From Candidatus Anstonellales archaeon (GTDB lineage: Archaea; Micrarchaeota; Micrarchaeia; Anstonellales; J096): a DNA stretch of 64,000 nucleotides. The translations under genes were made by a program, and so were the position numbers. Of this stretch, positions 1 through 64,000 are shown one piece after another; the stretch's first letter is position 1, and each line of letters opens with the position of its first letter. The DNA lies in contig JAWAFI010000001.1 of assembly GCA_038890615.1 (NCBI GenBank), positions 194,611 to 258,610 of the forward strand, read 5' to 3'. Under the pieces are notes generated by a model. The model was not told the origin of the DNA. It ran no database searches and saw only the letters and a list, made by a program, of their open reading frames with translations.

Positions 1-207
1 GAATATTTCATCTACATTTTTCATCCTTGAGCCTTCTGCTTTTTCCTTAAGCTTTGAGAGCTCAATGCATACTGTATTGGGTTGCGCTTTCCCAGGAAGC
101 GCAGTGTAATAGTACTCCTTTTGCGTGGGCGAGTAGGAGGAATGGGTTGGGACCAGGAGGAGGGAGCCAGCAAGCAGAAGCCCTGCAAGGGCCTTTTTAA
201 GTTTCAT
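1..207 (-). CDS. Secreted hypothetical protein, N-terminal part (runs off window)
   Basis: Manual translation from ATG at 207: MKLKKALAGLLLAGSLLLVPTHSSYSPTQKEYYY..., signal-peptide-like, open to position 1. Confidence 0.7.
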   Translation of the reverse strand, partial: MKLKKALAGLLLAGSLLLVPTHSSYSPTQKEYYYTALPGKAQPNTVCIELSKLKEKAEGSRMKNVDEIF

Positions 208-211
208 TTTG

Positions 212-712
212 TTATATATCGTTTGCCTCATAAATATCCTTATAATATTCGGGAATTGTCTTTGGAGATTGGTCTCCTGGTTTTTCTTCTTTTTTCTTTT
301 CTTCTTTTTTCCTTTCTTCTTTTGGAGGCCCATATTTTTCAGTAAGCTTTTCTTGGTCAACTTCAATTTTGAAAACTGCAACTGTTTTCCTATCTTTTTC
401 GACAAGATCAAAAGAAAATTTTACAGGCAGATTTAATTTGTTTACTTCGTTTACTAAAGCTCCCCATTGCCCTCCTTCTTCATACACTTTTCTAATCGCT
501 TCCAAAAGGGGCTGTTTTATCTCTTGGGTTGCTCTTGTCTTCGCTTCAAAAGGAGAAAAGTCTCTATCAACAAGCTCTTCCTCTATCAAATTGAAGAATG
601 ACTTAAGGTCTGCAACTTTTACTTCAAAGATTGCGCTCCTCTTGCAGATTTCTTCCCACATTTCTGGGTAATGGAGTGCTTTTTTCCCTTGCTGAGCTTC
701 TTGGAAAACCAT
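212..712 (-). CDS. Hypothetical protein, paralog of 750-1220
   Basis: 166-aa ORF with AGGTGA SD upstream; C-terminal region aligns by eye with the next ORF. Confidence 0.75.
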   Translation of the reverse strand: MVFQEAQQGKKALHYPEMWEEICKRSAIFEVKVADLKSFFNLIEEELVDRDFSPFEAKTRATQEIKQPLLEAIRKVYEEGGQWGALVNEVNKLNLPVKFSFDLVEKDRKTVAVFKIEVDQEKLTEKYGPPKEERKKEEKKKEEKPGDQSPKTIPEYYKDIYEANDI

Positions 713-749
713 AGTTCATCACCTTAAGGTATATGGGCTTATGTAATAT

Positions 750-1220
750 TTAAAGCTTATTCTTATGCTCTTTGTACATCTCGGCAAGCTTTTTCTCATC
801 TATAACTATCGAGAAGGAATATACAGTGGTTCCTTTTTCAGGCTTTTCAGAGGTCTCTACTCTAAAAGGCAACCCTCGGTTGGCAAGTTCTTTGTTAAGT
901 TCGTTGATGTCCCCTCCTTTTTTATCAACTTCATTAATAACCTCCTTAAATGAGCTTATAACACCATCAGCAAATGAGTACCACCTGCTTCTTTCTTCCA
1001 AGGGAAGGTTGGGTTTGTGTTTTAGAGAATGTTCAAAGTAATCAGTATCAGTGCTGTAGAACATTTTATCAGAAGAAGGGAGCTGACAAAAGGCTCCTTT
1101 ACCTTGGGAGCACATGCTATCGGTAGGTTTGGGAATTGACCTGCTGCATATATTGGTGAGTTGTTCATTAGTTCTTGATTTATCCTCATTTTCAACCTTT
1201 GGAACTGGCATTACTATCAC
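750..1220 (-). CDS. Hypothetical protein, paralog of 212-712
   Basis: 156-aa ORF; shares GG..NE.NK..LP....IxxDxxKLxExY pattern with 212-712. Confidence 0.7.
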   Translation of the reverse strand: MIVMPVPKVENEDKSRTNEQLTNICSRSIPKPTDSMCSQGKGAFCQLPSSDKMFYSTDTDYFEHSLKHKPNLPLEERSRWYSFADGVISSFKEVINEVDKKGGDINELNKELANRGLPFRVETSEKPEKGTTVYSFSIVIDEKKLAEMYKEHKNKL

Positions 1221-1324
1221 CCCCTATATAGTATACATGTGGCCTGCTTATTTAAAATTATTTGCAACAACAGCAGCCCTTTCCGTGCTTCTTCTTATCT
1301 TTTTTCTCCTTTTTTGCCATATTT

Positions 1325-1549
1325 TCACCTCCTTTTAGCTTCTTCTGGAAGCTTTACTTCAAAAGGAACAAAAACCTCTCCTGGCTTGTTTAACTTGTGC
1401 ATACTATTTATTCTATTAATTTCCCACTTTAGTTTGTCGGCCCAGTAGCCGTATCGCTTATCAGCCCCTTCTTTTTTCCCTTCTTCATAAGTCTTGCTTA
1501 TTATGTTCTCAAGCCTCCTCATAAAAGCGTCTGCCTCTTGCATCTCCAT
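1325..1549 (-). CDS. Small hypothetical protein
   Basis: 74 aa from MEMQEADAF; the upstream part of the 193-aa track ORF is antisense to 1632-2132. Confidence 0.55.
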   Translation of the reverse strand: MEMQEADAFMRRLENIISKTYEEGKKEGADKRYGYWADKLKWEINRINSMHKLNKPGEVFVPFEVKLPEEAKRR

Positions 1550-1631
1550 AGTTGTTTTTAACATTATATGTTTTAATATGTTTTGGATAGCAAAAGAATA
1601 GGTATTAAAAATACAAAGGGAATCTATTGTT

Positions 1632-2132
1632 ATGGCTTTGCTTAAAGGGTTCTCGGCTTTCATAGAAAGCGTTATGGGAGCAGTAAAAGGAAGGCTTGAG
1701 CCAGCTGAGGAGCAGAGGCTCAAAAGGCTCCTTGAGAGGATAGGCAGGAAGAACAAGGTAATAGCCAGTGGCTTGGTAAGGGCGCTTAAGGAAGGCGGGG
1801 CATCTAAAGAAGACCTGAAGAAAGTGCTTATACTCTTAGAGAGGGCAGACCACAGGATAATGAATGATGCAGAGCCCTTCATGGCTAATGAGGAAAGGGA
1901 ATTCAAGGAGATTCTGGAAAAGGCAACGCTTCCGCCTAATGTATTCTACAAGATAAAGTTTGGGCTTGATGAAATGGTCAAGTATGAGATAGTGGACCTC
2001 TTGGCAAAGGAAGTAAGCGGCATTTCCATGGAGGCTGAGGAGAAGGTTGTAAGTTTAGGCAAGGAGACTGAAGTGGAAAGGACCCAAGCAAAGGAAGAGG
2101 AGAAAAAGGATAGGAAGACGATTAATCCATGA
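1632..2132 (+). CDS. Hypothetical helical protein
   Basis: 166-aa ORF with host-like codon usage; ATGA overlap with the next gene. Confidence 0.75.
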   Translation: MALLKGFSAFIESVMGAVKGRLEPAEEQRLKRLLERIGRKNKVIASGLVRALKEGGASKEDLKKVLILLERADHRIMNDAEPFMANEEREFKEILEKATLPPNVFYKIKFGLDEMVKYEIVDLLAKEVSGISMEAEEKVVSLGKETEVERTQAKEEEKKDRKTINP

Positions 2133-2626
2133 AAATAAAGCTCACCCCTGCAATGTGCTACCTGCTTGGGCTTTGGAGGTCAAAGAAATCAACAAAAGGG
2201 TTTGGTATAAGGGGAAGAAAAGGAGTTGCTGCTTTTGTTGAAGAATCAATAAAGCAAGGTATAACTGAGAAGGGGAAGGTGCTCTACGACGGCTCTGAGG
2301 TTTTCTTCTACAACAGCAAGTTCCTGAAATTCGCGCAGGAGTTCGAGAGCGAAATAGACAAGAGGCTGAAATACCTGAACGACTATGCAGCAAACTATTT
2401 TGCAGGTGTTTTTGATGGCACAGGCAAGATAACAGAAGATGGAAAGGTACTCATAAGGAAAGACCCTATTGACCAGGGCATCCTTTTGAGGCTTGGCTTT
2501 TTCACCAGGCCTGTTGGAAAGGACCTAATGGTGCTTAAGCCTAAGAATTTTCTTGAGTTTATAAGCAAATGGAGGAGATGCAATGAAGCTGAAGCTAATA
2601 AAGAACCCAAAAAAGAGATGGGCTGA
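2129..2626 (+). CDS. Stand-alone LAGLIDADG-fold protein, probably nuclease-inactive
   Basis: Two LAGLIDADG-like helices: CYLLGLWRS and NYFAGVFDGTGKI. Confidence 0.6.
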   Translation: MKIKLTPAMCYLLGLWRSKKSTKGFGIRGRKGVAAFVEESIKQGITEKGKVLYDGSEVFFYNSKFLKFAQEFESEIDKRLKYLNDYAANYFAGVFDGTGKITEDGKVLIRKDPIDQGILLRLGFFTRPVGKDLMVLKPKNFLEFISKWRRCNEAEANKEPKKEMG

Positions 2627-3263
2627 GCATATTTTGAAAAAGGTCAGGGAAGAGGCAGTGAGAAGAGGGTGGCAGGTTGTTGGAGGTGGTGCTGACGCAA
2701 CCATAGTCATAGGAGGGGACGGGACTTTCTACTACCATAAGGAAGAAGTGGAGGGGCAGGTATTCTCCATAGGCAGCGAGCATAGCTGGCTTGGGGTTCC
2801 ATATAAACGCTGGAAGGATGTTTTCGACAGTAAAAAATGGAAGGAGTACTTAGTCAAAGGCATTGATGTTTATGAAGGGACGAAGAAGGTGGGATGGGCA
2901 ATAAACGATGTTTACCTGAGGGCAAGGGACACTGTTGTGCGCATCAAAGTAACCTGCGGGGCTAACTACTCCTTCATAGGCGATGGCATAATTGTATCAA
3001 CCCCGATAGGAAGCACTGCCTACAACTTCTCCTGCGGCGGCCCCTTGCTTGACTGGGGGGTAAATGCATTTGCAATAACAGGCATAGCTCCACACCTGCG
3101 AGCATTCCTGCCTGTTGTATATAAAGGTAATGTAAAAATCTCATGGGAAGGAAAGGGTGATATTTTCCTTGATGGGCAGAGGAAAACAATTAAAAAGAAT
3201 AGCATTTTATTAGTAGAAGGCAGACAGCTGAGGATGATGAGGTATGCTTACAAGCGCGATTAG
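2583..3263 (+). CDS. ppnK: NAD kinase
   Basis: GGDGT motif, AIND, GDGIIVSTPIGSTAYNFSCGGP. Confidence 0.92.
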   Translation: MKLKLIKNPKKRWAEHILKKVREEAVRRGWQVVGGGADATIVIGGDGTFYYHKEEVEGQVFSIGSEHSWLGVPYKRWKDVFDSKKWKEYLVKGIDVYEGTKKVGWAINDVYLRARDTVVRIKVTCGANYSFIGDGIIVSTPIGSTAYNFSCGGPLLDWGVNAFAITGIAPHLRAFLPVVYKGNVKISWEGKGDIFLDGQRKTIKKNSILLVEGRQLRMMRYAYKRD

Positions 3264-3942
3264 AAGGGCATATTATAGTTTTGTCAACAGGCCAATAGAG
3301 CCGCTGAAGGCGATCCTTTACTACACCGCTTTCTCTGCTTTTGCGTTGCTAAGCCCAATAGGGGCAACAGTGCTCATCACTTACCTAATCTCAATGGCTG
3401 GTATCGATATATCTTCTGCAATCTACTTGATATATGTAATAGCTGCGATAATGCTTTTTGCAGGGGTGCTCCTGCTCAGCGGGTTCAAAGGGGCATTCGT
3501 GCATTCCCTTTACACAGGGGATATTGTAAAGGCAAAGGAATACATAAGGTATTCGCTTGTGCACCTGCAGGACTTCCTAACAATATCGATAATAAAGTCA
3601 TTGCTGCATTCAGTAGTGCTTGCGCCAACGCTTGCCCTCTACTACTTTGTATTGCCTGATTACCTTAATATCCTATTCCTCATTATAAACGTTCCAATAA
3701 TAGTGCTAATAGAGCTTTTCTTTGCCTTTTCTTACATATCAGTGGCACAAGGCCAGAAGCCCATAAAGGCAATAACGGATTCAATGAATGTTGTCAGGCT
3801 GAAAGCTCCTGATGCAGTGCCTGCTTTCATCATATACGCAGGCATATACCTAACAAGGGCAATACCCTTGTTCAACATATTCAGCCACTTCATACTTTAC
3901 CCCATAGGGTACAAACTTCTTATAGAGATTTACAAAGGTTAG
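3244..3942 (+). CDS. Integral membrane protein
   Basis: 232 aa with about 5-6 hydrophobic segments; overlaps the NAD kinase stop. Confidence 0.75.
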   Translation: MLTSAIRRAYYSFVNRPIEPLKAILYYTAFSAFALLSPIGATVLITYLISMAGIDISSAIYLIYVIAAIMLFAGVLLLSGFKGAFVHSLYTGDIVKAKEYIRYSLVHLQDFLTISIIKSLLHSVVLAPTLALYYFVLPDYLNILFLIINVPIIVLIELFFAFSYISVAQGQKPIKAITDSMNVVRLKAPDAVPAFIIYAGIYLTRAIPLFNIFSHFILYPIGYKLLIEIYKG

Positions 3943-5394
3943 TTAGCTGGGTATGCCAAAATCCTTTTTTATCCTGCTGATTCCTATACCTACAACTAGC
4001 TTACCAAACCTTGGCCCCTTTTCCTTACCTATCAATGATTGGTAAAGCAGTGAAAAAAGAGCTGATTTGTCCATTGACCTTTTCTCTGCAAACTCAAAAA
4101 CGCTATTGTGGACTGTTAATGGGTCTGCATCGTTTTTAAGCAAGGCGAAGAAGGCCCTGCTCACTTCTGTAGGGCTTGGCTTGTACTCAACCCTGTACTG
4201 CTCAGGGACAAGCCCCCTTTTCACCCATTCTGCATAATACCTGTCCATCCATGTTCCGCTTGAGCCATTTACCTGGAATGAAATAACCCCTGAGTAGATG
4301 TCTGGTATCTGCCTCCCACCACTAAGCTTTGCTGCTATTGCTTTCTTCAGTTCGCTTTTGTTGGTTGGCTCCTTCTCAAGCGCCCTGTTGTAATCGTCTG
4401 CAAACTCCATTATCCTCTCCATGCTCGTGACTATGTCCTTGTTCTCATGCAAATCAGGCCTTAGGAGCATGTACTTTATGAGCTCAGGGGGCACTAGCTT
4501 AAGGAGGTCGCTTGCGCCCATGCCAATGCCCTTTGACTTGGAATACTTCCTGCCGTTGAAAAGTATGAAGCCATACTTGTAGCCTATTGGCGGCTCTGCC
4601 TTGAATACCTGCCTGAAGATTTCAACCAAGGTGTCCCTGCTGCCTCCTTTTGTAAAATGGTCCACGCCTGCTCCTTCAATGGAAGTGCCGAAGTAGTGCT
4701 GCCAGGCAGGCCAGTGGAGCCTCCAGGTGAGCTTGTAATTGTGCTCTATGAGCATATCCTTCCCCCTGTAGCCGCACCCTTTTGTGTAACCAGCATCTCT
4801 ATCGCATATATACTCATAGTCGCTCTGAGTTAGCCTAAGCACCCTTGTTGTTGCTATCCTACCGCAGGATTTGCATATGGGCATTATTATTGACCACTCA
4901 TCAGGCAGCTTCCTCATGCTTGTTGCCTCTATGATTTCCCTTACCTTCTTTTCCTGCCCAATGTAAAGCCGGGCGTAGTAGTCAAAAACCCCTGCCTTGT
5001 AGAGCTCGTTTGCTCTCTCTATCTTGACATGCTCAAAAACACCCAGCTCTTTCATTACTGCAATGGCGTCCTGAAGGTAGTATTCCCCAAAGGAGGTGCC
5101 TTTGTAAGGCACATTGCATAGGGGCTTGCCAAGGTGCTCATTAAGCCAATCAGGGCAGCCAACAGGCACTGAGTCAAATGCATCAAGTATGTCTGCAACA
5201 AAGTAGAACTCTGCTTTCTTCCCCTTGGTGATGAGCTGCTTCTTTATTGAGTAGGGGTAGAAGAATTCGCATACTGTGCCCAAGTGGGTAGGCCCTGAGG
5301 TTGTCATCCCTCCTGAAATTACGTATGGCTCCTTTTTCTCCCTTGCCACCTCATCTGCAAGCTGCTCGCTCCAGTGGGAATGCTCCATAGCCAT
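3943..5394 (-). CDS. lysS: Class I lysyl-tRNA synthetase
   Basis: TSGPTHLGT (HIGH-like), CKSCG and C..GC zinc sites, KLTWRLHWPAW, GVDH, KYSKSKG (KMSKS). Confidence 0.95.
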   Translation of the reverse strand: MAMEHSHWSEQLADEVAREKKEPYVISGGMTTSGPTHLGTVCEFFYPYSIKKQLITKGKKAEFYFVADILDAFDSVPVGCPDWLNEHLGKPLCNVPYKGTSFGEYYLQDAIAVMKELGVFEHVKIERANELYKAGVFDYYARLYIGQEKKVREIIEATSMRKLPDEWSIIMPICKSCGRIATTRVLRLTQSDYEYICDRDAGYTKGCGYRGKDMLIEHNYKLTWRLHWPAWQHYFGTSIEGAGVDHFTKGGSRDTLVEIFRQVFKAEPPIGYKYGFILFNGRKYSKSKGIGMGASDLLKLVPPELIKYMLLRPDLHENKDIVTSMERIMEFADDYNRALEKEPTNKSELKKAIAAKLSGGRQIPDIYSGVISFQVNGSSGTWMDRYYAEWVKRGLVPEQYRVEYKPSPTEVSRAFFALLKNDADPLTVHNSVFEFAEKRSMDKSALFSLLYQSLIGKEKGPRFGKLVVGIGISRIKKDFGIPS

Positions 5395-5417
5395 AGTTGA
5401 GCGCCTTGTTTTAAAAA

Positions 5418-5675
5418 CTATATGAAGCCCTTTTCTTTCAGGGCTTTCAATGTGCCGGATGTTGCCAGAGGCTTGAACCCTCCAAGCACAAGCACACCTA
5501 TTGCCTGTTTGTACTTAGTGTGGTTGAACCTTATTACAAGCTTTGGGGAAGAAGCTATCACCTTCGGCATTAGCTCTGAAAGGCCTAGGTAGCCGAATGC
5601 CTCTTGAAGCAAGGCCAATGCCTTCTCGCTGTCGCCTTTTTCAAATGCAACATACCTTTTCCTGGCTTTCTCCAT
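5418..5675 (-). CDS. rnp2: RNase P protein, Pop5/Rpp14 family
   Basis: RKRYVAF at N-terminus and TSGTLKALKEK at C-terminus. Confidence 0.8.
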   Translation of the reverse strand: MEKARKRYVAFEKGDSEKALALLQEAFGYLGLSELMPKVIASSPKLVIRFNHTKYKQAIGVLVLGGFKPLATSGTLKALKEKGFI

Positions 5676-5709
5676 AAGCCATTAAATATGGCTTCCTTAT
5701 AAATAGATT

Positions 5710-6261
5710 ATGGAGCTTCACATACCGCGCGAGCTTAGGAAGCTGAAAAGGGCTACTGCTGTTGTGCTGCCAAAGGATTTTGGCCTTATGGCTGGCTATG
5801 CAATGATAGACAAGAGCAAGGTTGTGCTTGAGGCAGGCACAGGCACAGGATTCCTCTGCTACATGCTTTCAGGCATTGCAAAAAAAGTGGTAAGCTATGA
5901 GGAAAGGCCTGAGTTTTATGAGAACGCAAAGAAGAACCTTGCCGGAAGGAAGAATGTTGTGCTAAGGAATGCAAGCATAGAAAAGGCAAAGGAGAAAGCA
6001 GATGTCATAATCCTAGACATGAAGGACGCCCCGCTTATGGTGCCAAAGCTCGTGAAAAACCTTAAGAAAGATGGAATGATGGTTGGCTACCTGCCAAACG
6101 CAGAGCAGATCTCTGCTTTTGCAAAGGCATGCAGAAACAGCGGGGCAAAGGATGTGTTCGTGGTTGAATCAATAGTAAGGGACTTCCAGACCGAGCCAGG
6201 GTTCAGGCCCTTCCACATAGGGCTCATGCACACCGCTTACCTTTGCTTTGCTAGCTGGTGA
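5710..6261 (+). CDS. trmI: tRNA m1A57/58 methyltransferase, N-terminally short
   Basis: LKRATAVVLPKD, VLEAGTGTG, YEER, ILDM, YLP..EQ, HTAYL. Confidence 0.85.
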   Translation: MELHIPRELRKLKRATAVVLPKDFGLMAGYAMIDKSKVVLEAGTGTGFLCYMLSGIAKKVVSYEERPEFYENAKKNLAGRKNVVLRNASIEKAKEKADVIILDMKDAPLMVPKLVKNLKKDGMMVGYLPNAEQISAFAKACRNSGAKDVFVVESIVRDFQTEPGFRPFHIGLMHTAYLCFASW

Positions 6262-7558
6262 GCTGGTAGACACAGGCATGCTCCTTGCAGGCAACGGGCT
6301 GCATGCCTGCGATCCTAACTATTGCGCTCTCCTCAAATCCATTTGCATCAACGAGCACTCTGCCGTTGAAAAGCGAGAGAAGCTTTGTCATTGATGCCTT
6401 GCCCACAAAAGCCTTTCCTCCTGCTGTATATACATCAGCATCGCTTGCAAGGTCACCTGAATACTTTACAATATATAGATAGTAGTCATTGTAGTAAAAC
6501 CTTATGCTGCTTTCAGTGTCATCTCTAAACAAGAACATAACATTCCTAGGCTTCGCCTTCCTGAGCGATTCAATTGAGATTGCAATGCTCCCTCCTTTTG
6601 GAGGCGATGTAACGTCCACTACATCAGCATCCTTGCCTGCATAGAACTTGTAGGCGCCTGGATACCCCACAATCATGTCTGGCTTGTACTCGGCAAAAAT
6701 CTCAAGGAGCTCGTGCTCAGGGACATCTATACCCATTATTGCAGGGGATGCTGCAAGCATTGCAGCAGTGAAAATAGCAAAAAGGAAGAATAAGTGCATG
6801 GCATCCAGGGAGGAAAAGCGAAGGATTATGAAGAACATGAGCGCTGAAAGCGCTGCTATGCTGATTGATGCCTCCCCAAACATCAACATAGAGAAGCCAA
6901 TAGCCCCTAGGACTGCATTCTGGTCCTTATGCTTGTACTCAACAGGGAAAAGCGCAAGCGCAGGAAGGGATGCAGGGAATATGAAACAAAGTAGCGCAAA
7001 TGCCAAGCTGAACAAAGAGGTAAAACCTGCAAGCCCGTATGCAGCAAGCGGCACGCCTGCTAATGAAGGGGCAAATGAAGGGTATGAGAAAATAAGGCCT
7101 GCAGCACCTAGCAAAGGGATTAGCTCTATAATTTTCTTGCCTTCAAGGTACCTCTTTATTGGGATTGCGAGTGTTAGAAGTGAAAGTGGGCTTGCATACA
7201 ATGCAAGGAAAACCGGCACAACTGCAGCGATTGGTATGTGTATAAAAGCAACTGTTGCCAAAGAGGCAAAGAAAAGCGAGACAACAGCCATTGGCTGCTC
7301 AACAAAAAGCGCTGGGGCTAGGAAGAAAGGGCACAATAGGAGAAGGCTGAATGTGAAGGCCTTCTGCCTATCCATTGCCTTGCCTGCTGCATACTGGGTA
7401 AGCATCACCGATGCTGCGAAAAGAAAGAAGAAAGCATGCCTTGCAAGCTCAGGCAACGAGTTGCTTGCCATGAAAAAGAAGCCCTGCTCTGAAGGTGCTG
7501 GATTGGCAAAAAAATACAAAGCACCCAAAAGCAAAACTGTAAGCGCGTAATACTTCAT
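6251..7558 (-). CDS. Polytopic membrane protein with soluble C-terminal domain
   Basis: About 10 hydrophobic segments followed by about 150 hydrophilic residues; ATGA-coupled to the HMG-CoA reductase gene. Confidence 0.7.
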   Translation of the reverse strand: MKYYALTVLLLGALYFFANPAPSEQGFFFMASNSLPELARHAFFFLFAASVMLTQYAAGKAMDRQKAFTFSLLLLCPFFLAPALFVEQPMAVVSLFFASLATVAFIHIPIAAVVPVFLALYASPLSLLTLAIPIKRYLEGKKIIELIPLLGAAGLIFSYPSFAPSLAGVPLAAYGLAGFTSLFSLAFALLCFIFPASLPALALFPVEYKHKDQNAVLGAIGFSMLMFGEASISIAALSALMFFIILRFSSLDAMHLFFLFAIFTAAMLAASPAIMGIDVPEHELLEIFAEYKPDMIVGYPGAYKFYAGKDADVVDVTSPPKGGSIAISIESLRKAKPRNVMFLFRDDTESSIRFYYNDYYLYIVKYSGDLASDADVYTAGGKAFVGKASMTKLLSLFNGRVLVDANGFEESAIVRIAGMQPVACKEHACVYQLTS

Positions 7559-8772
7559 TTTTTCGACCTCATCTTGGCTAATATTTCCTTGGCCTTTTCA
7601 ACAGAAACTGCCTTAAGCTTAACGAGCTCCTCTGCAACGCCTTCTGCCTCTTCTGGGGAAGCGCCAGCAGAGAGGGCAACGCTCCTTGCATGGAGCTTCA
7701 TGTGCCCCTTCTGTATGCCTTCAGTGGAAAGGGCATAAATGGCTGCAAAATTCTGCGCAAGCCCTACAGAAGCCATTACCTCTGCAAGCTCCTTTGCCTT
7801 TGAAACCTTTAGGATCTTCAAGTTGACCTGCGCAACAGGGTTTGCTGATATTGTGCCCCCAACAGTTGCAACTGCAAGCGGGAGCCTTATCCTTCCCCTT
7901 ATGCCGCTTCCCTCCCTCTCATATGAAGTAAGGCTTGTGTAGCCGTCCATTGAGGCATAGGCATGCGCACTTGCCTCAACAGCCCTCCAGTCGTTGCCAG
8001 TGGCTATTGCAACTGCGTCTATGCCGTTCATTATGCCCTTGTTGTGAGTGGCAGCCCTAAATATGTCGTGCTTGGCAAGTTCGTACGCCTCTATTATAGG
8101 CTCTGGGTCAACCTCCCAGTAGGCAGTCGCCTCCACCATCCTCCTCAACGCAAGGTTGGTGAGTATCCTCAGCCTCGCCTTTGCGCCTGATACCTCTTCA
8201 AGAAAAGGCGCAATCTCTTCCATTGCGGTGTTTATGGTGTTAGCACCCATGCTGTCCGCAACATCTATTGCAAACTCTGCTATTGCCATCTCCCCAATCC
8301 CTGTCTTTACCTTCCTGAACCAGCACTCCCTGAAGCCTCCTCCATGCCTTGCCATCCTCTCAGTTGCCTTTGCAGCCCTTTCCCCAATTTCCTCCTTTGC
8401 TTTTTCCAGCAAGGCAATTGCCTTTCCAGCATCCCCTATGAGCTGCACCTGCCCGATCATCTCGCTGCCCACTGCTTTTGCAGAAAAGCCTTTTGGGAGC
8501 GCCATCTTTGCTGCCTTGCTTGCAGCAGCGATTACAGACGGCTCTTCTATTGCCATTGGCACCACCCTCTCAACCCCATTGATTACAAAATTTACTGCAA
8601 ACCCTAAAGGCAAGGTAAATGTTGAAACAACATTCTCAACCATTTTGTCAGCCCTCTTAACCCCGAGCCCTTTCCTAAGGATTGAAACCTCTTCTTCGCT
8701 AAGGCCTGCATATTCCTTTATTGCTGAAAGCCTCTGCTCAACTGAGAGCTTGTAGAATCCTGAAAAATTCAT
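7555..8772 (-). CDS. mvaA: Class II HMG-CoA reductase
   Basis: DKMVEN, EEPSVIAAAS, DSMGANTIN, RAATHNKGIMNG, GIQKGHMKLHAR. Confidence 0.95.
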   Translation of the reverse strand: MNFSGFYKLSVEQRLSAIKEYAGLSEEEVSILRKGLGVKRADKMVENVVSTFTLPLGFAVNFVINGVERVVPMAIEEPSVIAAASKAAKMALPKGFSAKAVGSEMIGQVQLIGDAGKAIALLEKAKEEIGERAAKATERMARHGGGFRECWFRKVKTGIGEMAIAEFAIDVADSMGANTINTAMEEIAPFLEEVSGAKARLRILTNLALRRMVEATAYWEVDPEPIIEAYELAKHDIFRAATHNKGIMNGIDAVAIATGNDWRAVEASAHAYASMDGYTSLTSYEREGSGIRGRIRLPLAVATVGGTISANPVAQVNLKILKVSKAKELAEVMASVGLAQNFAAIYALSTEGIQKGHMKLHARSVALSAGASPEEAEGVAEELVKLKAVSVEKAKEILAKMRSKK

Positions 8773-9170
8773 AGCTTCACCAAGGTGCTTGATGCCTCTG
8801 CAAGGAGCGAGGCTATCTTCTCTGAATTTGCCCTTATCTGCTGCGCTGCCTTCTCTATGCTCAGGAAGTATTTTTTCCCCTTTTTCTCTATAAGCCCTGC
8901 CTCCTCCATCCTCTTAATATGGTAGTAGACATTCTTCTCATTTATCCTTCCCTTCAGGCGTGCAACTATCTCAGATACCTCCAAGCCCTCTGCTGAGGCT
9001 ATCTCTGCTATTATCTCCAGCGCCCCTGTCCTGCTCTCGTTCCTTGAGATGAGCCCTAGAGAGAGCAGGAGCCATCTCAAGAGCGATTCCTTGGTAAGCT
9101 TTGTGCTTTGGCTCAGCGGTATGAGGCGCAGGGTGAACTCCTTTTCTATTCCCTGTGCTTCAGGAATCAT
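8769..9170 (-). CDS. Winged-helix DNA-binding protein
   Basis: VSEIVARL..INEKNVYYHIKRMEEAGLIEKKGKKYFL wHTH; start taken at MIPEAQ. Confidence 0.75.
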   Translation of the reverse strand: MIPEAQGIEKEFTLRLIPLSQSTKLTKESLLRWLLLSLGLISRNESRTGALEIIAEIASAEGLEVSEIVARLKGRINEKNVYYHIKRMEEAGLIEKKGKKYFLSIEKAAQQIRANSEKIASLLAEASSTLVKL

Positions 9171-9187
9171 ACCTTTCTTTTGGGCAA

Positions 9188-9200
9188 CTCTTTTTAAATG
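9188..9200. promoter_or_regulatory. TATA-like TTTTTAAA element between divergent genes
   Basis: Lies about 20-25 bp from both ATG 9170 (-) and ATG 9220 (+); a similar layout occurs near 42083 between rpl21e and tbp. Confidence 0.5.
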
Positions 9201-9219
9201 GTTTTGCCAATCTAATTGC

Positions 9220-9984
9220 ATGAGGTTCTACCATTTTGCTTTTGTTGCGCTCCTTCTCCTCTATGGGTGCGTGCAGCAGCAAGCAGAGCAAGAGCAAGAG
9301 AAGCCTTTTGTGGTTGAGCCGCTTGGCTACCCCCAGGTGCTCAAGAATGCCTCTTCAGAAGAAATATATTCCCTTTTTGCAACAGTGAATTCCAACTACT
9401 GCAGGGGGATTGAAAGGCTGGCAGTAGATGAGTATGGCATGATAGTTTCCTATTCCTGCAGCGAAGGGGAGGGCACTCCAATAACAGAGAGGGAAGCGGT
9501 TGAGGAGGCAATGCGCTTCGCTTTCCAGAACAACTATATAACTTATGTAGACAAGAAGCCTGTGCTTCTAAGGGTAACGCCAGCAGGCACAGGGCTCACT
9601 GTAATCTTCGCAAAGCAGCTTTATTCTGGGATTCCTGTTGAGAACACCAACATAATAGCGCTTGTGAAGAAAAGGGCTGACGGCTCCCTTTATGTAGAGT
9701 ATTTTGAGGGCCATTGGCACCATGTAGACATCCACCAAACAGTGGCCATTACCAAGGAGGAGGCGATTGCAAAAGTGAATGGAAGCATAATGGTTGACGA
9801 GAATGGCGTGCACAGGGAGGTATTTGAAAAGGACATAACCAACGCTTCGCTGGTCATAAAGCCCAGCGGCCCAGGGATAAGGGTTGCATGGAAAGTGATG
9901 CTATCCTTTGGCTGGAACGGCTACGTTGATGCAATAGATGGAAGCCTTATAGCTTTTGAAAGGGCCAGTGGCATAGACCCCTAG
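9220..9984 (+). CDS. Lipoprotein-like surface protein with FTP/PepSY-like propeptide domains
   Basis: LLLYGC lipobox-like; QLYSGIPVEN (FTP-like); ITKEEAIA...AWKV...YVDAIDGSLI (PepSY-like). Confidence 0.65.
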   Translation: MRFYHFAFVALLLLYGCVQQQAEQEQEKPFVVEPLGYPQVLKNASSEEIYSLFATVNSNYCRGIERLAVDEYGMIVSYSCSEGEGTPITEREAVEEAMRFAFQNNYITYVDKKPVLLRVTPAGTGLTVIFAKQLYSGIPVENTNIIALVKKRADGSLYVEYFEGHWHHVDIHQTVAITKEEAIAKVNGSIMVDENGVHREVFEKDITNASLVIKPSGPGIRVAWKVMLSFGWNGYVDAIDGSLIAFERASGIDP

Positions 9985-10130
9985 CCCTTTTTTTAAAGCC
10001 CTTAATAGAAAGTGGTTTGGGCAGGGCCCTGGCTTTCGCTCTGCCACACCTTCCACCTGGCTGCCTAACCTCTAACCTCCTTCTTTTCCCTTCCAAGCGC
10101 TTTTTAAATGGTTGCTTACAAAACCCTTTG

Positions 10131-10637
10131 ATGGAAGTAGTGTTGGCCCTTGATGACTACAACGACATCTTCGACGACTTCGACATCAGGCCCTACAAGG
10201 AAAGGGCAATATCAGTTGACTTCAGGGAGGAACTCCAGAGGAGGATATCAAAGCTCGGGTGCGAAGAGAGAATAGGCATAGTGCTTACCCTGCCAAGGTA
10301 CAAGCGGATTCGCACTGATGAGAAAATTATTGCAAGGCGGCTCAGGGCATATTTTGAAGACCGCTATGTTATGTACAGCGCAAGGAAGCACAAGAGCTGG
10401 GCGAAGACAGCCCTGTTCATAATGCTTGGGCTGGCATGCTTGGCTGCATCTTTTTACATAAGCAGCATAAGCGAGCTGCTTTCAGAATACCTGATAATAG
10501 GGGTTTACTTTTTCACCTGGCAGGGGCTTGATGAATTCATATACAGCTACCCAAAAATAAGCAGGAGGGTTGAACGCTATAGGTGCATGAAGGAAGCCCA
10601 CATACGCTTTTCTAATGAAGAGAACTATGAGGGCTAG
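10131..10637 (+). CDS. Conserved hypothetical membrane protein
   Basis: LDDYNDIFDDFDIRP N-terminus and two C-terminal TM helices. Confidence 0.75.
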   Translation: MEVVLALDDYNDIFDDFDIRPYKERAISVDFREELQRRISKLGCEERIGIVLTLPRYKRIRTDEKIIARRLRAYFEDRYVMYSARKHKSWAKTALFIMLGLACLAASFYISSISELLSEYLIIGVYFFTWQGLDEFIYSYPKISRRVERYRCMKEAHIRFSNEENYEG

Positions 10638-11620
10638 CCATCACCATTCTCCTTTTCTTTCTGTGCCTTTCTTTTCTTCTCTTCTTTCACATAATCCAAA
10701 ACCCTTGATACCCTAATGCTTTCCCTGTTGTACCTAGCAGGGTCTTTCTTCTTAAGGGCTTCCATGTAATCTGAATAGAAGTGCTCCTTCAATACGCCAA
10801 GCGCAAATGATGCCACCTTCCCATCCCTTTTTATGTAATCCTTAAGCAATGCCAATGTTGGCTGAAGGTCATTGCCTGCCTCCTCTCTCAGCATATTTTT
10901 GAACAAGCGGCATATTCTGCTTGTTCCTATCCCTCTATTTAGCATACACGCCAAAGACTCTTCTGCCAGCCATCTCGTATTAGATGAGCCAAGGGCTGGA
11001 AGAAGCAAATGCAAATGCCCTTCATCGCCTATTGCCCCTAAGCCCAATATAGCAGCCTTGGCTTTTTCATGATCGCCTGAAGAAAGCATGGCAATAATCT
11101 TGCTTGTTGCACCAGAAACATCCTCGCCCCTAATTGCAATCTCAAGAAGTGAGTCCCTTGCTTGGAACTTTATTGAATAGTCAAAATATCCAAGGAAATC
11201 AACGAGCATGGCAGCCTCCTTGCTTCCTCCTATAAGCCCAAGGGCATAGATTGCTGCTTTCTTCCTGCTGTTGTCTGAGACAAATGATGCTTCAGTAAAA
11301 TAGCTAATCGCACTGCTTTTTTGGAAGCCCTTTTCTATCATTTTTAGGAGGGCAAGCGAAGAGCTATTGCGCGCCTCTTTGTCCTGAAGGCCAATCTCTA
11401 TTATCCTAAGGTCCCATAGCTTCTTTTTTGAAACCATCCTCTCCAATATCCTTTCCTTCTCTTTATTATTAGCCGATTTGAATTTGCGCATCAGGGCATC
11501 TTTTCTTGCCTCAAGCCTGGCCTCCAGCCTCTCTTCTATGAGCCCTTTCAGCCTATGGAAAAGGCTCCTTTGCTCGCCTCTCTCTTCCTTAAAAACCCTC
11601 TTATTTTTTTCGCCTTTCAT
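10634..11620 (-). CDS. HEAT-repeat protein
   Basis: Repeats KAAIYALGLIG, QARDSLLEIA, KAAILGLGAIG, LAEESLACML. Confidence 0.8.
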   Translation of the reverse strand: MKGEKNKRVFKEERGEQRSLFHRLKGLIEERLEARLEARKDALMRKFKSANNKEKERILERMVSKKKLWDLRIIEIGLQDKEARNSSSLALLKMIEKGFQKSSAISYFTEASFVSDNSRKKAAIYALGLIGGSKEAAMLVDFLGYFDYSIKFQARDSLLEIAIRGEDVSGATSKIIAMLSSGDHEKAKAAILGLGAIGDEGHLHLLLPALGSSNTRWLAEESLACMLNRGIGTSRICRLFKNMLREEAGNDLQPTLALLKDYIKRDGKVASFALGVLKEHFYSDYMEALKKKDPARYNRESIRVSRVLDYVKEEKKRKAQKEKENGDG

Positions 11621-11643
11621 TTTGCCCCTATATATTTTAGATA

Positions 11644-13845
11644 ATGCTTAAAAAATTTAGCTACATAGCAGCTGCAAAAATAAATAAAAGTATGCCTGGG
11701 TTTATTATGCGCCTAAAGGACAAAACTTCCAAAGAAAGCAAGCAAATGGAAAATGGCTGCAAAGGAACAATAATGCCAAAGGAGGAGGAAAGGAGGTTTG
11801 GCAAGGAAGAGGCCATCCGAAGGGTAGTTAAGGCAATAAAAAAAGGATTTGAAGACACCGAGGCATTTGAAGAATTAATGAAGCTCAGCAAAGCCAGCTC
11901 AGGCAATTCAAAAGAAGAGTTGGTGTTTGCAGAGAAAGGCAATGGAAAGATGGACCTCAATAAGATGGTTGAAAGCATAGCCAATGGCCTTGACATAAAT
12001 GCCAAGGATGGCGATATGCCTCTTCTCATAAAAGCTGTTTTGGGCAACCAGAAAGATGTAGTCAAGCTTCTTGTAGAAGCGGGGGCAGCGCTATATGCAT
12101 GCGATGACCAAAGAAGGAATGCATTGGCTCATGCATGCATTAAAGGAAACAGGGAAATGGCGGGTATACTGCTGAAAAAGATGGATTTTGTTGATAGCAT
12201 AGATGGGTATGGCATGACACCCCTTATGTATGCTATAGAGAAGGAAGACTTAAAGATGGTTGAGATGCTTGTAAACGCAGGAGCCAACATAGCCCTGCAA
12301 AACAATGATTCCCTCAATGCACTTATGCAAGCTGCTGCAAAAGGCAATGTTAGGATGGTAAGATTTCTGATACAAAAAGGGGCTGAGTTGGAAAGCACTG
12401 ACAGGGAAGGGAGGACGCCTCTCATCCATGCTGTGCTGAACAAAAAAAGGAAGGTGGTCAAAGCACTCCTTGAGGCAGGGGCAAACCCAAACCATATTGA
12501 CGACTTCAAGAAAACCGCTCTTGGATATGCATCCATTCTTGGCGATGTAAGCTCAATAAGAAGCTTGGTAGATGCAGGGGCTGATGTTAAGATAAAAGAC
12601 ACCTTTAAGAGGAATTTGCTTTTTATGGCGATATCAGAAGGTCAAGAAAAGGCAGCATTGGAACTGCTTAAGAAGGGGGTAAACCCTTTTGAGAAAGATG
12701 AAAGCATGAGCACAGCGCTTATATCAGCTTCAGGTTATGGAAGCAAAAAAGTGGTAAAAGCACTGCTAAAGAAAGGGGTGAGCGTAAATGACAGTGATTA
12801 CCTGAAGGCAACCCCTTTGATCAAGGCCTCAAGAAACGGGCACATAGCCATAGTAAAAATGCTGCTAAGGGCTGGCGCATCAGCAGATATGAAGAACTGC
12901 GATGGAAGGACAGCGCTCATAGAAGCAAGCTATGAAGGGCACCATAAAGTTGTAAGGGAGCTCTTGAAAGCAGGGGCAAACCCAAACGAAAATGACTTTT
13001 ACGGCAGAAGCAGCCTTTATTATTCGTCTGCAAATGGTTTTTACAAGGTAGCAAAGGAGCTGCTTAAGAGCAGAAAAATAAATCCAAACATATGCGATTC
13101 AAATGGAACAACCCCGCTTATGAAAGCGGCCTATGAAGGAAATGTCAAGATCATAAATATGCTTGCTGGAAGGGGCGCTGATTTAGAGAGAAAGGATGCG
13201 CATGGGCGCACTGCCTTGTTCTATGCAATAGAAGGAGGAAAGAAAGAGGCATTGAAGGCACTGCTAAAAAATGGCGCAAACCCTAATGCAGAAGACAAGG
13301 TAGGAAAAACCGCCCTGATGTTTGCTGTATCAAGAAAATCAGCTGAGCTAGCAAGAATCCTGATAAAGGCAGGGGCTGATGTGAATGCAAAGGACATAAA
13401 GGGCAAAAATGCTCTTATGAGGGCTGCCCTTTATGGCCATCTTGAGATACTGCTAGAGCTGTTAAAGGCAGGGGCTGATGTGAATGACCAGGACATCTAC
13501 TTAGTGGATGCGCTGATGCACGCAACGCATGAAAAGAACCTGGAATGCATGAAAGCGCTCCTGGAAGCAGGCGCAGACCCAAACCAAAAGGACATAAAGG
13601 GAAGGACTGCCCTTACGATAGCAGTCAAAACAGGGTATTTTGAAGGGGTTGAGCTCCTTCTCAGCAAAGGGGCAGACCCCTACATAAAGGATGGGGAGGG
13701 CATAACTGCGCTGGATATGGCATATGAAAAGAGGACAATGGAGCTGTTCAAGAAGCATATGGAGAAGGTGCAGAAGGCAAAGGCAGAAAGTAAGGATATG
13801 GAGGAGGCGAAGACTGTGGAATACAAGAGGGATGAAGGGGAATGA
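11644..13845 (+). CDS. Large ankyrin-repeat protein
   Basis: About 17-19 tandem 33-aa G.TPL..A...G....V..LL.AGA..N units; start could be a downstream Met. Confidence 0.93.
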   Translation: MLKKFSYIAAAKINKSMPGFIMRLKDKTSKESKQMENGCKGTIMPKEEERRFGKEEAIRRVVKAIKKGFEDTEAFEELMKLSKASSGNSKEELVFAEKGNGKMDLNKMVESIANGLDINAKDGDMPLLIKAVLGNQKDVVKLLVEAGAALYACDDQRRNALAHACIKGNREMAGILLKKMDFVDSIDGYGMTPLMYAIEKEDLKMVEMLVNAGANIALQNNDSLNALMQAAAKGNVRMVRFLIQKGAELESTDREGRTPLIHAVLNKKRKVVKALLEAGANPNHIDDFKKTALGYASILGDVSSIRSLVDAGADVKIKDTFKRNLLFMAISEGQEKAALELLKKGVNPFEKDESMSTALISASGYGSKKVVKALLKKGVSVNDSDYLKATPLIKASRNGHIAIVKMLLRAGASADMKNCDGRTALIEASYEGHHKVVRELLKAGANPNENDFYGRSSLYYSSANGFYKVAKELLKSRKINPNICDSNGTTPLMKAAYEGNVKIINMLAGRGADLERKDAHGRTALFYAIEGGKKEALKALLKNGANPNAEDKVGKTALMFAVSRKSAELARILIKAGADVNAKDIKGKNALMRAALYGHLEILLELLKAGADVNDQDIYLVDALMHATHEKNLECMKALLEAGADPNQKDIKGRTALTIAVKTGYFEGVELLLSKGADPYIKDGEGITALDMAYEKRTMELFKKHMEKVQKAKAESKDMEEAKTVEYKRDEGE

Positions 13846-14279
13846 GGGCTTTACCAAAGGCATTTGCAATTTTCTTTGTTTTGCTGTTTTTAGGGTGCAC
13901 GCAGACGCCTGCAGAAGAGATAAAGCCCTATGATGAGGCAGCAGTGAAGAGATGCGAGCCTGGGGTTTACAAGACAATAAGCGACGATGGGGGCATAGAC
14001 ACCTACATAAAGGTTGAAAGCATAGGGGACAAGTGCAGGTTTGAGCTTAGGTTCAACACAACAATAGTATGCCTTGAGTCCCTTGGGCTGAGGAATGTGG
14101 ATAAGATGAGCTGCGTTGCAGACAAGTCAGTGCTGCAGCAGGAGGGTAGGATGGTGTGGAAAACCAGCGGGGCTGAGCTCCAGCCACCGAAGCAGTACAT
14201 AGACCTTGGCATTGGAGGGCAGGTTGAGGTGCCTGCGCTTCCAATAGCCCTCAGCTGCAGGCAGGTATGCAAGGAGTGA
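13842..14279 (+). CDS. Cys-containing lipoprotein-like protein
   Basis: LLFLGC lipobox-like motif; several additional Cys. Confidence 0.7.
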   Translation: MRALPKAFAIFFVLLFLGCTQTPAEEIKPYDEAAVKRCEPGVYKTISDDGGIDTYIKVESIGDKCRFELRFNTTIVCLESLGLRNVDKMSCVADKSVLQQEGRMVWKTSGAELQPPKQYIDLGIGGQVEVPALPIALSCRQVCKE

Positions 14280-14309
14280 TGGGCTTATCAATTGCTAGCC
14301 GCAGAGGCA

Positions 14310-14903
14310 CTATATTCGCTTGCATAGATTGAGAAAGCAGCAGTTAGCGCATTTCCTCTTATGATCTGTTGGTTCTGGAATTGATTCTTGCCTTGCTATT
14401 CTGTCAATTTGACCTAGAATGTTCTTGAACTCCTCTATTCTAACTGAGTTGATAGGAACCTTTAGAACATCGTTTGTTTTTAGAAATTTGATATAAGCAG
14501 AAGGAACGTAAAAGCCTAATTTTTCCAGTATAAGATGCGCTTCTCCTATGCATTGGTACTTTATTGATCGGAATAATGATTTTGGTCTGTTCATATTTTT
14601 AACTTGAATTGGATACGCTTCAGCAACAGCATAGTTAATGGCAACGCAGTCAATAACCGTAAGGAAGTGGAGTTTTTCATCTTTCAGGAAAACATTGTAA
14701 TGCTTTTCAAGATTCGGGAATTCCTTGATTATCTTGGTTCTTTTGGAAGCTTGGGTAAATTTTTCATGTATTCTTCTCCCTTCAAATTCCTTGACTGTGG
14801 TCTTCTGAGGAATTTTAAGAACGTGCTCAAAATATATTATCCGTGGGCAAAAGCTGAAATTAAGTACGTCGCGTGCAGTGTAAAAACCTTCTTGGTTCAT
14901 CAA
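14310..14903 (-). CDS. cas4: CRISPR-associated Cas4 exonuclease
   Basis: FCPR..YF, GRRIHE, VID, PIQVK, C-terminal KCANCCFLNLC Fe-S cysteines; next to the array; ATG at 14900 is the likely start. Confidence 0.92.
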   Translation of the reverse strand: MMNQEGFYTARDVLNFSFCPRIIYFEHVLKIPQKTTVKEFEGRRIHEKFTQASKRTKIIKEFPNLEKHYNVFLKDEKLHFLTVIDCVAINYAVAEAYPIQVKNMNRPKSLFRSIKYQCIGEAHLILEKLGFYVPSAYIKFLKTNDVLKVPINSVRIEEFKNILGQIDRIARQESIPEPTDHKRKCANCCFLNLCKRI

Positions 14904-15010
14904 CTCACCAATTCAAATTCCTTGTCTTTTATTCTTTCTTCATCCAAATGGCCTATGATTATTTTAGAGGCAAAACATTCTTTGCAACTTGGTATCAAAA
15001 AAACTGCAGA
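14900..15010 (-). pseudogene. cas2: 3' remnant of cas2
   Basis: Manual translation SAVFLIPSCKECFASKIIIGHLDEERIKDKEFELVS*, a Cas2-like C-terminus (CxxC then IIG); its stop overlaps the cas4 ATG; upstream it runs into the CRISPR repeat and an in-frame stop. Confidence 0.75.
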
Positions 15011-15480
15011 GCGCTAAGAAATGGAAGTAGGGATGCAACTTGATGACGGCGATGAGATAAAAATATATGAGGGGGTTGCAGAGCGCTAAGAAATGGAAGT
15101 AGGGATGCAACACGATGAATGTGCATCGCTTGAACTCATAGAGATAGAGTTGCAGAGCGCTAAGAAATGGAAGTAGGGATGCAACTAGAGAAAGCGGAAG
15201 ACTAATTTTTTTTTAAAAAAAGTTGCAGAGCGCTAAGAAATGGAAGTAGGGATGCAACTTCCAATGAGCAAGCCTGCCTCTTCATTATATCCGCTTGTTG
15301 CAGAGCGCTAAGAAATGGAAGTAGGGATGCAACTAATTATTTTAAGTAAATTTCTTCCCAGTTTTTTTCGTTGCAGAGCGCTAAGAAATGGAAGTAGGGA
15401 TGCAACGAATACCAAGGAGTCCATATGTGCGCTGGTATTATCAGTTGCAGAGCGCTAAGAAATGGAAGTAGGGATGCAAC
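15003..15480 (+). CRISPR. CRISPR array: 7 x 37-bp repeats and 6 spacers of 35-38 bp, type V-F-like repeat
   Basis: Repeat GTTGCAGAGCGCTAAGAAATGGAAGTAGGGATGCAAC at 15003 (first 2 nt differ), 15075, 15149, 15222, 15297, 15370 and 15444; strand inferred from the ATGCAAC 3' end. Confidence 0.98.
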
Positions 15481-16725
15481 TCATTTCTTTGGGATGTAGT
15501 GCTTAGACTTCTCCTTACTCTCCTCCTTCGCCCCGCATAGCAGGTCAACAAAGAGAGATGGATGGACTACTGCATTTATAGTGTAAACCTTTACTTCAGG
15601 CCCTAATAAAGAAGCGTCTGTCTCTTTGCGGTATTCTTTTGTTAGTTTTCCCTCTAGCTCTCTCTCCTTAACCAGCCCAGGCGTCATGGTTGTATAGTCC
15701 ACGCCGTCAAAAGGTCCCCTGCTTCCTCTTTTGTAATCGCCAAAAAACCTAACCTCCTCTGCCTTATTGTCTAGAATTATATTGTACATTATTATGGGGT
15801 TGAAAGTAATGTTAGCTTGCGATTCAGCATCCTCCTTAGCAGAGGGAAAGAACTGGGTGCCATAGACAATTCTCAGAACTGGCTCTCCTTTCTCAGTAGC
15901 AGTAAAGTATACGTACATGTTGTCCACAGTATTATTGCTAAGCTGCAGCTCGCTCCTTGCTGCCACCTGCCTTAGCGGCAGTGCGTTAGGGGAAAACATG
16001 GAAGTAAAAAATCTCCCTGTAGCTCCAGCAGGTATAGTCATCTCAACTAGCCTGTTTGTATGTTGGGTCAGAAGAGCCTCTTCCATAAGCTTCATTAACT
16101 CCCTCCCAGCTAATTTTAGGTATCTTAAGCCACTCTCATTTTGAATTGCTTCTATGCCACTGCGCTTCTCTGAAGAACCGTATAGCAAATCCACTGTAAA
16201 TTCAAGCAGCCTTGCTGCCTCAGGATTGGCTTTGTAGAAACCTATAGTGTCCTTTATAATCCTTTCAAATATTTTCTCATTTTTGCCTGCAGTAAGGGAG
16301 AAACTGACATCACTCGCCTTAAGCTCCTTAGGCTTTAGGCTTGCACACACCGTAAGGATCCTTTCAGGATCCTCAAAACGCCTAATGGTAAGTGTTGACT
16401 CTGTGTTATACTCAAAAAGGTAGAGGCCTGGCTCAAGGCGGGCTTTTTTGTATTTGGTAACCTGGCTGCCTTCAGTTGCCACATTCTCCTTCCCAACAAT
16501 TATTTCCATGGGCTCTTTTACATAGAGCACAGAACCATAAACCTTCTTTGAAACCGGCTTCTTTTCCACTCTAGGCAGGCCTCCATATTCCATAAATTTT
16601 CTTACGTCTTCTGAAATGTTACCCCCGAATTTAAAATCTGCAGTCTTCCTTACTATCTCGTCATAAGGCCTTAACTCCTTAGGTACTTCGTTTTCTTTAT
16701 CAGCTTTTTTGCCTTCTAGCTTCAT
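15481..16725 (-). CDS. Hypothetical protein abutting the CRISPR array
   Basis: 414 aa, AGGTGA SD, stop codon directly adjacent to the last repeat; no recognisable RuvC, HNH or HEPN motif. Confidence 0.85.
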   Translation of the reverse strand: MKLEGKKADKENEVPKELRPYDEIVRKTADFKFGGNISEDVRKFMEYGGLPRVEKKPVSKKVYGSVLYVKEPMEIIVGKENVATEGSQVTKYKKARLEPGLYLFEYNTESTLTIRRFEDPERILTVCASLKPKELKASDVSFSLTAGKNEKIFERIIKDTIGFYKANPEAARLLEFTVDLLYGSSEKRSGIEAIQNESGLRYLKLAGRELMKLMEEALLTQHTNRLVEMTIPAGATGRFFTSMFSPNALPLRQVAARSELQLSNNTVDNMYVYFTATEKGEPVLRIVYGTQFFPSAKEDAESQANITFNPIIMYNIILDNKAEEVRFFGDYKRGSRGPFDGVDYTTMTPGLVKERELEGKLTKEYRKETDASLLGPEVKVYTINAVVHPSLFVDLLCGAKEESKEKSKHYIPKK

Positions 16726-16783
16726 TGTCTCACCTATATTTATCTTTTTTCACACTTTTTAAAAAACTTCCCCAAAAAGAGCA

Positions 16784-16855
16784 TGGACTCTGGGGGAGTC
16801 GCACCCCCGGCCTCTCGCATGCCAAGCGAGCGCTCTGCTGCTGAGCTAAGAGCCC
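16784..16855 (-). tRNA. tRNA-Ala(GGC)
   Basis: GGGCTCT/AGAGTCC acceptor stem, anticodon arm CTCGC-TTGGCAT-GCGAG, no encoded CCA. Confidence 0.92.
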
Positions 16856-16906
16856 TTTTTATTTTTAAGGGATATACTTATAAAGAATCTTTTATAAACC
16901 TATTTC

Positions 16907-17470
16907 ATGCTCTTGAGCAGAAGCGAGATACTTGAGGAGATGGCAAAGGGCGAAATAAAGATAGAGCCTTTTGAGCCTGGGCTTGTCGGGCCTGATGCAA
17001 TTGACTTGAGGCTTGGAAAAAAGTTCATGGAGCTTAGGAAAGCAGATAAGCCCATTGATGCAACACGCATACCAAAAGACATATACACAGAGCCTATAGA
17101 AGCCCCAGAAGGTTATGTGCTCAAGCCGAATACGCTTGTGCTTGGCACAACCTTAGAGGCAGTTTCGCTTTCAAACAGCATATCTGCGCAGCTGGAAGGA
17201 AGGTCATCTTTAGGGAGGGCAGGGATATTGGTGCACATGACTGCAGGAATAGTCCATGCAGGGTTTGGCAAAAAGGAGCCAAGCACTCTCACTTTGGAGA
17301 TATACTCTGTAAACCCAAACCCTGTTGTTGTGAAGCCTGGCATGAGGATAGCCCAGCTAAGCTTCATGAGGCTGGGGAAGGAGGCAGAGAAGGGCTATGA
17401 TGAGATAGCAGGAAGCAAGTACATAGCCCAAAAAGGGCCTTTGCCCCCGGGTGAGGACAGTGGACTTTGA
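16907..17470 (+). CDS. dcd: dCTP deaminase
   Basis: IDLRLG, LEGRSSLGRAGI, TAGIVHAGF, TLE, GMRIAQLSF, SKY..Q. Confidence 0.93.
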   Translation: MLLSRSEILEEMAKGEIKIEPFEPGLVGPDAIDLRLGKKFMELRKADKPIDATRIPKDIYTEPIEAPEGYVLKPNTLVLGTTLEAVSLSNSISAQLEGRSSLGRAGILVHMTAGIVHAGFGKKEPSTLTLEIYSVNPNPVVVKPGMRIAQLSFMRLGKEAEKGYDEIAGSKYIAQKGPLPPGEDSGL

Positions 17471-18044
17471 GGCATTCAAGCGAAAGGAAGAGGAAAAGCC
17501 GCCTGCCTTGAAAAGGAAGCTTCCTGAAATGGTTCCTGACATAGAGCACATAGAGATAAAAAGGCTTTCTGTTGCTGATGTGGAGGAAGCAACGCTTGTG
17601 CTTAGGAAATGCACTGTGGAAACCAATGAAGATGAGGTTAGAGGGATAATAAAGGAAGGCCTAAGCTATGGCGCTTATGTTGACAGGATGCTTGTTGGGG
17701 TTGGGCTGGCTTGGGTTGCATCATACGACCCTAAGAAAAAGGCGCTGAGAGGAGACCATAGGAATGCAGCTTATGTAGAGGAGGTTGTAGTGTTGCTCCA
17801 GTATGAAGGCAAAGGCATAAGGAACAAGATCCTCCAAGCAATAGAGAATGAAGCGCAGGCAAAGGGGCTCAGCTACACTGTTGCCCTAATAACCCCAGGG
17901 GTCCCTGAAAGCAGCGAGAGCAGCGTAACCCACTATGGGACAAAAACAGAGAAGGTGCTTGTGCAGAGGGGCTATGAGTTGAACAAAACACCAGAAGGGA
18001 TCCTTGCTGTCAAGGATGTAACTTACTCAAAAGAAATAAAATAA
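17451..18044 (+). CDS. GNAT-family acetyltransferase
   Basis: YVEEVVVLLQYEGKGIRNKIL acetyl-CoA motif A; exact start uncertain. Confidence 0.75.
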   Translation: MRTVDFEAFKRKEEEKPPALKRKLPEMVPDIEHIEIKRLSVADVEEATLVLRKCTVETNEDEVRGIIKEGLSYGAYVDRMLVGVGLAWVASYDPKKKALRGDHRNAAYVEEVVVLLQYEGKGIRNKILQAIENEAQAKGLSYTVALITPGVPESSESSVTHYGTKTEKVLVQRGYELNKTPEGILAVKDVTYSKEIK

Positions 18045-19485
18045 GCAAAAGAAGCCAAGCAGCAATGAAAGCCCCGAAGGCAGCAACCAATAAAATTAAA
18101 CCATTATTCTCTTCTTTATTTTCTTCTTTAAGAGGGATGCCTTGGAACAGCTTTTCAGCGCTGTTTGCGTTCTCAAGCCAAAGAATGGCATCCTCTTTGT
18201 TCCCATTGGCCAATGCGTAGGCAGAATAAGAGTAATAAAGCTTTCCTATCTTGCTTTGGAAGCTGCCATTGCTTAAATTGCCTGTTGCATTTGATTTGGC
18301 ATAGGCAAGCTCATAGTATGCAGAAACATTGTGGCCGTCCTCAAGAAGCTTGGATATTACAGCAGAATAAAAAGGATCATCAATGCCAGAGGTGTCAACC
18401 TCAACTGCTGATTCATCAACCTCAGCCCCTTCGCCTCTTGAAACCAGCTTCTTTGCAGCAAGGCACCACATATATGCATTCCCCATCCTAACCCTCTCCC
18501 CTATCCTATCCTCCTCATTCAGAGGAAGCTCATCAAGCGCTTCCTTTGCCCTGTAAAGCCGCACAATAGCAAAGGCATTCCCCTCAAAATTGCTTTCTGT
18601 AAGTGGATATACCTGCACAGAGGATATGCATCCCTCTATCTCTGCCTTTATCTCCTCCCTGCTTCTGTTAAGGTTCTTTATTGCATAGAGCGTTGAAGCC
18701 CCTGAAAACGCCTCGTTGGCAGCAGGCAGCACGTAGCCCCTTGAAAGCAGCTCCTCCTGCCTCTTTATCTCTTCCTTGTAGTAATCGCGGAGCTCAGCGC
18801 TTGACAGCCCGTCAGCAAGCAGCTCCTCCTGCGCCATAAGCATGCGGGCAACAGAGGAGAACTCGTTTTCCTCGTAAGGAATGGGTTCGTAATCAGTTGA
18901 AAGAAAAGGCAATGTTTTGTTTGGGGTTGTATTGTTAATTACTATATCAACCAGCTCTGTAAAATCCTTGGCTTCTGTGAAGTCTATGCCAAGCTCCATA
19001 AGGGCAGCCCTCTCTCCGTTTGAAAGGCCTCCTGCAATGAACGGAAGCCCTGCATCATTTGCTGCTTTGGCTTTCTCAAAAATGCCCCCCACTGCGCCTA
19101 TTGAGGAATCATTCCTTATTGTGCCTGTTATTACATAATTTTTTGGCAAGGGAGTGTCTGAAAGGGCGCTGTAGAATGCGAGCGCAAAAGCAGCGCCTGC
19201 TGAAGGGCCATCAACAGTGCCCATTGTCTGCACGTATACCTTCACCCTGCAAGAGTTGCCGGCCTTCATTAAGGCGATTGCGTATGCTGACTGGATGGAC
19301 CTCTGTACTGTTTCCCCGAAAACAGGGTCAATCTTTAGAAGTATCTCAGGGGCCCCTGGCTCTGCCTCAACCCTTATGCGTATTAGCTCGCCCTTCCCTC
19401 CTGTGACAGAAGGGGCTATAACCTCTGCATCAGAGCAGGAGTAGAGCGTGCCAACAAAGAGCAAAAGGATCAGGAGCCCTCTCAT
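18010..19485 (-). CDS. Membrane-anchored Lon-like S16 serine protease without ATPase domain
   Basis: Signal peptide, DGPSAG (Ser), ITGTI..DSSIGAVGGIFEK (Lys), C-terminal TM helix. Confidence 0.85.
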   Translation of the reverse strand: MRGLLILLLFVGTLYSCSDAEVIAPSVTGGKGELIRIRVEAEPGAPEILLKIDPVFGETVQRSIQSAYAIALMKAGNSCRVKVYVQTMGTVDGPSAGAAFALAFYSALSDTPLPKNYVITGTIRNDSSIGAVGGIFEKAKAANDAGLPFIAGGLSNGERAALMELGIDFTEAKDFTELVDIVINNTTPNKTLPFLSTDYEPIPYEENEFSSVARMLMAQEELLADGLSSAELRDYYKEEIKRQEELLSRGYVLPAANEAFSGASTLYAIKNLNRSREEIKAEIEGCISSVQVYPLTESNFEGNAFAIVRLYRAKEALDELPLNEEDRIGERVRMGNAYMWCLAAKKLVSRGEGAEVDESAVEVDTSGIDDPFYSAVISKLLEDGHNVSAYYELAYAKSNATGNLSNGSFQSKIGKLYYSYSAYALANGNKEDAILWLENANSAEKLFQGIPLKEENKEENNGLILLVAAFGAFIAAWLLLLILFLLSKLHP

Positions 19486-20288
19486 CTTTGAATTACCCCG
19501 TATGCGAGCGAAAGCCCGAGCAGGATGGATGCTGCGACTGTTATCCCAACGCCGCTGGGCATGTCAATGAAAAACGATAGGGCAATGCCAGCAATGAAAG
19601 AGAGGAATGAAATTGCTATGGAAAGGGCAATGCTCCAGTTTAGGCCTTTCCTAAGCTGCATTGCAGCAACAGGGGGCAGCATTACAAGTGCAGAAACAAG
19701 TATTATGCCTGCTGCCTTGAGCGCTGAAACTATGCCAAGAGCAAACACCAAAAGCATAAGTGCATCAAGCCTCTCAGGGCTTATTCCTTCTGTTTTTGCT
19801 ATCTCAGGGTTAACTGCAACAAGCATCATCTCCTTCTTTTTTGAGAAAAAGAAGAGGGCCACCAGCGCAGCGCAGGCATAGGCAAAGAGCACATCCCAAA
19901 AAGAGAGCGTAAAGAGCGAGCCGAAAAGGTATGAGATGATGTCCACGCCTGTTGCTCCTGCAATTATTAGAAGCATAATCCCTGCTGAAAGCCCTGTAGG
20001 GAAAAGTATGCCTGCAGCGCTGTCTTCGCTCACCCCAAGAAGCCTCCTCAAATAAGGGAGCATTGACGCGCCAAATGCCCCTGCTATTAGGGCTCCTATT
20101 GTGTAGGGTATGCTAAGCAGGAGGGAGAGCGCAATCCCAGCTATGCTTATGTGGGCTATTGCATCAACAACAAACGCCATCCTGCGCATTACAACAAAAA
20201 CCCCGAGTATGCCAAGCGTAATCGCTATTGGAATAGAGACAAGAAGTGCGCGCTGCACGAACCCATAAGCAAGGATGCTAAAATCCAT
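19482..20288 (-). CDS. znuB: Zn/Mn ABC transporter permease
   Basis: RRMAFVVDAIAH, YLFGS, GIILVSAL..LP. Confidence 0.9.
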   Translation of the reverse strand: MDFSILAYGFVQRALLVSIPIAITLGILGVFVVMRRMAFVVDAIAHISIAGIALSLLLSIPYTIGALIAGAFGASMLPYLRRLLGVSEDSAAGILFPTGLSAGIMLLIIAGATGVDIISYLFGSLFTLSFWDVLFAYACAALVALFFFSKKKEMMLVAVNPEIAKTEGISPERLDALMLLVFALGIVSALKAAGIILVSALVMLPPVAAMQLRKGLNWSIALSIAISFLSFIAGIALSFFIDMPSGVGITVAASILLGLSLAYGVIQR

Positions 20289-20949
20289 GGCTGTGCGCCA
20301 CCCCCATGAAATTCTTTGAGTAAAGCCTTTTCAGGCCTGCCATGGTCATCTTTTGCGGGCTGCCGCAAAATAGCACTGAATGGTTGAGGCAAACCATTCT
20401 GTCCACTAAAGAAGAGATGAATGAAAGGTCGTGCGAAACAAGCACAACGCTGCCCCTGCCTCTCACTTCCTTTATCATGCGGTGCATCCTTTCCTCTTGC
20501 TCTGCATCTGTGCCTGCAGTCGGCTCATCAAGAAGAAGCAATTCTGGCTTCTTTGAATAGGCATAGGAGAAGAGAACCCTTTGGAGCTGGCCGCCTGAGA
20601 GCTGGGAAAGGAGCTTGCCCTCTAGCCCAGGAGGGGGCTTTACCCCTCTTGCTCCTAAGAAATCATCAACAGTGACCATTGTTGTCTTTTCTATGCTTAC
20701 CCTCTGCGGCATGTATGCAACCTTATCCCATGAGGAGAATTCTTGCTTCGGCCTGCCAAAAAGCTCAACTTGGCCAGAATGGTCGTTTATTAGGCCCAAT
20801 GCTATCTTGAGTAGCGTGGTCTTTCCTGCGCCGTTTGGCCCTATTATTCCAACTACTTCGCCCCTTCTTACCTTAAGTGAAATGCCCTTAAGCACCTCTA
20901 AGCCTGAAGGCGCATATGAAACATCCTTAAACTCAAGTATTGTGCTCAT
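20278..20949 (-). CDS. znuC: Zn/Mn ABC transporter ATPase
   Basis: GPNGAGKTT, LSGGQLQR, LLDEP, VSHD, C-terminal HSH. Confidence 0.9.
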   Translation of the reverse strand: MSTILEFKDVSYAPSGLEVLKGISLKVRRGEVVGIIGPNGAGKTTLLKIALGLINDHSGQVELFGRPKQEFSSWDKVAYMPQRVSIEKTTMVTVDDFLGARGVKPPPGLEGKLLSQLSGGQLQRVLFSYAYSKKPELLLLDEPTAGTDAEQEERMHRMIKEVRGRGSVVLVSHDLSFISSLVDRMVCLNHSVLFCGSPQKMTMAGLKRLYSKNFMGVAHSHGF

Positions 20950-21749
20950 CCGCTCAGCTTGTCTATGTTGGAGCGCATTATATAAAAGTAATCCCTCCCT
21001 TCCCTGCGGTCATCATCGCTTACCCATGCAAGGGTGTCTAGCACCACTAGCCTAGCGCCCATCTCTTCTGCTATTGCCTGTGCTTCGGATGGGTCCCTGT
21101 ACCTTTCAACAATGAATATGGTTATGCTCTCCTCTTTTGCGAGCTTAACGAGCTCCAAAATCCTGGACCCGCTCACCTCCTCCCCCTCCACCCTTTCAAT
21201 AGGTATTATTGAAATCCCATATCGCTCCCCAAACCTTGAGAAGCCAGGATGCATCTCAAATGCCTTTGCCGGCATCTTTCTCCCTCTTGCGTATTCATCA
21301 AGGAGCTTCAGCTCGTTTATGTAAGATTCTGCATTTGCCTCGTAGATTGCCTCCCCCTCAGGGTCTATTTCTATTAGCGCCTCCTTAACCTTAGCTGCAA
21401 GGGACTGCATAAGCACGGGGTCAAGCCATATGTGGGGGTTGCCTCCACCTGCATAATCATACATCCTGAGCTTTTTCCTTGCATCAACCCCAGTTGCCCA
21501 TTCATCAATCTCGCCGTTGTAGATGAGAAGCTGCGATCCTTGCGCCTCAAAAAGCTTGGAAGGGCTCGGCTCTGTAATATGCTCGCTTGAGCCCTCTGGC
21601 AACAGGTAAACAACCTGCACCCTCCCCCCTCCTATGCGCTCAGCCATGTGGCCATAGGCATAAAGTGTCACTGCAACCTTCGGCTTGCCTGCCTCAATGC
21701 AGCCAAGCAGGAGCAGCGCAGCCAGAGGAAGCGCTAGCAATTTTTTCAT
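20946..21749 (-). CDS. znuA: Zn/Mn ABC transporter substrate-binding lipoprotein
   Basis: LLLGC lipobox, SEH, NPHIWLDP, HPGF; start at MKKLL (21749). Confidence 0.9.
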   Translation of the reverse strand: MKKLLALPLAALLLLGCIEAGKPKVAVTLYAYGHMAERIGGGRVQVVYLLPEGSSEHITEPSPSKLFEAQGSQLLIYNGEIDEWATGVDARKKLRMYDYAGGGNPHIWLDPVLMQSLAAKVKEALIEIDPEGEAIYEANAESYINELKLLDEYARGRKMPAKAFEMHPGFSRFGERYGISIIPIERVEGEEVSGSRILELVKLAKEESITIFIVERYRDPSEAQAIAEEMGARLVVLDTLAWVSDDDRREGRDYFYIMRSNIDKLSG

Positions 21750-21752
21750 AAC

Positions 21753-21810
21753 ACCATCAGCAGTTACTCCAGTCATCACTGCTCAGACCGGGGCGGTATC
21801 ATCATCTAGG
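21753..21810 (-). ncRNA. C/D-box guide sRNA
   Basis: ATGATGA-TACCGCCCCGGT-CTGA-gca-GTGATGA-CTGGAGTAACTG-CTGA: consensus C, D', C', D boxes with 12-nt guides; TTTTAAA element upstream. Confidence 0.92.
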
Positions 21811-21841
21811 CATAGTAAGGAAAGCCAATTTAAAAGTGTTG

Positions 21842-22498
21842 CTATTTGTGCTGGTGGTGGGTGTCAAGCGAAGAGCCGCACTGTGGGCATCTGAATGAGA
21901 TGTCCATTGCCTCCTCAAAAGAATACCTGCCTGAGGAGCATTTGCTGCAGCTATAGAATTCACCTTCCTGCACAACGCCCTCCTTCTGCTCAGCCCATTC
22001 CTTTATCTTTTCAGCGTTCATTACCCAAGTGTAGTGGTACCAGCCGCTATCAGCATCCCTAACCTTCTTGTAGCTTACTAAACCTATCCCATGAAGCTTG
22101 TTAAGGGTCGCTCTTATGTCTGCAACCTTAGCAGATGCCTTTGAGGCAAGCTCCTCATCTGTTGAGCCATTCCTAAAGGATTTTAGCACAGGGATGGCGT
22201 TTTCACCAGCAGTGTCAACAAGCCTTTTCCTCAGCTCAGGGCTTACAAGGTATTTCTCTAGTATCTCCTTCCTCTGCTGCTCTTGGATGTCTATCCTCTT
22301 TTCCTTGGCCTTCCTGCTTATTTTTATGCCCTTCATTCTGGCCTTCGCTGCGCTGAACTTCCCTTTGGCTGGCTTAACCTTCATCTTCGCCTTAAATTTA
22401 GGCTTGATTCTTTCCTTTGCTTTTGCCTTGCTCATTTTTTGTTTTTTCTTGCCGGCATGCTTAATGATTTTCCTTGCTTTCTTTGGCTTGCTTTCCAT
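21842..22498 (-). CDS. tfe: Transcription factor E alpha with Lys-rich N-terminal extension
   Basis: TDEELA...IRATLNKLH..GLV.Y..VRD.DSGWYHYTW winged helix; CSKC...FEEAMD..FRCPQCG zinc ribbon. Confidence 0.92.
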   Translation of the reverse strand: MESKPKKARKIIKHAGKKKQKMSKAKAKERIKPKFKAKMKVKPAKGKFSAAKARMKGIKISRKAKEKRIDIQEQQRKEILEKYLVSPELRKRLVDTAGENAIPVLKSFRNGSTDEELASKASAKVADIRATLNKLHGIGLVSYKKVRDADSGWYHYTWVMNAEKIKEWAEQKEGVVQEGEFYSCSKCSSGRYSFEEAMDISFRCPQCGSSLDTHHQHK

Positions 22499-22554
22499 GG
22501 AATAATAGGCGCGCCCGGACTTTAAAAAGATTTCTTTGAGCAAACAAGGAACAT

Positions 22555-23043
22555 ATGGGCTTCTTTAAGAAGGCCTTTGAAAAAGGCATGGAAAGAGGGA
22601 AATGGGGGGAAAGAAGCAATAAAGAGAGTTCTGGCTGGAATGGAGAAAGGCATTTGGGACGAGAGGCGCTTGCAACCAACACATCAATGAATTGCATTAG
22701 AGGAAGATGGGTAGATAAGGGAAGGTTTTTTGAAAGCATAAAAAGCAGAATGAAAGAGAAGGTTTTGAAGCTTATTGCAGCCATAAAAAACAAAGATGAG
22801 AAGATGGTTATGGTGGCTGCAGCCTTGGGGCTTGAAAATATTATACTCTTTCTCTTTGAGAGAGGGGCTGACATTTATGCCAAGAAATACTGGTATGATA
22901 ATATAGTAGCAATCCTCAATGGAGAAAACAAGGAAGATTTATGGGATGGAGCAGGGGGCTTGAGCGCTCCAGCTATGCTTGCTTCAAAAAAGGAAACTAT
23001 TAAAACCACGAGCCCCAAATGTGCCCATGAAGAATCAGCTTGA
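22555..23043 (+). CDS. Hypothetical protein with one degenerate ankyrin-like repeat
   Basis: AAALGLENIILFLFERGADIYAK. Confidence 0.55.
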   Translation: MGFFKKAFEKGMERGKWGERSNKESSGWNGERHLGREALATNTSMNCIRGRWVDKGRFFESIKSRMKEKVLKLIAAIKNKDEKMVMVAAALGLENIILFLFERGADIYAKKYWYDNIVAILNGENKEDLWDGAGGLSAPAMLASKKETIKTTSPKCAHEESA

Positions 23044-23084
23044 AAGTGCCAAGCTTTACTACTTAACAAAAGAGGATATAAAGA

Positions 23085-23351
23085 ATGGCTACGAAAAGAT
23101 GGCATCCAATGCAAAAAAAATTTTTTGAAGCCCTTAAGGCAGCAACAGGAATAACTGGCTCCCAAAGATATAAGGGGCTGTTAATGCAGGTGGGGGTTGA
23201 AAAGGCGCTTGAAGAATGCTATAAAACATTTGGGAGCAGGTCTGGAAAGGTCATAGAGGCCTATTTTGAGAGCAGGAGCAAAGAAACGTTTTGGGAGTGG
23301 CTCAAAAAGGAAGCAAAGCTGGCTACCCAATACAGGATAATTAACTCCTAA
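23085..23351 (+). CDS. Hypothetical protein
   Basis: 88-aa ORF filling the intergenic gap. Confidence 0.55.
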   Translation: MATKRWHPMQKKFFEALKAATGITGSQRYKGLLMQVGVEKALEECYKTFGSRSGKVIEAYFESRSKETFWEWLKKEAKLATQYRIINS

Positions 23352-24315
23352 GGGTTTCAAGCTCCTTTTTCAGCCTCTCAATTATTTCTACAGGCGTTGG
23401 GTCAATGCCCATTGATATCGCTTTGTAGTAGCCAGCAAGATGGGCCATGTATATTGTGAGCACTATCATCTCAAGCCGGGTGGCGCCTTTCATTTCATAA
23501 GTTATACATTTTATCCTTCCTTCAATCAGCTTCTCAAGTATCCTGAAGCGCTCCTTAACCCTAGGATGGTCGTTGCTGTCCTTAAGGAGAACTGCTGTGA
23601 ACTCAGGCCCTGAGTTTGCCAGCCCAACCACCTCGTTGTGCTGCATCTCAGGTATCTCATTCCAGAATGCTGCCATCTTTGCATTCTCGTTGAATGATAT
23701 CTTCCACACCTTTGCTGCAAATGAATTGCGGTCTGATGCATAAAAAAGGGGGGTTGATGATATGCCTTCTGCGATCTGCCTTGCCTGCTGGTGCAGCCCT
23801 GGGTCTTTCAGCGCCTCTGAGATTGGCTTGGTGTCATCAAGCCTTATTAAGCCTGAGTTTTGAAGTATGTTGAGCATGGGCATGAGCATGTATAGCGTTG
23901 CGTGCCTCGGCATAATCCCCTTTGCTCCTTCTGGCAAAAGGACCTGCGCACTTTTTGCAGAGAGCTCAGCAAGCTTCCCTCCAGAGCAGATGGCAACTGT
24001 TGGAATGCCCCTTTTCACAAGCTCGTTGTAGCAACTTATGGTTTCTTCAGTATTTCCTGAATGGCTTACAGCAAAAGCAAGCGTCTCTTTTGGGAGGTAA
24101 GGGGGGACTTCATACCCCTTTATTATCTCCACAGGAAGCTCGCGCATGTATGCTTTGAGCGCCTCTCCTGCAATTGCGCTCCCCCCCATGCCGCAAACAG
24201 CGATCTTCCTTATCCTCTCAAATCTCATCCCCAAGCCGAGCTTTGAGGCCTCCTCAAGCTGGGATGGGAAGGAATTAAGCACTGAAAGCATGTTGTGCCT
24301 GTCAACGGTTTCCAT
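23341..24315 (-). CDS. Bifunctional phosphoglucose/phosphomannose isomerase
   Basis: GMGGSAIAG, SHSGNTEET, ENAK, PEMQHNEVVG, DPTPV.II..LK. Confidence 0.92.
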   Translation of the reverse strand: METVDRHNMLSVLNSFPSQLEEASKLGLGMRFERIRKIAVCGMGGSAIAGEALKAYMRELPVEIIKGYEVPPYLPKETLAFAVSHSGNTEETISCYNELVKRGIPTVAICSGGKLAELSAKSAQVLLPEGAKGIMPRHATLYMLMPMLNILQNSGLIRLDDTKPISEALKDPGLHQQARQIAEGISSTPLFYASDRNSFAAKVWKISFNENAKMAAFWNEIPEMQHNEVVGLANSGPEFTAVLLKDSNDHPRVKERFRILEKLIEGRIKCITYEMKGATRLEMIVLTIYMAHLAGYYKAISMGIDPTPVEIIERLKKELETLRS

Positions 24316-24373
24316 AAAAGCACCAATACTTTAAGGGGCGAAATGTTTAAAATGCCCTTGCACAGCTAGCAGT

Positions 24374-24922
24374 ATGGGCTTTAAGGAAGCTTTTGCGCAT
24401 AAAGGCATCATGGAGCATTCGCTCAGGCCTTTTTTGGGCGAGAATTCAGAGCTTTTTATATACATAGTCATAGCGGCAATGCTGCCTGTTGCTGTTGGAA
24501 ACCAGCTGGTGGTTGGCACTGCTGTGAATGCCCTGCTCATCCTTTCAGCACTGCATTTCAGGGGTTGGAAGCCTCTCCTGCTCATATTCTTCCCTTCTAT
24601 TTTCGCATTCCTTTTTTCATCAATTTTGCTTGGTGAAACGCATTTCCTTGCTTACCTCCTCCCACCAATATGGGTTGGGAATGCAATCATTGTTGTTGCC
24701 TTCAAGGTGTTTGTTGCTGAAAACAAAGGTTACTGGGAAACATTATTGAAGGCCGCTTTGCTGAAGGCAGGGGTGATAGGGGCTAGCGCATTGGCGCTGA
24801 TATGGGCGGGTTTTGTGCCAGCAGCAATGCTTTTGCCTATGAGCGCATTGCAATTTGTCACAGCCATGCTAGGAGGTATAAGCGCCTATGCGCTCCGCTC
24901 AGCGATCCTGGGATGGAAGTAA
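24374..24922 (+). CDS. Small polytopic membrane protein, ECF S-component-like
   Basis: About 5-6 TM helices; NQLVVGTAVNALL, PIWVGNA, QFVTAMLGG; start may be ATG 24410. Confidence 0.65.
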   Translation: MGFKEAFAHKGIMEHSLRPFLGENSELFIYIVIAAMLPVAVGNQLVVGTAVNALLILSALHFRGWKPLLLIFFPSIFAFLFSSILLGETHFLAYLLPPIWVGNAIIVVAFKVFVAENKGYWETLLKAALLKAGVIGASALALIWAGFVPAAMLLPMSALQFVTAMLGGISAYALRSAILGWK

Positions 24923-25942
24923 GAAGTATTCCTCAAACTTTTCCTTGCTTAAGCTTCTTATCCATTCCATCACTTCCTTCAATTCTGGGTTGTCAAAGGA
25001 GTTCTTGCTCTGGAGGGCATCAGCAGATTCCCTAAGCAGCTTTGCCCTTTGCATTAGAGCATCCCCTTTTGCAGTTGGCTGGCCTGGCCCGCCTACGCAG
25101 CCAAAGGCGCAGGCCATTACCTCTATAAAGTCATAGCTGTCCTTTTCCTTTAGTATTTCCTCAAGCGCAGGGTAGCCGAAAACAGTTGCAACCCTTATTG
25201 TGTAACTCCCTATCTTTACTGTTTTCTTTACTGATTTTTCAAATGTGCGGAAATCAATCACCTCCTTTGGCTTGCCTAGGTAGGCGGCCATGTTAGTAAG
25301 AAGGGATTCTGCCACTCCCCCTGTTGAGCCAAATATGAGGCCATTCTTTGAAGGGGAGAATTTTATTTTGCCTTCAGGCATTGCCCTTAAGTCAAGGCCT
25401 TTGGCTTTTGCCCACCTTGCAACCTCCTGCGTGTCAAGCACATAGTCAACCGAAACAAGCCCGTTCTTCATCCTCTCCTTTGTTTCGTGCTTCTTGAGTG
25501 TGCACGGCATTATGCCCACAACAACAACATCCTCAGGTCTTATGCCGTTCTTTGGGGCCCAGTAGAATTTTACAACGCTGCCAACTGCCATCTGGGGCGA
25601 AACATACCTTGATATGTTTGGCATTACTTCTTTGTGCCGCTGCATTGCGTAGATCCTCCAGCCAATGCAGCATGAGTTGAAAACCACCCCTTTGCCCAGG
25701 CTCTTTATGAACTCAGGCACTTCAGCAGCTACTATCAGGTCAGCCCCGAAGGATGTGTCAAAGACCTCCCTGAAGCCCATCTCCTTTAAGAGCGAAACCA
25801 CCTTGCCTTCTGCATTAACAGTGCCCATCCCAAACTCTTCGCCCAAGCTTACCCTAAGCGCAGGGGCGATCTCCGCAACCACGAATTTCCCTGAGCCCAT
25901 CTCCTCCTCAATTTTCCTGAAAAGGGCATCCCCGCTGAGCAT
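24899..25942 (-). CDS. hydA: Minimal [FeFe]-hydrogenase (H-domain only)
   Basis: L1 FNSCCIGW, L2 IMPCTLKKHE, L3 EVMACAFGCVGGPGQP; APALRV and FGSTGGVAE; no ferredoxin domain. Confidence 0.92.
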   Translation of the reverse strand: MLSGDALFRKIEEEMGSGKFVVAEIAPALRVSLGEEFGMGTVNAEGKVVSLLKEMGFREVFDTSFGADLIVAAEVPEFIKSLGKGVVFNSCCIGWRIYAMQRHKEVMPNISRYVSPQMAVGSVVKFYWAPKNGIRPEDVVVVGIMPCTLKKHETKERMKNGLVSVDYVLDTQEVARWAKAKGLDLRAMPEGKIKFSPSKNGLIFGSTGGVAESLLTNMAAYLGKPKEVIDFRTFEKSVKKTVKIGSYTIRVATVFGYPALEEILKEKDSYDFIEVMACAFGCVGGPGQPTAKGDALMQRAKLLRESADALQSKNSFDNPELKEVMEWIRSLSKEKFEEYFLLPSQDR

Positions 25943-25966
25943 GCAGCTGTTTGGCGTGCATGGTTT

Positions 25967-26620
25967 TTAAGGGCTATGCCTGAGCGCGCTCATTGCCTTA
26001 CCTGTGTCCTTTTCATCAACAACAAAAATTGTATCCTTCCAGCAACTTACCAATTCCACAACATTTATTCCGTGGTGGGCAAGAGAAGAGAGCATGTACG
26101 CTGTAACCCCTGGAACGCTTTCCACCTCTTCTGGGCTTTTTATCAGTATGAGCGAAAGGTTACCCTCAACCTTGAGCACCCATCCCCTCATCTCTTTTTT
26201 TATGCGCTCGAGGTTTGAATCCAAGGTTATAACTGTGAATGTCTGGCTTCCTTGTGCAACCAGGAAAGGGTCGTTTCTGGCTTTTGAGATCTCCCTTCCA
26301 AGCTCAAATATCTTGCTGCCTATGCTCCCGTGCCTCAGCAGTGTAACCACAACTATGTTAGTCAGCACCTCCATGCTGCTTTTCCTTAGCACGCTGATTA
26401 TCCTTTTCTCAGCTGTTGGAAGCTGGGGCTTCTTGTACCTCCTCAGGCTCATTGACACTGCGTCCTGCTGCTTAAGCCGAAGCTCCTCGCAAATCAGCCT
26501 TCCAAGGGAAGCGTAGTTGACCACACCATAGGAAATGCAGTCCTTTATGGATGGGTGGGATTCGACATATTCCCTTACTTTTGCTGCAATTGTCTGCTTC
26601 GCAGGCTTCATCTTGACCAC
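25967..26620 (-). CDS. ACT-domain regulatory protein
   Basis: GVVNYASL N-terminal HTH-like region; PGV...L..HGINVVELVSCWKDT ACT domain. Confidence 0.85.
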   Translation of the reverse strand: MVKMKPAKQTIAAKVREYVESHPSIKDCISYGVVNYASLGRLICEELRLKQQDAVSMSLRRYKKPQLPTAEKRIISVLRKSSMEVLTNIVVVTLLRHGSIGSKIFELGREISKARNDPFLVAQGSQTFTVITLDSNLERIKKEMRGWVLKVEGNLSLILIKSPEEVESVPGVTAYMLSSLAHHGINVVELVSCWKDTIFVVDEKDTGKAMSALRHSP

Positions 26621-26707
26621 CTGTTAGATATATAACATTTGTGTCTTATAATGTAATTATAATGACGAAAGATTTAAATACCTGCTTTTATCCAATGCCA
26701 TGCTTAT

Positions 26708-27502
26708 ATGATGCCTATGGAGCAAAAAAGCTTGAAAGAAGAGGATGTGAATGTAAAGGGGTGGGAAAGCATAGCAGAGAAGTGGCACAAGGTAAAATGG
26801 CCCAGGAGGCCTGCGTGGAAAGGGGAGTTTGAAAAGCTGGCCCCCCTTTTTGACAGCTGCAGGGGGAATGAAGTGCTTATACTTGGAGCAACCCCTGAAT
26901 TCAGGGCATGGCTGGGCTCCAGGGGGGCAAGGATAACGCTTTACGAAAAGTCAGCAGCGTCGCTTGAAGCAATGAATAACATACTCAAAGGAAGCTTCGG
27001 CTTCTTCCCAAAGAATGAAAAACTCATAAGCGCTGACTGGGAGGATGAAATAAAAGGTATAGGCAAGTTCTCGCTCATAATGGGCGACATAGTGCTCGGC
27101 TACATGCAGACAATGGAAAGGATGCTTGCTTTCCTGGGCAAAATGAAAGGCCTTCTTGCAGAGGATGGCAAATTCGTGCTGAGGGACTTTGTGTACATAC
27201 CCTATGTTGCAAACAGCTATGGCAGGATGCCGGTGGACTTGAGAAGGTGGGCTTACATAATGACGCCTGGGCTTGCAGTGCAGGATGGTGTTTTCGATGA
27301 GGATATGCTGGCTTACAACCTTGGAAAAATGAATGACAGGGAAGCCCTGGCAACTTGCGCAAGCCCTGGAAGGAAAAGGCTCATGCCAGACTTCAAGCAA
27401 CTCGGGGATGCATTCGAAAGGGCAGGGCTTGAGCAGGACATTAAAATAGCGCCTTCAACAGAATGGCCAAGGCCTGCGCTGTTTGTGCTTTCAAAGAATT
27501 GA
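26708..27502 (+). CDS. Class I SAM-dependent methyltransferase-like protein
   Basis: VLILGATPE motif I-like, FSLIMGD, LLAEDGKFVLR. Confidence 0.65.
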   Translation: MMPMEQKSLKEEDVNVKGWESIAEKWHKVKWPRRPAWKGEFEKLAPLFDSCRGNEVLILGATPEFRAWLGSRGARITLYEKSAASLEAMNNILKGSFGFFPKNEKLISADWEDEIKGIGKFSLIMGDIVLGYMQTMERMLAFLGKMKGLLAEDGKFVLRDFVYIPYVANSYGRMPVDLRRWAYIMTPGLAVQDGVFDEDMLAYNLGKMNDREALATCASPGRKRLMPDFKQLGDAFERAGLEQDIKIAPSTEWPRPALFVLSKN

Positions 27503-28120
27503 TCATTCCAAGAAGATGCCCAACACTGCAAAATCCTTTTTTAAGCTCTCGTAATCGGTGTAGAGGATTGCGTGCATGCCAAGCTTCCTTGGGGCAATCA
27601 CATCTGCATCTTCTGAATCCCCTACCATAACTGCCTCTTCCGGCTTGCAGCCAGCCAAAGAGAGTGCTTTTAAATAGATAGCTGGGTCGGGCTTTGCAGC
27701 CCCAACATCAAATGAGAAAACAGGAAAATCTATGTAATCCATCAGGTCGGTTTTTTGCCTTAACTGCTCAGCAGCAAAAACTGAAGTGTTTGATATGAGG
27801 CCTATCTTGTAGCTCTTCCTAAGCTGGGCCAGCATGGGGAGGACGTGGGGGAAAAGCTTTGCTTTTGATTCTGCTTCATCCCTTATCTGCATTATCTTCT
27901 TAGAATTCTCTTCGTTTATCCCCAGCCCCCTGCATAGTGAGGCGTACGCCTCTTCCTTTGAATTCCATATCCTCTTCTGCATTGTTTCTTCATATATTCT
28001 GTTGTATTCTTTCCTGCCAATATTAATACCTGTCTCATTGCATATCCTTGCGAAGGTGCCGCCTGGGTAGTCCCTGTAGGCAAGGGTCCTCCACAAGTCA
28101 AAAGCAACAAGCTTGATCAT
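27503..28120 (-). CDS. HAD-superfamily hydrolase
   Basis: FDLWRTL, ISN, KPDPAIY, VGDS..ADV. Confidence 0.9.
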   Translation of the reverse strand: MIKLVAFDLWRTLAYRDYPGGTFARICNETGINIGRKEYNRIYEETMQKRIWNSKEEAYASLCRGLGINEENSKKIMQIRDEAESKAKLFPHVLPMLAQLRKSYKIGLISNTSVFAAEQLRQKTDLMDYIDFPVFSFDVGAAKPDPAIYLKALSLAGCKPEEAVMVGDSEDADVIAPRKLGMHAILYTDYESLKKDFAVLGIFLE

Positions 28121-28211
28121 TGAGCAGGTAAAGGAAGCAACAATTAAAATAGCATGGCATTAGACGAAATGCAGGCGAAAGCATTAAAAAGGAGGCTTGG
28201 GATAATTTAGC

Positions 28212-28583
28212 ATGGAGCGCGCTAAGAGGCTCCCCCTTCCGTTAAGGCCTCACGCCTACGCCGAAAGACTCAGGCCTTCTGCACCTCTTTTTGAAAATGG
28301 ATATCTAATTAAGTCTTTGCACGAACTGCCAGAAGAGCTAAAGGGCAAAGTTGCCAAGATATTGGTGAGCACAGATGGAATTAATGGGGATAAAACAGGC
28401 ATGATAAGGGAAAGCTTTGAGGCTTTTTTAGTCTCCATTAACGGCGATAACAAGGCAAAGATAATACTAGAGCCAGGAGGAATCTTCGTAGATATAAAAG
28501 ACCTAACCACTGCACTCAAAGAAGCAAAGGAGCTTAGGGAAGGGATGCCTGAGATAATGCCACCGGTAATGTTTTTTGAATAA
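28212..28583 (+). CDS. Hypothetical protein
   Basis: 123-aa ORF. Confidence 0.6.
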   Translation: MERAKRLPLPLRPHAYAERLRPSAPLFENGYLIKSLHELPEELKGKVAKILVSTDGINGDKTGMIRESFEAFLVSINGDNKAKIILEPGGIFVDIKDLTTALKEAKELREGMPEIMPPVMFFE

Positions 28584-28691
28584 CCCCCTTTAAGGAAGCA
28601 TATGCTTCCGCTTAGCCCAGAACTCCCTGTCTCTTTAAGCCATGCGCATCCAATAAGGTTAAAAATATGGATATACCCTTCTAATGCTGTT

Positions 28692-28765
28692 GGGCCCATA
28701 GCTCAGCTTGGTAGAGCAACGGACTTTTAATCCGTGTGCCGGGGGTTCAAATCCCTCTGGGCCCG
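28692..28765 (+). tRNA. tRNA-Lys(TTT)
   Basis: GGGCCCA/TGGGCCC acceptor stem, ACGGA-CTTTTAA-TCCGT anticodon arm, GGTTCAAATCC. Confidence 0.95.
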
Positions 28766-28768
28766 CTT

Positions 28769-29428
28769 ATGGAGGAGATTTTTCAAGGGGTTTACAGGAA
28801 AGGAAGGAGTATACTCACCAAAAATCTGAGCCCTGGCAACACTGTTTATGGGGAGAGGATTTTCATCATTGATGGCAAGGAATATAGAGAATGGGACCCA
28901 TTTAGGAGCAAGCTCTGCGGGGCGATAATGAAGGGGCTAAAGAAGATGCCGATAGGAAAGAGGAGCAAGGTGCTTTACTTAGGCGCTGCAACAGGCACAA
29001 CGCCCTCGCACATCTCTGACATCGCATCAGAGGGGGAGGTTTATGCAATAGAGTTCTCTGGAATAGCAATGAGGAAGCTTATTGGGGTGTGCGAAAAAAG
29101 GCCAAACCTCATTCCAATAATGGCTGACGCAAGGAAAACTTCTGAGTATTCTGATGTGGGGCAGGTTGATGTGATTTACCAGGATGTTGCGCAAAGGGAC
29201 CAGGTTGAAATACTTGCAAAAAACGCAAAAGCATTCTTAAAGAAAGGCGGCTATGCAATGCTTGCGCTCAAGACAAAGAGCATCAACACTGCGAAGGGCG
29301 CAAGGGAAATAGCAAAAGAGGAGGAAGCAAAAATGGCTGGGCTTTTCAGGATAGAGGAAAGGATAGACCTTGAGCCGTATGACAAGGAACACTTTTTCTA
29401 CGTGCTTAAATATGCTCCTTCTCCATAG
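28769..29428 (+). CDS. flpA: Fibrillarin 2'-O-methyltransferase
   Basis: VYGE, YREWDPFRSKL, VLYLGAATGTT.SH.SDI, YQDVAQRDQ; start at MEEIF after the tRNA. Confidence 0.96.
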   Translation: MEEIFQGVYRKGRSILTKNLSPGNTVYGERIFIIDGKEYREWDPFRSKLCGAIMKGLKKMPIGKRSKVLYLGAATGTTPSHISDIASEGEVYAIEFSGIAMRKLIGVCEKRPNLIPIMADARKTSEYSDVGQVDVIYQDVAQRDQVEILAKNAKAFLKKGGYAMLALKTKSINTAKGAREIAKEEEAKMAGLFRIEERIDLEPYDKEHFFYVLKYAPSP

Positions 29429-30314
29429 GCTTGGAAGCTTCAGCCCTTCTTTCTTCTACAAGGCAGGGGTTGACATAGACCACTCTTTCTTATTGGGCAA
29501 AACCCTGCTTGTAAGCCCAATGAATGAAAGGTACGCGAGGGATAATTACAAGGGTAGGGTTGAAGTGATAGAGAAGCTAAGCAAGTTCTTGGAGAAGAGA
29601 AGGGTAAAGAAGCTTGAGATGGAGCTAAGCACGCTCCCTTCTTCCATTTACCTTAAGCTTAGGAAAAGGTTCAGGATAAGCGATGCAAGCAAAAGGCTCC
29701 TTAAGGAAAGGGAGCTGAAGAGTGATGAAGAGGCGAGGAAGATAGCCAACGCAGCTAAAATAGCGCAGGAAGCCCTTAGCGAAATAGATGTCTGTAAGTT
29801 CAGAACAGAAAAGGAGCTTGAGAATGCTGTTAAGAGGGCAATAGAGGAGAAAGGAGCAGAGGTTTCCTTCATAATTGTTGCCAGCGGCGCCTCAACTGCA
29901 TTCCCGCATTACAAAGCCAGGGATGTGCCGCTGAAAGACCCTGTGGTTGTAGATGTAGGGGCAAGGGTTGGCTACTACACTTCTGACATAACAGAAACAT
30001 TCACCAAAAGGGCTGAAGTTAAGGAGATAAGGAAGAAGCTGAAGGAGATGGTTGGGATGGCTGAAGGGGCAAGGACAACAGAAGGGCTAAATGCCTTTTT
30101 GAAAAGGGCTTACAAGAGGGATAAACTGCCGCTTCCCCCTCACCTGTTTGGCCATGGCATAGGGCTCGATGTCCATGAGCTACCTTCATTCAGGCGCAAC
30201 ACAACCCTTAAGGGCAAGGCATTCGCAGTTGAGCCAGCTGTATACTTAAAGGATTATGGGGTGAGGTATGAAAGGAATTTCATAGGAAAAGGGAAGAGAA
30301 ACATTATGCTCTGA
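29412..30314 (+). CDS. Xaa-Pro aminopeptidase (M24)
   Basis: FPHY, VDVG...YYTSDIT, HLFGHGIGLDVHE, EPAVY, GVRYE. Confidence 0.88.
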   Translation: MLLLHRLGSFSPSFFYKAGVDIDHSFLLGKTLLVSPMNERYARDNYKGRVEVIEKLSKFLEKRRVKKLEMELSTLPSSIYLKLRKRFRISDASKRLLKERELKSDEEARKIANAAKIAQEALSEIDVCKFRTEKELENAVKRAIEEKGAEVSFIIVASGASTAFPHYKARDVPLKDPVVVDVGARVGYYTSDITETFTKRAEVKEIRKKLKEMVGMAEGARTTEGLNAFLKRAYKRDKLPLPPHLFGHGIGLDVHELPSFRRNTTLKGKAFAVEPAVYLKDYGVRYERNFIGKGKRNIML

Positions 30315-30846
30315 TTTTAATTATGAATAATTTTTCAAAAAACAAAGGAAGCTCAGCCACTGCATCCCCTTCCTTCCTTGGCGAAAGGACATAGGCAGAG
30401 CCCCCCTGCTTCAGATAAGCCCTGCACTCTCTCATAAATCTCCTTACAAGCACCATTCCATCGTTGCCCCCATCAAGCGCCTCCCTTTCGCTGTCCTTTA
30501 TGAAGGAAACTTCATTTGTTGGCAGATAAGGAGGGTTGAAGAATATGTGGTCATAAAGGCCTGAGACAGAAGAAAACATGTCGCTTTCGTAGAATGCCGC
30601 ATTGCCTGCTTGGTTTAGAAGCGCGTTTTTCCGCGCGCATTTTACTGCCTTTGGGTTTATGTCAACACCTTCAACCTCATTGCCTTGGTTGGCAAGCGCA
30701 TTGGCTAGCGCTATTATTCCAGTGCCTGTGCCTACATCAAGCACCCTGCCCTTGAAAGGCCTTGCAAATTCGGCCATGAAGAAGCTGTCCTCCTTTGGAG
30801 GGTAGACCCCTTTGCAACAGGCAATCTGCATGGTGAAACCAAGCAA
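30304..30846 (-). CDS. HemK/PrmC-family methyltransferase
   Basis: VYPPKEDS, LDVGTGTG, FNPPYLP, ALDGG.DG; ATG 30831 is the likely start. Confidence 0.88.
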   Translation of the reverse strand: MLGFTMQIACCKGVYPPKEDSFFMAEFARPFKGRVLDVGTGTGIIALANALANQGNEVEGVDINPKAVKCARKNALLNQAGNAAFYESDMFSSVSGLYDHIFFNPPYLPTNEVSFIKDSEREALDGGNDGMVLVRRFMRECRAYLKQGGSAYVLSPRKEGDAVAELPLFFEKLFIIKIRA

Positions 30847-30907
30847 ACATATTTAAAAAGCGCTTGCTATGCTATGGTGATGAAAAGAAGGGAGAAAAAC
30901 GATAAAA

Positions 30908-32644
30908 ATGGCAGGGGTAGCTGAACTATTGGCGCTTTTTGGCGGAGGCATCATTGCAAACATGCTTGCCCAGAAGTGGAAAGTCCCTTCTGCCATACCT
31001 TTGCTGCTCTTTGGGGTCATCATAGGGCCAGAAATCCTGCACATAATAAGCATAAACGACATAAGCATATTTGCAGACCTGGGGAAAGTCCTGATGCTTT
31101 TCATGATAGGATGGACATTTGACATAAACAAGATAAGCCACAGGCTGGTTTCAACTTTGTTGCTCCTTACCATAAAATTCTTCTTTGTTTTCATAGTGAG
31201 CTATGAAGTACTTCTCCTCTTCGGAACCCCTGAGGCATCAATAATAGGGATGGCAATAGCTTTCAGCAGCACTGCTTTCTTCGCTTCTTTTGTTAGGGAG
31301 TACAAGCTTGCAGGAAAAGAAGAAGCAAACATGCTGATAGCCCTGCTAGTGCTTGAGGACATAGCTGCAGTTTTCCTGCTTTCTTACCTGAGCACTACGC
31401 ATGAGATGAACACGCTTGAGAATGTCTTGAGGGGCATACTCTATTCCATAGTGCCTCTTGTGATCGCCTACTTTTTGGTAAAGTTTGTGATAGACCACCT
31501 TGTGATAAAGCTCAGGGATGGGGAAAACACCTTAGTAATGTTTGCGCTTGCGCTTGCAGGGCTATTCGCATACATAACCAGCTTGGCAGGTTTTGACCCT
31601 GCAACAGGGGCATTCCTTGCAGGCAACATAACAGGCGCTTCCCAGAGGATGAAAAAAACAGAGGACCAGCTAAACCTGATAACAAACATATTCTTCATGG
31701 TGTTCATACTTTCAGTAGGTGTCTCAATATCGCTTTCTTTCATATTGGAAAACTTGGCCCTGATTGTTGCCCTTACCCTGTTCAACACTGGGGCAAAAAT
31801 GCTTTCGGTGTCAACAGGGCTGAGGCTAATGGGAAGGCATTCTACTTCTGAATGGGGCATAATGATGGGGATAACAGGGGAGTTCTCGTTGATTGTAGCA
31901 ACAGCTGTGAAGGGCTTTGATGCAATAAGCCTTGTTGCATCCATGATATTCCTATCATCTGTAATTGCAGGCTTGGCTTACAGCAGAAAGGACAGCATTG
32001 AAGAGTTGAAGAAGGTCTATCCGATATCTGTCTATACAAGCATGATCAGGAAAGCCTCCCAGCATTTCAGCAGGATGGTAAGCATATTCGAATTCAGCGG
32101 TGAATTCTGGAGAAGCGCGGATGTTTACATAAGGAATGCTGTGATCTCGTTTTTGTTCCTTTTGGTTATGTCTGCATTGCTGATTGCTGGAGGCATAGCT
32201 GCTGTGTTCTTTGAGATTTATGACAATATATCTGTGCTTGCAATATTGATAGCCATAATAGTTATGCCTGTGATCTACCGCCTGCTTTCATCCATAAGCA
32301 AGCTCCTCGACTTCATAGGCAGCTCCCTCCGCCTTGACCAGGAGGAGTGGAAAGTGAGGGTGGTAAGGGATGTCATTTTCCTATTCATACTCATGAGTAT
32401 TTCAGTAATACTCATGTTCATTGCCCCTGTAATGGATTTGCCGCCTATAATGAGCAGGGCCTACCTCATCCCGCTGCTAATAGGGGTAATCATCGTTTGG
32501 GACACATTAAGGGCTTTTGAGCATGGCATACTCCAGGAAAAAAAGAGGAGCTACATTGAAAAAAGAAAGAATGCGAGGGTGGAGAAAATACTTGAAGAGA
32601 TACCGTTCATAGGCACAGGAAGGTCAAAGAGAATATGGAAATAA
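30908..32644 (+). CDS. Cation:proton antiporter (CPA2/Kef-like) with extra C-terminal TM helices
   Basis: GVIIGP, FSSTA, LVLEDI, GAFLAG, GEFS. Confidence 0.85.
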   Translation: MAGVAELLALFGGGIIANMLAQKWKVPSAIPLLLFGVIIGPEILHIISINDISIFADLGKVLMLFMIGWTFDINKISHRLVSTLLLLTIKFFFVFIVSYEVLLLFGTPEASIIGMAIAFSSTAFFASFVREYKLAGKEEANMLIALLVLEDIAAVFLLSYLSTTHEMNTLENVLRGILYSIVPLVIAYFLVKFVIDHLVIKLRDGENTLVMFALALAGLFAYITSLAGFDPATGAFLAGNITGASQRMKKTEDQLNLITNIFFMVFILSVGVSISLSFILENLALIVALTLFNTGAKMLSVSTGLRLMGRHSTSEWGIMMGITGEFSLIVATAVKGFDAISLVASMIFLSSVIAGLAYSRKDSIEELKKVYPISVYTSMIRKASQHFSRMVSIFEFSGEFWRSADVYIRNAVISFLFLLVMSALLIAGGIAAVFFEIYDNISVLAILIAIIVMPVIYRLLSSISKLLDFIGSSLRLDQEEWKVRVVRDVIFLFILMSISVILMFIAPVMDLPPIMSRAYLIPLLIGVIIVWDTLRAFEHGILQEKKRSYIEKRKNARVEKILEEIPFIGTGRSKRIWK

Positions 32645-33192
32645 GCATCAGCAATTATGATGAAGCTTTCAGAGAGTCAAAGAGGGTGCTTTTGGCAGGG
32701 GGCGTCCTGGTATACCCTACTGACACTGTATATGGAATAGGCGGGGATGCATCAAGGCCTGAAACAATAAAGAGGGTGGAAACCATAAAGCGAAGGAAGG
32801 AAGGCAAACCATTCTCTATACTTCTGGGCTCGGTCTCAATAGTGCGCAGCTACTGCAAGACAGAAGAGCAGTTTAGCTACTGCATGAGGTACCTTCCAGG
32901 CCCATTCACCTTCATAGTAGGCGACCATAACAGCAAGGTAGGGATAAGGGTGCCTGTGCACTCTTTCATGATGAGGCTATCGCAAGAGCTCGGCATTGGA
33001 ATAATCACAACGAGCGCAAACACCTCTGGCAACAAGGCTCCATGCACCTTGCAGGAGGTTGAGGAGAGGATAAAGAAAGAGGCAGACCTTGCAATAGATG
33101 GCGGGAGGACAATGTACTGCATGCCTTCTGCAGTAGTGGACTTGGTAGAGAAGAAGGTTATTAGGGAAGGGCCTGAGCCGTTCGAATTTTAG
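32635..33192 (+). CDS. tsaC: Threonylcarbamoyl-AMP synthase (TsaC/YrdC domain only)
   Basis: YPTDTVYG, KRR..KP, PGPFT, GIRVP, TTSAN.SG. Confidence 0.92.
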   Translation: MEISISNYDEAFRESKRVLLAGGVLVYPTDTVYGIGGDASRPETIKRVETIKRRKEGKPFSILLGSVSIVRSYCKTEEQFSYCMRYLPGPFTFIVGDHNSKVGIRVPVHSFMMRLSQELGIGIITTSANTSGNKAPCTLQEVEERIKKEADLAIDGGRTMYCMPSAVVDLVEKKVIREGPEPFEF

Positions 33193-33210
33193 CTTTGAGC
33201 TTTTCAGCCC

Positions 33211-33885
33211 TCATTCAACCCTCTTTATGCACCTTTCCTTTATAAGCATATTCAGCACTTCCTTTACTCTGGCAGGTGCAACAGAATGCTTTTGTGAGAA
33301 TTCCTCAACGCTGAACTCCCCCTCATTGGCGGTTATCCATTTTATTATTAGGCTTTTCAGCTCATCATCGCCCAATGCCTCAAGCTCTGCTATCCTTGAC
33401 TTCAGTGCATCGTTCTGCTTCTGGAGCTCTTCAGTAAGGCGCAGGTTCTGCTCGTTGAGCGAAAGAAGCTCCTTATGCTTTTCCTGAAGCTCATCATAAG
33501 CTTTGGTTATTTCTACCATCGAGCCCTTGCGCCTTATCTCTGCTGAAAGCACCTGGTTGCCTTCCCTAATAAGCGGAAGTATGGCTCCTGCAACTGAAGC
33601 GCCATCAAAATCGTAGAAGCCATCGAGTGCCAGTATTAGCGAAAGTGCTGCCTCTGCTGCCTCCAATCCTCTTTTTGCAGAGCCGTTTGAATAGGTGAAC
33701 TCAATCCCTTCAGCCCCAAGCTTTGCAGAATACCAAACCGCTTTCTGCCCTTCGCTGTCTCTGCTCTCAACTATCTCAAAGCCAACCCAGCCGTCCTTGA
33801 TCTCTACTGAGCTGAACCTAAACCCCTTAAGCAAAGGGAGCAGTTCCTTTGCTGGCTTTTTCCTTGATCCTTTAATCATCATCAA
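33211..33885 (-). CDS. Coiled-coil protein with C-terminal wHTH, last gene of the T4SS-like operon
   Basis: Heptad region YDELQEKH...ELEAL; FSVEEFS..HSVAPARVKEVLNMLIKE wHTH; overlaps the ATPase stop. Confidence 0.75.
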   Translation of the reverse strand: MMMIKGSRKKPAKELLPLLKGFRFSSVEIKDGWVGFEIVESRDSEGQKAVWYSAKLGAEGIEFTYSNGSAKRGLEAAEAALSLILALDGFYDFDGASVAGAILPLIREGNQVLSAEIRRKGSMVEITKAYDELQEKHKELLSLNEQNLRLTEELQKQNDALKSRIAELEALGDDELKSLIIKWITANEGEFSVEEFSQKHSVAPARVKEVLNMLIKERCIKRVE

Positions 33886-35284
33886 GAACCACCTCAGCCA
33901 CCTTGCCTTTTCTTGTGCTCATGAGAGCAAAAGTGTTCATTATCTCCTCTTCCTTTGCCCCTAATGAGCGGAAAAGCATCATTATGCTTACCCTTGAAAC
34001 CCCGAATGCCTGAAGCCTTTTTGCAAGCTCAACTGAGTCAACGCTGCCTTCGTTGTCCTCAAAAAACTCCTTGATTGCTGTGACCTGCTGCTCCTCAAGC
34101 CCTGCCTCTTCCATAAGCCTAATCACCTTCTCCCTTTCTGCCTTGACATCCATCTTACCACCTATTGAATATACAAGGAACGGCTCTTCGCCTTCAACCC
34201 TTTCAAGCATGAACACCTCCTTGCCTGCCTTCTTCTTTGAAAATGCCATTGAAACCGCGCACTGCCCAACAGGGGCGCTTGCTATAGATTCCTCCACAAA
34301 AGAAGAGAACCCTAAGGACTTGCGCATGTATTCCCTGCTTTTGCCTGAGATCATCCTGAACATGAAAGCAGTGCCTGAATTGCTCAGCACATCAGGATGT
34401 ATGTCCTCAGGGCTTTGTGAAGCCACTATGACCGAAAAGTTGTACTTGCGGCCTTCCCTGACTATTGCGATTAGGTCGCTCTCGTCGCTCCTTGCCACCT
34501 TCCATGCCTCATCAAGGACAACTATGAGCTCAACGCCCTTGCTTTCACTTACCCCTTTTTTGCGCATTTTCTCCTTTATCAGCTGGAGCACTGCAAGCCC
34601 TGCAAGGCTTTTCATGTCCTCGCTTGGAAGCTGGCTTAGGTCTATGCAGGTAAGCCTTTTGCTGAGCACAGTGTCTATAGACATGCCTTCTGAAAAAACA
34701 TCAGATCCCTGAATCATCATGGTCTTTACAAGGCGCGCTGCCTTGCTCTTGCTTTTTCTCAGCAAGGAATAGAGTGTCACTATGTCTTGCCTTTTCCTTG
34801 AGTACATCTTTTGCAATGCGTCCTCTATGTCCGCCCTTTCTTCTGGGTACTGCTTCAGCCCAAGCAGGATGTCCAATGCGCCCATTACTCCTTTTATCTT
34901 TTCCCCTGGGCTTATGCCTTGCAGGGAAAGAACATTGAATTTATGCTTGCCAAGCCTGTATACAGTGCCTCCTGCCTGCTCAACCCATCTAACGTACTCA
35001 CCTACCCAATCTATTATTACGGTGTTTGTTTTCCAAAGTATAGAAGCTCTTGTTATGAATGTTTTTAGCAGGTAGCTCTTGCCGCTTCCGCTCATTCCAA
35101 CAACAACTATGTGTGGGTTCACGAGCCGTGAAGGGTTCCACAGCACAGGCACCTTCCTGAAAAGGGTCCTTCCTATATAGACGCCTTCTGAAGCGCTTGA
35201 ATATAGCGCAGCCCAGCTAGGCTCTGGAGCAGAAACAAGAGGCACAGCCCATGCTGTCCCGCTTGCAAAAAGCCTCTGCATCAT
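33872..35284 (-). CDS. VirB4/HerA-FtsK family ATPase
   Basis: NPHIVVVGMSGSGKS Walker A, IIDWVGEY, VVLDEAW Walker B, REGRKY, VASQ; ATGA-coupled. Confidence 0.9.
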   Translation of the reverse strand: MMQRLFASGTAWAVPLVSAPEPSWAALYSSASEGVYIGRTLFRKVPVLWNPSRLVNPHIVVVGMSGSGKSYLLKTFITRASILWKTNTVIIDWVGEYVRWVEQAGGTVYRLGKHKFNVLSLQGISPGEKIKGVMGALDILLGLKQYPEERADIEDALQKMYSRKRQDIVTLYSLLRKSKSKAARLVKTMMIQGSDVFSEGMSIDTVLSKRLTCIDLSQLPSEDMKSLAGLAVLQLIKEKMRKKGVSESKGVELIVVLDEAWKVARSDESDLIAIVREGRKYNFSVIVASQSPEDIHPDVLSNSGTAFMFRMISGKSREYMRKSLGFSSFVEESIASAPVGQCAVSMAFSKKKAGKEVFMLERVEGEEPFLVYSIGGKMDVKAEREKVIRLMEEAGLEEQQVTAIKEFFEDNEGSVDSVELAKRLQAFGVSRVSIMMLFRSLGAKEEEIMNTFALMSTRKGKVAEVVLDDD

Positions 35285-36006
35285 TCTGCCACACCTGCAA
35301 GCTCCCAAAGCTCATTGTCCCTTGCAATTGAAACTTGGGCGTTTAATGCAGAGCCAAGTATGGTGCTAAGCTCCCTTGCATATGCCCTTGCCCTTGCCAG
35401 GCTTTCGTCCCTGCTGAAGCCAGAGGCATGGGTTGATGCGTACATCTGAACATCCACTGTCTTTTCGCCCTTGGCTATCCTTTCCAGCATCCTGTCCCAC
35501 ATTGAGCATTCCCTTTCAAGCCCCCTCCTCTCAAAATCGTCCCTTGCCTTGGAAAGCTTTGCCTCTGCATAGCTTCTCCTTTCCTTTATCTCATCAACCA
35601 TTTTTGACATGTCAACAGGCGCAACCCTCATTGAAATGCTGAATGGCAGGTTCACTGAAGATACAACCCTGTGGAAGTTCCTTAGCATGCCCAGCCCCTT
35701 GTCCTCGCTGTCTATTGCGCTTTCGTAGAGCCATATCTTAAGGAAGCAGTAAGCTATGTAGCCGTCTTTCGATGAGGTGACAAGCGCATCCCTTTCAGGG
35801 ACCATCTCATACCTTCCCCTTTTCTCTGCGATTCCCAAGCTCTTTGTTACTTTTGGGAAGAAAACATTGCCATAGTTATGCACTGCAACTGCAAGAAGGG
35901 CAAAGAAGGCGCAGGCTGCTGCAAAAAGGGCAGAGCCAAGCGCGATTGCAAGCGCAAAAGAAAGCACGCAAAACCCAAACAGCAGGTAAAATGAAACATC
36001 TTTCAT
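35281..36006 (-). CDS. Membrane protein with two N-terminal TM helices and a cytoplasmic domain (VirB3/VirB4-N-like)
   Basis: Two TM helices then an alpha/beta plus coiled-coil domain; ATGA overlaps on both sides. Confidence 0.7.
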   Translation of the reverse strand: MKDVSFYLLFGFCVLSFALAIALGSALFAAACAFFALLAVAVHNYGNVFFPKVTKSLGIAEKRGRYEMVPERDALVTSSKDGYIAYCFLKIWLYESAIDSEDKGLGMLRNFHRVVSSVNLPFSISMRVAPVDMSKMVDEIKERRSYAEAKLSKARDDFERRGLERECSMWDRMLERIAKGEKTVDVQMYASTHASGFSRDESLARARAYARELSTILGSALNAQVSIARDNELWELAGVAE

Positions 36007-36902
36007 ATGATACCACCCGGAATGCTGGGGCCTAAGGTCCATTCTACTACCACTACCAATGATACAATAGCCCCAATCAAAGGCACTATCAGAAAGTATA
36101 CAAGCTCGGCGCTTATTGCCCTGTTGACTGCCTGCACTGCGTAAAGTATGTCTTCCACAAATCTCCCTTGGCTAAGCTGGTCAAGCTTTTCTGCAACTGC
36201 ATAGTTGCTGTTTATCTGGGCAACAGGAGGGGAGCTGTAAAGCGGGTTTTCAAGCACAGACGATACTGCCTGCTTGGCATCAGAAATCACTTCATCAGGA
36301 AACTGGACCATTAGGAAGATTGCTGGAAAAAGCAGGAAGAAGGAGAAGGAGAATGCAACAAGGAAGTTTCCAGCCCTTCTTGTGATGAAGAAAGCGCGCA
36401 GCAAAAGGCCAAGGGGCAGAAGGAAGGAAAAGGCAGCTGCCTCTATTAGCTCGGAGAAAGAATGCGCCAACCCGATCATTGCTGTGCTTAAGAGAAGGAG
36501 GTTAAGCTGTATTGAAATGAGGCCTGCAAGGTGGGAAAGGTTGGCAAGCGGGGCTATTGTTACCTGCGAAAAGTCAAGCACAAGCGATTGGTAATAGCCA
36601 ACAAGCATTGAAAGCTGGGAATGGAGGTCAATGAGCTCAGTTGTTTCTTGCGCAATTCCGGTAAGGTAGCATGGGATAATCCCTATGCCCCCCCTTTCAC
36701 AGCCCTGGAGGGTTACGATGCTCAACGAAAGGGCTTCGATTAGGGCAAATGAGCCAACTATTGCTGCATTGATCACTGCCTGGAAAAGCTCATCTTTACC
36801 CATAAGGGAAAGCCTTGTGATGCCAAATGCAGTGCCTATGCCGAGGAGCATCCCTCCTAAAACTACAGTTATGCCAACAGCAGCTGCTGCAAGCTCAAGC
36901 AT
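36003..36902 (-). CDS. Polytopic membrane protein (VirB6/CedA-like)
   Basis: About 6 TM helices; GKDELFQAVINA and LLPLGLLLRAFFITRRAGNFL motifs. Confidence 0.65.
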   Translation of the reverse strand: MLELAAAAVGITVVLGGMLLGIGTAFGITRLSLMGKDELFQAVINAAIVGSFALIEALSLSIVTLQGCERGGIGIIPCYLTGIAQETTELIDLHSQLSMLVGYYQSLVLDFSQVTIAPLANLSHLAGLISIQLNLLLLSTAMIGLAHSFSELIEAAAFSFLLPLGLLLRAFFITRRAGNFLVAFSFSFFLLFPAIFLMVQFPDEVISDAKQAVSSVLENPLYSSPPVAQINSNYAVAEKLDQLSQGRFVEDILYAVQAVNRAISAELVYFLIVPLIGAIVSLVVVVEWTLGPSIPGGII

Positions 36903-36906
36903 AGCC

Positions 36907-37164
36907 CTAAGCCGGCTTAAGCAACCCTGATGAGACCTGCACTATTATGTCTGATGCCCCTGCTATTGCGGCTATTATGACTCCGCCTATAAACATGCCT
37001 ATGGCTGTTGACTGCCATCTGCCCCTTACTTCTGCAGGCTGTGTGGCGCTTAGGCCATAGATAATCCCTGCAAGGACAATCAGGAGGACTCCGACCATTG
37101 GGGCGATCTCTTTGAGGCCGCTGTACATGTCCGTAAGGACCTGCTGTAATTGAATCGCAAACAC
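36907..37164 (-). CDS. VirB2/TrbC-like two-helix pilin
   Basis: 85 aa; two hydrophobic helices separated by the short charged loop QPAEVRGRWQS; GTG start. Confidence 0.65.
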   Translation of the reverse strand: MFAIQLQQVLTDMYSGLKEIAPMVGVLLIVLAGIIYGLSATQPAEVRGRWQSTAIGMFIGGVIIAAIAGASDIIVQVSSGLLKPA

Positions 37165-37266
37165 GATATTATATGCTTTGACAATTTATAAAACTTATGC
37201 TTAGGGAGTTAGGCGCAGCCCTTACAATTGGAATAGAGTTTAAATACTCTATGGTGAAAACCCAAT

Positions 37267-38484
37267 ATGGCAGATACAAAATCAGTTTATGTTATTGCAG
37301 CAGTGCTGCTGGTGCTGGCAGCAGCAGTGGCATTCGTGCTTATGCAGAAGCCAGTGATGCAAGTGCCCCTCAACAAGCAGTTTGATTTGCGGGAAGGGGA
37401 AACAATGAAAATAGAAGGAGCAATTGAAGTGAAATTCATAAGGATAGTTTCTGATTCCAGATGCCCGGCAGGGGTTAAGTGCGTATGGGCAGGGGAGGCA
37501 GTGGCAGAGATAGAGGCAAAGAACGGGAGCGAAAGCTATGGGCTTTACAACCTCTCTTCCCTTTACCCAGAGAAGGGCGCTGTAAGCGTAAAGGGGTTCA
37601 CGATAAGGATGCTCAAGGTTGAGCCGCAGAAAGAGCAAGGCGAAAAGCCATTGGATTATGTAGTAACATTTGTTGTTACCAAGGAGAATGTCAGCGATTT
37701 TGAGAGCTGCGCAGCTGCTGGCTATCCCATAATGGAATCCTACCCAAGGCAGTGCAGGGCTTCTGATGGGCGGCTTTTTGTTGAGCAGGTTGCGCCCCTT
37801 TGCATGGAAAACTCTGATTGCGCAACCGGCTTCTGCAAGGAAGGGGTTTGCTCAACCTTCCAGCCATCCTTTTCGTGCTCTGCTGATTCTGACTGCATCT
37901 TAATAAACCAAGAGAACAAGCTCGGGTGCTGCTGGGCTGGATACTGCGATGCCATAGATTATTCAAAGGAGGAGTGGATAGCAGTGAATAAGCAGTGGTT
38001 CAGCTCTGAAAGGGAGCTTTACTGCCCTCCAGAAGAGGAATGCGGGCCTTCGCCAGAATGCCCAACAGTGGTGGTCAACAGCAGCTATGAAGCAAAATGC
38101 ATTGAAGGGGTTTGCGAAAAGGCGCAGGTTTTGCCTTATGATGTGGAGGCAAGTATAGGAAATGAATTTTCGCTCAGGATAGGCGAGGCAGCCCTTATAA
38201 AAGGGCATGGGATTTATATAAAGGTTGGGGATGTTGCTGCTGATTCTAGGTGCCCAGAAGGAGTGCAGTGCGTATGGGCAGGGGAGGCAGTTGTGATAGT
38301 TGAGGCCTACAAAGGAAGTGTTTTGCTAGGGGTGTTCAATCTCTCAACGCTCGACCAAACCAAAAGAGCAGGTGGGTTTGGAAGCTACTCTGTGGAGCTT
38401 GTAAAGGTTGAGCCTGCAAAGCAAGCCGGGAAGAACATAGCAAAGGAAGACTACATAATAAAGCTAAGCGTCTCTAGGGCATAA
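37267..38484 (+). CDS. Cys-rich surface protein with a duplicated domain
   Basis: N-terminal TM; two DSRCPxGVxCVWAGEA domains flanking FESCAAAGYPIMESYPRQC and Cys-rich modules. Confidence 0.85.
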   Translation: MADTKSVYVIAAVLLVLAAAVAFVLMQKPVMQVPLNKQFDLREGETMKIEGAIEVKFIRIVSDSRCPAGVKCVWAGEAVAEIEAKNGSESYGLYNLSSLYPEKGAVSVKGFTIRMLKVEPQKEQGEKPLDYVVTFVVTKENVSDFESCAAAGYPIMESYPRQCRASDGRLFVEQVAPLCMENSDCATGFCKEGVCSTFQPSFSCSADSDCILINQENKLGCCWAGYCDAIDYSKEEWIAVNKQWFSSERELYCPPEEECGPSPECPTVVVNSSYEAKCIEGVCEKAQVLPYDVEASIGNEFSLRIGEAALIKGHGIYIKVGDVAADSRCPEGVQCVWAGEAVVIVEAYKGSVLLGVFNLSTLDQTKRAGGFGSYSVELVKVEPAKQAGKNIAKEDYIIKLSVSRA

Positions 38485-38980
38485 GCTTTTTTGACTCTGA
38501 AAGGAGGAAATCAAGGCATTCCTCCTTCTTCCCTTTTTTCCTGTTCCACTTGCGCACTATTGCCTTGTATGCATTTGTTCTCTGCTTGATGAGGTTAGGG
38601 CTTATGCCCATCCCTTTGAGCTTGAAGAGGATGCGCGGAAGCAATGGGCAAAGCGCCCTTGGGTGCATGCTTCCATCTGACCTATAGGGGTAAGCCCTGC
38701 ACACAAGAGGGGCAAAGCTGTGTATCATGCAGGTTGTTCCTTTTAAGAATATGCAGGGGTTTGACTTAAGGGCAAGCACGTGCTCATGCATCTGCCCCTT
38801 TTCATAGCACTCAAGCACTGTGTCGTTGTCAAAGGAAAGGAGGCGAAGTGGGACTATTTCGGCAAATGATTCTGGCCTCTTTTTGGCTTTCTGGGCAATC
38901 TCAAGCACATCAAAAGAAGTAACTGTAATAGTATAGGTTGAGCAGCAGAGGGCCTTGCAAAGGGAACATATGCTTGGCAT
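38474..38980 (-). CDS. YkgJ-family Cys-cluster (Fe-S/Zn) protein
   Basis: CSLCKALCC, CIFL...CMIH..APLVCRAYPY. Confidence 0.85.
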   Translation of the reverse strand: MPSICSLCKALCCSTYTITVTSFDVLEIAQKAKKRPESFAEIVPLRLLSFDNDTVLECYEKGQMHEHVLALKSNPCIFLKGTTCMIHSFAPLVCRAYPYRSDGSMHPRALCPLLPRILFKLKGMGISPNLIKQRTNAYKAIVRKWNRKKGKKEECLDFLLSESKKLMP

Positions 38981-39030
38981 TTTACCTATTCACCTAATAT
39001 GCTTTTTAATTGTTATGCGTATCTCTATCC

Positions 39031-39966
39031 ATGATCTCGCTCATCCCTTTCCTGCTTTCGCTGGCCCTCTCGCTTCTCATCTACCCTAGCGCAATAAGGG
39101 CCTTAGAAGAGAGGAAGTTCGTTGGCTTGGATGTACACAGCAAGCGCTATATACCGGAGGCAGGAGGGATAGTTGTGGTAGTCTGCTTCCTTATCTTTTC
39201 CCTCCTTTCAATGGTTTTCTTTGAAGTGAATGAAACTGCTTACCTTTCAGCAGTGCTTACCATATTGTTCATGTCATTTATAGGGCTTGTTGACAACCTT
39301 ATGAGCATAAGGCAGTGGCAGAAGATGCTTATACCTCTTATAGCAGCGCTCCCGCTTGTGGTGCTGAAAGAAGGGGTTACAACCATGGCCCTGCCATTCA
39401 TAGGGGCTGTTGACTTTGGGATTTTCTACACATTCCTGCTGATACCTGTGGGGGTGTCTGTTGCCTCAAACCTAAGCAATATGCTTGCCGGCTACAATGG
39501 CCTTGAGACTGGAGTTGGGCTTGTGATACTGCTCGCCCTTATGCTTTTCTGCTACATCAATGGATATACAGAAGGAGTGCTCATAGCAGGGGCCTTGGCA
39601 GGAGCCCAGCTCTCGCTTTTCATATTCAACATCTACCCTGCAAGAGTATTCCCGGGCGATGTAGGCACGCTTACAGTGGGCGCTGCTGCTGCCTCTCTCT
39701 CAATCATAGGCAACTTTGAGGGATTTGCAGCTATGCTTTTCATACCGCATGCTGTTGACTTCTTCATAAAGGCAGCAAACAAATTTCCTCATAGCATAAT
39801 GCAGGATGAAGTCAAAGATGGAATAATAGTGCCGAAGAAGGTCTATGGTTTCACGCAGCTTGCGCTTAAGCTGAAGCCAATGACAGAAAGGCAGCTTGCC
39901 TATGCTTTTATTGCAATGGAAATCATTGTAGCTCTGGCAGCTTTCGCAGTGTATTTAAAACCGTAA
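39031..39966 (+). CDS. aglH: UDP-GlcNAc:dolichyl-phosphate GlcNAc-1-phosphate transferase (MraY/GPT family)
   Basis: IPEAGG, IGLVDN, NMLAGYNGLE, YPARVFPGDVGT. Confidence 0.85.
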   Translation: MISLIPFLLSLALSLLIYPSAIRALEERKFVGLDVHSKRYIPEAGGIVVVVCFLIFSLLSMVFFEVNETAYLSAVLTILFMSFIGLVDNLMSIRQWQKMLIPLIAALPLVVLKEGVTTMALPFIGAVDFGIFYTFLLIPVGVSVASNLSNMLAGYNGLETGVGLVILLALMLFCYINGYTEGVLIAGALAGAQLSLFIFNIYPARVFPGDVGTLTVGAAAASLSIIGNFEGFAAMLFIPHAVDFFIKAANKFPHSIMQDEVKDGIIVPKKVYGFTQLALKLKPMTERQLAYAFIAMEIIVALAAFAVYLKP

Positions 39967-39999
39967 CACTTTTTAATAACTTATACAACAAAATTAAAT

Positions 40000-40851
40000 A
40001 TGGGAGCATGGGATTTAAAGGATGTTATTGAAAGGCTTGCTGGGGTTTCTCAGCTATACCCCCCTATAGAGATATTCCAAAATACAGAGGATGATGTACG
40101 TGGTGTAATCAAAAGGATGCTGAAAAAGGGGAAAATGCTTGAGGAGAAAGAAGGGGAATTGGTAAATTGGCTTAAAACTATGATTCCAGAAATAGGAAAA
40201 AGGCTTAGCCTAATCTTTTACGGAAGGGCTGTCTATGGCTGTGGTAAGCAGCCACCTCTTACTGATATTGATGTGCTTGTGGAGATAAAGGATGACAGCG
40301 CCTTAAAGGAAATTAAGATAATGGAGGCAGTGAATTTCCCCCACAAGCCAATCTTCCTCCATGTAAATACAATAGAGAAGATAAAATGTAATCATAAAGC
40401 AGAAGAGCTGGCTTTAAGCTGGAGAAAGCTCTGCTTTGCCAACACGCTTTTGCTAGCCTGCGAAGACCCAGGCCATTGCTTATTAGGATTCATTGAGAAA
40501 TCCAGAAAGGCGCTCATGGAAAGCCCATTCTTTAATGGGGGGATTGGTGAATTAATAACATACGCTGCTTACAAAGTAGTATACCTAAAGGAGAAGGAAT
40601 TTTTCAGCAAGGGATTTGACACTAATGAAGTATTCTTTAAGAGCATTAAAACGCCTTATATAGACATTGATATGTGCTATGACCTTTTAATGCACAACAA
40701 AGAAGTAAGGGAGGAGCTTGCCAACAGGTTTGAAGAAGAGGAAATAAAAGAGATAACTTCTGCTGCACTAAGAAGGATAGGGGTAAAGAAGGAACTTAGA
40801 GAAGGGATTAAGAGTAAGTTTGTGGAAGAGATAAGGAAGCTAAAGAAGTGA
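40000..40851 (+). CDS. Nucleotidyltransferase-domain (MNT-like) protein
   Basis: IFYGRAVYG...TDIDVLV; AT-richer than flanks; ends 1 bp from the tRNA-Val 3' end. Confidence 0.6.
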   Translation: MGAWDLKDVIERLAGVSQLYPPIEIFQNTEDDVRGVIKRMLKKGKMLEEKEGELVNWLKTMIPEIGKRLSLIFYGRAVYGCGKQPPLTDIDVLVEIKDDSALKEIKIMEAVNFPHKPIFLHVNTIEKIKCNHKAEELALSWRKLCFANTLLLACEDPGHCLLGFIEKSRKALMESPFFNGGIGELITYAAYKVVYLKEKEFFSKGFDTNEVFFKSIKTPYIDIDMCYDLLMHNKEVREELANRFEEEEIKEITSAALRRIGVKKELREGIKSKFVEEIRKLKK

Positions 40852-40852
40852 G

Positions 40853-40925
40853 TGGGCCCGCCCGGATTCGAACCGGGAACCTCCACTGTGTGAGAGTGGC
40901 GTCATAGCCATTGGACCACGGGCCC
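40853..40925 (-). tRNA. tRNA-Val(CAC)
   Basis: GGGCCCG acceptor stem, CCACT-CTCACAC-AGTGG anticodon arm, GGTTCGAATCC. Confidence 0.95.
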
Positions 40926-40932
40926 TGTACCT

Positions 40933-41481
40933 TTATGGCCTTCCCGGAGGCAGTGACGGCTTTGAGAAAAGGAAATACTTCTCTTGGCCCTTCAACTCAT
41001 TTATTATCCTGTCTGTAAAGGACTTTACAGGGTCTATGCCATGCACCCTTGCCCTTATGTCTTCAAAACTTTCGAAAGGCTTTGAATCCCTTTCCTTAAG
41101 TATGTGCTCCACATGCTTCTTGCCTATTCCTGGGAGCAATTCAAGCTGGTGCACCCTTGCTGTTATTGAGCCAGCGCGGTTGAAGAAGTCAACAAACTCT
41201 TTCTCCCTTGACTCTATAACCTTCTTCACAATGATCTCCATGTTATCTTTTGCAGAAGAGCTTAGCTCGCTGTATTCCATCTTCTTCTTTATCTTTGTAA
41301 TCTCATCCCTCTTGTCCTTCCCAACATAAACCCTCTTGCCAATAGGCAGGAAAACATCGCTTCTTGAGGTTGCCAGAAGAAGTGTAAAGAACTTCTCCCC
41401 AATAAGCTGGACAAGGGCCTCGCTCTCCTTCTGGTATGCCCTCTGCGGGATAAAGTCAATTACATAAGCATAATCTTCCAT
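40933..41481 (-). CDS. DUF655 putative RNA-binding protein
   Basis: GEKFFTLL, FFNRAGSITARVHQLELLPGIGKK HhH; conserved rpl21e-rpoF-DUF655 order. Confidence 0.9.
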   Translation of the reverse strand: MEDYAYVIDFIPQRAYQKESEALVQLIGEKFFTLLLATSRSDVFLPIGKRVYVGKDKRDEITKIKKKMEYSELSSSAKDNMEIIVKKVIESREKEFVDFFNRAGSITARVHQLELLPGIGKKHVEHILKERDSKPFESFEDIRARVHGIDPVKSFTDRIINELKGQEKYFLFSKPSLPPGRP

Positions 41482-41485
41482 GGTC

Positions 41486-41788
41486 TCACTTCGCTGTTAT
41501 TGCAAGAATGGCCTTTACCTGCTCATCGCTAAGGTCTGTTTTAGTTAAAGTGGCTATTGTCCTCACTATGTCTTGGTTCTTTGGCTTTATGTTTGCAAGT
41601 ACAACCGCAAGCTCCCTGTTGCCTACGATCTTCTCAAGCTGGCCTGCTGCCTTTTCATCAAGCTCAGCAAACTTTTTTGCGTAATCAAGTGTCTTAGCCT
41701 GCTCCCCTTCTAGGGTTTCCTCCCTTTTTTCCAATAGCTTCAGCACTGTATAAAGGGTTACTGCCTCTTTCTCCTTTACCTGCATCAC
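41486..41788 (-). CDS. rpoF: RNA polymerase subunit F (Rpo4)
   Basis: EQAKTLDYAKKF, LANIKP; synteny. Confidence 0.88.
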   Translation of the reverse strand: MMQVKEKEAVTLYTVLKLLEKREETLEGEQAKTLDYAKKFAELDEKAAGQLEKIVGNRELAVVLANIKPKNQDIVRTIATLTKTDLSDEQVKAILAITAK

Positions 41789-42060
41789 TTCACCTTCTTG
41801 AGATTCAAAGGCAACACTATGAGCTTCTTTGGCATTGAGAAGTCCATTACTTCAACTACATAAGCTTCCCCCCTTCTTTCCACTATTCTCCCTGCCTTTC
41901 CGTGGTACCTTGGCGCTGGGTTTGAGGTTGAGCTGGGGTCAAGCATGACCACCACCCTGTCCCCTACCGAGAACTCCTTTATGACCTTGGCAGGGGTAAC
42001 CTTCTTTTTCCTCCCTAGGCGCCTCGTCCTTTTGCTCAGTGTTCCCTTCGATCTCTTCAT
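41785..42060 (-). CDS. rpl21e: 50S ribosomal protein L21e
   Basis: KRSKG..KRTR, GDRV...DPS, RYHGKAG. Confidence 0.93.
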   Translation of the reverse strand: MKRSKGTLSKRTRRLGRKKKVTPAKVIKEFSVGDRVVVMLDPSSTSNPAPRYHGKAGRIVERRGEAYVVEVMDFSMPKKLIVLPLNLKKVK

Positions 42061-42110
42061 GGTTAGGATTTCTGCTATACCTTTTTAAATATTAACTCTT
42101 TAAAAAGAGC

Positions 42111-42668
42111 ATGGCCCAAAAGAAAGAGATCAAATACACAGTAACCAACATGGTTGCCACTGTTTTTTTAGGAATGGACCTTGACCTTTTTTCGATAGCC
42201 CAAAAGATAAAGGAGGTTGAGTATGAGCCAGAGCAGTTCCCAGGGGCTATCCTTAGGTTCAAGGATCCAAAGGCAACCTTCCTGCTTTTCAAGAATGGAA
42301 AATCAGTGTGTGTTGGCTGCAAGAACAGGACGCTCATAAAAAGGGCTGTTGAGAAAGCCACTTCACTCCTAAGAAAGCATGCAAGAAAGATACACAGGGT
42401 AAAGCCAAAGATAGTGATAACCAACATGGTTGCTTCTGCTGACATAAACCTTAAGGTGGACCTTTACAGGATTGCTTATGAGCTCAAGGAGGTTGAGTAC
42501 GAGCCAGAGCAGTTCCCAGGGGCTATAGTTAAATTCAGGGATCCCAAGGCATCCCTTCTGCTTTTCAAGAACGGAAGGGTTATATGCGCAGGAGCCAAGA
42601 CAAGGAAAGAGATAGAAGAGACTCTTGTTAAGGCAAGGGGCTTGCTGCAGAAGTATGAATCAAAGTAA
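42111..42668 (+). CDS. tbp: TATA-box binding protein
   Basis: Two NMVA...EYEPEQFPGAI..F.DPKA..LLFKNG repeats. Confidence 0.97.
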   Translation: MAQKKEIKYTVTNMVATVFLGMDLDLFSIAQKIKEVEYEPEQFPGAILRFKDPKATFLLFKNGKSVCVGCKNRTLIKRAVEKATSLLRKHARKIHRVKPKIVITNMVASADINLKVDLYRIAYELKEVEYEPEQFPGAIVKFRDPKASLLLFKNGRVICAGAKTRKEIEETLVKARGLLQKYESK

Positions 42669-42960
42669 AGTTAAGGAAGAGGTGCTTGAAAGGCTTTCAA
42701 AGGTAATTGATGCAGAGGTAGGCATAAGCATAGTTGATTTAGGCCTAATTTATGGGATTGAATACAGCGAGAAGCAGAACAAGGTGTTTGTCAAGTTTAC
42801 CCTTACAACCCCTGCCTGCCCCTTGGCCAATACTATAATAGAGGACATGAAGCGCGCTTTGGAAGACCTGCCTTATGATGTGGAGCTACACTTGGTTTGG
42901 GAGCCGATGTGGAACCCTAGCATGATAAGCGAGGAGGGGAAGCGCAGGTTAAGGATATAA
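42655..42960 (+). CDS. DUF59/MIP18 Fe-S assembly protein
   Basis: VIDAEVGISIVDLGLIY, TLTTPACPL, VWEPMW. Confidence 0.9.
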   Translation: MNQSKVKEEVLERLSKVIDAEVGISIVDLGLIYGIEYSEKQNKVFVKFTLTTPACPLANTIIEDMKRALEDLPYDVELHLVWEPMWNPSMISEEGKRRLRI

Positions 42961-42978
42961 AGGGCATTGCTGAATTGG

Positions 42979-43034
42979 AAGCGATGATGAGCTCGGTTTT
43001 CTGACCAGTGATGATAACCTGGAGCGCTGAACTT
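42979..43034 (+). ncRNA. C/D-box guide sRNA
   Basis: ATGATGA(42984)-GCTCGGTTTT-CTGA-cca-GTGATGA-TAACCTGGAGCG-CTGA(43030), intergenic. Confidence 0.88.
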
Positions 43035-44826
43035 AATGCCCTTCAAAGAACTTTCTTATCTCATAATCAGGGGCATCTGAAAGTATGAACCTCTGGTCCT
43101 TTGGAAGGAGCTTGAGGTAATTTTTCCACATAAGGCGCTCTTCCATGAAAACAGCAACAGCCCTGTCGCTCTCCTTCCTTATGGCCCTTCCTGCTGCCTG
43201 CAATGACTTTATAACCGCAGGATAGAGATAGGCGTAGTCCCAGCCCTTCCCAAATTTCTTGTTGTAGTATTCTATCATCAGCTCAACTTCCAGCGACATC
43301 TTGCTGAGCGGAAGCCCTACAATCACAGCAACCTTTATTTCTCCGTTGCTGAAATCAACCCCTTCGCTCAATGAACCACCTTGCACGCAGCAAAGAACGC
43401 TCTTCTCTTCCTTGAAGCGCTTTATAAGCTGCTTTACCTCCTCTGCGCCCATTGCCCTTTTCTGGACTATTGCGTTCGGGATTAAAGCATGCTTGAGCAC
43501 ACCTTCCATAACTTCGTATGAAGGGAAGAAAAGGGCTATGTTGCTCCCTATCGCCCTATGTATCTTCTCTATTAGGGAGGCATATTTTTTGTATTCGCTG
43601 TCGTTCCTCCTGCTGTATTTGGTTGTCACGCCGCGCACAACTACATTCAGACGGTTCTCTGCCTTGAAAGGCGAATTATATGCCCTCAGCATTGCCCTAT
43701 GCTTTTCAATGCCCAGTACCTCTGCATGCATATCCAGAGGCAGGAAGGTGCCGCTCATCAAAACAGCAGCATGCGCCTTGTTCAGTATGGCTGTACTTAT
43801 GGAAGGGTCAAGAAGCTTCCTGCTCAAGCTGAATCCCTTCTCTCTCCTTTTGAGAATAGTAGCAAACCTATTGTCCCCTTCGTTGAAATTTTCGAAAAAT
43901 GCAAACATGCGCAAGGAGGCGCTGTTGCCCCCACTTTTTTCTACTGACATCTGGCCTATGTGCTCAAGAAGGCCAAGGGCATCCTCATCAATAACAAAAG
44001 GGAATTCAGCAACGCTCTCGTTTCCCTTGCAGGTCTTTTCTGCCCAGCTGTCAAAACCCTCCTGGGAAAGCACAGGGTCAAAGCCGAGCATCTCTGCTTC
44101 CTTCTCGTGCCTTGCTATTGTGAAAGAGGTTATCGTGCGGGATAGCGTGCTCCTTATCCTTTCTGCTAGGTTGTGTGCCTCATCAACTATTATTATTCCT
44201 GACTCAATGTCCTTTCCGCTCCTGCCTAGGAAGGATTCCCTTATGCCTGGAAGGAAAATGTGGAAGTAATCAGCTATTATCACATCAGCATCTCGCGCAG
44301 CTGACATGAGCCACTCATAAGAGCAGGTGCGCTCTTTTTTTGCTTCCTCAAACGCCTCTGGCTGGCTCCACACAACCTTTATATGTCTGGAAAGCAATTC
44401 ATAAGCAAGCCTCTGTTCCTCGCTGGTGTAGCCCCTTGCCCTCCTGAAGTAATCGCATGTCTCCTCTTTTACCCTCAGCTTGCATATTGGGTAGAAGTCA
44501 TCATGCTCAAGCTTAGATATGAATGGGTCTGTGCAGCAGTGCCTCTTGCCTATTATGTCCACTGCCTTTATCCTCTTTCCGTATTTCTTGTTTATGCCGT
44601 CAACAACAGAAAGGGCTATTGCATGCTGTGATATTTTAGGGGTAAGGAAGAACAGCGTTTTGCCATTTTCGTAAGCGTATTCTATTGCGCCTCCTATTGA
44701 GGCATCTGTTTTCCCCATGCCTGTTGGGGCATGGGCAAGCAGTATTTTGCCATTTACTGCTGCATGTTCAACATCGCGAAGCAGCGAATCCTGGTGCTTC
44801 CTTATGTGCTCGTGCCTGAAAAGCAT
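43033..44826 (-). CDS. xpd: XPD/Rad3 Fe-S DNA helicase
   Basis: APTGMGKT, four Fe-S Cys, DEAH, SGT, EGVDF, QAAGRAIR. Confidence 0.92.
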   Translation of the reverse strand: MLFRHEHIRKHQDSLLRDVEHAAVNGKILLAHAPTGMGKTDASIGGAIEYAYENGKTLFFLTPKISQHAIALSVVDGINKKYGKRIKAVDIIGKRHCCTDPFISKLEHDDFYPICKLRVKEETCDYFRRARGYTSEEQRLAYELLSRHIKVVWSQPEAFEEAKKERTCSYEWLMSAARDADVIIADYFHIFLPGIRESFLGRSGKDIESGIIIVDEAHNLAERIRSTLSRTITSFTIARHEKEAEMLGFDPVLSQEGFDSWAEKTCKGNESVAEFPFVIDEDALGLLEHIGQMSVEKSGGNSASLRMFAFFENFNEGDNRFATILKRREKGFSLSRKLLDPSISTAILNKAHAAVLMSGTFLPLDMHAEVLGIEKHRAMLRAYNSPFKAENRLNVVVRGVTTKYSRRNDSEYKKYASLIEKIHRAIGSNIALFFPSYEVMEGVLKHALIPNAIVQKRAMGAEEVKQLIKRFKEEKSVLCCVQGGSLSEGVDFSNGEIKVAVIVGLPLSKMSLEVELMIEYYNKKFGKGWDYAYLYPAVIKSLQAAGRAIRKESDRAVAVFMEERLMWKNYLKLLPKDQRFILSDAPDYEIRKFFEGH

Positions 44827-44877
44827 TGGATATAAGCGGTGTACCAGCTTTTAAACCGTTGGGGGGCTAAAGCGCCG

Positions 44878-45396
44878 CTACTTGCTCAGCACCTTACCTA
44901 AGAGGTGGCCCAACAAGGTGAGAATAGGGCCTAGGATTATGCCAACTATTGCAACAAGAAGGGCCATTGCAGTGCCAAACCCTACTCCAATCATAGCCCC
45001 AATCCCTCCTACCAGCATGCCTACTGCCTTGTCATCAGATCCAAGGGTTGTTGATACCCCTCCCAATGCTGCGCCTATTATTGTAAGCAAGAATGTGCCT
45101 AAAAAGTGGAGTATTTCATATGGAATGCTTACAATAAAGCCTGCAATAAGGCTGTCTGTCCATGCAAAGCCAAGGTTGGTCTTTGCGTTGTAGCCCATCC
45201 ATATGTATACTGCTATTGTGATGAGCGCCATGATTCCGAGCCAAAGGAGGCTAAGGATCCCTCCAGCCACATTGATGACAGGTATTGCGCCCACAAAAGC
45301 GCCAATGATGCCAAGGACAAAGTTCACTATCAGAAGCACTACAAGAATCCCAAAAGGGAGCTTTATTGCATCCCCATATTTTCCAAACATAAGCAC
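44878..45396 (-). CDS. Gly-rich membrane protein, paralog of 45479-45928
   Basis: 4 TM helices; shares FxKY, VYIWMGxNAK..GFAWxD..IAG, L.L.GH.L with its neighbour. Confidence 0.8.
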   Translation of the reverse strand: MLMFGKYGDAIKLPFGILVVLLIVNFVLGIIGAFVGAIPVINVAGGILSLLWLGIMALITIAVYIWMGYNAKTNLGFAWTDSLIAGFIVSIPYEILHFLGTFLLTIIGAALGGVSTTLGSDDKAVGMLVGGIGAMIGVGFGTAMALLVAIVGIILGPILTLLGHLLGKVLSK

Positions 45397-45478
45397 ACCG
45401 CTTTTTTAAGGAAAGCATTGGCTTTAAAACATGATGGTTAAGGATAGGAGGGAAGAAGGTTAAGTTAAGAGGTTAAGC

Positions 45479-45928
45479 TCAGAAGAACCTTGCAAGGAAG
45501 TGGCCTATTAGGGCTAATATTGCCCCCATTATTGCGCCAATCACAAGTGCTATGATGCTCGCTACTAGGACCATTGCAATCCCTGCAAGGGCCACTCCTA
45601 CATTGCCTCCAACAACGCCCTGCACGACTAGGGTAATTATTGCAAGCACTAAGCCAACGACCCCAACAAGAACCCCTGTTATGGCGCCTGCAATTCCTGT
45701 GTCCATCCAGGCAAAGCCGTGCTCCTTCTTTGCGTTTCTGCCCATCCAGATGTAGACGACTATGTTGATGATGGAGATAAGAAGACTTACGATTCCTGTT
45801 ATTGCTGCAATCGCTTCTCCAAGGAAAATACCTAGAAGGCCCAAAAGAAAGCTGAGAAGGGCCAGCCCCACTAGGTACATAAGAGGGGTCTTCATTACAG
45901 GCATGTACTTGTCAAACATATTGACCAC
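45479..45928 (-). CDS. Gly-rich membrane protein, paralog of 44878-45396
   Basis: 4 TM helices; same shared motifs. Confidence 0.8.
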   Translation of the reverse strand: MVNMFDKYMPVMKTPLMYLVGLALLSFLLGLLGIFLGEAIAAITGIVSLLISIINIVVYIWMGRNAKKEHGFAWMDTGIAGAITGVLVGVVGLVLAIITLVVQGVVGGNVGVALAGIAMVLVASIIALVIGAIMGAILALIGHFLARFF

Positions 45929-45987
45929 ACGTTAAACCATGATGGCAGGGTTTAAAATCCTTGCGGTAATATGCTCAAAAGCAGAGC

Positions 45988-46512
45988 TCATACCTCTTTC
46001 TCTTTTACCCCGGCCTTGCTGTTTTCCTCTATTGCTAAGTAATACAAGTAATCCGAAAGCCTGTTCATGTATTGGAGTACAACAGCTTTCCCAGTAACTT
46101 CAAGCTCCTTAAGAGCTGAAACAATGCGCCTTTCTGCCCTCCTGCTCACTGCCCTTGCTATGTGGAGAAGAGCCCCCTGCTTTGTGCCCCCTGGCACAAT
46201 GAAGCTCGTTATCCTGTGCTTTGAGGAAAGCTCCTTTGCCCTCTGCTCAAGCCACTCTGGGTCTAAGGAGGGCTCCTTAACTGCTTCTGCTGTTGGGACT
46301 GTTGCGAGGTAGGTGCCCAGCGAAAAAAGCTCCTGTTGGACTTTTTCCACTTCATCCTTTTCAGCGCCCTTCATGTATGCTGCTGCAAGCCCTAAGATTG
46401 AGTTTAGCTCATCCAGAGCCCCTATAGCATCCATAATAGGATCGTCCTTCCAAACCTCCTTGTTGCCTATTACTTGGGTCTTGCCCTTGTCCCCTTTTTT
46501 TGTCAAGCCCAT
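45988..46512 (-). CDS. PduO-type cob(I)alamin adenosyltransferase
   Basis: TKKGDKGKT, GALDELNS, RAVSRRAER, YMNRLSDYL. Confidence 0.92.
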   Translation of the reverse strand: MGLTKKGDKGKTQVIGNKEVWKDDPIMDAIGALDELNSILGLAAAYMKGAEKDEVEKVQQELFSLGTYLATVPTAEAVKEPSLDPEWLEQRAKELSSKHRITSFIVPGGTKQGALLHIARAVSRRAERRIVSALKELEVTGKAVVLQYMNRLSDYLYYLAIEENSKAGVKEKEV

Positions 46513-46518
46513 AGCGAT

Positions 46519-46779
46519 CTAGCCACTTTGCCACCTTTTCAGTGTCTTGAGCTTCTCTTCAACAACCTCCTTTGCCTCCTTTTTGCCAACCCCCATCTCT
46601 TTGACAAGGTGATTGGCAACCTTTTCCACCATCTCTTCAAACTCAAGCGCCTCTGTGAATTCGCCATCCATGTAGCAGCGCTTGCAGTAGTCAGGGCTGA
46701 AAGTGCCGTCTTTTTCAGTGCCATTGTCCCCTTGCACCATAGGCATCCCGCAGCTCTGGCAAACTCCTCCACCGATCAT
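46519..46779 (-). CDS. Zinc-ribbon domain protein
   Basis: CQSCGMPM..GTEKDG...YCKRCY.DGEF, LKRW. Confidence 0.85.
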   Translation of the reverse strand: MIGGGVCQSCGMPMVQGDNGTEKDGTFSPDYCKRCYMDGEFTEALEFEEMVEKVANHLVKEMGVGKKEAKEVVEEKLKTLKRWQSG

Positions 46780-46833
46780 CCGCCCACCAAAATTAGAACC
46801 AAAAGGCCCTTTTTAAGTGTTTGCCTTGGCTGC

Positions 46834-48672
46834 TCATTTCCTCAAAGAAGCACCTGCAAGCAGGGTGAAGAAAGCACCATAAGCAGCAAGCGCCAGCAAT
46901 GGGCTTGGCTGGAAGGAGGCATAAAGGATGGCTGATTGCATGCTTATCACTGCCTGCGAAAGAGGCATTGCCATCCCTATGAAAGAGATTATAGAAGGCA
47001 TGAATTCAAAAGGAAAGAGGAGACCGCTCAGGAATAACAGGGGAAGGCCAACTACCAAAGAGGCAAGGAATGCAGTAGATTCAGAATCAGAATGGATGGC
47101 TATGAGCACGCCCAATGCGCAGAATGTGAAAACTAGCAGAGCCATTGTCTGGGCCACCATTGACCAAGCTCCAATGTCAAGCAGTGGGAATGCTCCATAG
47201 GCAATGGAAGCAACAAGGGAAAGCAGGAGCGCTTCAGGGATAAGCACAATTGTGTAGCTTAGCGCTTTTGTTGCAGCGAATTCGAAGGGGTTTACCTGCG
47301 CTGCATAGATGCGCATAAGTGTCCCAATTTGCTTCTCGCGCACTAATGCAATTGAGGAAAGGAAGAGCGCAACAAACATCATTATCAGCGGAAGCAAAGA
47401 TGGAAGCATGAACCCAAAGAACTGGCGCTCCCCGAAAATGTAGCTAGTGGATATGAGCATTGGGGAAATGACGAATGAAGGCGAGCGGGAGGTTATCTCT
47501 GCAATCTGCGCCCTGCTTGAGGTTATTATGTTTTCTAGGTAGTAAGTTTTCTCTTCAATCTCATTAAGCGAAGAATTCACTTCAGCGATTGTCTCCAATG
47601 CAGAGATGCGGTTCTGCTCAAGCTCATCAACAAAGTTGAGCATGCTTGCAACCTTCAGCTCAGCGTCGTATGTGCTGTTGCGTGCAGAGTATATGCGTGC
47701 CTTGAACACCTGTATTGTCTCATTTGCCTCTGCAAGGTTTTGCTTGGCTGCGCGCACTCTCTCCAGCCGAGTTTCAACAGCAAGCTTCGAGTCGTTTACT
47801 TTTGATTCAAGAGAAGAGAGAGAAAGGCAGTAGGCATAGTAGAGCGGGTCGCTGCAGTTTATGCCTGCATGCATAAGGGAGATTGTCAAGCTAGCTCCTG
47901 ATAAGGTTTCGTTTATCTGGGCAAGGTCTGCCTCTGTCTGCTCAAGCTCTACAGCATAATCAGCAAAATCAGATTCTATTTCAGTAAGGTTGCCTTCTGC
48001 TTCATCAAGGACCTGTTGGGTTTCATATATGGAGGAGTTTGCAATGTATATCTCTTCTCTTACCCCGCTTATGTTCAGAGAGCTAAGCGAATTAGCAGTT
48101 GCAGCAAGCCTTGCCCTCATGCTGCGCACCCTTTGCCTTGTTTCATTTATCCCAGAGCTTAGCCCCTCAAGCTTGGCGCTTGCATCATCAAGCTTTGCCC
48201 AAACAGAAAGTATGAAGCCTTCGCCTATGTGCTGGTCTGTCTCCTGCACTGCTGCTTTTATGAAGGCCTCCACAGTAGGGGAAACTTGGAAGCGCGAGTT
48301 GTCAACTATAAGGGCTATTTTTTGGGTTTTCCCTTCCATAATCCCCTGCTCAAAGCCATTGGGTATTACAATGCCTGCAGCAAGCTTTCCATCCTTTATG
48401 TCCTTTTCCAGCAGGTAAGCGCATGAAGAGTTGCCTATGTATTCAACTGCCTCGCTTGAGTCCTTTATGCCGCTTATGAAGAGCTGGGAGGCATTGCTGT
48501 TGTCAAGGTCGCATATGCCTATGGCGCTCCTTCCAACCTGCGCAAGGCTCCCGCTGAAAACTGCCCCAAGGATAAAAAGTATTAAGAGAGGGGCAACTGC
48601 CATAAGCATCAGTGTCTTTGCCTCGCGCATGAACTGCTTTGAGTCCTTTTCTATCTCACTTATTATGTTCAA
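46834..48672 (-). CDS. ABC-2 type permease with a long extracellular coiled-coil insertion (YhgE/Pip-like)
   Basis: TM1, DLDNS, about 240-aa heptad region, REKQIGTL, FLSGLLFP. Confidence 0.85.
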   Translation of the reverse strand: MNIISEIEKDSKQFMREAKTLMLMAVAPLLILFILGAVFSGSLAQVGRSAIGICDLDNSNASQLFISGIKDSSEAVEYIGNSSCAYLLEKDIKDGKLAAGIVIPNGFEQGIMEGKTQKIALIVDNSRFQVSPTVEAFIKAAVQETDQHIGEGFILSVWAKLDDASAKLEGLSSGINETRQRVRSMRARLAATANSLSSLNISGVREEIYIANSSIYETQQVLDEAEGNLTEIESDFADYAVELEQTEADLAQINETLSGASLTISLMHAGINCSDPLYYAYCLSLSSLESKVNDSKLAVETRLERVRAAKQNLAEANETIQVFKARIYSARNSTYDAELKVASMLNFVDELEQNRISALETIAEVNSSLNEIEEKTYYLENIITSSRAQIAEITSRSPSFVISPMLISTSYIFGERQFFGFMLPSLLPLIMMFVALFLSSIALVREKQIGTLMRIYAAQVNPFEFAATKALSYTIVLIPEALLLSLVASIAYGAFPLLDIGAWSMVAQTMALLVFTFCALGVLIAIHSDSESTAFLASLVVGLPLLFLSGLLFPFEFMPSIISFIGMAMPLSQAVISMQSAILYASFQPSPLLALAAYGAFFTLLAGASLRK

Positions 48673-49612
48673 CTGCGCTCGCCTCCCTTAGCTTTGAGCC
48701 AGTTAGCTTTAGGAAAACATCCTCAAGCGATGGCTTGGATATGGAAAGCTCTACGATCGTTTCCCCATTTTCCTTAAGGGCCTTTGAGATTTCAGCCATA
48801 TGAAGGCCTATCTCCTTCCCTTCTATGACCATGCCGTGCTCGGTTGCAGTTACGCTTTCAACCCCTTTTATGCCTTTTATGAGCTTAATGAGCTCCTTCG
48901 GAGATCCAGGCACTGATTTTAGCTTGGCTATCTCCCTTCCAACCATCTTCTTGAGCTCATCTAATGTCCCCTCAGCTACAAGCTTGCCTGAATTCACAAA
49001 AGCAATCCTATTGCAGAGCGCCTCTGCTTCTTCCATGTAATGGGTTGTAAGTATTAGGGTGGCTTTGGCATCAGCAACCACCTTTTTCATTGTCTCCCAC
49101 ATGCTTATCCTTGTGGCAGGGTCAAGCCCTGTTGTAGGCTCGTCAAGGATTATTACCTTTGGGCTATGCATCAATGCGCATGCCAAGCTAAGGCGCCTTT
49201 TCATTCCTCCGCTAAGGAACTGCGAAGTGGTGTCTTTCTTTTCGCTCAGCCCAAGGCTTTCAAGGAGGAAAGCAGCGCGCTCCCTTGCCTCCTTGCCCTC
49301 TATTCCGTAGAGTGAGCCAAAGTAGAGGAGGTTCTCCATGCAGGAAAGAAGGGGGTAAATAGCATTCTCCTGAGGAGCAATCCCTATCTGCCTCCTTAAC
49401 TCAGGGCATGCCTCCCTGCCGAAGATTTTTAGAGTTCCTAAGTCCTGCCTTTCCAAGCCAGCCACTATCCTTATGAAGGTGCTCTTGCCTGCCCCGTTTG
49501 GCCCAAGGAGGCCGAAAACCTCCCCTCTTCTCACCTTCAAGGAAAACCTGGAAAGCGCAACCTTGTTCTTGTATGTCCTTGAAAGGCCTTCAGCCTCAAT
49601 GGCGTATTCCAC
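48656..49612 (-). CDS. ABC transporter ATPase (DrrA-like)
   Basis: GPNGAGKST, LSGGMKRR, LDEPTTGLD, TTHYMEEA, PSLEDVF. Confidence 0.93.
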   Translation of the reverse strand: MEYAIEAEGLSRTYKNKVALSRFSLKVRRGEVFGLLGPNGAGKSTFIRIVAGLERQDLGTLKIFGREACPELRRQIGIAPQENAIYPLLSCMENLLYFGSLYGIEGKEARERAAFLLESLGLSEKKDTTSQFLSGGMKRRLSLACALMHSPKVIILDEPTTGLDPATRISMWETMKKVVADAKATLILTTHYMEEAEALCNRIAFVNSGKLVAEGTLDELKKMVGREIAKLKSVPGSPKELIKLIKGIKGVESVTATEHGMVIEGKEIGLHMAEISKALKENGETIVELSISKPSLEDVFLKLTGSKLREASAVEHNK

Positions 49613-49635
49613 AGGTTAGAAACTCGCCTGCATTT

Positions 49636-50082
49636 TTAAATCCTTTTGTAAATGGGCCTAACCTTCTCCCATTTTTCAACAGGGCCATTGCGCACAATGA
49701 AAATAGGGTGTGGCTCTATTTTATTTACTCTGCTTAGCTCTGCGAGCTTCCTTTTGTCCCTTCTGGCAAGCTTTGCTTTCAGGTGGGCAAACTCATACTC
49801 AATCTGCCCCCTGCTTACTGCTATTCTTCCTTTGGATTTTCTCCCTATCTTGCGCCCATCGAATGAGTAGCCCCTGCCCATTGCCTCCTTGTGTATGAAG
49901 TGCAGGTAAAGGTTGAGCATGCCAACAGGGTCTTTTTTTGAGATGAACCTTAAGGGCTGGGGGTGGTTGGCGTAGCCCTTGCTCTTTCCCTCAAGCACTG
50001 CCTTTGCCAAAAGTGCCTCTCTCCAAAGGGCAGTGAGCCCTTTTGCATCAAGGTACTTTGGGTGTATGCTCCAAAGCCGCAT
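49636..50082 (-). CDS. Pyrimidine-dimer DNA glycosylase (T4 endonuclease V-like)
   Basis: MRLWSIHPKYLD.KGL.ALWREALLA, GY.NHPQ, EA..RGY.F. Confidence 0.85.
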   Translation of the reverse strand: MRLWSIHPKYLDAKGLTALWREALLAKAVLEGKSKGYANHPQPLRFISKKDPVGMLNLYLHFIHKEAMGRGYSFDGRKIGRKSKGRIAVSRGQIEYEFAHLKAKLARRDKRKLAELSRVNKIEPHPIFIVRNGPVEKWEKVRPIYKRI

Positions 50083-50121
50083 AAGATATAGCAACTAATT
50101 TTAACCTTACTATTTTTCTAT

Positions 50122-51477
50122 ATGGCACGAAGAATATACATCCTTGAAGGATTTCCTGAGGAGATAATAGCAGTTGCATTCGCAAAAACGAGCAGGAGCC
50201 CTGACCCATTTGACCAGACAGCAAAGGAGCTTAATGATGACAAGGCGCGGCAGTTCCATGAGAGGTGGGTGGTAGGCTATGGCCACTCGAGCGTTGCAGA
50301 GCATGCAGTGCTTCATATAGCAATGGAAGGGGTAAGCAGGCTTGCAGTGGAAAGGATAGAATCAGCAAGATTGGCTTCCTATACTGAAAAAAGCACACGC
50401 TACCAAACCATCACAAAAGACTCCTTCTTATTCCCTGAGGAGTTTTCAGGGAAGTATGACAAGCAGTATGAGGAGTTCATAGACTTCGTGTATAGGGCTT
50501 ATTCAGAAAGCCTTGATGCTTTTATACCTTATTTCAAGGAGAGGATGCAAAAGAAGGAAGGGGAGCAGGACAAGGCCTATGAAATAAGGGTAAGGGCCGC
50601 ATCACTTGACAGGGCAAGATTCCTCCTGACAAACTCAATGCTTGCAAATGTAGGCATGACAGTTAATGCAAGGGAATTGGAGAGATGCCTTGTGAAGCTG
50701 CTTTCTTCCAATGTCAAGGAGGTAAGGGATATAGCAGAGGAGATTAAAAGGGAAGCGCTAAAGGCAACCCCAACCCTTGTGAAGTATGCAAACCCAAGTG
50801 CTTATATTCAGGAATGCGAAGCGCACTACTTTGCAATACATAGGGAAGAAAGGAGCGGAAATGCAGAGCCAGTTAGGCTTATGCATTACACAAGGGACGG
50901 GGTGATAAGGGTCATTGCTGCAATAATGTTCAGGCATTCTGGGCTGGATTATGAGCAGTGCTACAAGAAGGCAATGGCAATGACTGCTGAAGAGAGGAAA
51001 AGCTACCTAAGCAAGGCGCTTTCAGTTGGGAGCTTTGACACCCCTGTAAGGGAGCTTGAGCAATCTTCTTATACCTTTGAGCTTGTGATGGATGAAGGGG
51101 CTTTCTGCGAATTCAAGAGACACAGGATACTGTCTCCTGTATACCAAAAGCCTTCTGCACTGCTTGGCTACTACATGCCAAAGGAGTTTGCGGAGGTTGG
51201 AAAAGAAGGGCTTTTCAGGGAAGCAATGGAGCGCTCTGAAGGGCTTTACAAAGAAATAGAAAAGGAGATGCCTGAGCAGGCTGAGTATGCCATAACCAAT
51301 GCCCATAATAGGAGGGTCTTAGTCACCATGAACGCAAGGGAGCTCTACCATTATATAAGGCTAAGGGCCTCTCCTGCGGCGCACTTCACAATAAGGGAGA
51401 TTACGCAGAAGATGCATGAGGAGCTGAAGAAGATGCACCCGGAGATCTTTGAGCCCCTTAAGCCAAGGGAGAAGTAA
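50122..51477 (+). CDS. thyX: Tandem-domain FAD-dependent thymidylate synthase
   Basis: YGHSSVAEHA, RLASYTEKSTRY, NAREL; second domain RHR...NARELYHYIRLR...AHFTIR. Confidence 0.88.
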   Translation: MARRIYILEGFPEEIIAVAFAKTSRSPDPFDQTAKELNDDKARQFHERWVVGYGHSSVAEHAVLHIAMEGVSRLAVERIESARLASYTEKSTRYQTITKDSFLFPEEFSGKYDKQYEEFIDFVYRAYSESLDAFIPYFKERMQKKEGEQDKAYEIRVRAASLDRARFLLTNSMLANVGMTVNARELERCLVKLLSSNVKEVRDIAEEIKREALKATPTLVKYANPSAYIQECEAHYFAIHREERSGNAEPVRLMHYTRDGVIRVIAAIMFRHSGLDYEQCYKKAMAMTAEERKSYLSKALSVGSFDTPVRELEQSSYTFELVMDEGAFCEFKRHRILSPVYQKPSALLGYYMPKEFAEVGKEGLFREAMERSEGLYKEIEKEMPEQAEYAITNAHNRRVLVTMNARELYHYIRLRASPAAHFTIREITQKMHEELKKMHPEIFEPLKPREK

Positions 51478-52188
51478 TCAGAACAGGCTAATATCTGCAT
51501 TGCTTCCTTTGGATTGGCTCTTTTCTGCCTCATCAAGCTGCTTGCTGACCAAAACTGCAGCCCCTCCTTTTATGGCTAAAAACTTTAATTCCTCCTCTAT
51601 TTTCATTAGCAACTCTATTTTCTTTTCCCTTGCAATAATGCCCCTTTTTGAGAACTCATCTATAACATCAATGGAGAACCTGATTGTCTTGTCAATCACT
51701 TCAGCAATCCTTTCTGGCTCATCCTCCTCTTTCTTTAGTATTGAGAGAACCCTTATCCTTTTCATTGCGTATTCAATTGCCAACTCAGGGCTTTCAGTAT
51801 AGAAATGAAGGTGCATGATCCTTTTGTATATTTTCTGCTCCTTTCCCTTGTCCTCCATCTCAGCGCTTTCCTGCGCAAGTGAATTAAATTTGGAAACAAG
51901 GTCTATGAACCATTTCTGCTCCCTTATGGCTTTTGCCTCCTTTGAGTATACCTCCATCGAGCCCTTGTCCACGCTGCACCTTTGCTTAAGCTCGCTCAGC
52001 TTCATGCAGATCCTTTTGCCCAGCTCTATGTAGTCTATTGACTTGCCCACAAGCTTGGAAAGATTCTTGAAAAGAAGGAAAACCTCTTCTTCAATCAGGC
52101 CAGCCCTGCCTTCTTGGATGCCTTCATGGCGCTCATCCCTCTTGGGCTTGCTGCCCTTGAATATCATGCGCCTGAAGTTCATAAGCAT
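51478..52188 (-). CDS. Hypothetical helical protein
   Basis: 236-aa charged ORF. Confidence 0.65.
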   Translation of the reverse strand: MLMNFRRMIFKGSKPKRDERHEGIQEGRAGLIEEEVFLLFKNLSKLVGKSIDYIELGKRICMKLSELKQRCSVDKGSMEVYSKEAKAIREQKWFIDLVSKFNSLAQESAEMEDKGKEQKIYKRIMHLHFYTESPELAIEYAMKRIRVLSILKKEEDEPERIAEVIDKTIRFSIDVIDEFSKRGIIAREKKIELLMKIEEELKFLAIKGGAAVLVSKQLDEAEKSQSKGSNADISLF

Positions 52189-52226
52189 TATTCTGCAGGA
52201 CCCTTTTATTAATTTTGCCTTAATAG

Positions 52227-55200
52227 CTACATAAACTCAGTTATGCCTTTCTGCTTCCTTTTTTCCTGCCCGAATATGCTTTCTGTAGCTGCCTTGAAAA
52301 GCTCGAGCCTTTCCTTGAGGTAGGGTGAAAGGCTATACTTATCAACCATCTCACTGGCTATCTCAAGGAACTTCAGCACCCCGCCTTTGCTCACAGTGAG
52401 GGCAATGCTCCCTCCGCACCTAGTGCACTTCCCTACAAGAGGCACCCTTCTGTAAATGGCATTGCACTTAACGCACCTGAAACCTTGCCTGCTGAACTTC
52501 CTGAGGTTTCCATACAAGTCAGGGAGGAAGTGGCTTGTGATAACCCTTTCGGCTGCATCTTGGAAATCAACAGCCCGCAGCTTGGAGTGTATCCTCATCT
52601 CTTCATCTATCTTTTCAGGCACAGAATTGAAAAGCTTGTAAGTGCTCCTTACAGGACCTGCGTCTATTGTTGCCGTGTGATGGGTGTAGTCAAGAGGGCC
52701 GTACTGCTCCTCCTTCCCTATGATGTCCTTGACAGTCCTTACCTTGACCTCGCTTGGGCTCTTAAGCTCTGAAGCAGCCCTGTAGAACTCAGCTCCATAC
52801 TCAGGCACTATTTCCATTGCATAAACCTCATCGTCAACCTCTTCAGGGTCTATGATTGTGGTAAGCACTATTGGGGCGTCCATTGTGCCCCCCCTGCTCC
52901 TTCCAAGGAAGTGCTTGCTGAAGTTAAGGAGCGCGTCAAGGAGCAGCATAATGCTGTCCTCATCCCCATCGCAGTTCCTCCTTTTTGCTGTGTGGAAGTA
53001 AGGATGGCAGAATTGCACATCTGCCTTGGTAAAACCTATTACCCTGCCAACAACAGCAGCAGAGGTATGAGGGGAGAGGCCAAGGACAAGGTGCCCTACG
53101 AGATCCTCTTTTTTCTTTAGGTTGTAGAATGGCTTTTCTTTGTAGAGGTAAACTAGCAGCTCATCTATGAACTGGCTTACCCTCACAAAGTATTCCCCTG
53201 CCTTTTCAGGTATTATAACATCCTGCACTTTTAGGGGGAGCATCTGGGTGTCAAAAGAAAGCTCCTCGTTGTATATGTCTTTTGAGTAGCCAAGCTCCTT
53301 TAGCTTCTCAACAGGCGTCCCTATCTCAGCAGGCATAAACTGGGTGAGCGGGGCATTTATCATGTCATACCTTGCAGTACCGTCCTTGTTCACATATATG
53401 CCGTACTTCTCCCTGAGGAAACCTTTCTCAATGCGCTCTGCCTCTTTCTCCTTGCCTATGAGCCCCTGCACTCCAATAAGGGCTTTCGGGGAATAGCCAA
53501 GCCGCTTTGAGGCTGCCTCAAAAAGCTCCTTGAAGCCAACAACCTTCCTTATCCAAGGGGAGCATTCCTTTCCGCAATGGGCAGAAGACCTTACTTTTTT
53601 GTTGCAAACCTGGCAGATGTACATTCGCTCTGCCCTTGAGCCGCATAGACCGCAAAGCTTGTAGGGCTGGGAAGTGTTGCACCTGCTGCAGTAATAGATT
53701 GCAATCTCGACAGAGCTCTCGTAGCCAGATTTGCCTTCATAGACAAGGTTCAGGTTCCTCCTTGTGACGCCTGTGGGGTAAAGGACATGCGGCTTGCCGT
53801 TCATCATCCTGGGCTCTGCTTTTTCAGGCCTGCCCATCCTTGCGCCTATGAAAGTGCCTGCTCGATCCCTTATCTCAACCCCTGAAAGAAATGAGAGCGC
53901 TTGGAATATGTCCATTGAGCTTATTGCTTCCTTTGCCTTTTCTGCCTCTTCCTTTGACTTGCGAAGCATGCCAAGCGTGTAAAGGAGGGCGCACGAGTAA
54001 TCCTCCTTGATGTAGAGCTGGCCATCAACCTTTTTGAATTCGCAGCCAAGCTTAGCAAGCGTGTCTGAAAGGGCGCTGTTGAGTATGAGCACATCGCCTT
54101 TCTGGGGGGCGCCTACCAGCGAGTCAATAAGGGCAATAAGCTCATCCTTAGATACTTGGTTCCAGAACAGCAGGTATTTGGGGTGCAGAGGCACATTGTA
54201 GATCTTGGAGAACTCAAATGCATCTTCACAGCTCCCTATTGACTTTGCGCCTCCTTTTTCCTTGCATTCTGCGCTCCACCACTCCTCGCAGTAGCCTGCT
54301 GGCACCAGAGGATGGCCTGACTTCTGGAAATCTCCGTATGTTATAAGTATGTCCCCTAGGTAATAGACCTTTTCCACCTTGCCCTTTACTTCCATTGCCC
54401 TTTCAAGCGAATTCAGACGCTCAACGCTTCCATCATTAAGCATTACTAAGGGCCCCTCTATGCTTGTGCATGAGGTAATTGTTGAGCTCTTGCCAGGCCT
54501 TTCAACTTTCATCTGCGTGCCATGGGCTATGAAGTCATCAAGTATGACCATTGTAGCGGGATGTATTGCCTTTGCCATTATGCCTGTTGTGCGCGCCCTT
54601 CCATACCTGAGCCTGAAGCCGCCGCTGGCCATTGGATAGGAGAAGATCGGCCTGCCTGCAACAAGGCCTTCAAGGTACTTAAAGCTCGGCTTTATCTCAG
54701 TCTTGCTCTCTTTGCTTGTCACTACTTTTATTACCTTCTCCAGCCACTCCCAGTCAAGGTTGAACTTCCTTGCGTATTTCAGCACCTTCATTGCCTTCTG
54801 CGCAATGCCTTCGCATGAAACAAGCGCAACCCCACCCCTGACTTTGTTTGTATTCACCCTTTCCAGGTTCCTGTAGGCGCTTACCTCAAAGTCCTCTGTG
54901 GGGTGGCCATTTATGCATATCGGGCAGTTCCTGAATATGTGCCTTATATCATCATCAGAGGGCTTGTACTGGAGCTTGGCAGCCCTTGCATCGTAGAGGT
55001 TAACCTCCTCAACATAGCGCTCAATCTCATTTTCCATTGGGGAGTAGCGCCCGATCCCAAGCTTCTGCCTGGCATAGTCAGCAAGCAGCACTGTCATTGC
55101 AACAGCAGTGCCCCCTGCCCCCCTTATCGGGCCTGCATAATAGATGGAGACATAATTGCTCCCTTTCCATTCTTCAATTTTCACTTCAACGATCCCCTCT

Positions 55201-55541
55201 GTTGGGGCAACAACAACACCTTCTGTAATCACTGCAGTGCCTGTCCTGACTGCCATCTCTACCTTCTGCTGCTGGCTGAAATCCCCAAATTCTCCGCTGC
55301 ATATCATTTCAGCAAGCTTAAAGGCAATCTCCTCCCTGCCAAGGCCCTGCGCCTCAAGCTCCCTTATGCGCGCAGCCACCCCTTTTGGGCCAACTATTGC
55401 CTCCACCCTTCCTGCCATGTCCTTTGCAACCTCTATCTCCACCTTGTCCTCAGGGTCATATCCCAGCGACCGTGCCCTTGCTGCTATGGAGAAGCATTCG
55501 CTTATGCCTTTCATTATGCTCTCGCTGTATTCAGCTGTCAA
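52227..55541 (-). CDS. polC: DNA polymerase D large subunit DP2
   Basis: YAGPIRGAGGT, GGFRLRYGR, AKRRNCDGDED, C-terminal FRCVKC...CTRCGG; no intein. Confidence 0.97.
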   Translation of the reverse strand: MTAEYSESIMKGISECFSIAARARSLGYDPEDKVEIEVAKDMAGRVEAIVGPKGVAARIRELEAQGLGREEIAFKLAEMICSGEFGDFSQQQKVEMAVRTGTAVITEGVVVAPTEGIVEVKIEEWKGSNYVSIYYAGPIRGAGGTAVAMTVLLADYARQKLGIGRYSPMENEIERYVEEVNLYDARAAKLQYKPSDDDIRHIFRNCPICINGHPTEDFEVSAYRNLERVNTNKVRGGVALVSCEGIAQKAMKVLKYARKFNLDWEWLEKVIKVVTSKESKTEIKPSFKYLEGLVAGRPIFSYPMASGGFRLRYGRARTTGIMAKAIHPATMVILDDFIAHGTQMKVERPGKSSTITSCTSIEGPLVMLNDGSVERLNSLERAMEVKGKVEKVYYLGDILITYGDFQKSGHPLVPAGYCEEWWSAECKEKGGAKSIGSCEDAFEFSKIYNVPLHPKYLLFWNQVSKDELIALIDSLVGAPQKGDVLILNSALSDTLAKLGCEFKKVDGQLYIKEDYSCALLYTLGMLRKSKEEAEKAKEAISSMDIFQALSFLSGVEIRDRAGTFIGARMGRPEKAEPRMMNGKPHVLYPTGVTRRNLNLVYEGKSGYESSVEIAIYYCSRCNTSQPYKLCGLCGSRAERMYICQVCNKKVRSSAHCGKECSPWIRKVVGFKELFEAASKRLGYSPKALIGVQGLIGKEKEAERIEKGFLREKYGIYVNKDGTARYDMINAPLTQFMPAEIGTPVEKLKELGYSKDIYNEELSFDTQMLPLKVQDVIIPEKAGEYFVRVSQFIDELLVYLYKEKPFYNLKKKEDLVGHLVLGLSPHTSAAVVGRVIGFTKADVQFCHPYFHTAKRRNCDGDEDSIMLLLDALLNFSKHFLGRSRGGTMDAPIVLTTIIDPEEVDDEVYAMEIVPEYGAEFYRAASELKSPSEVKVRTVKDIIGKEEQYGPLDYTHHTATIDAGPVRSTYKLFNSVPEKIDEEMRIHSKLRAVDFQDAAERVITSHFLPDLYGNLRKFSRQGFRCVKCNAIYRRVPLVGKCTRCGGSIALTVSKGGVLKFLEIASEMVDKYSLSPYLKERLELFKAATESIFGQEKRKQKGITEFM

Positions 55542-56949
55542 ACCTAACCACCTTTAGCTCATTGTACTTGAGCTCATTGATGTAAACAATCCCTGGCGTT
55601 GGCACGTGGCCCATCTTTATCTGGAAATCTGTTATTCCTTGGAAGGTGCCTGAGTTGATTACCCTTGTGCCCCTGTACTCAGCGCTTGCGTTCCTGTGCA
55701 CGTGGCCTGCATGGAATATGTCTGGCTCATCTTCTATAACCAAGTAATCCACAGGATTTGGGTAGATAGGGTTAGTGCCATAGATGGGGCTGAGGTGCCT
55801 GTGCTTAAGCATCTCAACCATAACCCCTTCTGGATGCATATAAGTCATGTTAGGCATTGCAGCGATAACAGAGTCCATCCCTGTGCCGTGGTAGAGAAGG
55901 TGCTTGAACCCATCAATAGATACAAACGAGGGGTTGCCCACTGCTACCACCCTGCTGTCAACATAATCCTTTAGCGATTCCTGAGGCTCCGCCCTTCTTC
56001 CTGCATCGTGGTTGCCAGGTAGCACTATTACTTCTATGTAATCAGGGATTGCCTCAATGAAGCTGTTGAACATCCCATACTGCCCCTCTATTGTCTTGAC
56101 AGAAAGCTCCTTCTCCTGCTCAGGGTAGATCCCAACGCCATCAACAACATCACCTGCAACCACAATATACTTCACCTTTTCTGCAAGCTCTTTCTTCTCT
56201 CCCTGCAGGTTGAGCCACCTTGTAAACCTGTCAAAATAAGAGCTTAGGAACTGGCTGCTCCCAAAATGTATGTCAGATATGTAAGCAACAGCAAGGTCCC
56301 TTTCCCCAAGCTTCTTCTCCTTTATGCGCAAGTCGGGAAGCCATATGTCCTCTACTATCAGGAACTCCTTTTTCACAGAAACTTCAAGGGCCACTACGTC
56401 ATCAACAACAATGTTTTGGAGCTTCTTGGCAACCTCGTCCCTTGATGGGACTATAGCTATGAAAGAGGAGGTTTGATCCTCAACAACAAGCATCGTGTTC
56501 CCTTTTTTTGTGGGCCGGATGTCTGTAATCATCACTATTACAGTGGCATTGCCTGAGCCTGCCTTCTTTGCATCCTCAAGGCTCATCTCCTCGTATTTCT
56601 TGGTCTTGCCCCGCAGCAGCCTTGCCAGCCTTTCGTACCTGTTCCTAAACATACCCACAAAATCCTCAACCTCGCCCCTTCCTGTGTTCTTTCCAGTTAC
56701 ATCAAACTGGTCGTGCCTCTGTATTTCAGCATCATACTCAGCAGCAATAGGCCTTTTTTCAGAGCGCTCTACCACTTCCACCTTTGGGAGCTTTGAGCCC
56801 TCTATGGCGCGCAGCGCGTCTTCCTTGGAGATGATGTCCTTGTGAAGCTCGAGCAGCCTTTCAATTATGTCTGCTGGGGCTCCGTTTATGAGTTCTTCTG
56901 CATCTAGCTCTACGCGTACCCCTTTTTCAAGAAGGCGGCTTACGTTCAT
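55531..56949 (-). CDS. polB: DNA polymerase D small subunit DP1
   Basis: OB fold, SDIHFGS, GDVVDG, PGNHD, YHG, GHVH. Confidence 0.95.
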   Translation of the reverse strand: MNVSRLLEKGVRVELDAEELINGAPADIIERLLELHKDIISKEDALRAIEGSKLPKVEVVERSEKRPIAAEYDAEIQRHDQFDVTGKNTGRGEVEDFVGMFRNRYERLARLLRGKTKKYEEMSLEDAKKAGSGNATVIVMITDIRPTKKGNTMLVVEDQTSSFIAIVPSRDEVAKKLQNIVVDDVVALEVSVKKEFLIVEDIWLPDLRIKEKKLGERDLAVAYISDIHFGSSQFLSSYFDRFTRWLNLQGEKKELAEKVKYIVVAGDVVDGVGIYPEQEKELSVKTIEGQYGMFNSFIEAIPDYIEVIVLPGNHDAGRRAEPQESLKDYVDSRVVAVGNPSFVSIDGFKHLLYHGTGMDSVIAAMPNMTYMHPEGVMVEMLKHRHLSPIYGTNPIYPNPVDYLVIEDEPDIFHAGHVHRNASAEYRGTRVINSGTFQGITDFQIKMGHVPTPGIVYINELKYNELKVVRFDS

Positions 56950-57203
56950 TTAACCGTTTCAAGCATGCTTATTATGTTCCAAATCTGGGTCCTTGTATGC
57001 ACAGGAATGTTTGGCTCATTGCTAAGCGGCTCTATTATGTAAAGGGCAGCGCTTGCCCTTACATCATCACTTCCATCGCCTGACTCAAGCTTCTGCCTTG
57101 CCTCTGCCATTGCCTTCTTTATGTTCTTAGGGACAAGCGGGTCATCTTCAACCATCTTTATCATTGCAATTATATTATCAAGCGTCATTAGGTTCACCTC
57201 CAA
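56946..57203 (-). CDS. UPF0147 family protein
   Basis: DPLVPKNI, NEPNIPVHTRTQIWNIISMLE. Confidence 0.88.
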   Translation of the reverse strand: MEVNLMTLDNIIAMIKMVEDDPLVPKNIKKAMAEARQKLESGDGSDDVRASAALYIIEPLSNEPNIPVHTRTQIWNIISMLETVK

Positions 57204-57280
57204 GAACCAGCAATTTTATAGAGCACGCTTATTTTTAAAGGTTAGCTGGAACAAGGCAAAATACTGAGTCAAAGAATGGC

Positions 57281-59413
57281 CTATAAAAGCTTGAGCTTGC
57301 ACTCTTCAAGGAAGCCAAAGAATTCTTCTTGGCTTGCAAATTGTTTAATAGCTTTTTCGCCTGAATCAATTATAGAAACACCAGTGCCGGACAGAACAAC
57401 CGACACCTTCTTTTTCTCCTCTGGCAAAATGAAATTGAGTTCAATGGATTTTTCCTTGCAGTTGACCACTGCCTCATCAAGGAAATAAAGCTTTTTGTCA
57501 AGGAACCTTATCCGCTTTCCGACATTGGAGAAAATGAATTCAACAACCGGATTGATTTCACCAAGCTGAGCTTCCACCTCAAGGCCAATCTCTGCGCTTT
57601 CCTTTTTTGTAGAAGCGAGCGAAAAGCAGCCGTTCCTAAGCAAAAGCTCTGTTGTTTTGGAAGTCTTTTTGGAAGGAGTTTCTACAAACACGCTTATGCT
57701 TGAAGCGCTTATTTTTATGGTGCTTGCCTTCCTGCTTTTCTCGCCTTTCCCTTTCATCTTGAGCAAAATGGGCTTTTCTTCCATAAGCCCAGAAACAATC
57801 CTTTGGTCAATGTAGAGCTCAAAGCCCTTCACGTACATTGGGGCTCCAGCCCTTCTGGCATCAATAACATCTAGGAGGCCGACCTCTTCCTTTGGGCTCT
57901 CTGGGATGGCAGTTGCCCACCAATCCTTGCCTTCCTTGTAAATAGAATAAATGTTCCCATTGCCAACTGCCTTGAAAGCCCTTCTCCTGCTTCCTATCTC
58001 AATTTCTCTAACCTGCACCAGCGCACTTTCCCCCAAGAATTCAATCCTGCACTTGTTCCCCAAGAATTCTGGGCTTATTGAAAGCTCCTTTTTGGCTTTC
58101 TTTTTTTCAGCAAGCTCCTTCTGGGCTATTGACATGCCTTCCACTTCATAGGAGTTTTGGTCATTGTCTTTTGCTGATGCAGTAAAAACCCATTCCCTTA
58201 CTCCTCTCCTCTTCAAAGAAAGCAGAACCTCAAGCTTGCCTTCATTTGTGGAAACATTAAAGGCCAAGCGCGTGCCTTCATCTTCGCTGTAAGTGCCTGA
58301 AACCTTCTTCACAACCCCTGAAAATTGAATAACATTTTGTGCCATTACCTTCTCTTCTTCCAACATCCTCTTCAAGGCTTCTTCATCAATGGGCCCTTTC
58401 TTGGGCTTGGATGAAACCTTTCTGCAATGAAGCGTGATCTCTGAGTTGACTGGATTCACTATGAAATCAAGAGGCAATGAGAAAGTGCCGGCCCTTTCAG
58501 GGGCGCCTTCGCTTATCAGAATTGCTTCTGGGGTTGCCCTTCCCTCCACGAGGATCTCAAGGCTAGGGGTTGGCTTTTGGGTTGGCAGTTCCTCTATTGG
58601 CCCTTGCTTCTTTGGCTCAGGGAGCATTGGAATCTCCTTTGCCCTTTCGTATTGCACGAGTGGTAAAAGCTGTGGGAATTTTACAGAGAGAGTTGGCGGC
58701 TTTTGCCACACAGCCAAAGAGCAGCGCTCCAATTGCGAGGGCTGCAAAGGTATTGCAAAGTCAGAAGGAGGCAATATAGTTGGCTTTGGCATTGGCGCCT
58801 TCCTTATAACTGCCAGCGAGCATTCTGCCTTTTGAGAAGGAATTAGGACAACAAACTCATCGCCGTAAAGCGCTTGTGAGGTTATTCCCAAACCTTCCTG
58901 CCTGAACTCAATGTTGAATAGGCCTTTCCTTTCGCTTTGCATTCCCTGCTTAAGCTCGTGCTCTTCTCTTTTTTTCTCATAAATGTTGATCGCAAAGATG
59001 CTGAAAGCAGAGCCCATGAATGCATATGCAGCAAGCATCATTGGGGAAAGAAGCGTTAGTGGAGCAGGGGCAAAGAAAATTGCTGCCAATGAGAGGTTCC
59101 TTACAATCCTCATCCATTCCTTAAAGGCCGACTTTAGCGGCTTTTTTGAAAAATACCTTTCTGCCCTTAGCCCTGCGCTTATCAATGCAGAGCCCCCTAA
59201 TACCTCATTTGCCAATGGGGTAAAAACAGGTGCGCCTTTGGCAAGGCCAACTGTTGCATCATAAATCAATGAGCCAGCTATCAAAGGGATGAGCAAATTC
59301 TTTGCTGGCCTGTTAACCCTGAGCAGTCCTTCGCTGTCCCTCTCAAGCAGCTTAAACCTCTTCGGCTTCTTGGCTGAGCCAGCAGGCTTTTGATGCACTG
59401 CTTCTTTCTGCAT
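57281..59413 (-). CDS. Large orphan protein with N-terminal TM region and Pro-rich linker
   Basis: 710 aa; hydrophobic segments at about aa 40-145, Pro-rich aa 205-285, then beta-rich domains. Confidence 0.75.
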   Translation of the reverse strand: MQKEAVHQKPAGSAKKPKRFKLLERDSEGLLRVNRPAKNLLIPLIAGSLIYDATVGLAKGAPVFTPLANEVLGGSALISAGLRAERYFSKKPLKSAFKEWMRIVRNLSLAAIFFAPAPLTLLSPMMLAAYAFMGSAFSIFAINIYEKKREEHELKQGMQSERKGLFNIEFRQEGLGITSQALYGDEFVVLIPSQKAECSLAVIRKAPMPKPTILPPSDFAIPLQPSQLERCSLAVWQKPPTLSVKFPQLLPLVQYERAKEIPMLPEPKKQGPIEELPTQKPTPSLEILVEGRATPEAILISEGAPERAGTFSLPLDFIVNPVNSEITLHCRKVSSKPKKGPIDEEALKRMLEEEKVMAQNVIQFSGVVKKVSGTYSEDEGTRLAFNVSTNEGKLEVLLSLKRRGVREWVFTASAKDNDQNSYEVEGMSIAQKELAEKKKAKKELSISPEFLGNKCRIEFLGESALVQVREIEIGSRRRAFKAVGNGNIYSIYKEGKDWWATAIPESPKEEVGLLDVIDARRAGAPMYVKGFELYIDQRIVSGLMEEKPILLKMKGKGEKSRKASTIKISASSISVFVETPSKKTSKTTELLLRNGCFSLASTKKESAEIGLEVEAQLGEINPVVEFIFSNVGKRIRFLDKKLYFLDEAVVNCKEKSIELNFILPEEKKKVSVVLSGTGVSIIDSGEKAIKQFASQEEFFGFLEECKLKLL

Positions 59414-59444
59414 GTGAATTCTCCCCTTAGTGAATATTTAAACC

Positions 59445-59804
59445 TTACTCAAGGAAAATCATTCCATTCCTGTTGACTGCCCTTGAGGGCCGCTCAATGG
59501 ATGAGAATGCGCAATTGGAAGAAATTTTTTCCTGAGCCCTTCCATACACGAGGTTTCCGTCAACAACCTTTCCTCTTATTGAGAGCGAAACAGAGTTCCC
59601 ATCGCCAGAGGAGCATACGAAGTTTATTGCAGAGGAAATCTCACCTGCTTCCTGCTTGGCAATGCTTATCTCGCTTATCCGGTCCCCTGCATCCTTGAGG
59701 TAGCTTAGGGTTTCAATGGAAACTGCTAGCAAGGAAAGGGCAACAATGCCAACAAGCAGGAATTCGGCTGTAACCTGGGCTAGTCGCACCTGTTTTCTTT
59801 GCAT
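59445..59804 (-). CDS. Class III signal peptide (type IV pilin-like) protein
   Basis: RLA/QVTAEFLLVGIVAL prepilin-like motif with E+5. Confidence 0.7.
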   Translation of the reverse strand: MQRKQVRLAQVTAEFLLVGIVALSLLAVSIETLSYLKDAGDRISEISIAKQEAGEISSAINFVCSSGDGNSVSLSIRGKVVDGNLVYGRAQEKISSNCAFSSIERPSRAVNRNGMIFLE

Positions 59805-60037
59805 ATTCCTGATTGGCAGTCAGAATTCTCTATGCAGTAGCCGCCTGGGCCAACTGCCAGCGAGCCCTCTGCCTTGTCAATTACCTTTTCAGTCATGTTT
59901 GAAACTTTGGCTCCTGTTTCCTTGGCGCTGCCTATAAGTTGGGTTGCAACTATTGCCACAACTGCCACAACCACCACTAGCACCAGAAGCATCTCAGCCG
60001 AAACCTGCCCTTTAGCGTATGTACGAGGTATCTTCAC
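59780..60037 (-). CDS. Class III signal peptide (type IV pilin-like) protein with C-terminal Cys module
   Basis: KG/QVSAEMLLVLVVVVAVVAIVA; ends CIENSDCQSGICKENRCD; GTG start inferred. Confidence 0.75.
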   Translation of the reverse strand: MKIPRTYAKGQVSAEMLLVLVVVVAVVAIVATQLIGSAKETGAKVSNMTEKVIDKAEGSLAVGPGGYCIENSDCQSGICKENRCD

Positions 60038-60755
60038 CACCAACCTGCTTTGTGCTATTAAGCTCTTCCTCAATTCTCTTTATTAGCTTTTCCTTCTCAA
60101 CCGCCTCCTCCTCAAGTTTCTTGAGCGAAATGGGCATCCCTGTTGCCTTTATTATTACCTTCAAGACATTGATTGCTGCCTGGTCGTCTATGTAATTCCC
60201 ATGGGTTTCGCCCATCAAGCATATCGCCTCAATCCTGCTGAAGCGCGCCAATGAAGGTATAAGCCCTGCAGCCCCAAGTATGGAGCCCTGCGCCTCCCCG
60301 AAAAGCACGCCAATCTTCTTGAACCTCTCAACAACCTTGCTTGAGTTTGCAGAGCCAAAAACCCTCCTTATCTCATGGTACTGGCCTGTGCTGTAGCCCC
60401 CTATTGTTATTATTTCCTTTATGCCAAGCTCTTTTGCAAAGCGGACTACCTTCTCTGCCAGCTTGTACTGGCCTGCATTGCTGATTGCCTGCGAATCTCC
60501 TGACATCACAACTACTGTCTTGCCATTCCATGAGGCATAATGGAATTCAAGCCTTACAGGCCTCATAAGCCCGTTTGGAAGCATTATTACCTGCTGCGGG
60601 AGCGATGAGCTGTAGTAGCGGGCTATCAATTTCATTTTCATCTCGCTTATCATGTAGCGTGCGCATACATGCCCCACTAGCCCTATTCCTGGGAGCCCTA
60701 CTATCATTGTGCCCCCGTTTGCCTTGAACCCCCTCTTCTTGACTAGCTTTTCCAT
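60012..60755 (-). CDS. Proteasome assembly chaperone (PAC2 family)
   Basis: VGLPGIGLVG, GDSQ, IITIGGY, GAAGL, CLMGET; synteny with nop10. Confidence 0.9.
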   Translation of the reverse strand: MEKLVKKRGFKANGGTMIVGLPGIGLVGHVCARYMISEMKMKLIARYYSSSLPQQVIMLPNGLMRPVRLEFHYASWNGKTVVVMSGDSQAISNAGQYKLAEKVVRFAKELGIKEIITIGGYSTGQYHEIRRVFGSANSSKVVERFKKIGVLFGEAQGSILGAAGLIPSLARFSRIEAICLMGETHGNYIDDQAAINVLKVIIKATGMPISLKKLEEEAVEKEKLIKRIEEELNSTKQVGGEDTSYIR

Positions 60756-60898
60756 ATTATCCCCCTTGACTTCAGTAGATATGACATCCTTTCAATGTTT
60801 TTAAATGGAGCTGGATGGGCAGAAGATGTTTTTGATGAGCAGTGGATTTCTTTTAAGGTATATGAATTGCACAAGCGGCATTTCCTTAGCCTCATCAT
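60743..60898 (-). CDS. nop10: H/ACA RNP protein Nop10
   Basis: Manual translation MMRLRKCRLCNSYTLKEIHCSSKTSSAHPAPFK..., 51 aa, below the ORF-track cutoff; between aIF2-alpha and PAC2. Confidence 0.88.
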   Translation of the reverse strand: MMRLRKCRLCNSYTLKEIHCSSKTSSAHPAPFKNIERMSYLLKSRGIIWKS

Positions 60899-61623
60899 GA
60901 TTGTAGCAGCCCGTGCTTTTTCATCAGTTCGCCTGCTTTCTTCAGCTTGTCTTCTGCATCCTTGTAATTTGCTGATTTGGCTATGAACATATACTTAGGA
61001 GCTCCCATATAGTGCACCTGGATTCCCAATGAGCCCTGAGCCTCTAGCAACGCCTTGACTATCCTCACCATGCCATCGCTTTCCTGGCTAGTGAGCTCAA
61101 ATACCCTCCTAACCTCCACCTCAGGCTTCTTGAGCTTCCTTTGCATATAATCGAAAAGAACTGCCTTTGCCTTCTTTGATATCTTGAGCGTATCAAGGAG
61201 CTTCTGATTGGAGAGCGCCTTTTCAAGGAATTCTGCTGGGTTTCCGTGCTTTTGCTCTATCTGCCTGTAGAGCTCCTCTGGGCTTCCTTTTTCATTGGCA
61301 GCCTCAAAGGCCGCTTTTATTATCCCCAAGCACCTCTTCTCCTTCTTCAAGCTCTCCTTCTTTTTCCTCTTTTCATCTTCAGTAACATTCTTCAAGGAAA
61401 GGTCTATCTGCTTCTTGTCTGGGTTTACCCCTATAACCTTCACAACAAGCTGATCCCCTTCAGAGATGAACTCGTGTATGTTCTTAACCCATCCTGAAGA
61501 AACCTCAGATATGTGCATGAAGCCCTCTATATTGCTGTACTCAGGAAGCACGCAGAACGCGCCATAAGGAAGGATCTTCTTTACCTTTGCAATTACAATC
61601 TCGTCCTTTTCCGGAAGGCTCAT
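60895..61623 (-). CDS. eif2a: Translation initiation factor aIF-2 alpha
   Basis: S1 domain LPEKDEIVIAKV..ILPYGA, HISEVSSGWVKNI, YMGAPKY. Confidence 0.95.
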   Translation of the reverse strand: MSLPEKDEIVIAKVKKILPYGAFCVLPEYSNIEGFMHISEVSSGWVKNIHEFISEGDQLVVKVIGVNPDKKQIDLSLKNVTEDEKRKKKESLKKEKRCLGIIKAAFEAANEKGSPEELYRQIEQKHGNPAEFLEKALSNQKLLDTLKISKKAKAVLFDYMQRKLKKPEVEVRRVFELTSQESDGMVRIVKALLEAQGSLGIQVHYMGAPKYMFIAKSANYKDAEDKLKKAGELMKKHGLLQS

Positions 61624-61781
61624 CCAAGCTCCTCTACTATAGTGCCTATTATTGCAGCCCTGCCTCCTGTCGGGGCTGCCAGCGTTGCATTGCACCCTGA
61701 GCAGTTTATCTTGGTTGTTGTGTGTGTGAAAATTATCTGCACATTCCCGCACTTGCACTTGACCTTCACGAATTTGCTCAT
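61620..61781 (-). CDS. rps27e: 30S ribosomal protein S27e
   Basis: SKFVKVKCKCGNVQIIF...CSGC..LAAPTGGRA. Confidence 0.95.
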   Translation of the reverse strand: MSKFVKVKCKCGNVQIIFTHTTTKINCSGCNATLAAPTGGRAAIIGTIVEELG

Positions 61782-62059
61782 TACTTCACCTCTGCTTTTG
61801 CCTTTGTCCTGCCCTGAAGCACCTTTTCGTGCTTCTTGTGGCAATTGTTGCATTCAAGTATTAGCTTCTGCCTCTTGCCCTGCTTCTTAACTGCCTTCTT
61901 CCCTGCCCTTTTGCCGCCATGGCCCTTAAGCTTCCTCTCGTGCTTGACATTGCCCATAGCCAATGACCTTGGCTTCCCTTTTGAGGCTACTTTTACTTTA
62001 TGGGCTACATGCGCCTTGCAAAATGGGCAATATGTCCTCATCTCTTTTGGAACCTTCAT
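61781..62059 (-). CDS. rpl44e: 50S ribosomal protein L44e
   Basis: MKVPKEMRTYCPFCKAH...LECNNC. Confidence 0.93.
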   Translation of the reverse strand: MKVPKEMRTYCPFCKAHVAHKVKVASKGKPRSLAMGNVKHERKLKGHGGKRAGKKAVKKQGKRQKLILECNNCHKKHEKVLQGRTKAKAEVK

Positions 62060-62541
62060 AAATACACCTCCTTGACAAAGCCCTTTGAAAGAAGCCATGT
62101 TGCCTCCTCTTGAGGAACGGTTATGTATTCCCCTTCCTTAAAGGGGCCGTAGACTATTCCTTTCTGGCCCCTATAGGGCTTCACCTCTTTTATTACGAGC
62201 AGCCTTTTAATAGTTTTCCTGTCTTCCATAAGGCCTTCGGAAGCCTTCCTTACCTCCTCAGCGAACTTCTGCTCCTCTGCAGTAAGCCCCTTTGGCACCC
62301 CCTTCCTTACGCATTCTATTGCTATCTTCTCCATCCTTATGCGCATTATGTCTTTAAGCATCTTCTTCAGGTTCTCAACCTCTCGCATTGCCATAATGTC
62401 CCCTGACTGTTTTGCGCTCTCCTCCTTCTCGCTTATTACCTTCTTCACCTGCTCGTAAAAGTCGGCTGACAGGCTGGTTAGCATGTTGCCCTGCATCTCT
62501 GCCCTGTAGTACTCCCTTATAGTTCCATAGTCAAGAGCCAT
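62056..62541 (-). CDS. GINS complex protein (Gins15/51-type)
   Basis: L..LSADFY, RIRMEKI, LTAEE, YGPFKEG...VP..EA.WL..KG; upstream of rpl44e. Confidence 0.82.
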   Translation of the reverse strand: MALDYGTIREYYRAEMQGNMLTSLSADFYEQVKKVISEKEESAKQSGDIMAMREVENLKKMLKDIMRIRMEKIAIECVRKGVPKGLTAEEQKFAEEVRKASEGLMEDRKTIKRLLVIKEVKPYRGQKGIVYGPFKEGEYITVPQEEATWLLSKGFVKEVYL

Positions 62542-62543
62542 AA

Positions 62544-62616
62544 TGGGCCCGCCCGGATTCGAACCGGGAATCTTCACCGTGTCAGGGTGACGTCATAGCC
62601 ATTGGACCACGGGCCC
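62544..62616 (-). tRNA. tRNA-Val(GAC)
   Basis: GGGCCCG acceptor stem, TCACC-CTGACAC-GGTGA anticodon arm, GGTTCGAATCC. Confidence 0.95.
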
Positions 62617-62619
62617 AAA

Positions 62620-63141
62620 ATGATAAACCCTTACATATATCAAATATTTAAAATCTATGCAGGGGATTGGAATCCAGAAGTAATTTTAAATGACAAATTG
62701 ATGATTAGACAAACAGGCGATAGATTATATGCAACAATTGATAGTTATAAATACTACCATCTTAACAATATTAATCTTAAAGATACAAGTTTAGATATAA
62801 AGTATGTATTGGCATTATTGAATTCTAAAATGATGTCTGCATATTATCTATTAGTTACATTAGAAAAAGAAAGAGTTATGGCACAAACTGATATAGAAAC
62901 CCTCGAAAAATTACCAATTAAGGAAATAGAAAAGGAAAAACAGCAACCCCTCATCAAACTCGTTGACAAAATGCTTTCCCTCAACAAGCGCCTAAATGAA
63001 ATCGGCGACAAAAAGACAGATGAAAGAGCAAAAATTGAGGAAGAAATAAAAAAGACTGACGCTGAGATTGATGAGCTCGTTTATAAGATTTATGGCATAA
63101 CTGAAGAGGAGAAGAAGATCATCGAAGAAAGTATGAAGTAA
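62620..63141 (+). pseudogene. C-terminal fragment of a type IIG/TaqI-like restriction-modification enzyme
   Basis: KLMIRQT, KYVLALLNSK, LEKLPIK, LVDKML, IDELVYKIYGITEEE; no MTase motifs; AT-rich. Confidence 0.78.
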
Positions 63142-63213
63142 TGATATGAGAGGCGCAAAAGAGCTAGGAATAATAATTTAAAACCCTCTATCGTTAGATA
63201 AGCAGGTGATCAG

Positions 63214-63462
63214 ATGGAACCCAATGTAGGAAGCCTTGACAGGATGCTCAGGGTATGCATAGCGCTTGTGTTCATTGCTGCAGCTTACTTCTACAATGTG
63301 TGGTGGCTCTATGCGCTTGCGCTTGTGCCGCTCGCAACGGCGCTGTTCTCCTACTGCCCGCTGTACGCGCCCCTGAAGATAAGCACAATTGAGAAAAAAG
63401 AAGAAGCAAAGGAAGAGCCAAAGAAAGAAGAGCCAAAGAAAAGGAAGAAGCAGAGAAAATAA
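63214..63462 (+). CDS. DUF2892 (YgaP-like) membrane protein
   Basis: NVGSLDRMLR...TA....CPLYAPLKIST. Confidence 0.88.
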   Translation: MEPNVGSLDRMLRVCIALVFIAAAYFYNVWWLYALALVPLATALFSYCPLYAPLKISTIEKKEEAKEEPKKEEPKKRKKQRK

Positions 63463-63492
63463 ACTTTTAATGTTATAGCAGCAAATAGATGC

Positions 63493-64000
63493 ATGATAGA
63501 GCTAATAGCGCTAGCTGCTGCTGTTCTGGGCATTGCAGTCGTTGTGTGGGCTGTGCTCACTTATAACCACTTGGTCAAGCTGTCCCAGCAAGTAAAGAAC
63601 GCGTGGCACCAGATTGATGTCCAGCTCCAGCGAAGGCATGACCTAATCCCTAACCTTGTTGAGGCAGTGAAGGGCTACATGAAGCACGAGAAGGAAACCT
63701 TGGAAGAAATAACTAAGCTAAGGGCTGCAATTGTTTCAGGCACCCCTGCAGAAAGGGCATCTGCAAACGAGCGCCTTAGCTCTGCTCTGAAAACAATATT
63801 CGCTGTTGCTGAGAACTACCCGCAGCTAAGGGCAAGCGAAAACTTCCTGAAGCTCCAGGAGGAGCTTACAACTACTGAGAACAGGGTTGCCTATGCTAGG
63901 CAGGCTTATAACGATTCTGTATATTTTTACAATACTGCGATAGCAATAATGCCAAACAACCTCCTTGCTATGTTGCTAGGCATGAAGGAGCAAGAGTTCT
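63493..64000 (+). CDS. lemA: LemA family protein (runs off window)
   Basis: Manual translation: TM helix then YNHLV...VKNAWHQIDVQLQRRHDLIPNLVEAVKGY...AENYPQLRA.ENF..LQEEL..TEN. Confidence 0.92.
   Translation, partial: MIELIALAAAVLGIAVVVWAVLTYNHLVKLSQQVKNAWHQIDVQLQRRHDLIPNLVEAVKGYMKHEKETLEEITKLRAAIVSGTPAERASANERLSSALKTIFAVAENYPQLRASENFLKLQEELTTTENRVAYARQAYNDSVYFYNTAIAIMPNNLLAMLLGMKEQEF

Follow-up and report, generated by a model that had tools for sequence, protein, structure and literature searches.

A CRISPR array beside cas4 and a cas2 stump in a Candidatus Anstonellales archaeon is probably the relic of a type V-F system

To which type of CRISPR-Cas system did an array belong when no effector gene accompanies it, and what became of the genes that once did? 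The question is raised by a locus of a Candidatus Anstonellales archaeon, analysed here within a stretch of 64,000 nucleotides (hereafter ‘the window’; GenBank assembly GCA_038890615.1, contig JAWAFI010000001.1, positions 194,611 to 258,610). The genome, G000, comprises 846 kb in seven contigs with two N-runs and is 94% complete (some 6% of markers are missing), and the listed sequencing runs that contain this stretch are hot-spring metagenomes. In a preliminary description the array was regarded as an orphan with a Cas12f/Cas14-type repeat, which might serve as bait for a miniature effector either recently lost or acting in trans. The comparisons below lead us to hold with good confidence that the locus is a non-working relic of a type V-F system, probably of the Cas12f2 (Cas14b) kind, in which cas4, a stump of cas2 and a seven-repeat array were left behind by what would have been a single deletion of about 3.3 kb.

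The array (15003-15480) consists of seven repeat copies at a spacing of 72-75 nt, separated by six spacers, each of which is unique and 35-38 nt long (Table 1), and it is the sole array-like cluster in the genome. Six of the repeats are the same 37-mer, from which the initial copy departs at bases 1 and 2, and the 6-bp inverted ends of the repeat give a predicted stem (z -2.1; 3/200 shuffles equally good); on the position of the array, the six identical copies and the inverted ends the preliminary description was accurate. An identifiable protospacer exists for one of the six spacers, spacer 6 (37/37, E 2e-13). The polarity of the array can be judged from eight distinct related arrays that carry a degenerate repeat, which lies at the 3′ end in all eight, so that spacer 6 is likely the oldest spacer present. 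For spacers 1-5 no target was found in GenBank phages using the array as query, and the comparison with plasmids returned one chance-level match (E 2); within 400 genomes of the class, spacers 1, 2, 4 and 5 had no match and spacer 3 had one of low complexity. Spacer 2 is contained in a contig of sequencing run X2. The exact repeat had no matches in viral contigs, and at three or fewer mismatches it was found in none of 175 other genomes of the order; a look-alike at C1:264938 was rejected as it lies inside a coding frame.

Table 1. Coordinates in the window of the array, the adjoining cas remnants and the putative junction between them.
Feature	Position	Strand	Remarks
cas4	14310-14900	-	196 aa, unbroken; TIGR00372 96 bits (cut-off 65), PF01930
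cas2 3′ stump	14900-15004	-	last 34 codons and stop; stop overlaps cas4 start codon
Putative deletion junction	15004-15005	.	cas2 joined to base 3 of first repeat
Repeat 1	15005-15039	+	without first two bases
Spacer 1	15040-15074	+	35 nt; target not found
Repeat 2	15075-15111	+	37 nt, type V-F family
Identical copies of repeat 2	15149-15185, 15222-15258, 15297-15333, 15370-15406	+	
Spacer 2	15112-15148	+	target not found
Spacer 3	15186-15221	+	target not found
Spacer 4	15259-15296	+	target not found
Spacer 5	15334-15369	+	target not found
Spacer 6	15407-15443	+	matches G000 C1:540557-540593 (-), 37/37
Last repeat	15444-15480	+	perfect copy; probable trailer (old) end; abuts stop codon of orphan ORF

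The array is not an orphan in the sense first proposed, since an unbroken cas4 gene starts about 100 bp away and a remnant of cas2 abuts repeat 1. The Cas4 protein keeps the four cysteines and all of the columns that are invariant in its clade. Of cas2 only the 3′ third remains, about 60 N-terminal codons being missing; it was recognized by a home-made Cas2 profile (E 4.6e-10) and is 56-70% identical to the 14 best-matching Cas2 proteins. At approximately codon 61 the reading frame runs straight into the third base of a repeat, and since all 33 related arrays open with a matching repeat, the two aberrant bases most plausibly mark a junction. The same cas2-repeat join is present with 0 differences in a separately assembled 69.7-kb contig of sequencing run X1, although this run may be the source sample and its agreement is thus not independent. 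Microhomology at the junction would need the lost codons to have encoded Asp-Ala, a pair present in 5/48 related Cas2 proteins, and was not adopted as an explanation. The X1 contig passes from the cas2 stump to the right flank via a single repeat, with all six spacers skipped (window 15004-15446), which may be an assembler collapse or reflect real loss or a spacer-less strain.

Cas4 proteins usually carry the motifs ExK and QxxxY. In the clade of the window's Cas4 (alignment A2) the invariant residues are D84, Q99-x-K101, Q116 and E120, giving QxK and QxxxE, and the alignment suggests that the catalytic glutamate may have shifted position. To the left of the locus lies a gene for a 733-aa protein (11644-13845, + strand), which on inspection by eye we take to be an ankyrin-like repeat protein. 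On the right, the stop codon of a 414-aa ORF (15481-16725, - strand) abuts the last repeat, and a tRNA gene (16784-16855, - strand) lies 1.3 kb from the array; no attachment-site repeat was seen around the locus.

Are the missing genes present elsewhere in the genome? Neither at the locus nor in the 94%-complete assembly was a cas12f gene (RuvC plus zinc ribbon) found, so the earlier statement that the window holds no effector is borne out and extends to the assembled genome. PF07282, NF040570, PF01867, PF03787, PF05107 and PF01905 had no match in G000 and were all positive in control genomes. Home-made profiles of Cas12f-like (36 sequences) and Cas1 (58) proteins, built from the proteins of related loci, gave nothing under E 0.5 in the six frames of G000, and an eight-row effector alignment also found no match. 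Cas1 itself was thus not found: one weak tblastn match (E 2e-5) lies within a 544-aa ORF that, read by eye, is presumably a thermosome subunit. The cas2 coding sequence directly abuts repeat 1, where relatives have 261-430 bp holding the tracrRNA and leader interval, and a tracrRNA/leader profile built from 31 effector-to-array intervals reached at best E 9.1 on G000. The best anti-repeat candidate lies within a coding frame and is at chance level, 1/8 shuffles having done as well; a promoter scan, which covered bacterial-type promoters only, was likewise at chance level. The 414-aa ORF was considered as a hidden effector and rejected for lack of evidence: it belongs to no family, has no usable Atlas match, and a comparison with 5.8 billion proteins of comparable length yielded no homologue. 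The family searches for type I-B genes covered PF05107, PF01905 and PF03787, all without a match, and the best Cas3-like match in G000 has the domain set of the helicase Lhr.

The kinship of what remains points to type V-F. A single-protein Cas4 scan of genome contigs returned nothing, but the Cas4 alignment as query fetched 46 metagenome and 34 genome loci (none among viral contigs), which with seven handle loci made 87 loci annotated by script. Twenty-nine of these were dropped from the Cas4 tree (20 duplicates, seven short calls including L063, and two without Cas4), leaving 58 loci, the window and P0002, the last from a 4.5-kb contig, in a quick tree. The window's Cas4 falls in a clade of 50 rows with support of 96, made up of 34 loci labelled V-F, 13 unknown, one type I-B, the window and P0002; of the unknowns, three turned out to carry an effector and the other ten are truncated where their contigs stop. 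In 37 of the 38 readable loci of the clade a Cas12f-like gene is present, the exception being type I-B. A more careful tree of 23 rows placed L023 as sister to the window and P0002 with modest support (81/81, unstarred). In L023 the genes cas4, cas2 and cas1 share a strand, opposite to that of the array and a 627-aa effector; this is the same divergent layout as in the window, and the junction transposed to L023 would remove 3353 bp. The nearest Cas4 with readable context is 47% identical; that of P0002 reaches 61% and is without readable context.

The repeat tells the same story as Cas4 and Cas2, belonging to a family found beside Cas14-type effectors: it is identical at 19-28 of 37 positions to 23 distinct V-F repeats, against a mean best match of 13.6 and a maximum of 23 over 2000 shuffles. 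The refuting case foreseen at the outset, namely that identical repeats elsewhere would sit only beside non-type-V cas operons, largely did not arise: of 33 fetched arrays of this repeat family, 32 adjoin a Cas12f-like gene and the remaining one is truncated by its contig end. Taken with the gene layout, these relationships support the earlier proposal of a type V-F origin followed by effector loss. Which effector was lost is a separate matter. The match of 27/37 to the Un1Cas12f1 (Cas14a1) repeat given in the preliminary description is true when checked against L063, which encodes an effector matching PDB Cas14a.1 (E=0), but it is not diagnostic, because L087 also reaches 27/37 and the Cas12f2-like locus L031 exceeds it (28/37, with the same predicted fold); the specific link to Cas14a1 is therefore not supported. 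The nearest effectors (569-644 aa, including that of 617 aa in L029, the twin of L031) score 166-268 bits on the Cas12f2 model NF049972 (cut-off 450) vs 91.5 for L063 and fall outside the Cas12f1 group, and one fetched locus encodes the published Mi1Cas12f2. Since Cas12f1-type effectors also adjoin Cas4 proteins at 38-42% identity (L036, L082), the relatedness of Cas4 does not settle which subtype the effector was; judged from these sequence comparisons, the lost effector was probably Cas12f2-like (Cas14b) rather than Cas14a1.

Some of the fetched loci have features of their own. The V-F arrays of L048, L049, L055, L062 and L080 are accompanied by Cas12f2-like ORFs that, counted from the earliest possible start, measure 710-843 aa and so exceed the tested enzymes (422-603 aa). 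Some 600 extra bases separate cas2 from cas4 in L054/L056 (~5370-5980) and the cas4 call of L099 is split (1502-2150), both of which are possible cases of insertion or decay.

The single type I-B exception in the Cas4 clade is instructive. In genome G065 (87% complete; Cas12f not found) a V-F-type cas1-cas2-cas4 module is joined to the type I-B genes cas8/cas7/cas5/cas3 (L025, 8674-15718), in a different subclade from the window. On another contig of G065 an array fragment (L135:5140-5411) begins with a pair of class 1-type repeats and continues, at what is probably its old end, with a pair of V-F type. This suggests that an effector swap from V-F to I-B is recorded in the array and that the repeat changed with the effector. 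As the repeats switched to class 1 in G065, the seven V-F repeats of the window still point to Cas12f.

What, then, of the one spacer with a target? Spacer 6 corresponds to a site in codons 141-153 of an unbroken gene that encodes 401 aa and lies directly upstream of glycine-tRNA ligase; contig mapping placed this spacer on a second contig, whose depth is that of the organism. The target is a predicted DNA-repair gene, EndoQ-like in sequence: it aligns with PfuEndoQ at E 8e-50 over residues 3-388, and scores 173.8 bits on TIGR00375, under the cut-off of 326.6. The crRNA would be antisense to the EndoQ-like mRNA. Seven homologous sites in 400 genomes of the class differ from spacer 6 at 5-9 positions, from which it follows that the spacer came from this species. 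The tested Cas14-family enzymes recognize T-rich PAMs on the 5′ side, among them TTAT, TTR and TTTA (PMC7229846); judged by these enzymes, the target has no PAM, as the 12 bases that precede it 5′ are free of TT on either strand. Loss of a PAM by mutation is unlikely, position -3 being A in 6/7 relatives and within a conserved codon. In the accessible text of a survey of self-spacers, a consensus PAM was given for only 12.8% of those of type V, leader-distal self-spacers occur, and cas loss is not the dominant escape (PMC7708048), all of which fits tolerance of spacer 6. Conversely, PAM-independent cutting of ssDNA has been reported, and ssDNA-triggered collateral activity shown, for Un1Cas12f1 in the portion of the paper drawn upon here (PMC7229846), so a PAM-less guide could be costly, which counts against a purely neutral reading.

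The relic explanation can be set out as a sequence of steps. The locus would have been acquired by horizontal transfer, as suggested by the GC content of cas4 (0.36 vs 0.43-0.51 in five neighbouring genes) and by a search of 18 genomes from its family in which cas4 had no match. By analogy with L023, cas1-cas2-cas4 would have run leftward and cas12f, tracrRNA, leader and array rightward. Spacer 6, identical to a host gene, would have been tolerated because its target is without a T-rich PAM, allowing five more spacers to be added later. One deletion would then have taken the start of cas2, cas1, the effector, the tracrRNA and the leader, and may also have taken newer spacers; it was presumably recent, as the repeats and cas4 are undecayed. 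Neither interference nor uptake of new spacers is predicted to occur today. Neither an intact allele nor a close relative came to light (the best Cas4 with context being 47% identical), and the identity of the lost genes is accordingly deduced rather than seen.

Within this explanation a smaller share of the probability falls to a version with autoimmunity as the driving force: spacer 6, or a newer self-spacer since lost, would have harmed the cell, for example through PAM-independent ssDNA cutting, and the deletion would have been selected as an escape. We consider this version unlikely. It draws on the perfect match to an unmutated target, on a crRNA that would pair with the coding strand and on the PAM-free ssDNA cutting and collateral activity of Un1Cas12f1 as far as the cited text describes them (PMC7229846). 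Self-targeting is also seen for 1/6 spacers here vs 0/64 in six arrays beside an effector gene (spacer 6 serving as positive control), but this is weak, as it is a single event (chance ~6/70) in incomplete genomes; extra matches for the L099 and L008 arrays turned out to be second arrays and not self-targets. Set against such a trigger are the position of spacer 6 at the probable old end, after which five acquisitions would have come, the missing T-rich PAM, and the findings of the self-spacer survey, in which type V self-spacers are mostly PAM-less and escape does not run chiefly through cas loss (PMC7708048). It is thus more probable that the cell tolerated spacer 6 than that this spacer set off the deletion. 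Rather improbable, too, is a chronic form of PAM-independent Cas14 autoimmunity, in which a miniature Cas12f with a guide antisense to the EndoQ-like gene cut or primed on exposed ssDNA, at a cost that was tolerated through five acquisitions and ended by one cas2-to-array deletion; if true, it would be in vivo evidence that the PAM-independent ssDNA activity of Cas14 matters in nature.

Other explanations dispense with the loss of the system or with its V-F nature. That an effector and tracrRNA reside elsewhere, in the unassembled part of the genome or on a mobile element, and use the array in trans is very unlikely, although some markers are missing from the assembly, six repeats are perfect and cas4 is unbroken. 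The assembly contains no effector or tracrRNA-like region, including no Cas12f/TnpB, the leader region is gone, the best anti-repeat is the chance-level candidate described above, and in the 80 viral loci kept the match begins no earlier than about residue 350 and so takes in just the RuvC part; a live effector would, moreover, meet a perfect self-spacer. The earlier suggestion of an effector in trans is thus not upheld. Slightly lower still do we rate an assembly error or minority allele at the junction, with an intact locus held in the population. Repeat junctions are error-prone and the support comes from contigs and not reads, but the X1 contig repeats the join, among the loose ends listed none lies at 15004, and no other contig of G000 carries cas1 or cas12f. 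The least probable alternative is that the deleted genes were class 1 (type I-B): L025 demonstrates that the cas1-cas2-cas4 module can couple to such genes, yet it is just one of 38 readable loci and belongs to another subclade, and the repeats of G065 that are probably newer switched to class 1, whereas 7/7 repeats here are of V-F type.

Amongst known systems the relic most closely resembles type V-F2 (Cas12f2/Cas14b; represented by Mi1Cas12f2, as described in the accessible part of PMC7229846, and by L023, L028 and L029/L031). It shares with these loci a cas2-cas4 module of the same clade (Cas4 42-47% identical to the nearest loci), a repeat of 37 nt that ends identically on its 3′ side, spacers of 35-38 nt and a divergent layout of the L023 type, and its closest repeat is that of L029/L031. 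It differs in being without cas1, most of cas2, cas12f, tracrRNA and leader, and the likeness is to be read with the limit that the nearest effectors score under the NF049972 cut-off and are themselves only Cas12f2-like. The V-F1 locus of Un1Cas12f1 (L063) is similar in its repeat and in having a cas1-cas2-cas4 module of the wider family, but its Cas4 is only ~32% identical to the window's. A parallel to the decay itself is the fragmented CasY locus of Roizmanbacteria, which, in the available text, likewise concerns a hot-spring microbe with a small genome, a disabled type V effector and self-spacers at the old end of the array (PMC6509639). There, however, the effector is fragmented, Cas1 is kept and 11/12 self-spacers have a cognate PAM (PMC6509639), whereas the window has neither effector nor cas1, and its one self-spacer is without a T-rich PAM. 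Spacer 6 also resembles the self-spacers of incomplete CRISPR-Cas systems, with a perfect chromosomal match, a non-consensus PAM and a leader-distal position, as the consulted part of that survey presents them; the survey covers bacteria and the window is archaeal (PMC7708048). No type V-F or DPANN example of such a relic or self-spacer was found in a literature search that was thin on subscription papers.

Decayed cas loci and PAM-less self-spacers are already known, and the locus is a relic of a known system. With no effector to fish out in this genome, the value of the repeat as bait, as first envisaged, is limited to other strains or the P0002 contig, and no new effector is gained. What the analysis does provide is the reinterpretation of an apparent orphan array as a type V-F locus observed shortly after it was lost, in which both probable ends of the deletion can still be read. 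The self-spacer indicates that the system took spacers from the host's own or conspecific DNA, and it suggests that a PAM-less chromosomal guide is survivable, which has a modest bearing on self/non-self discrimination by Cas14.
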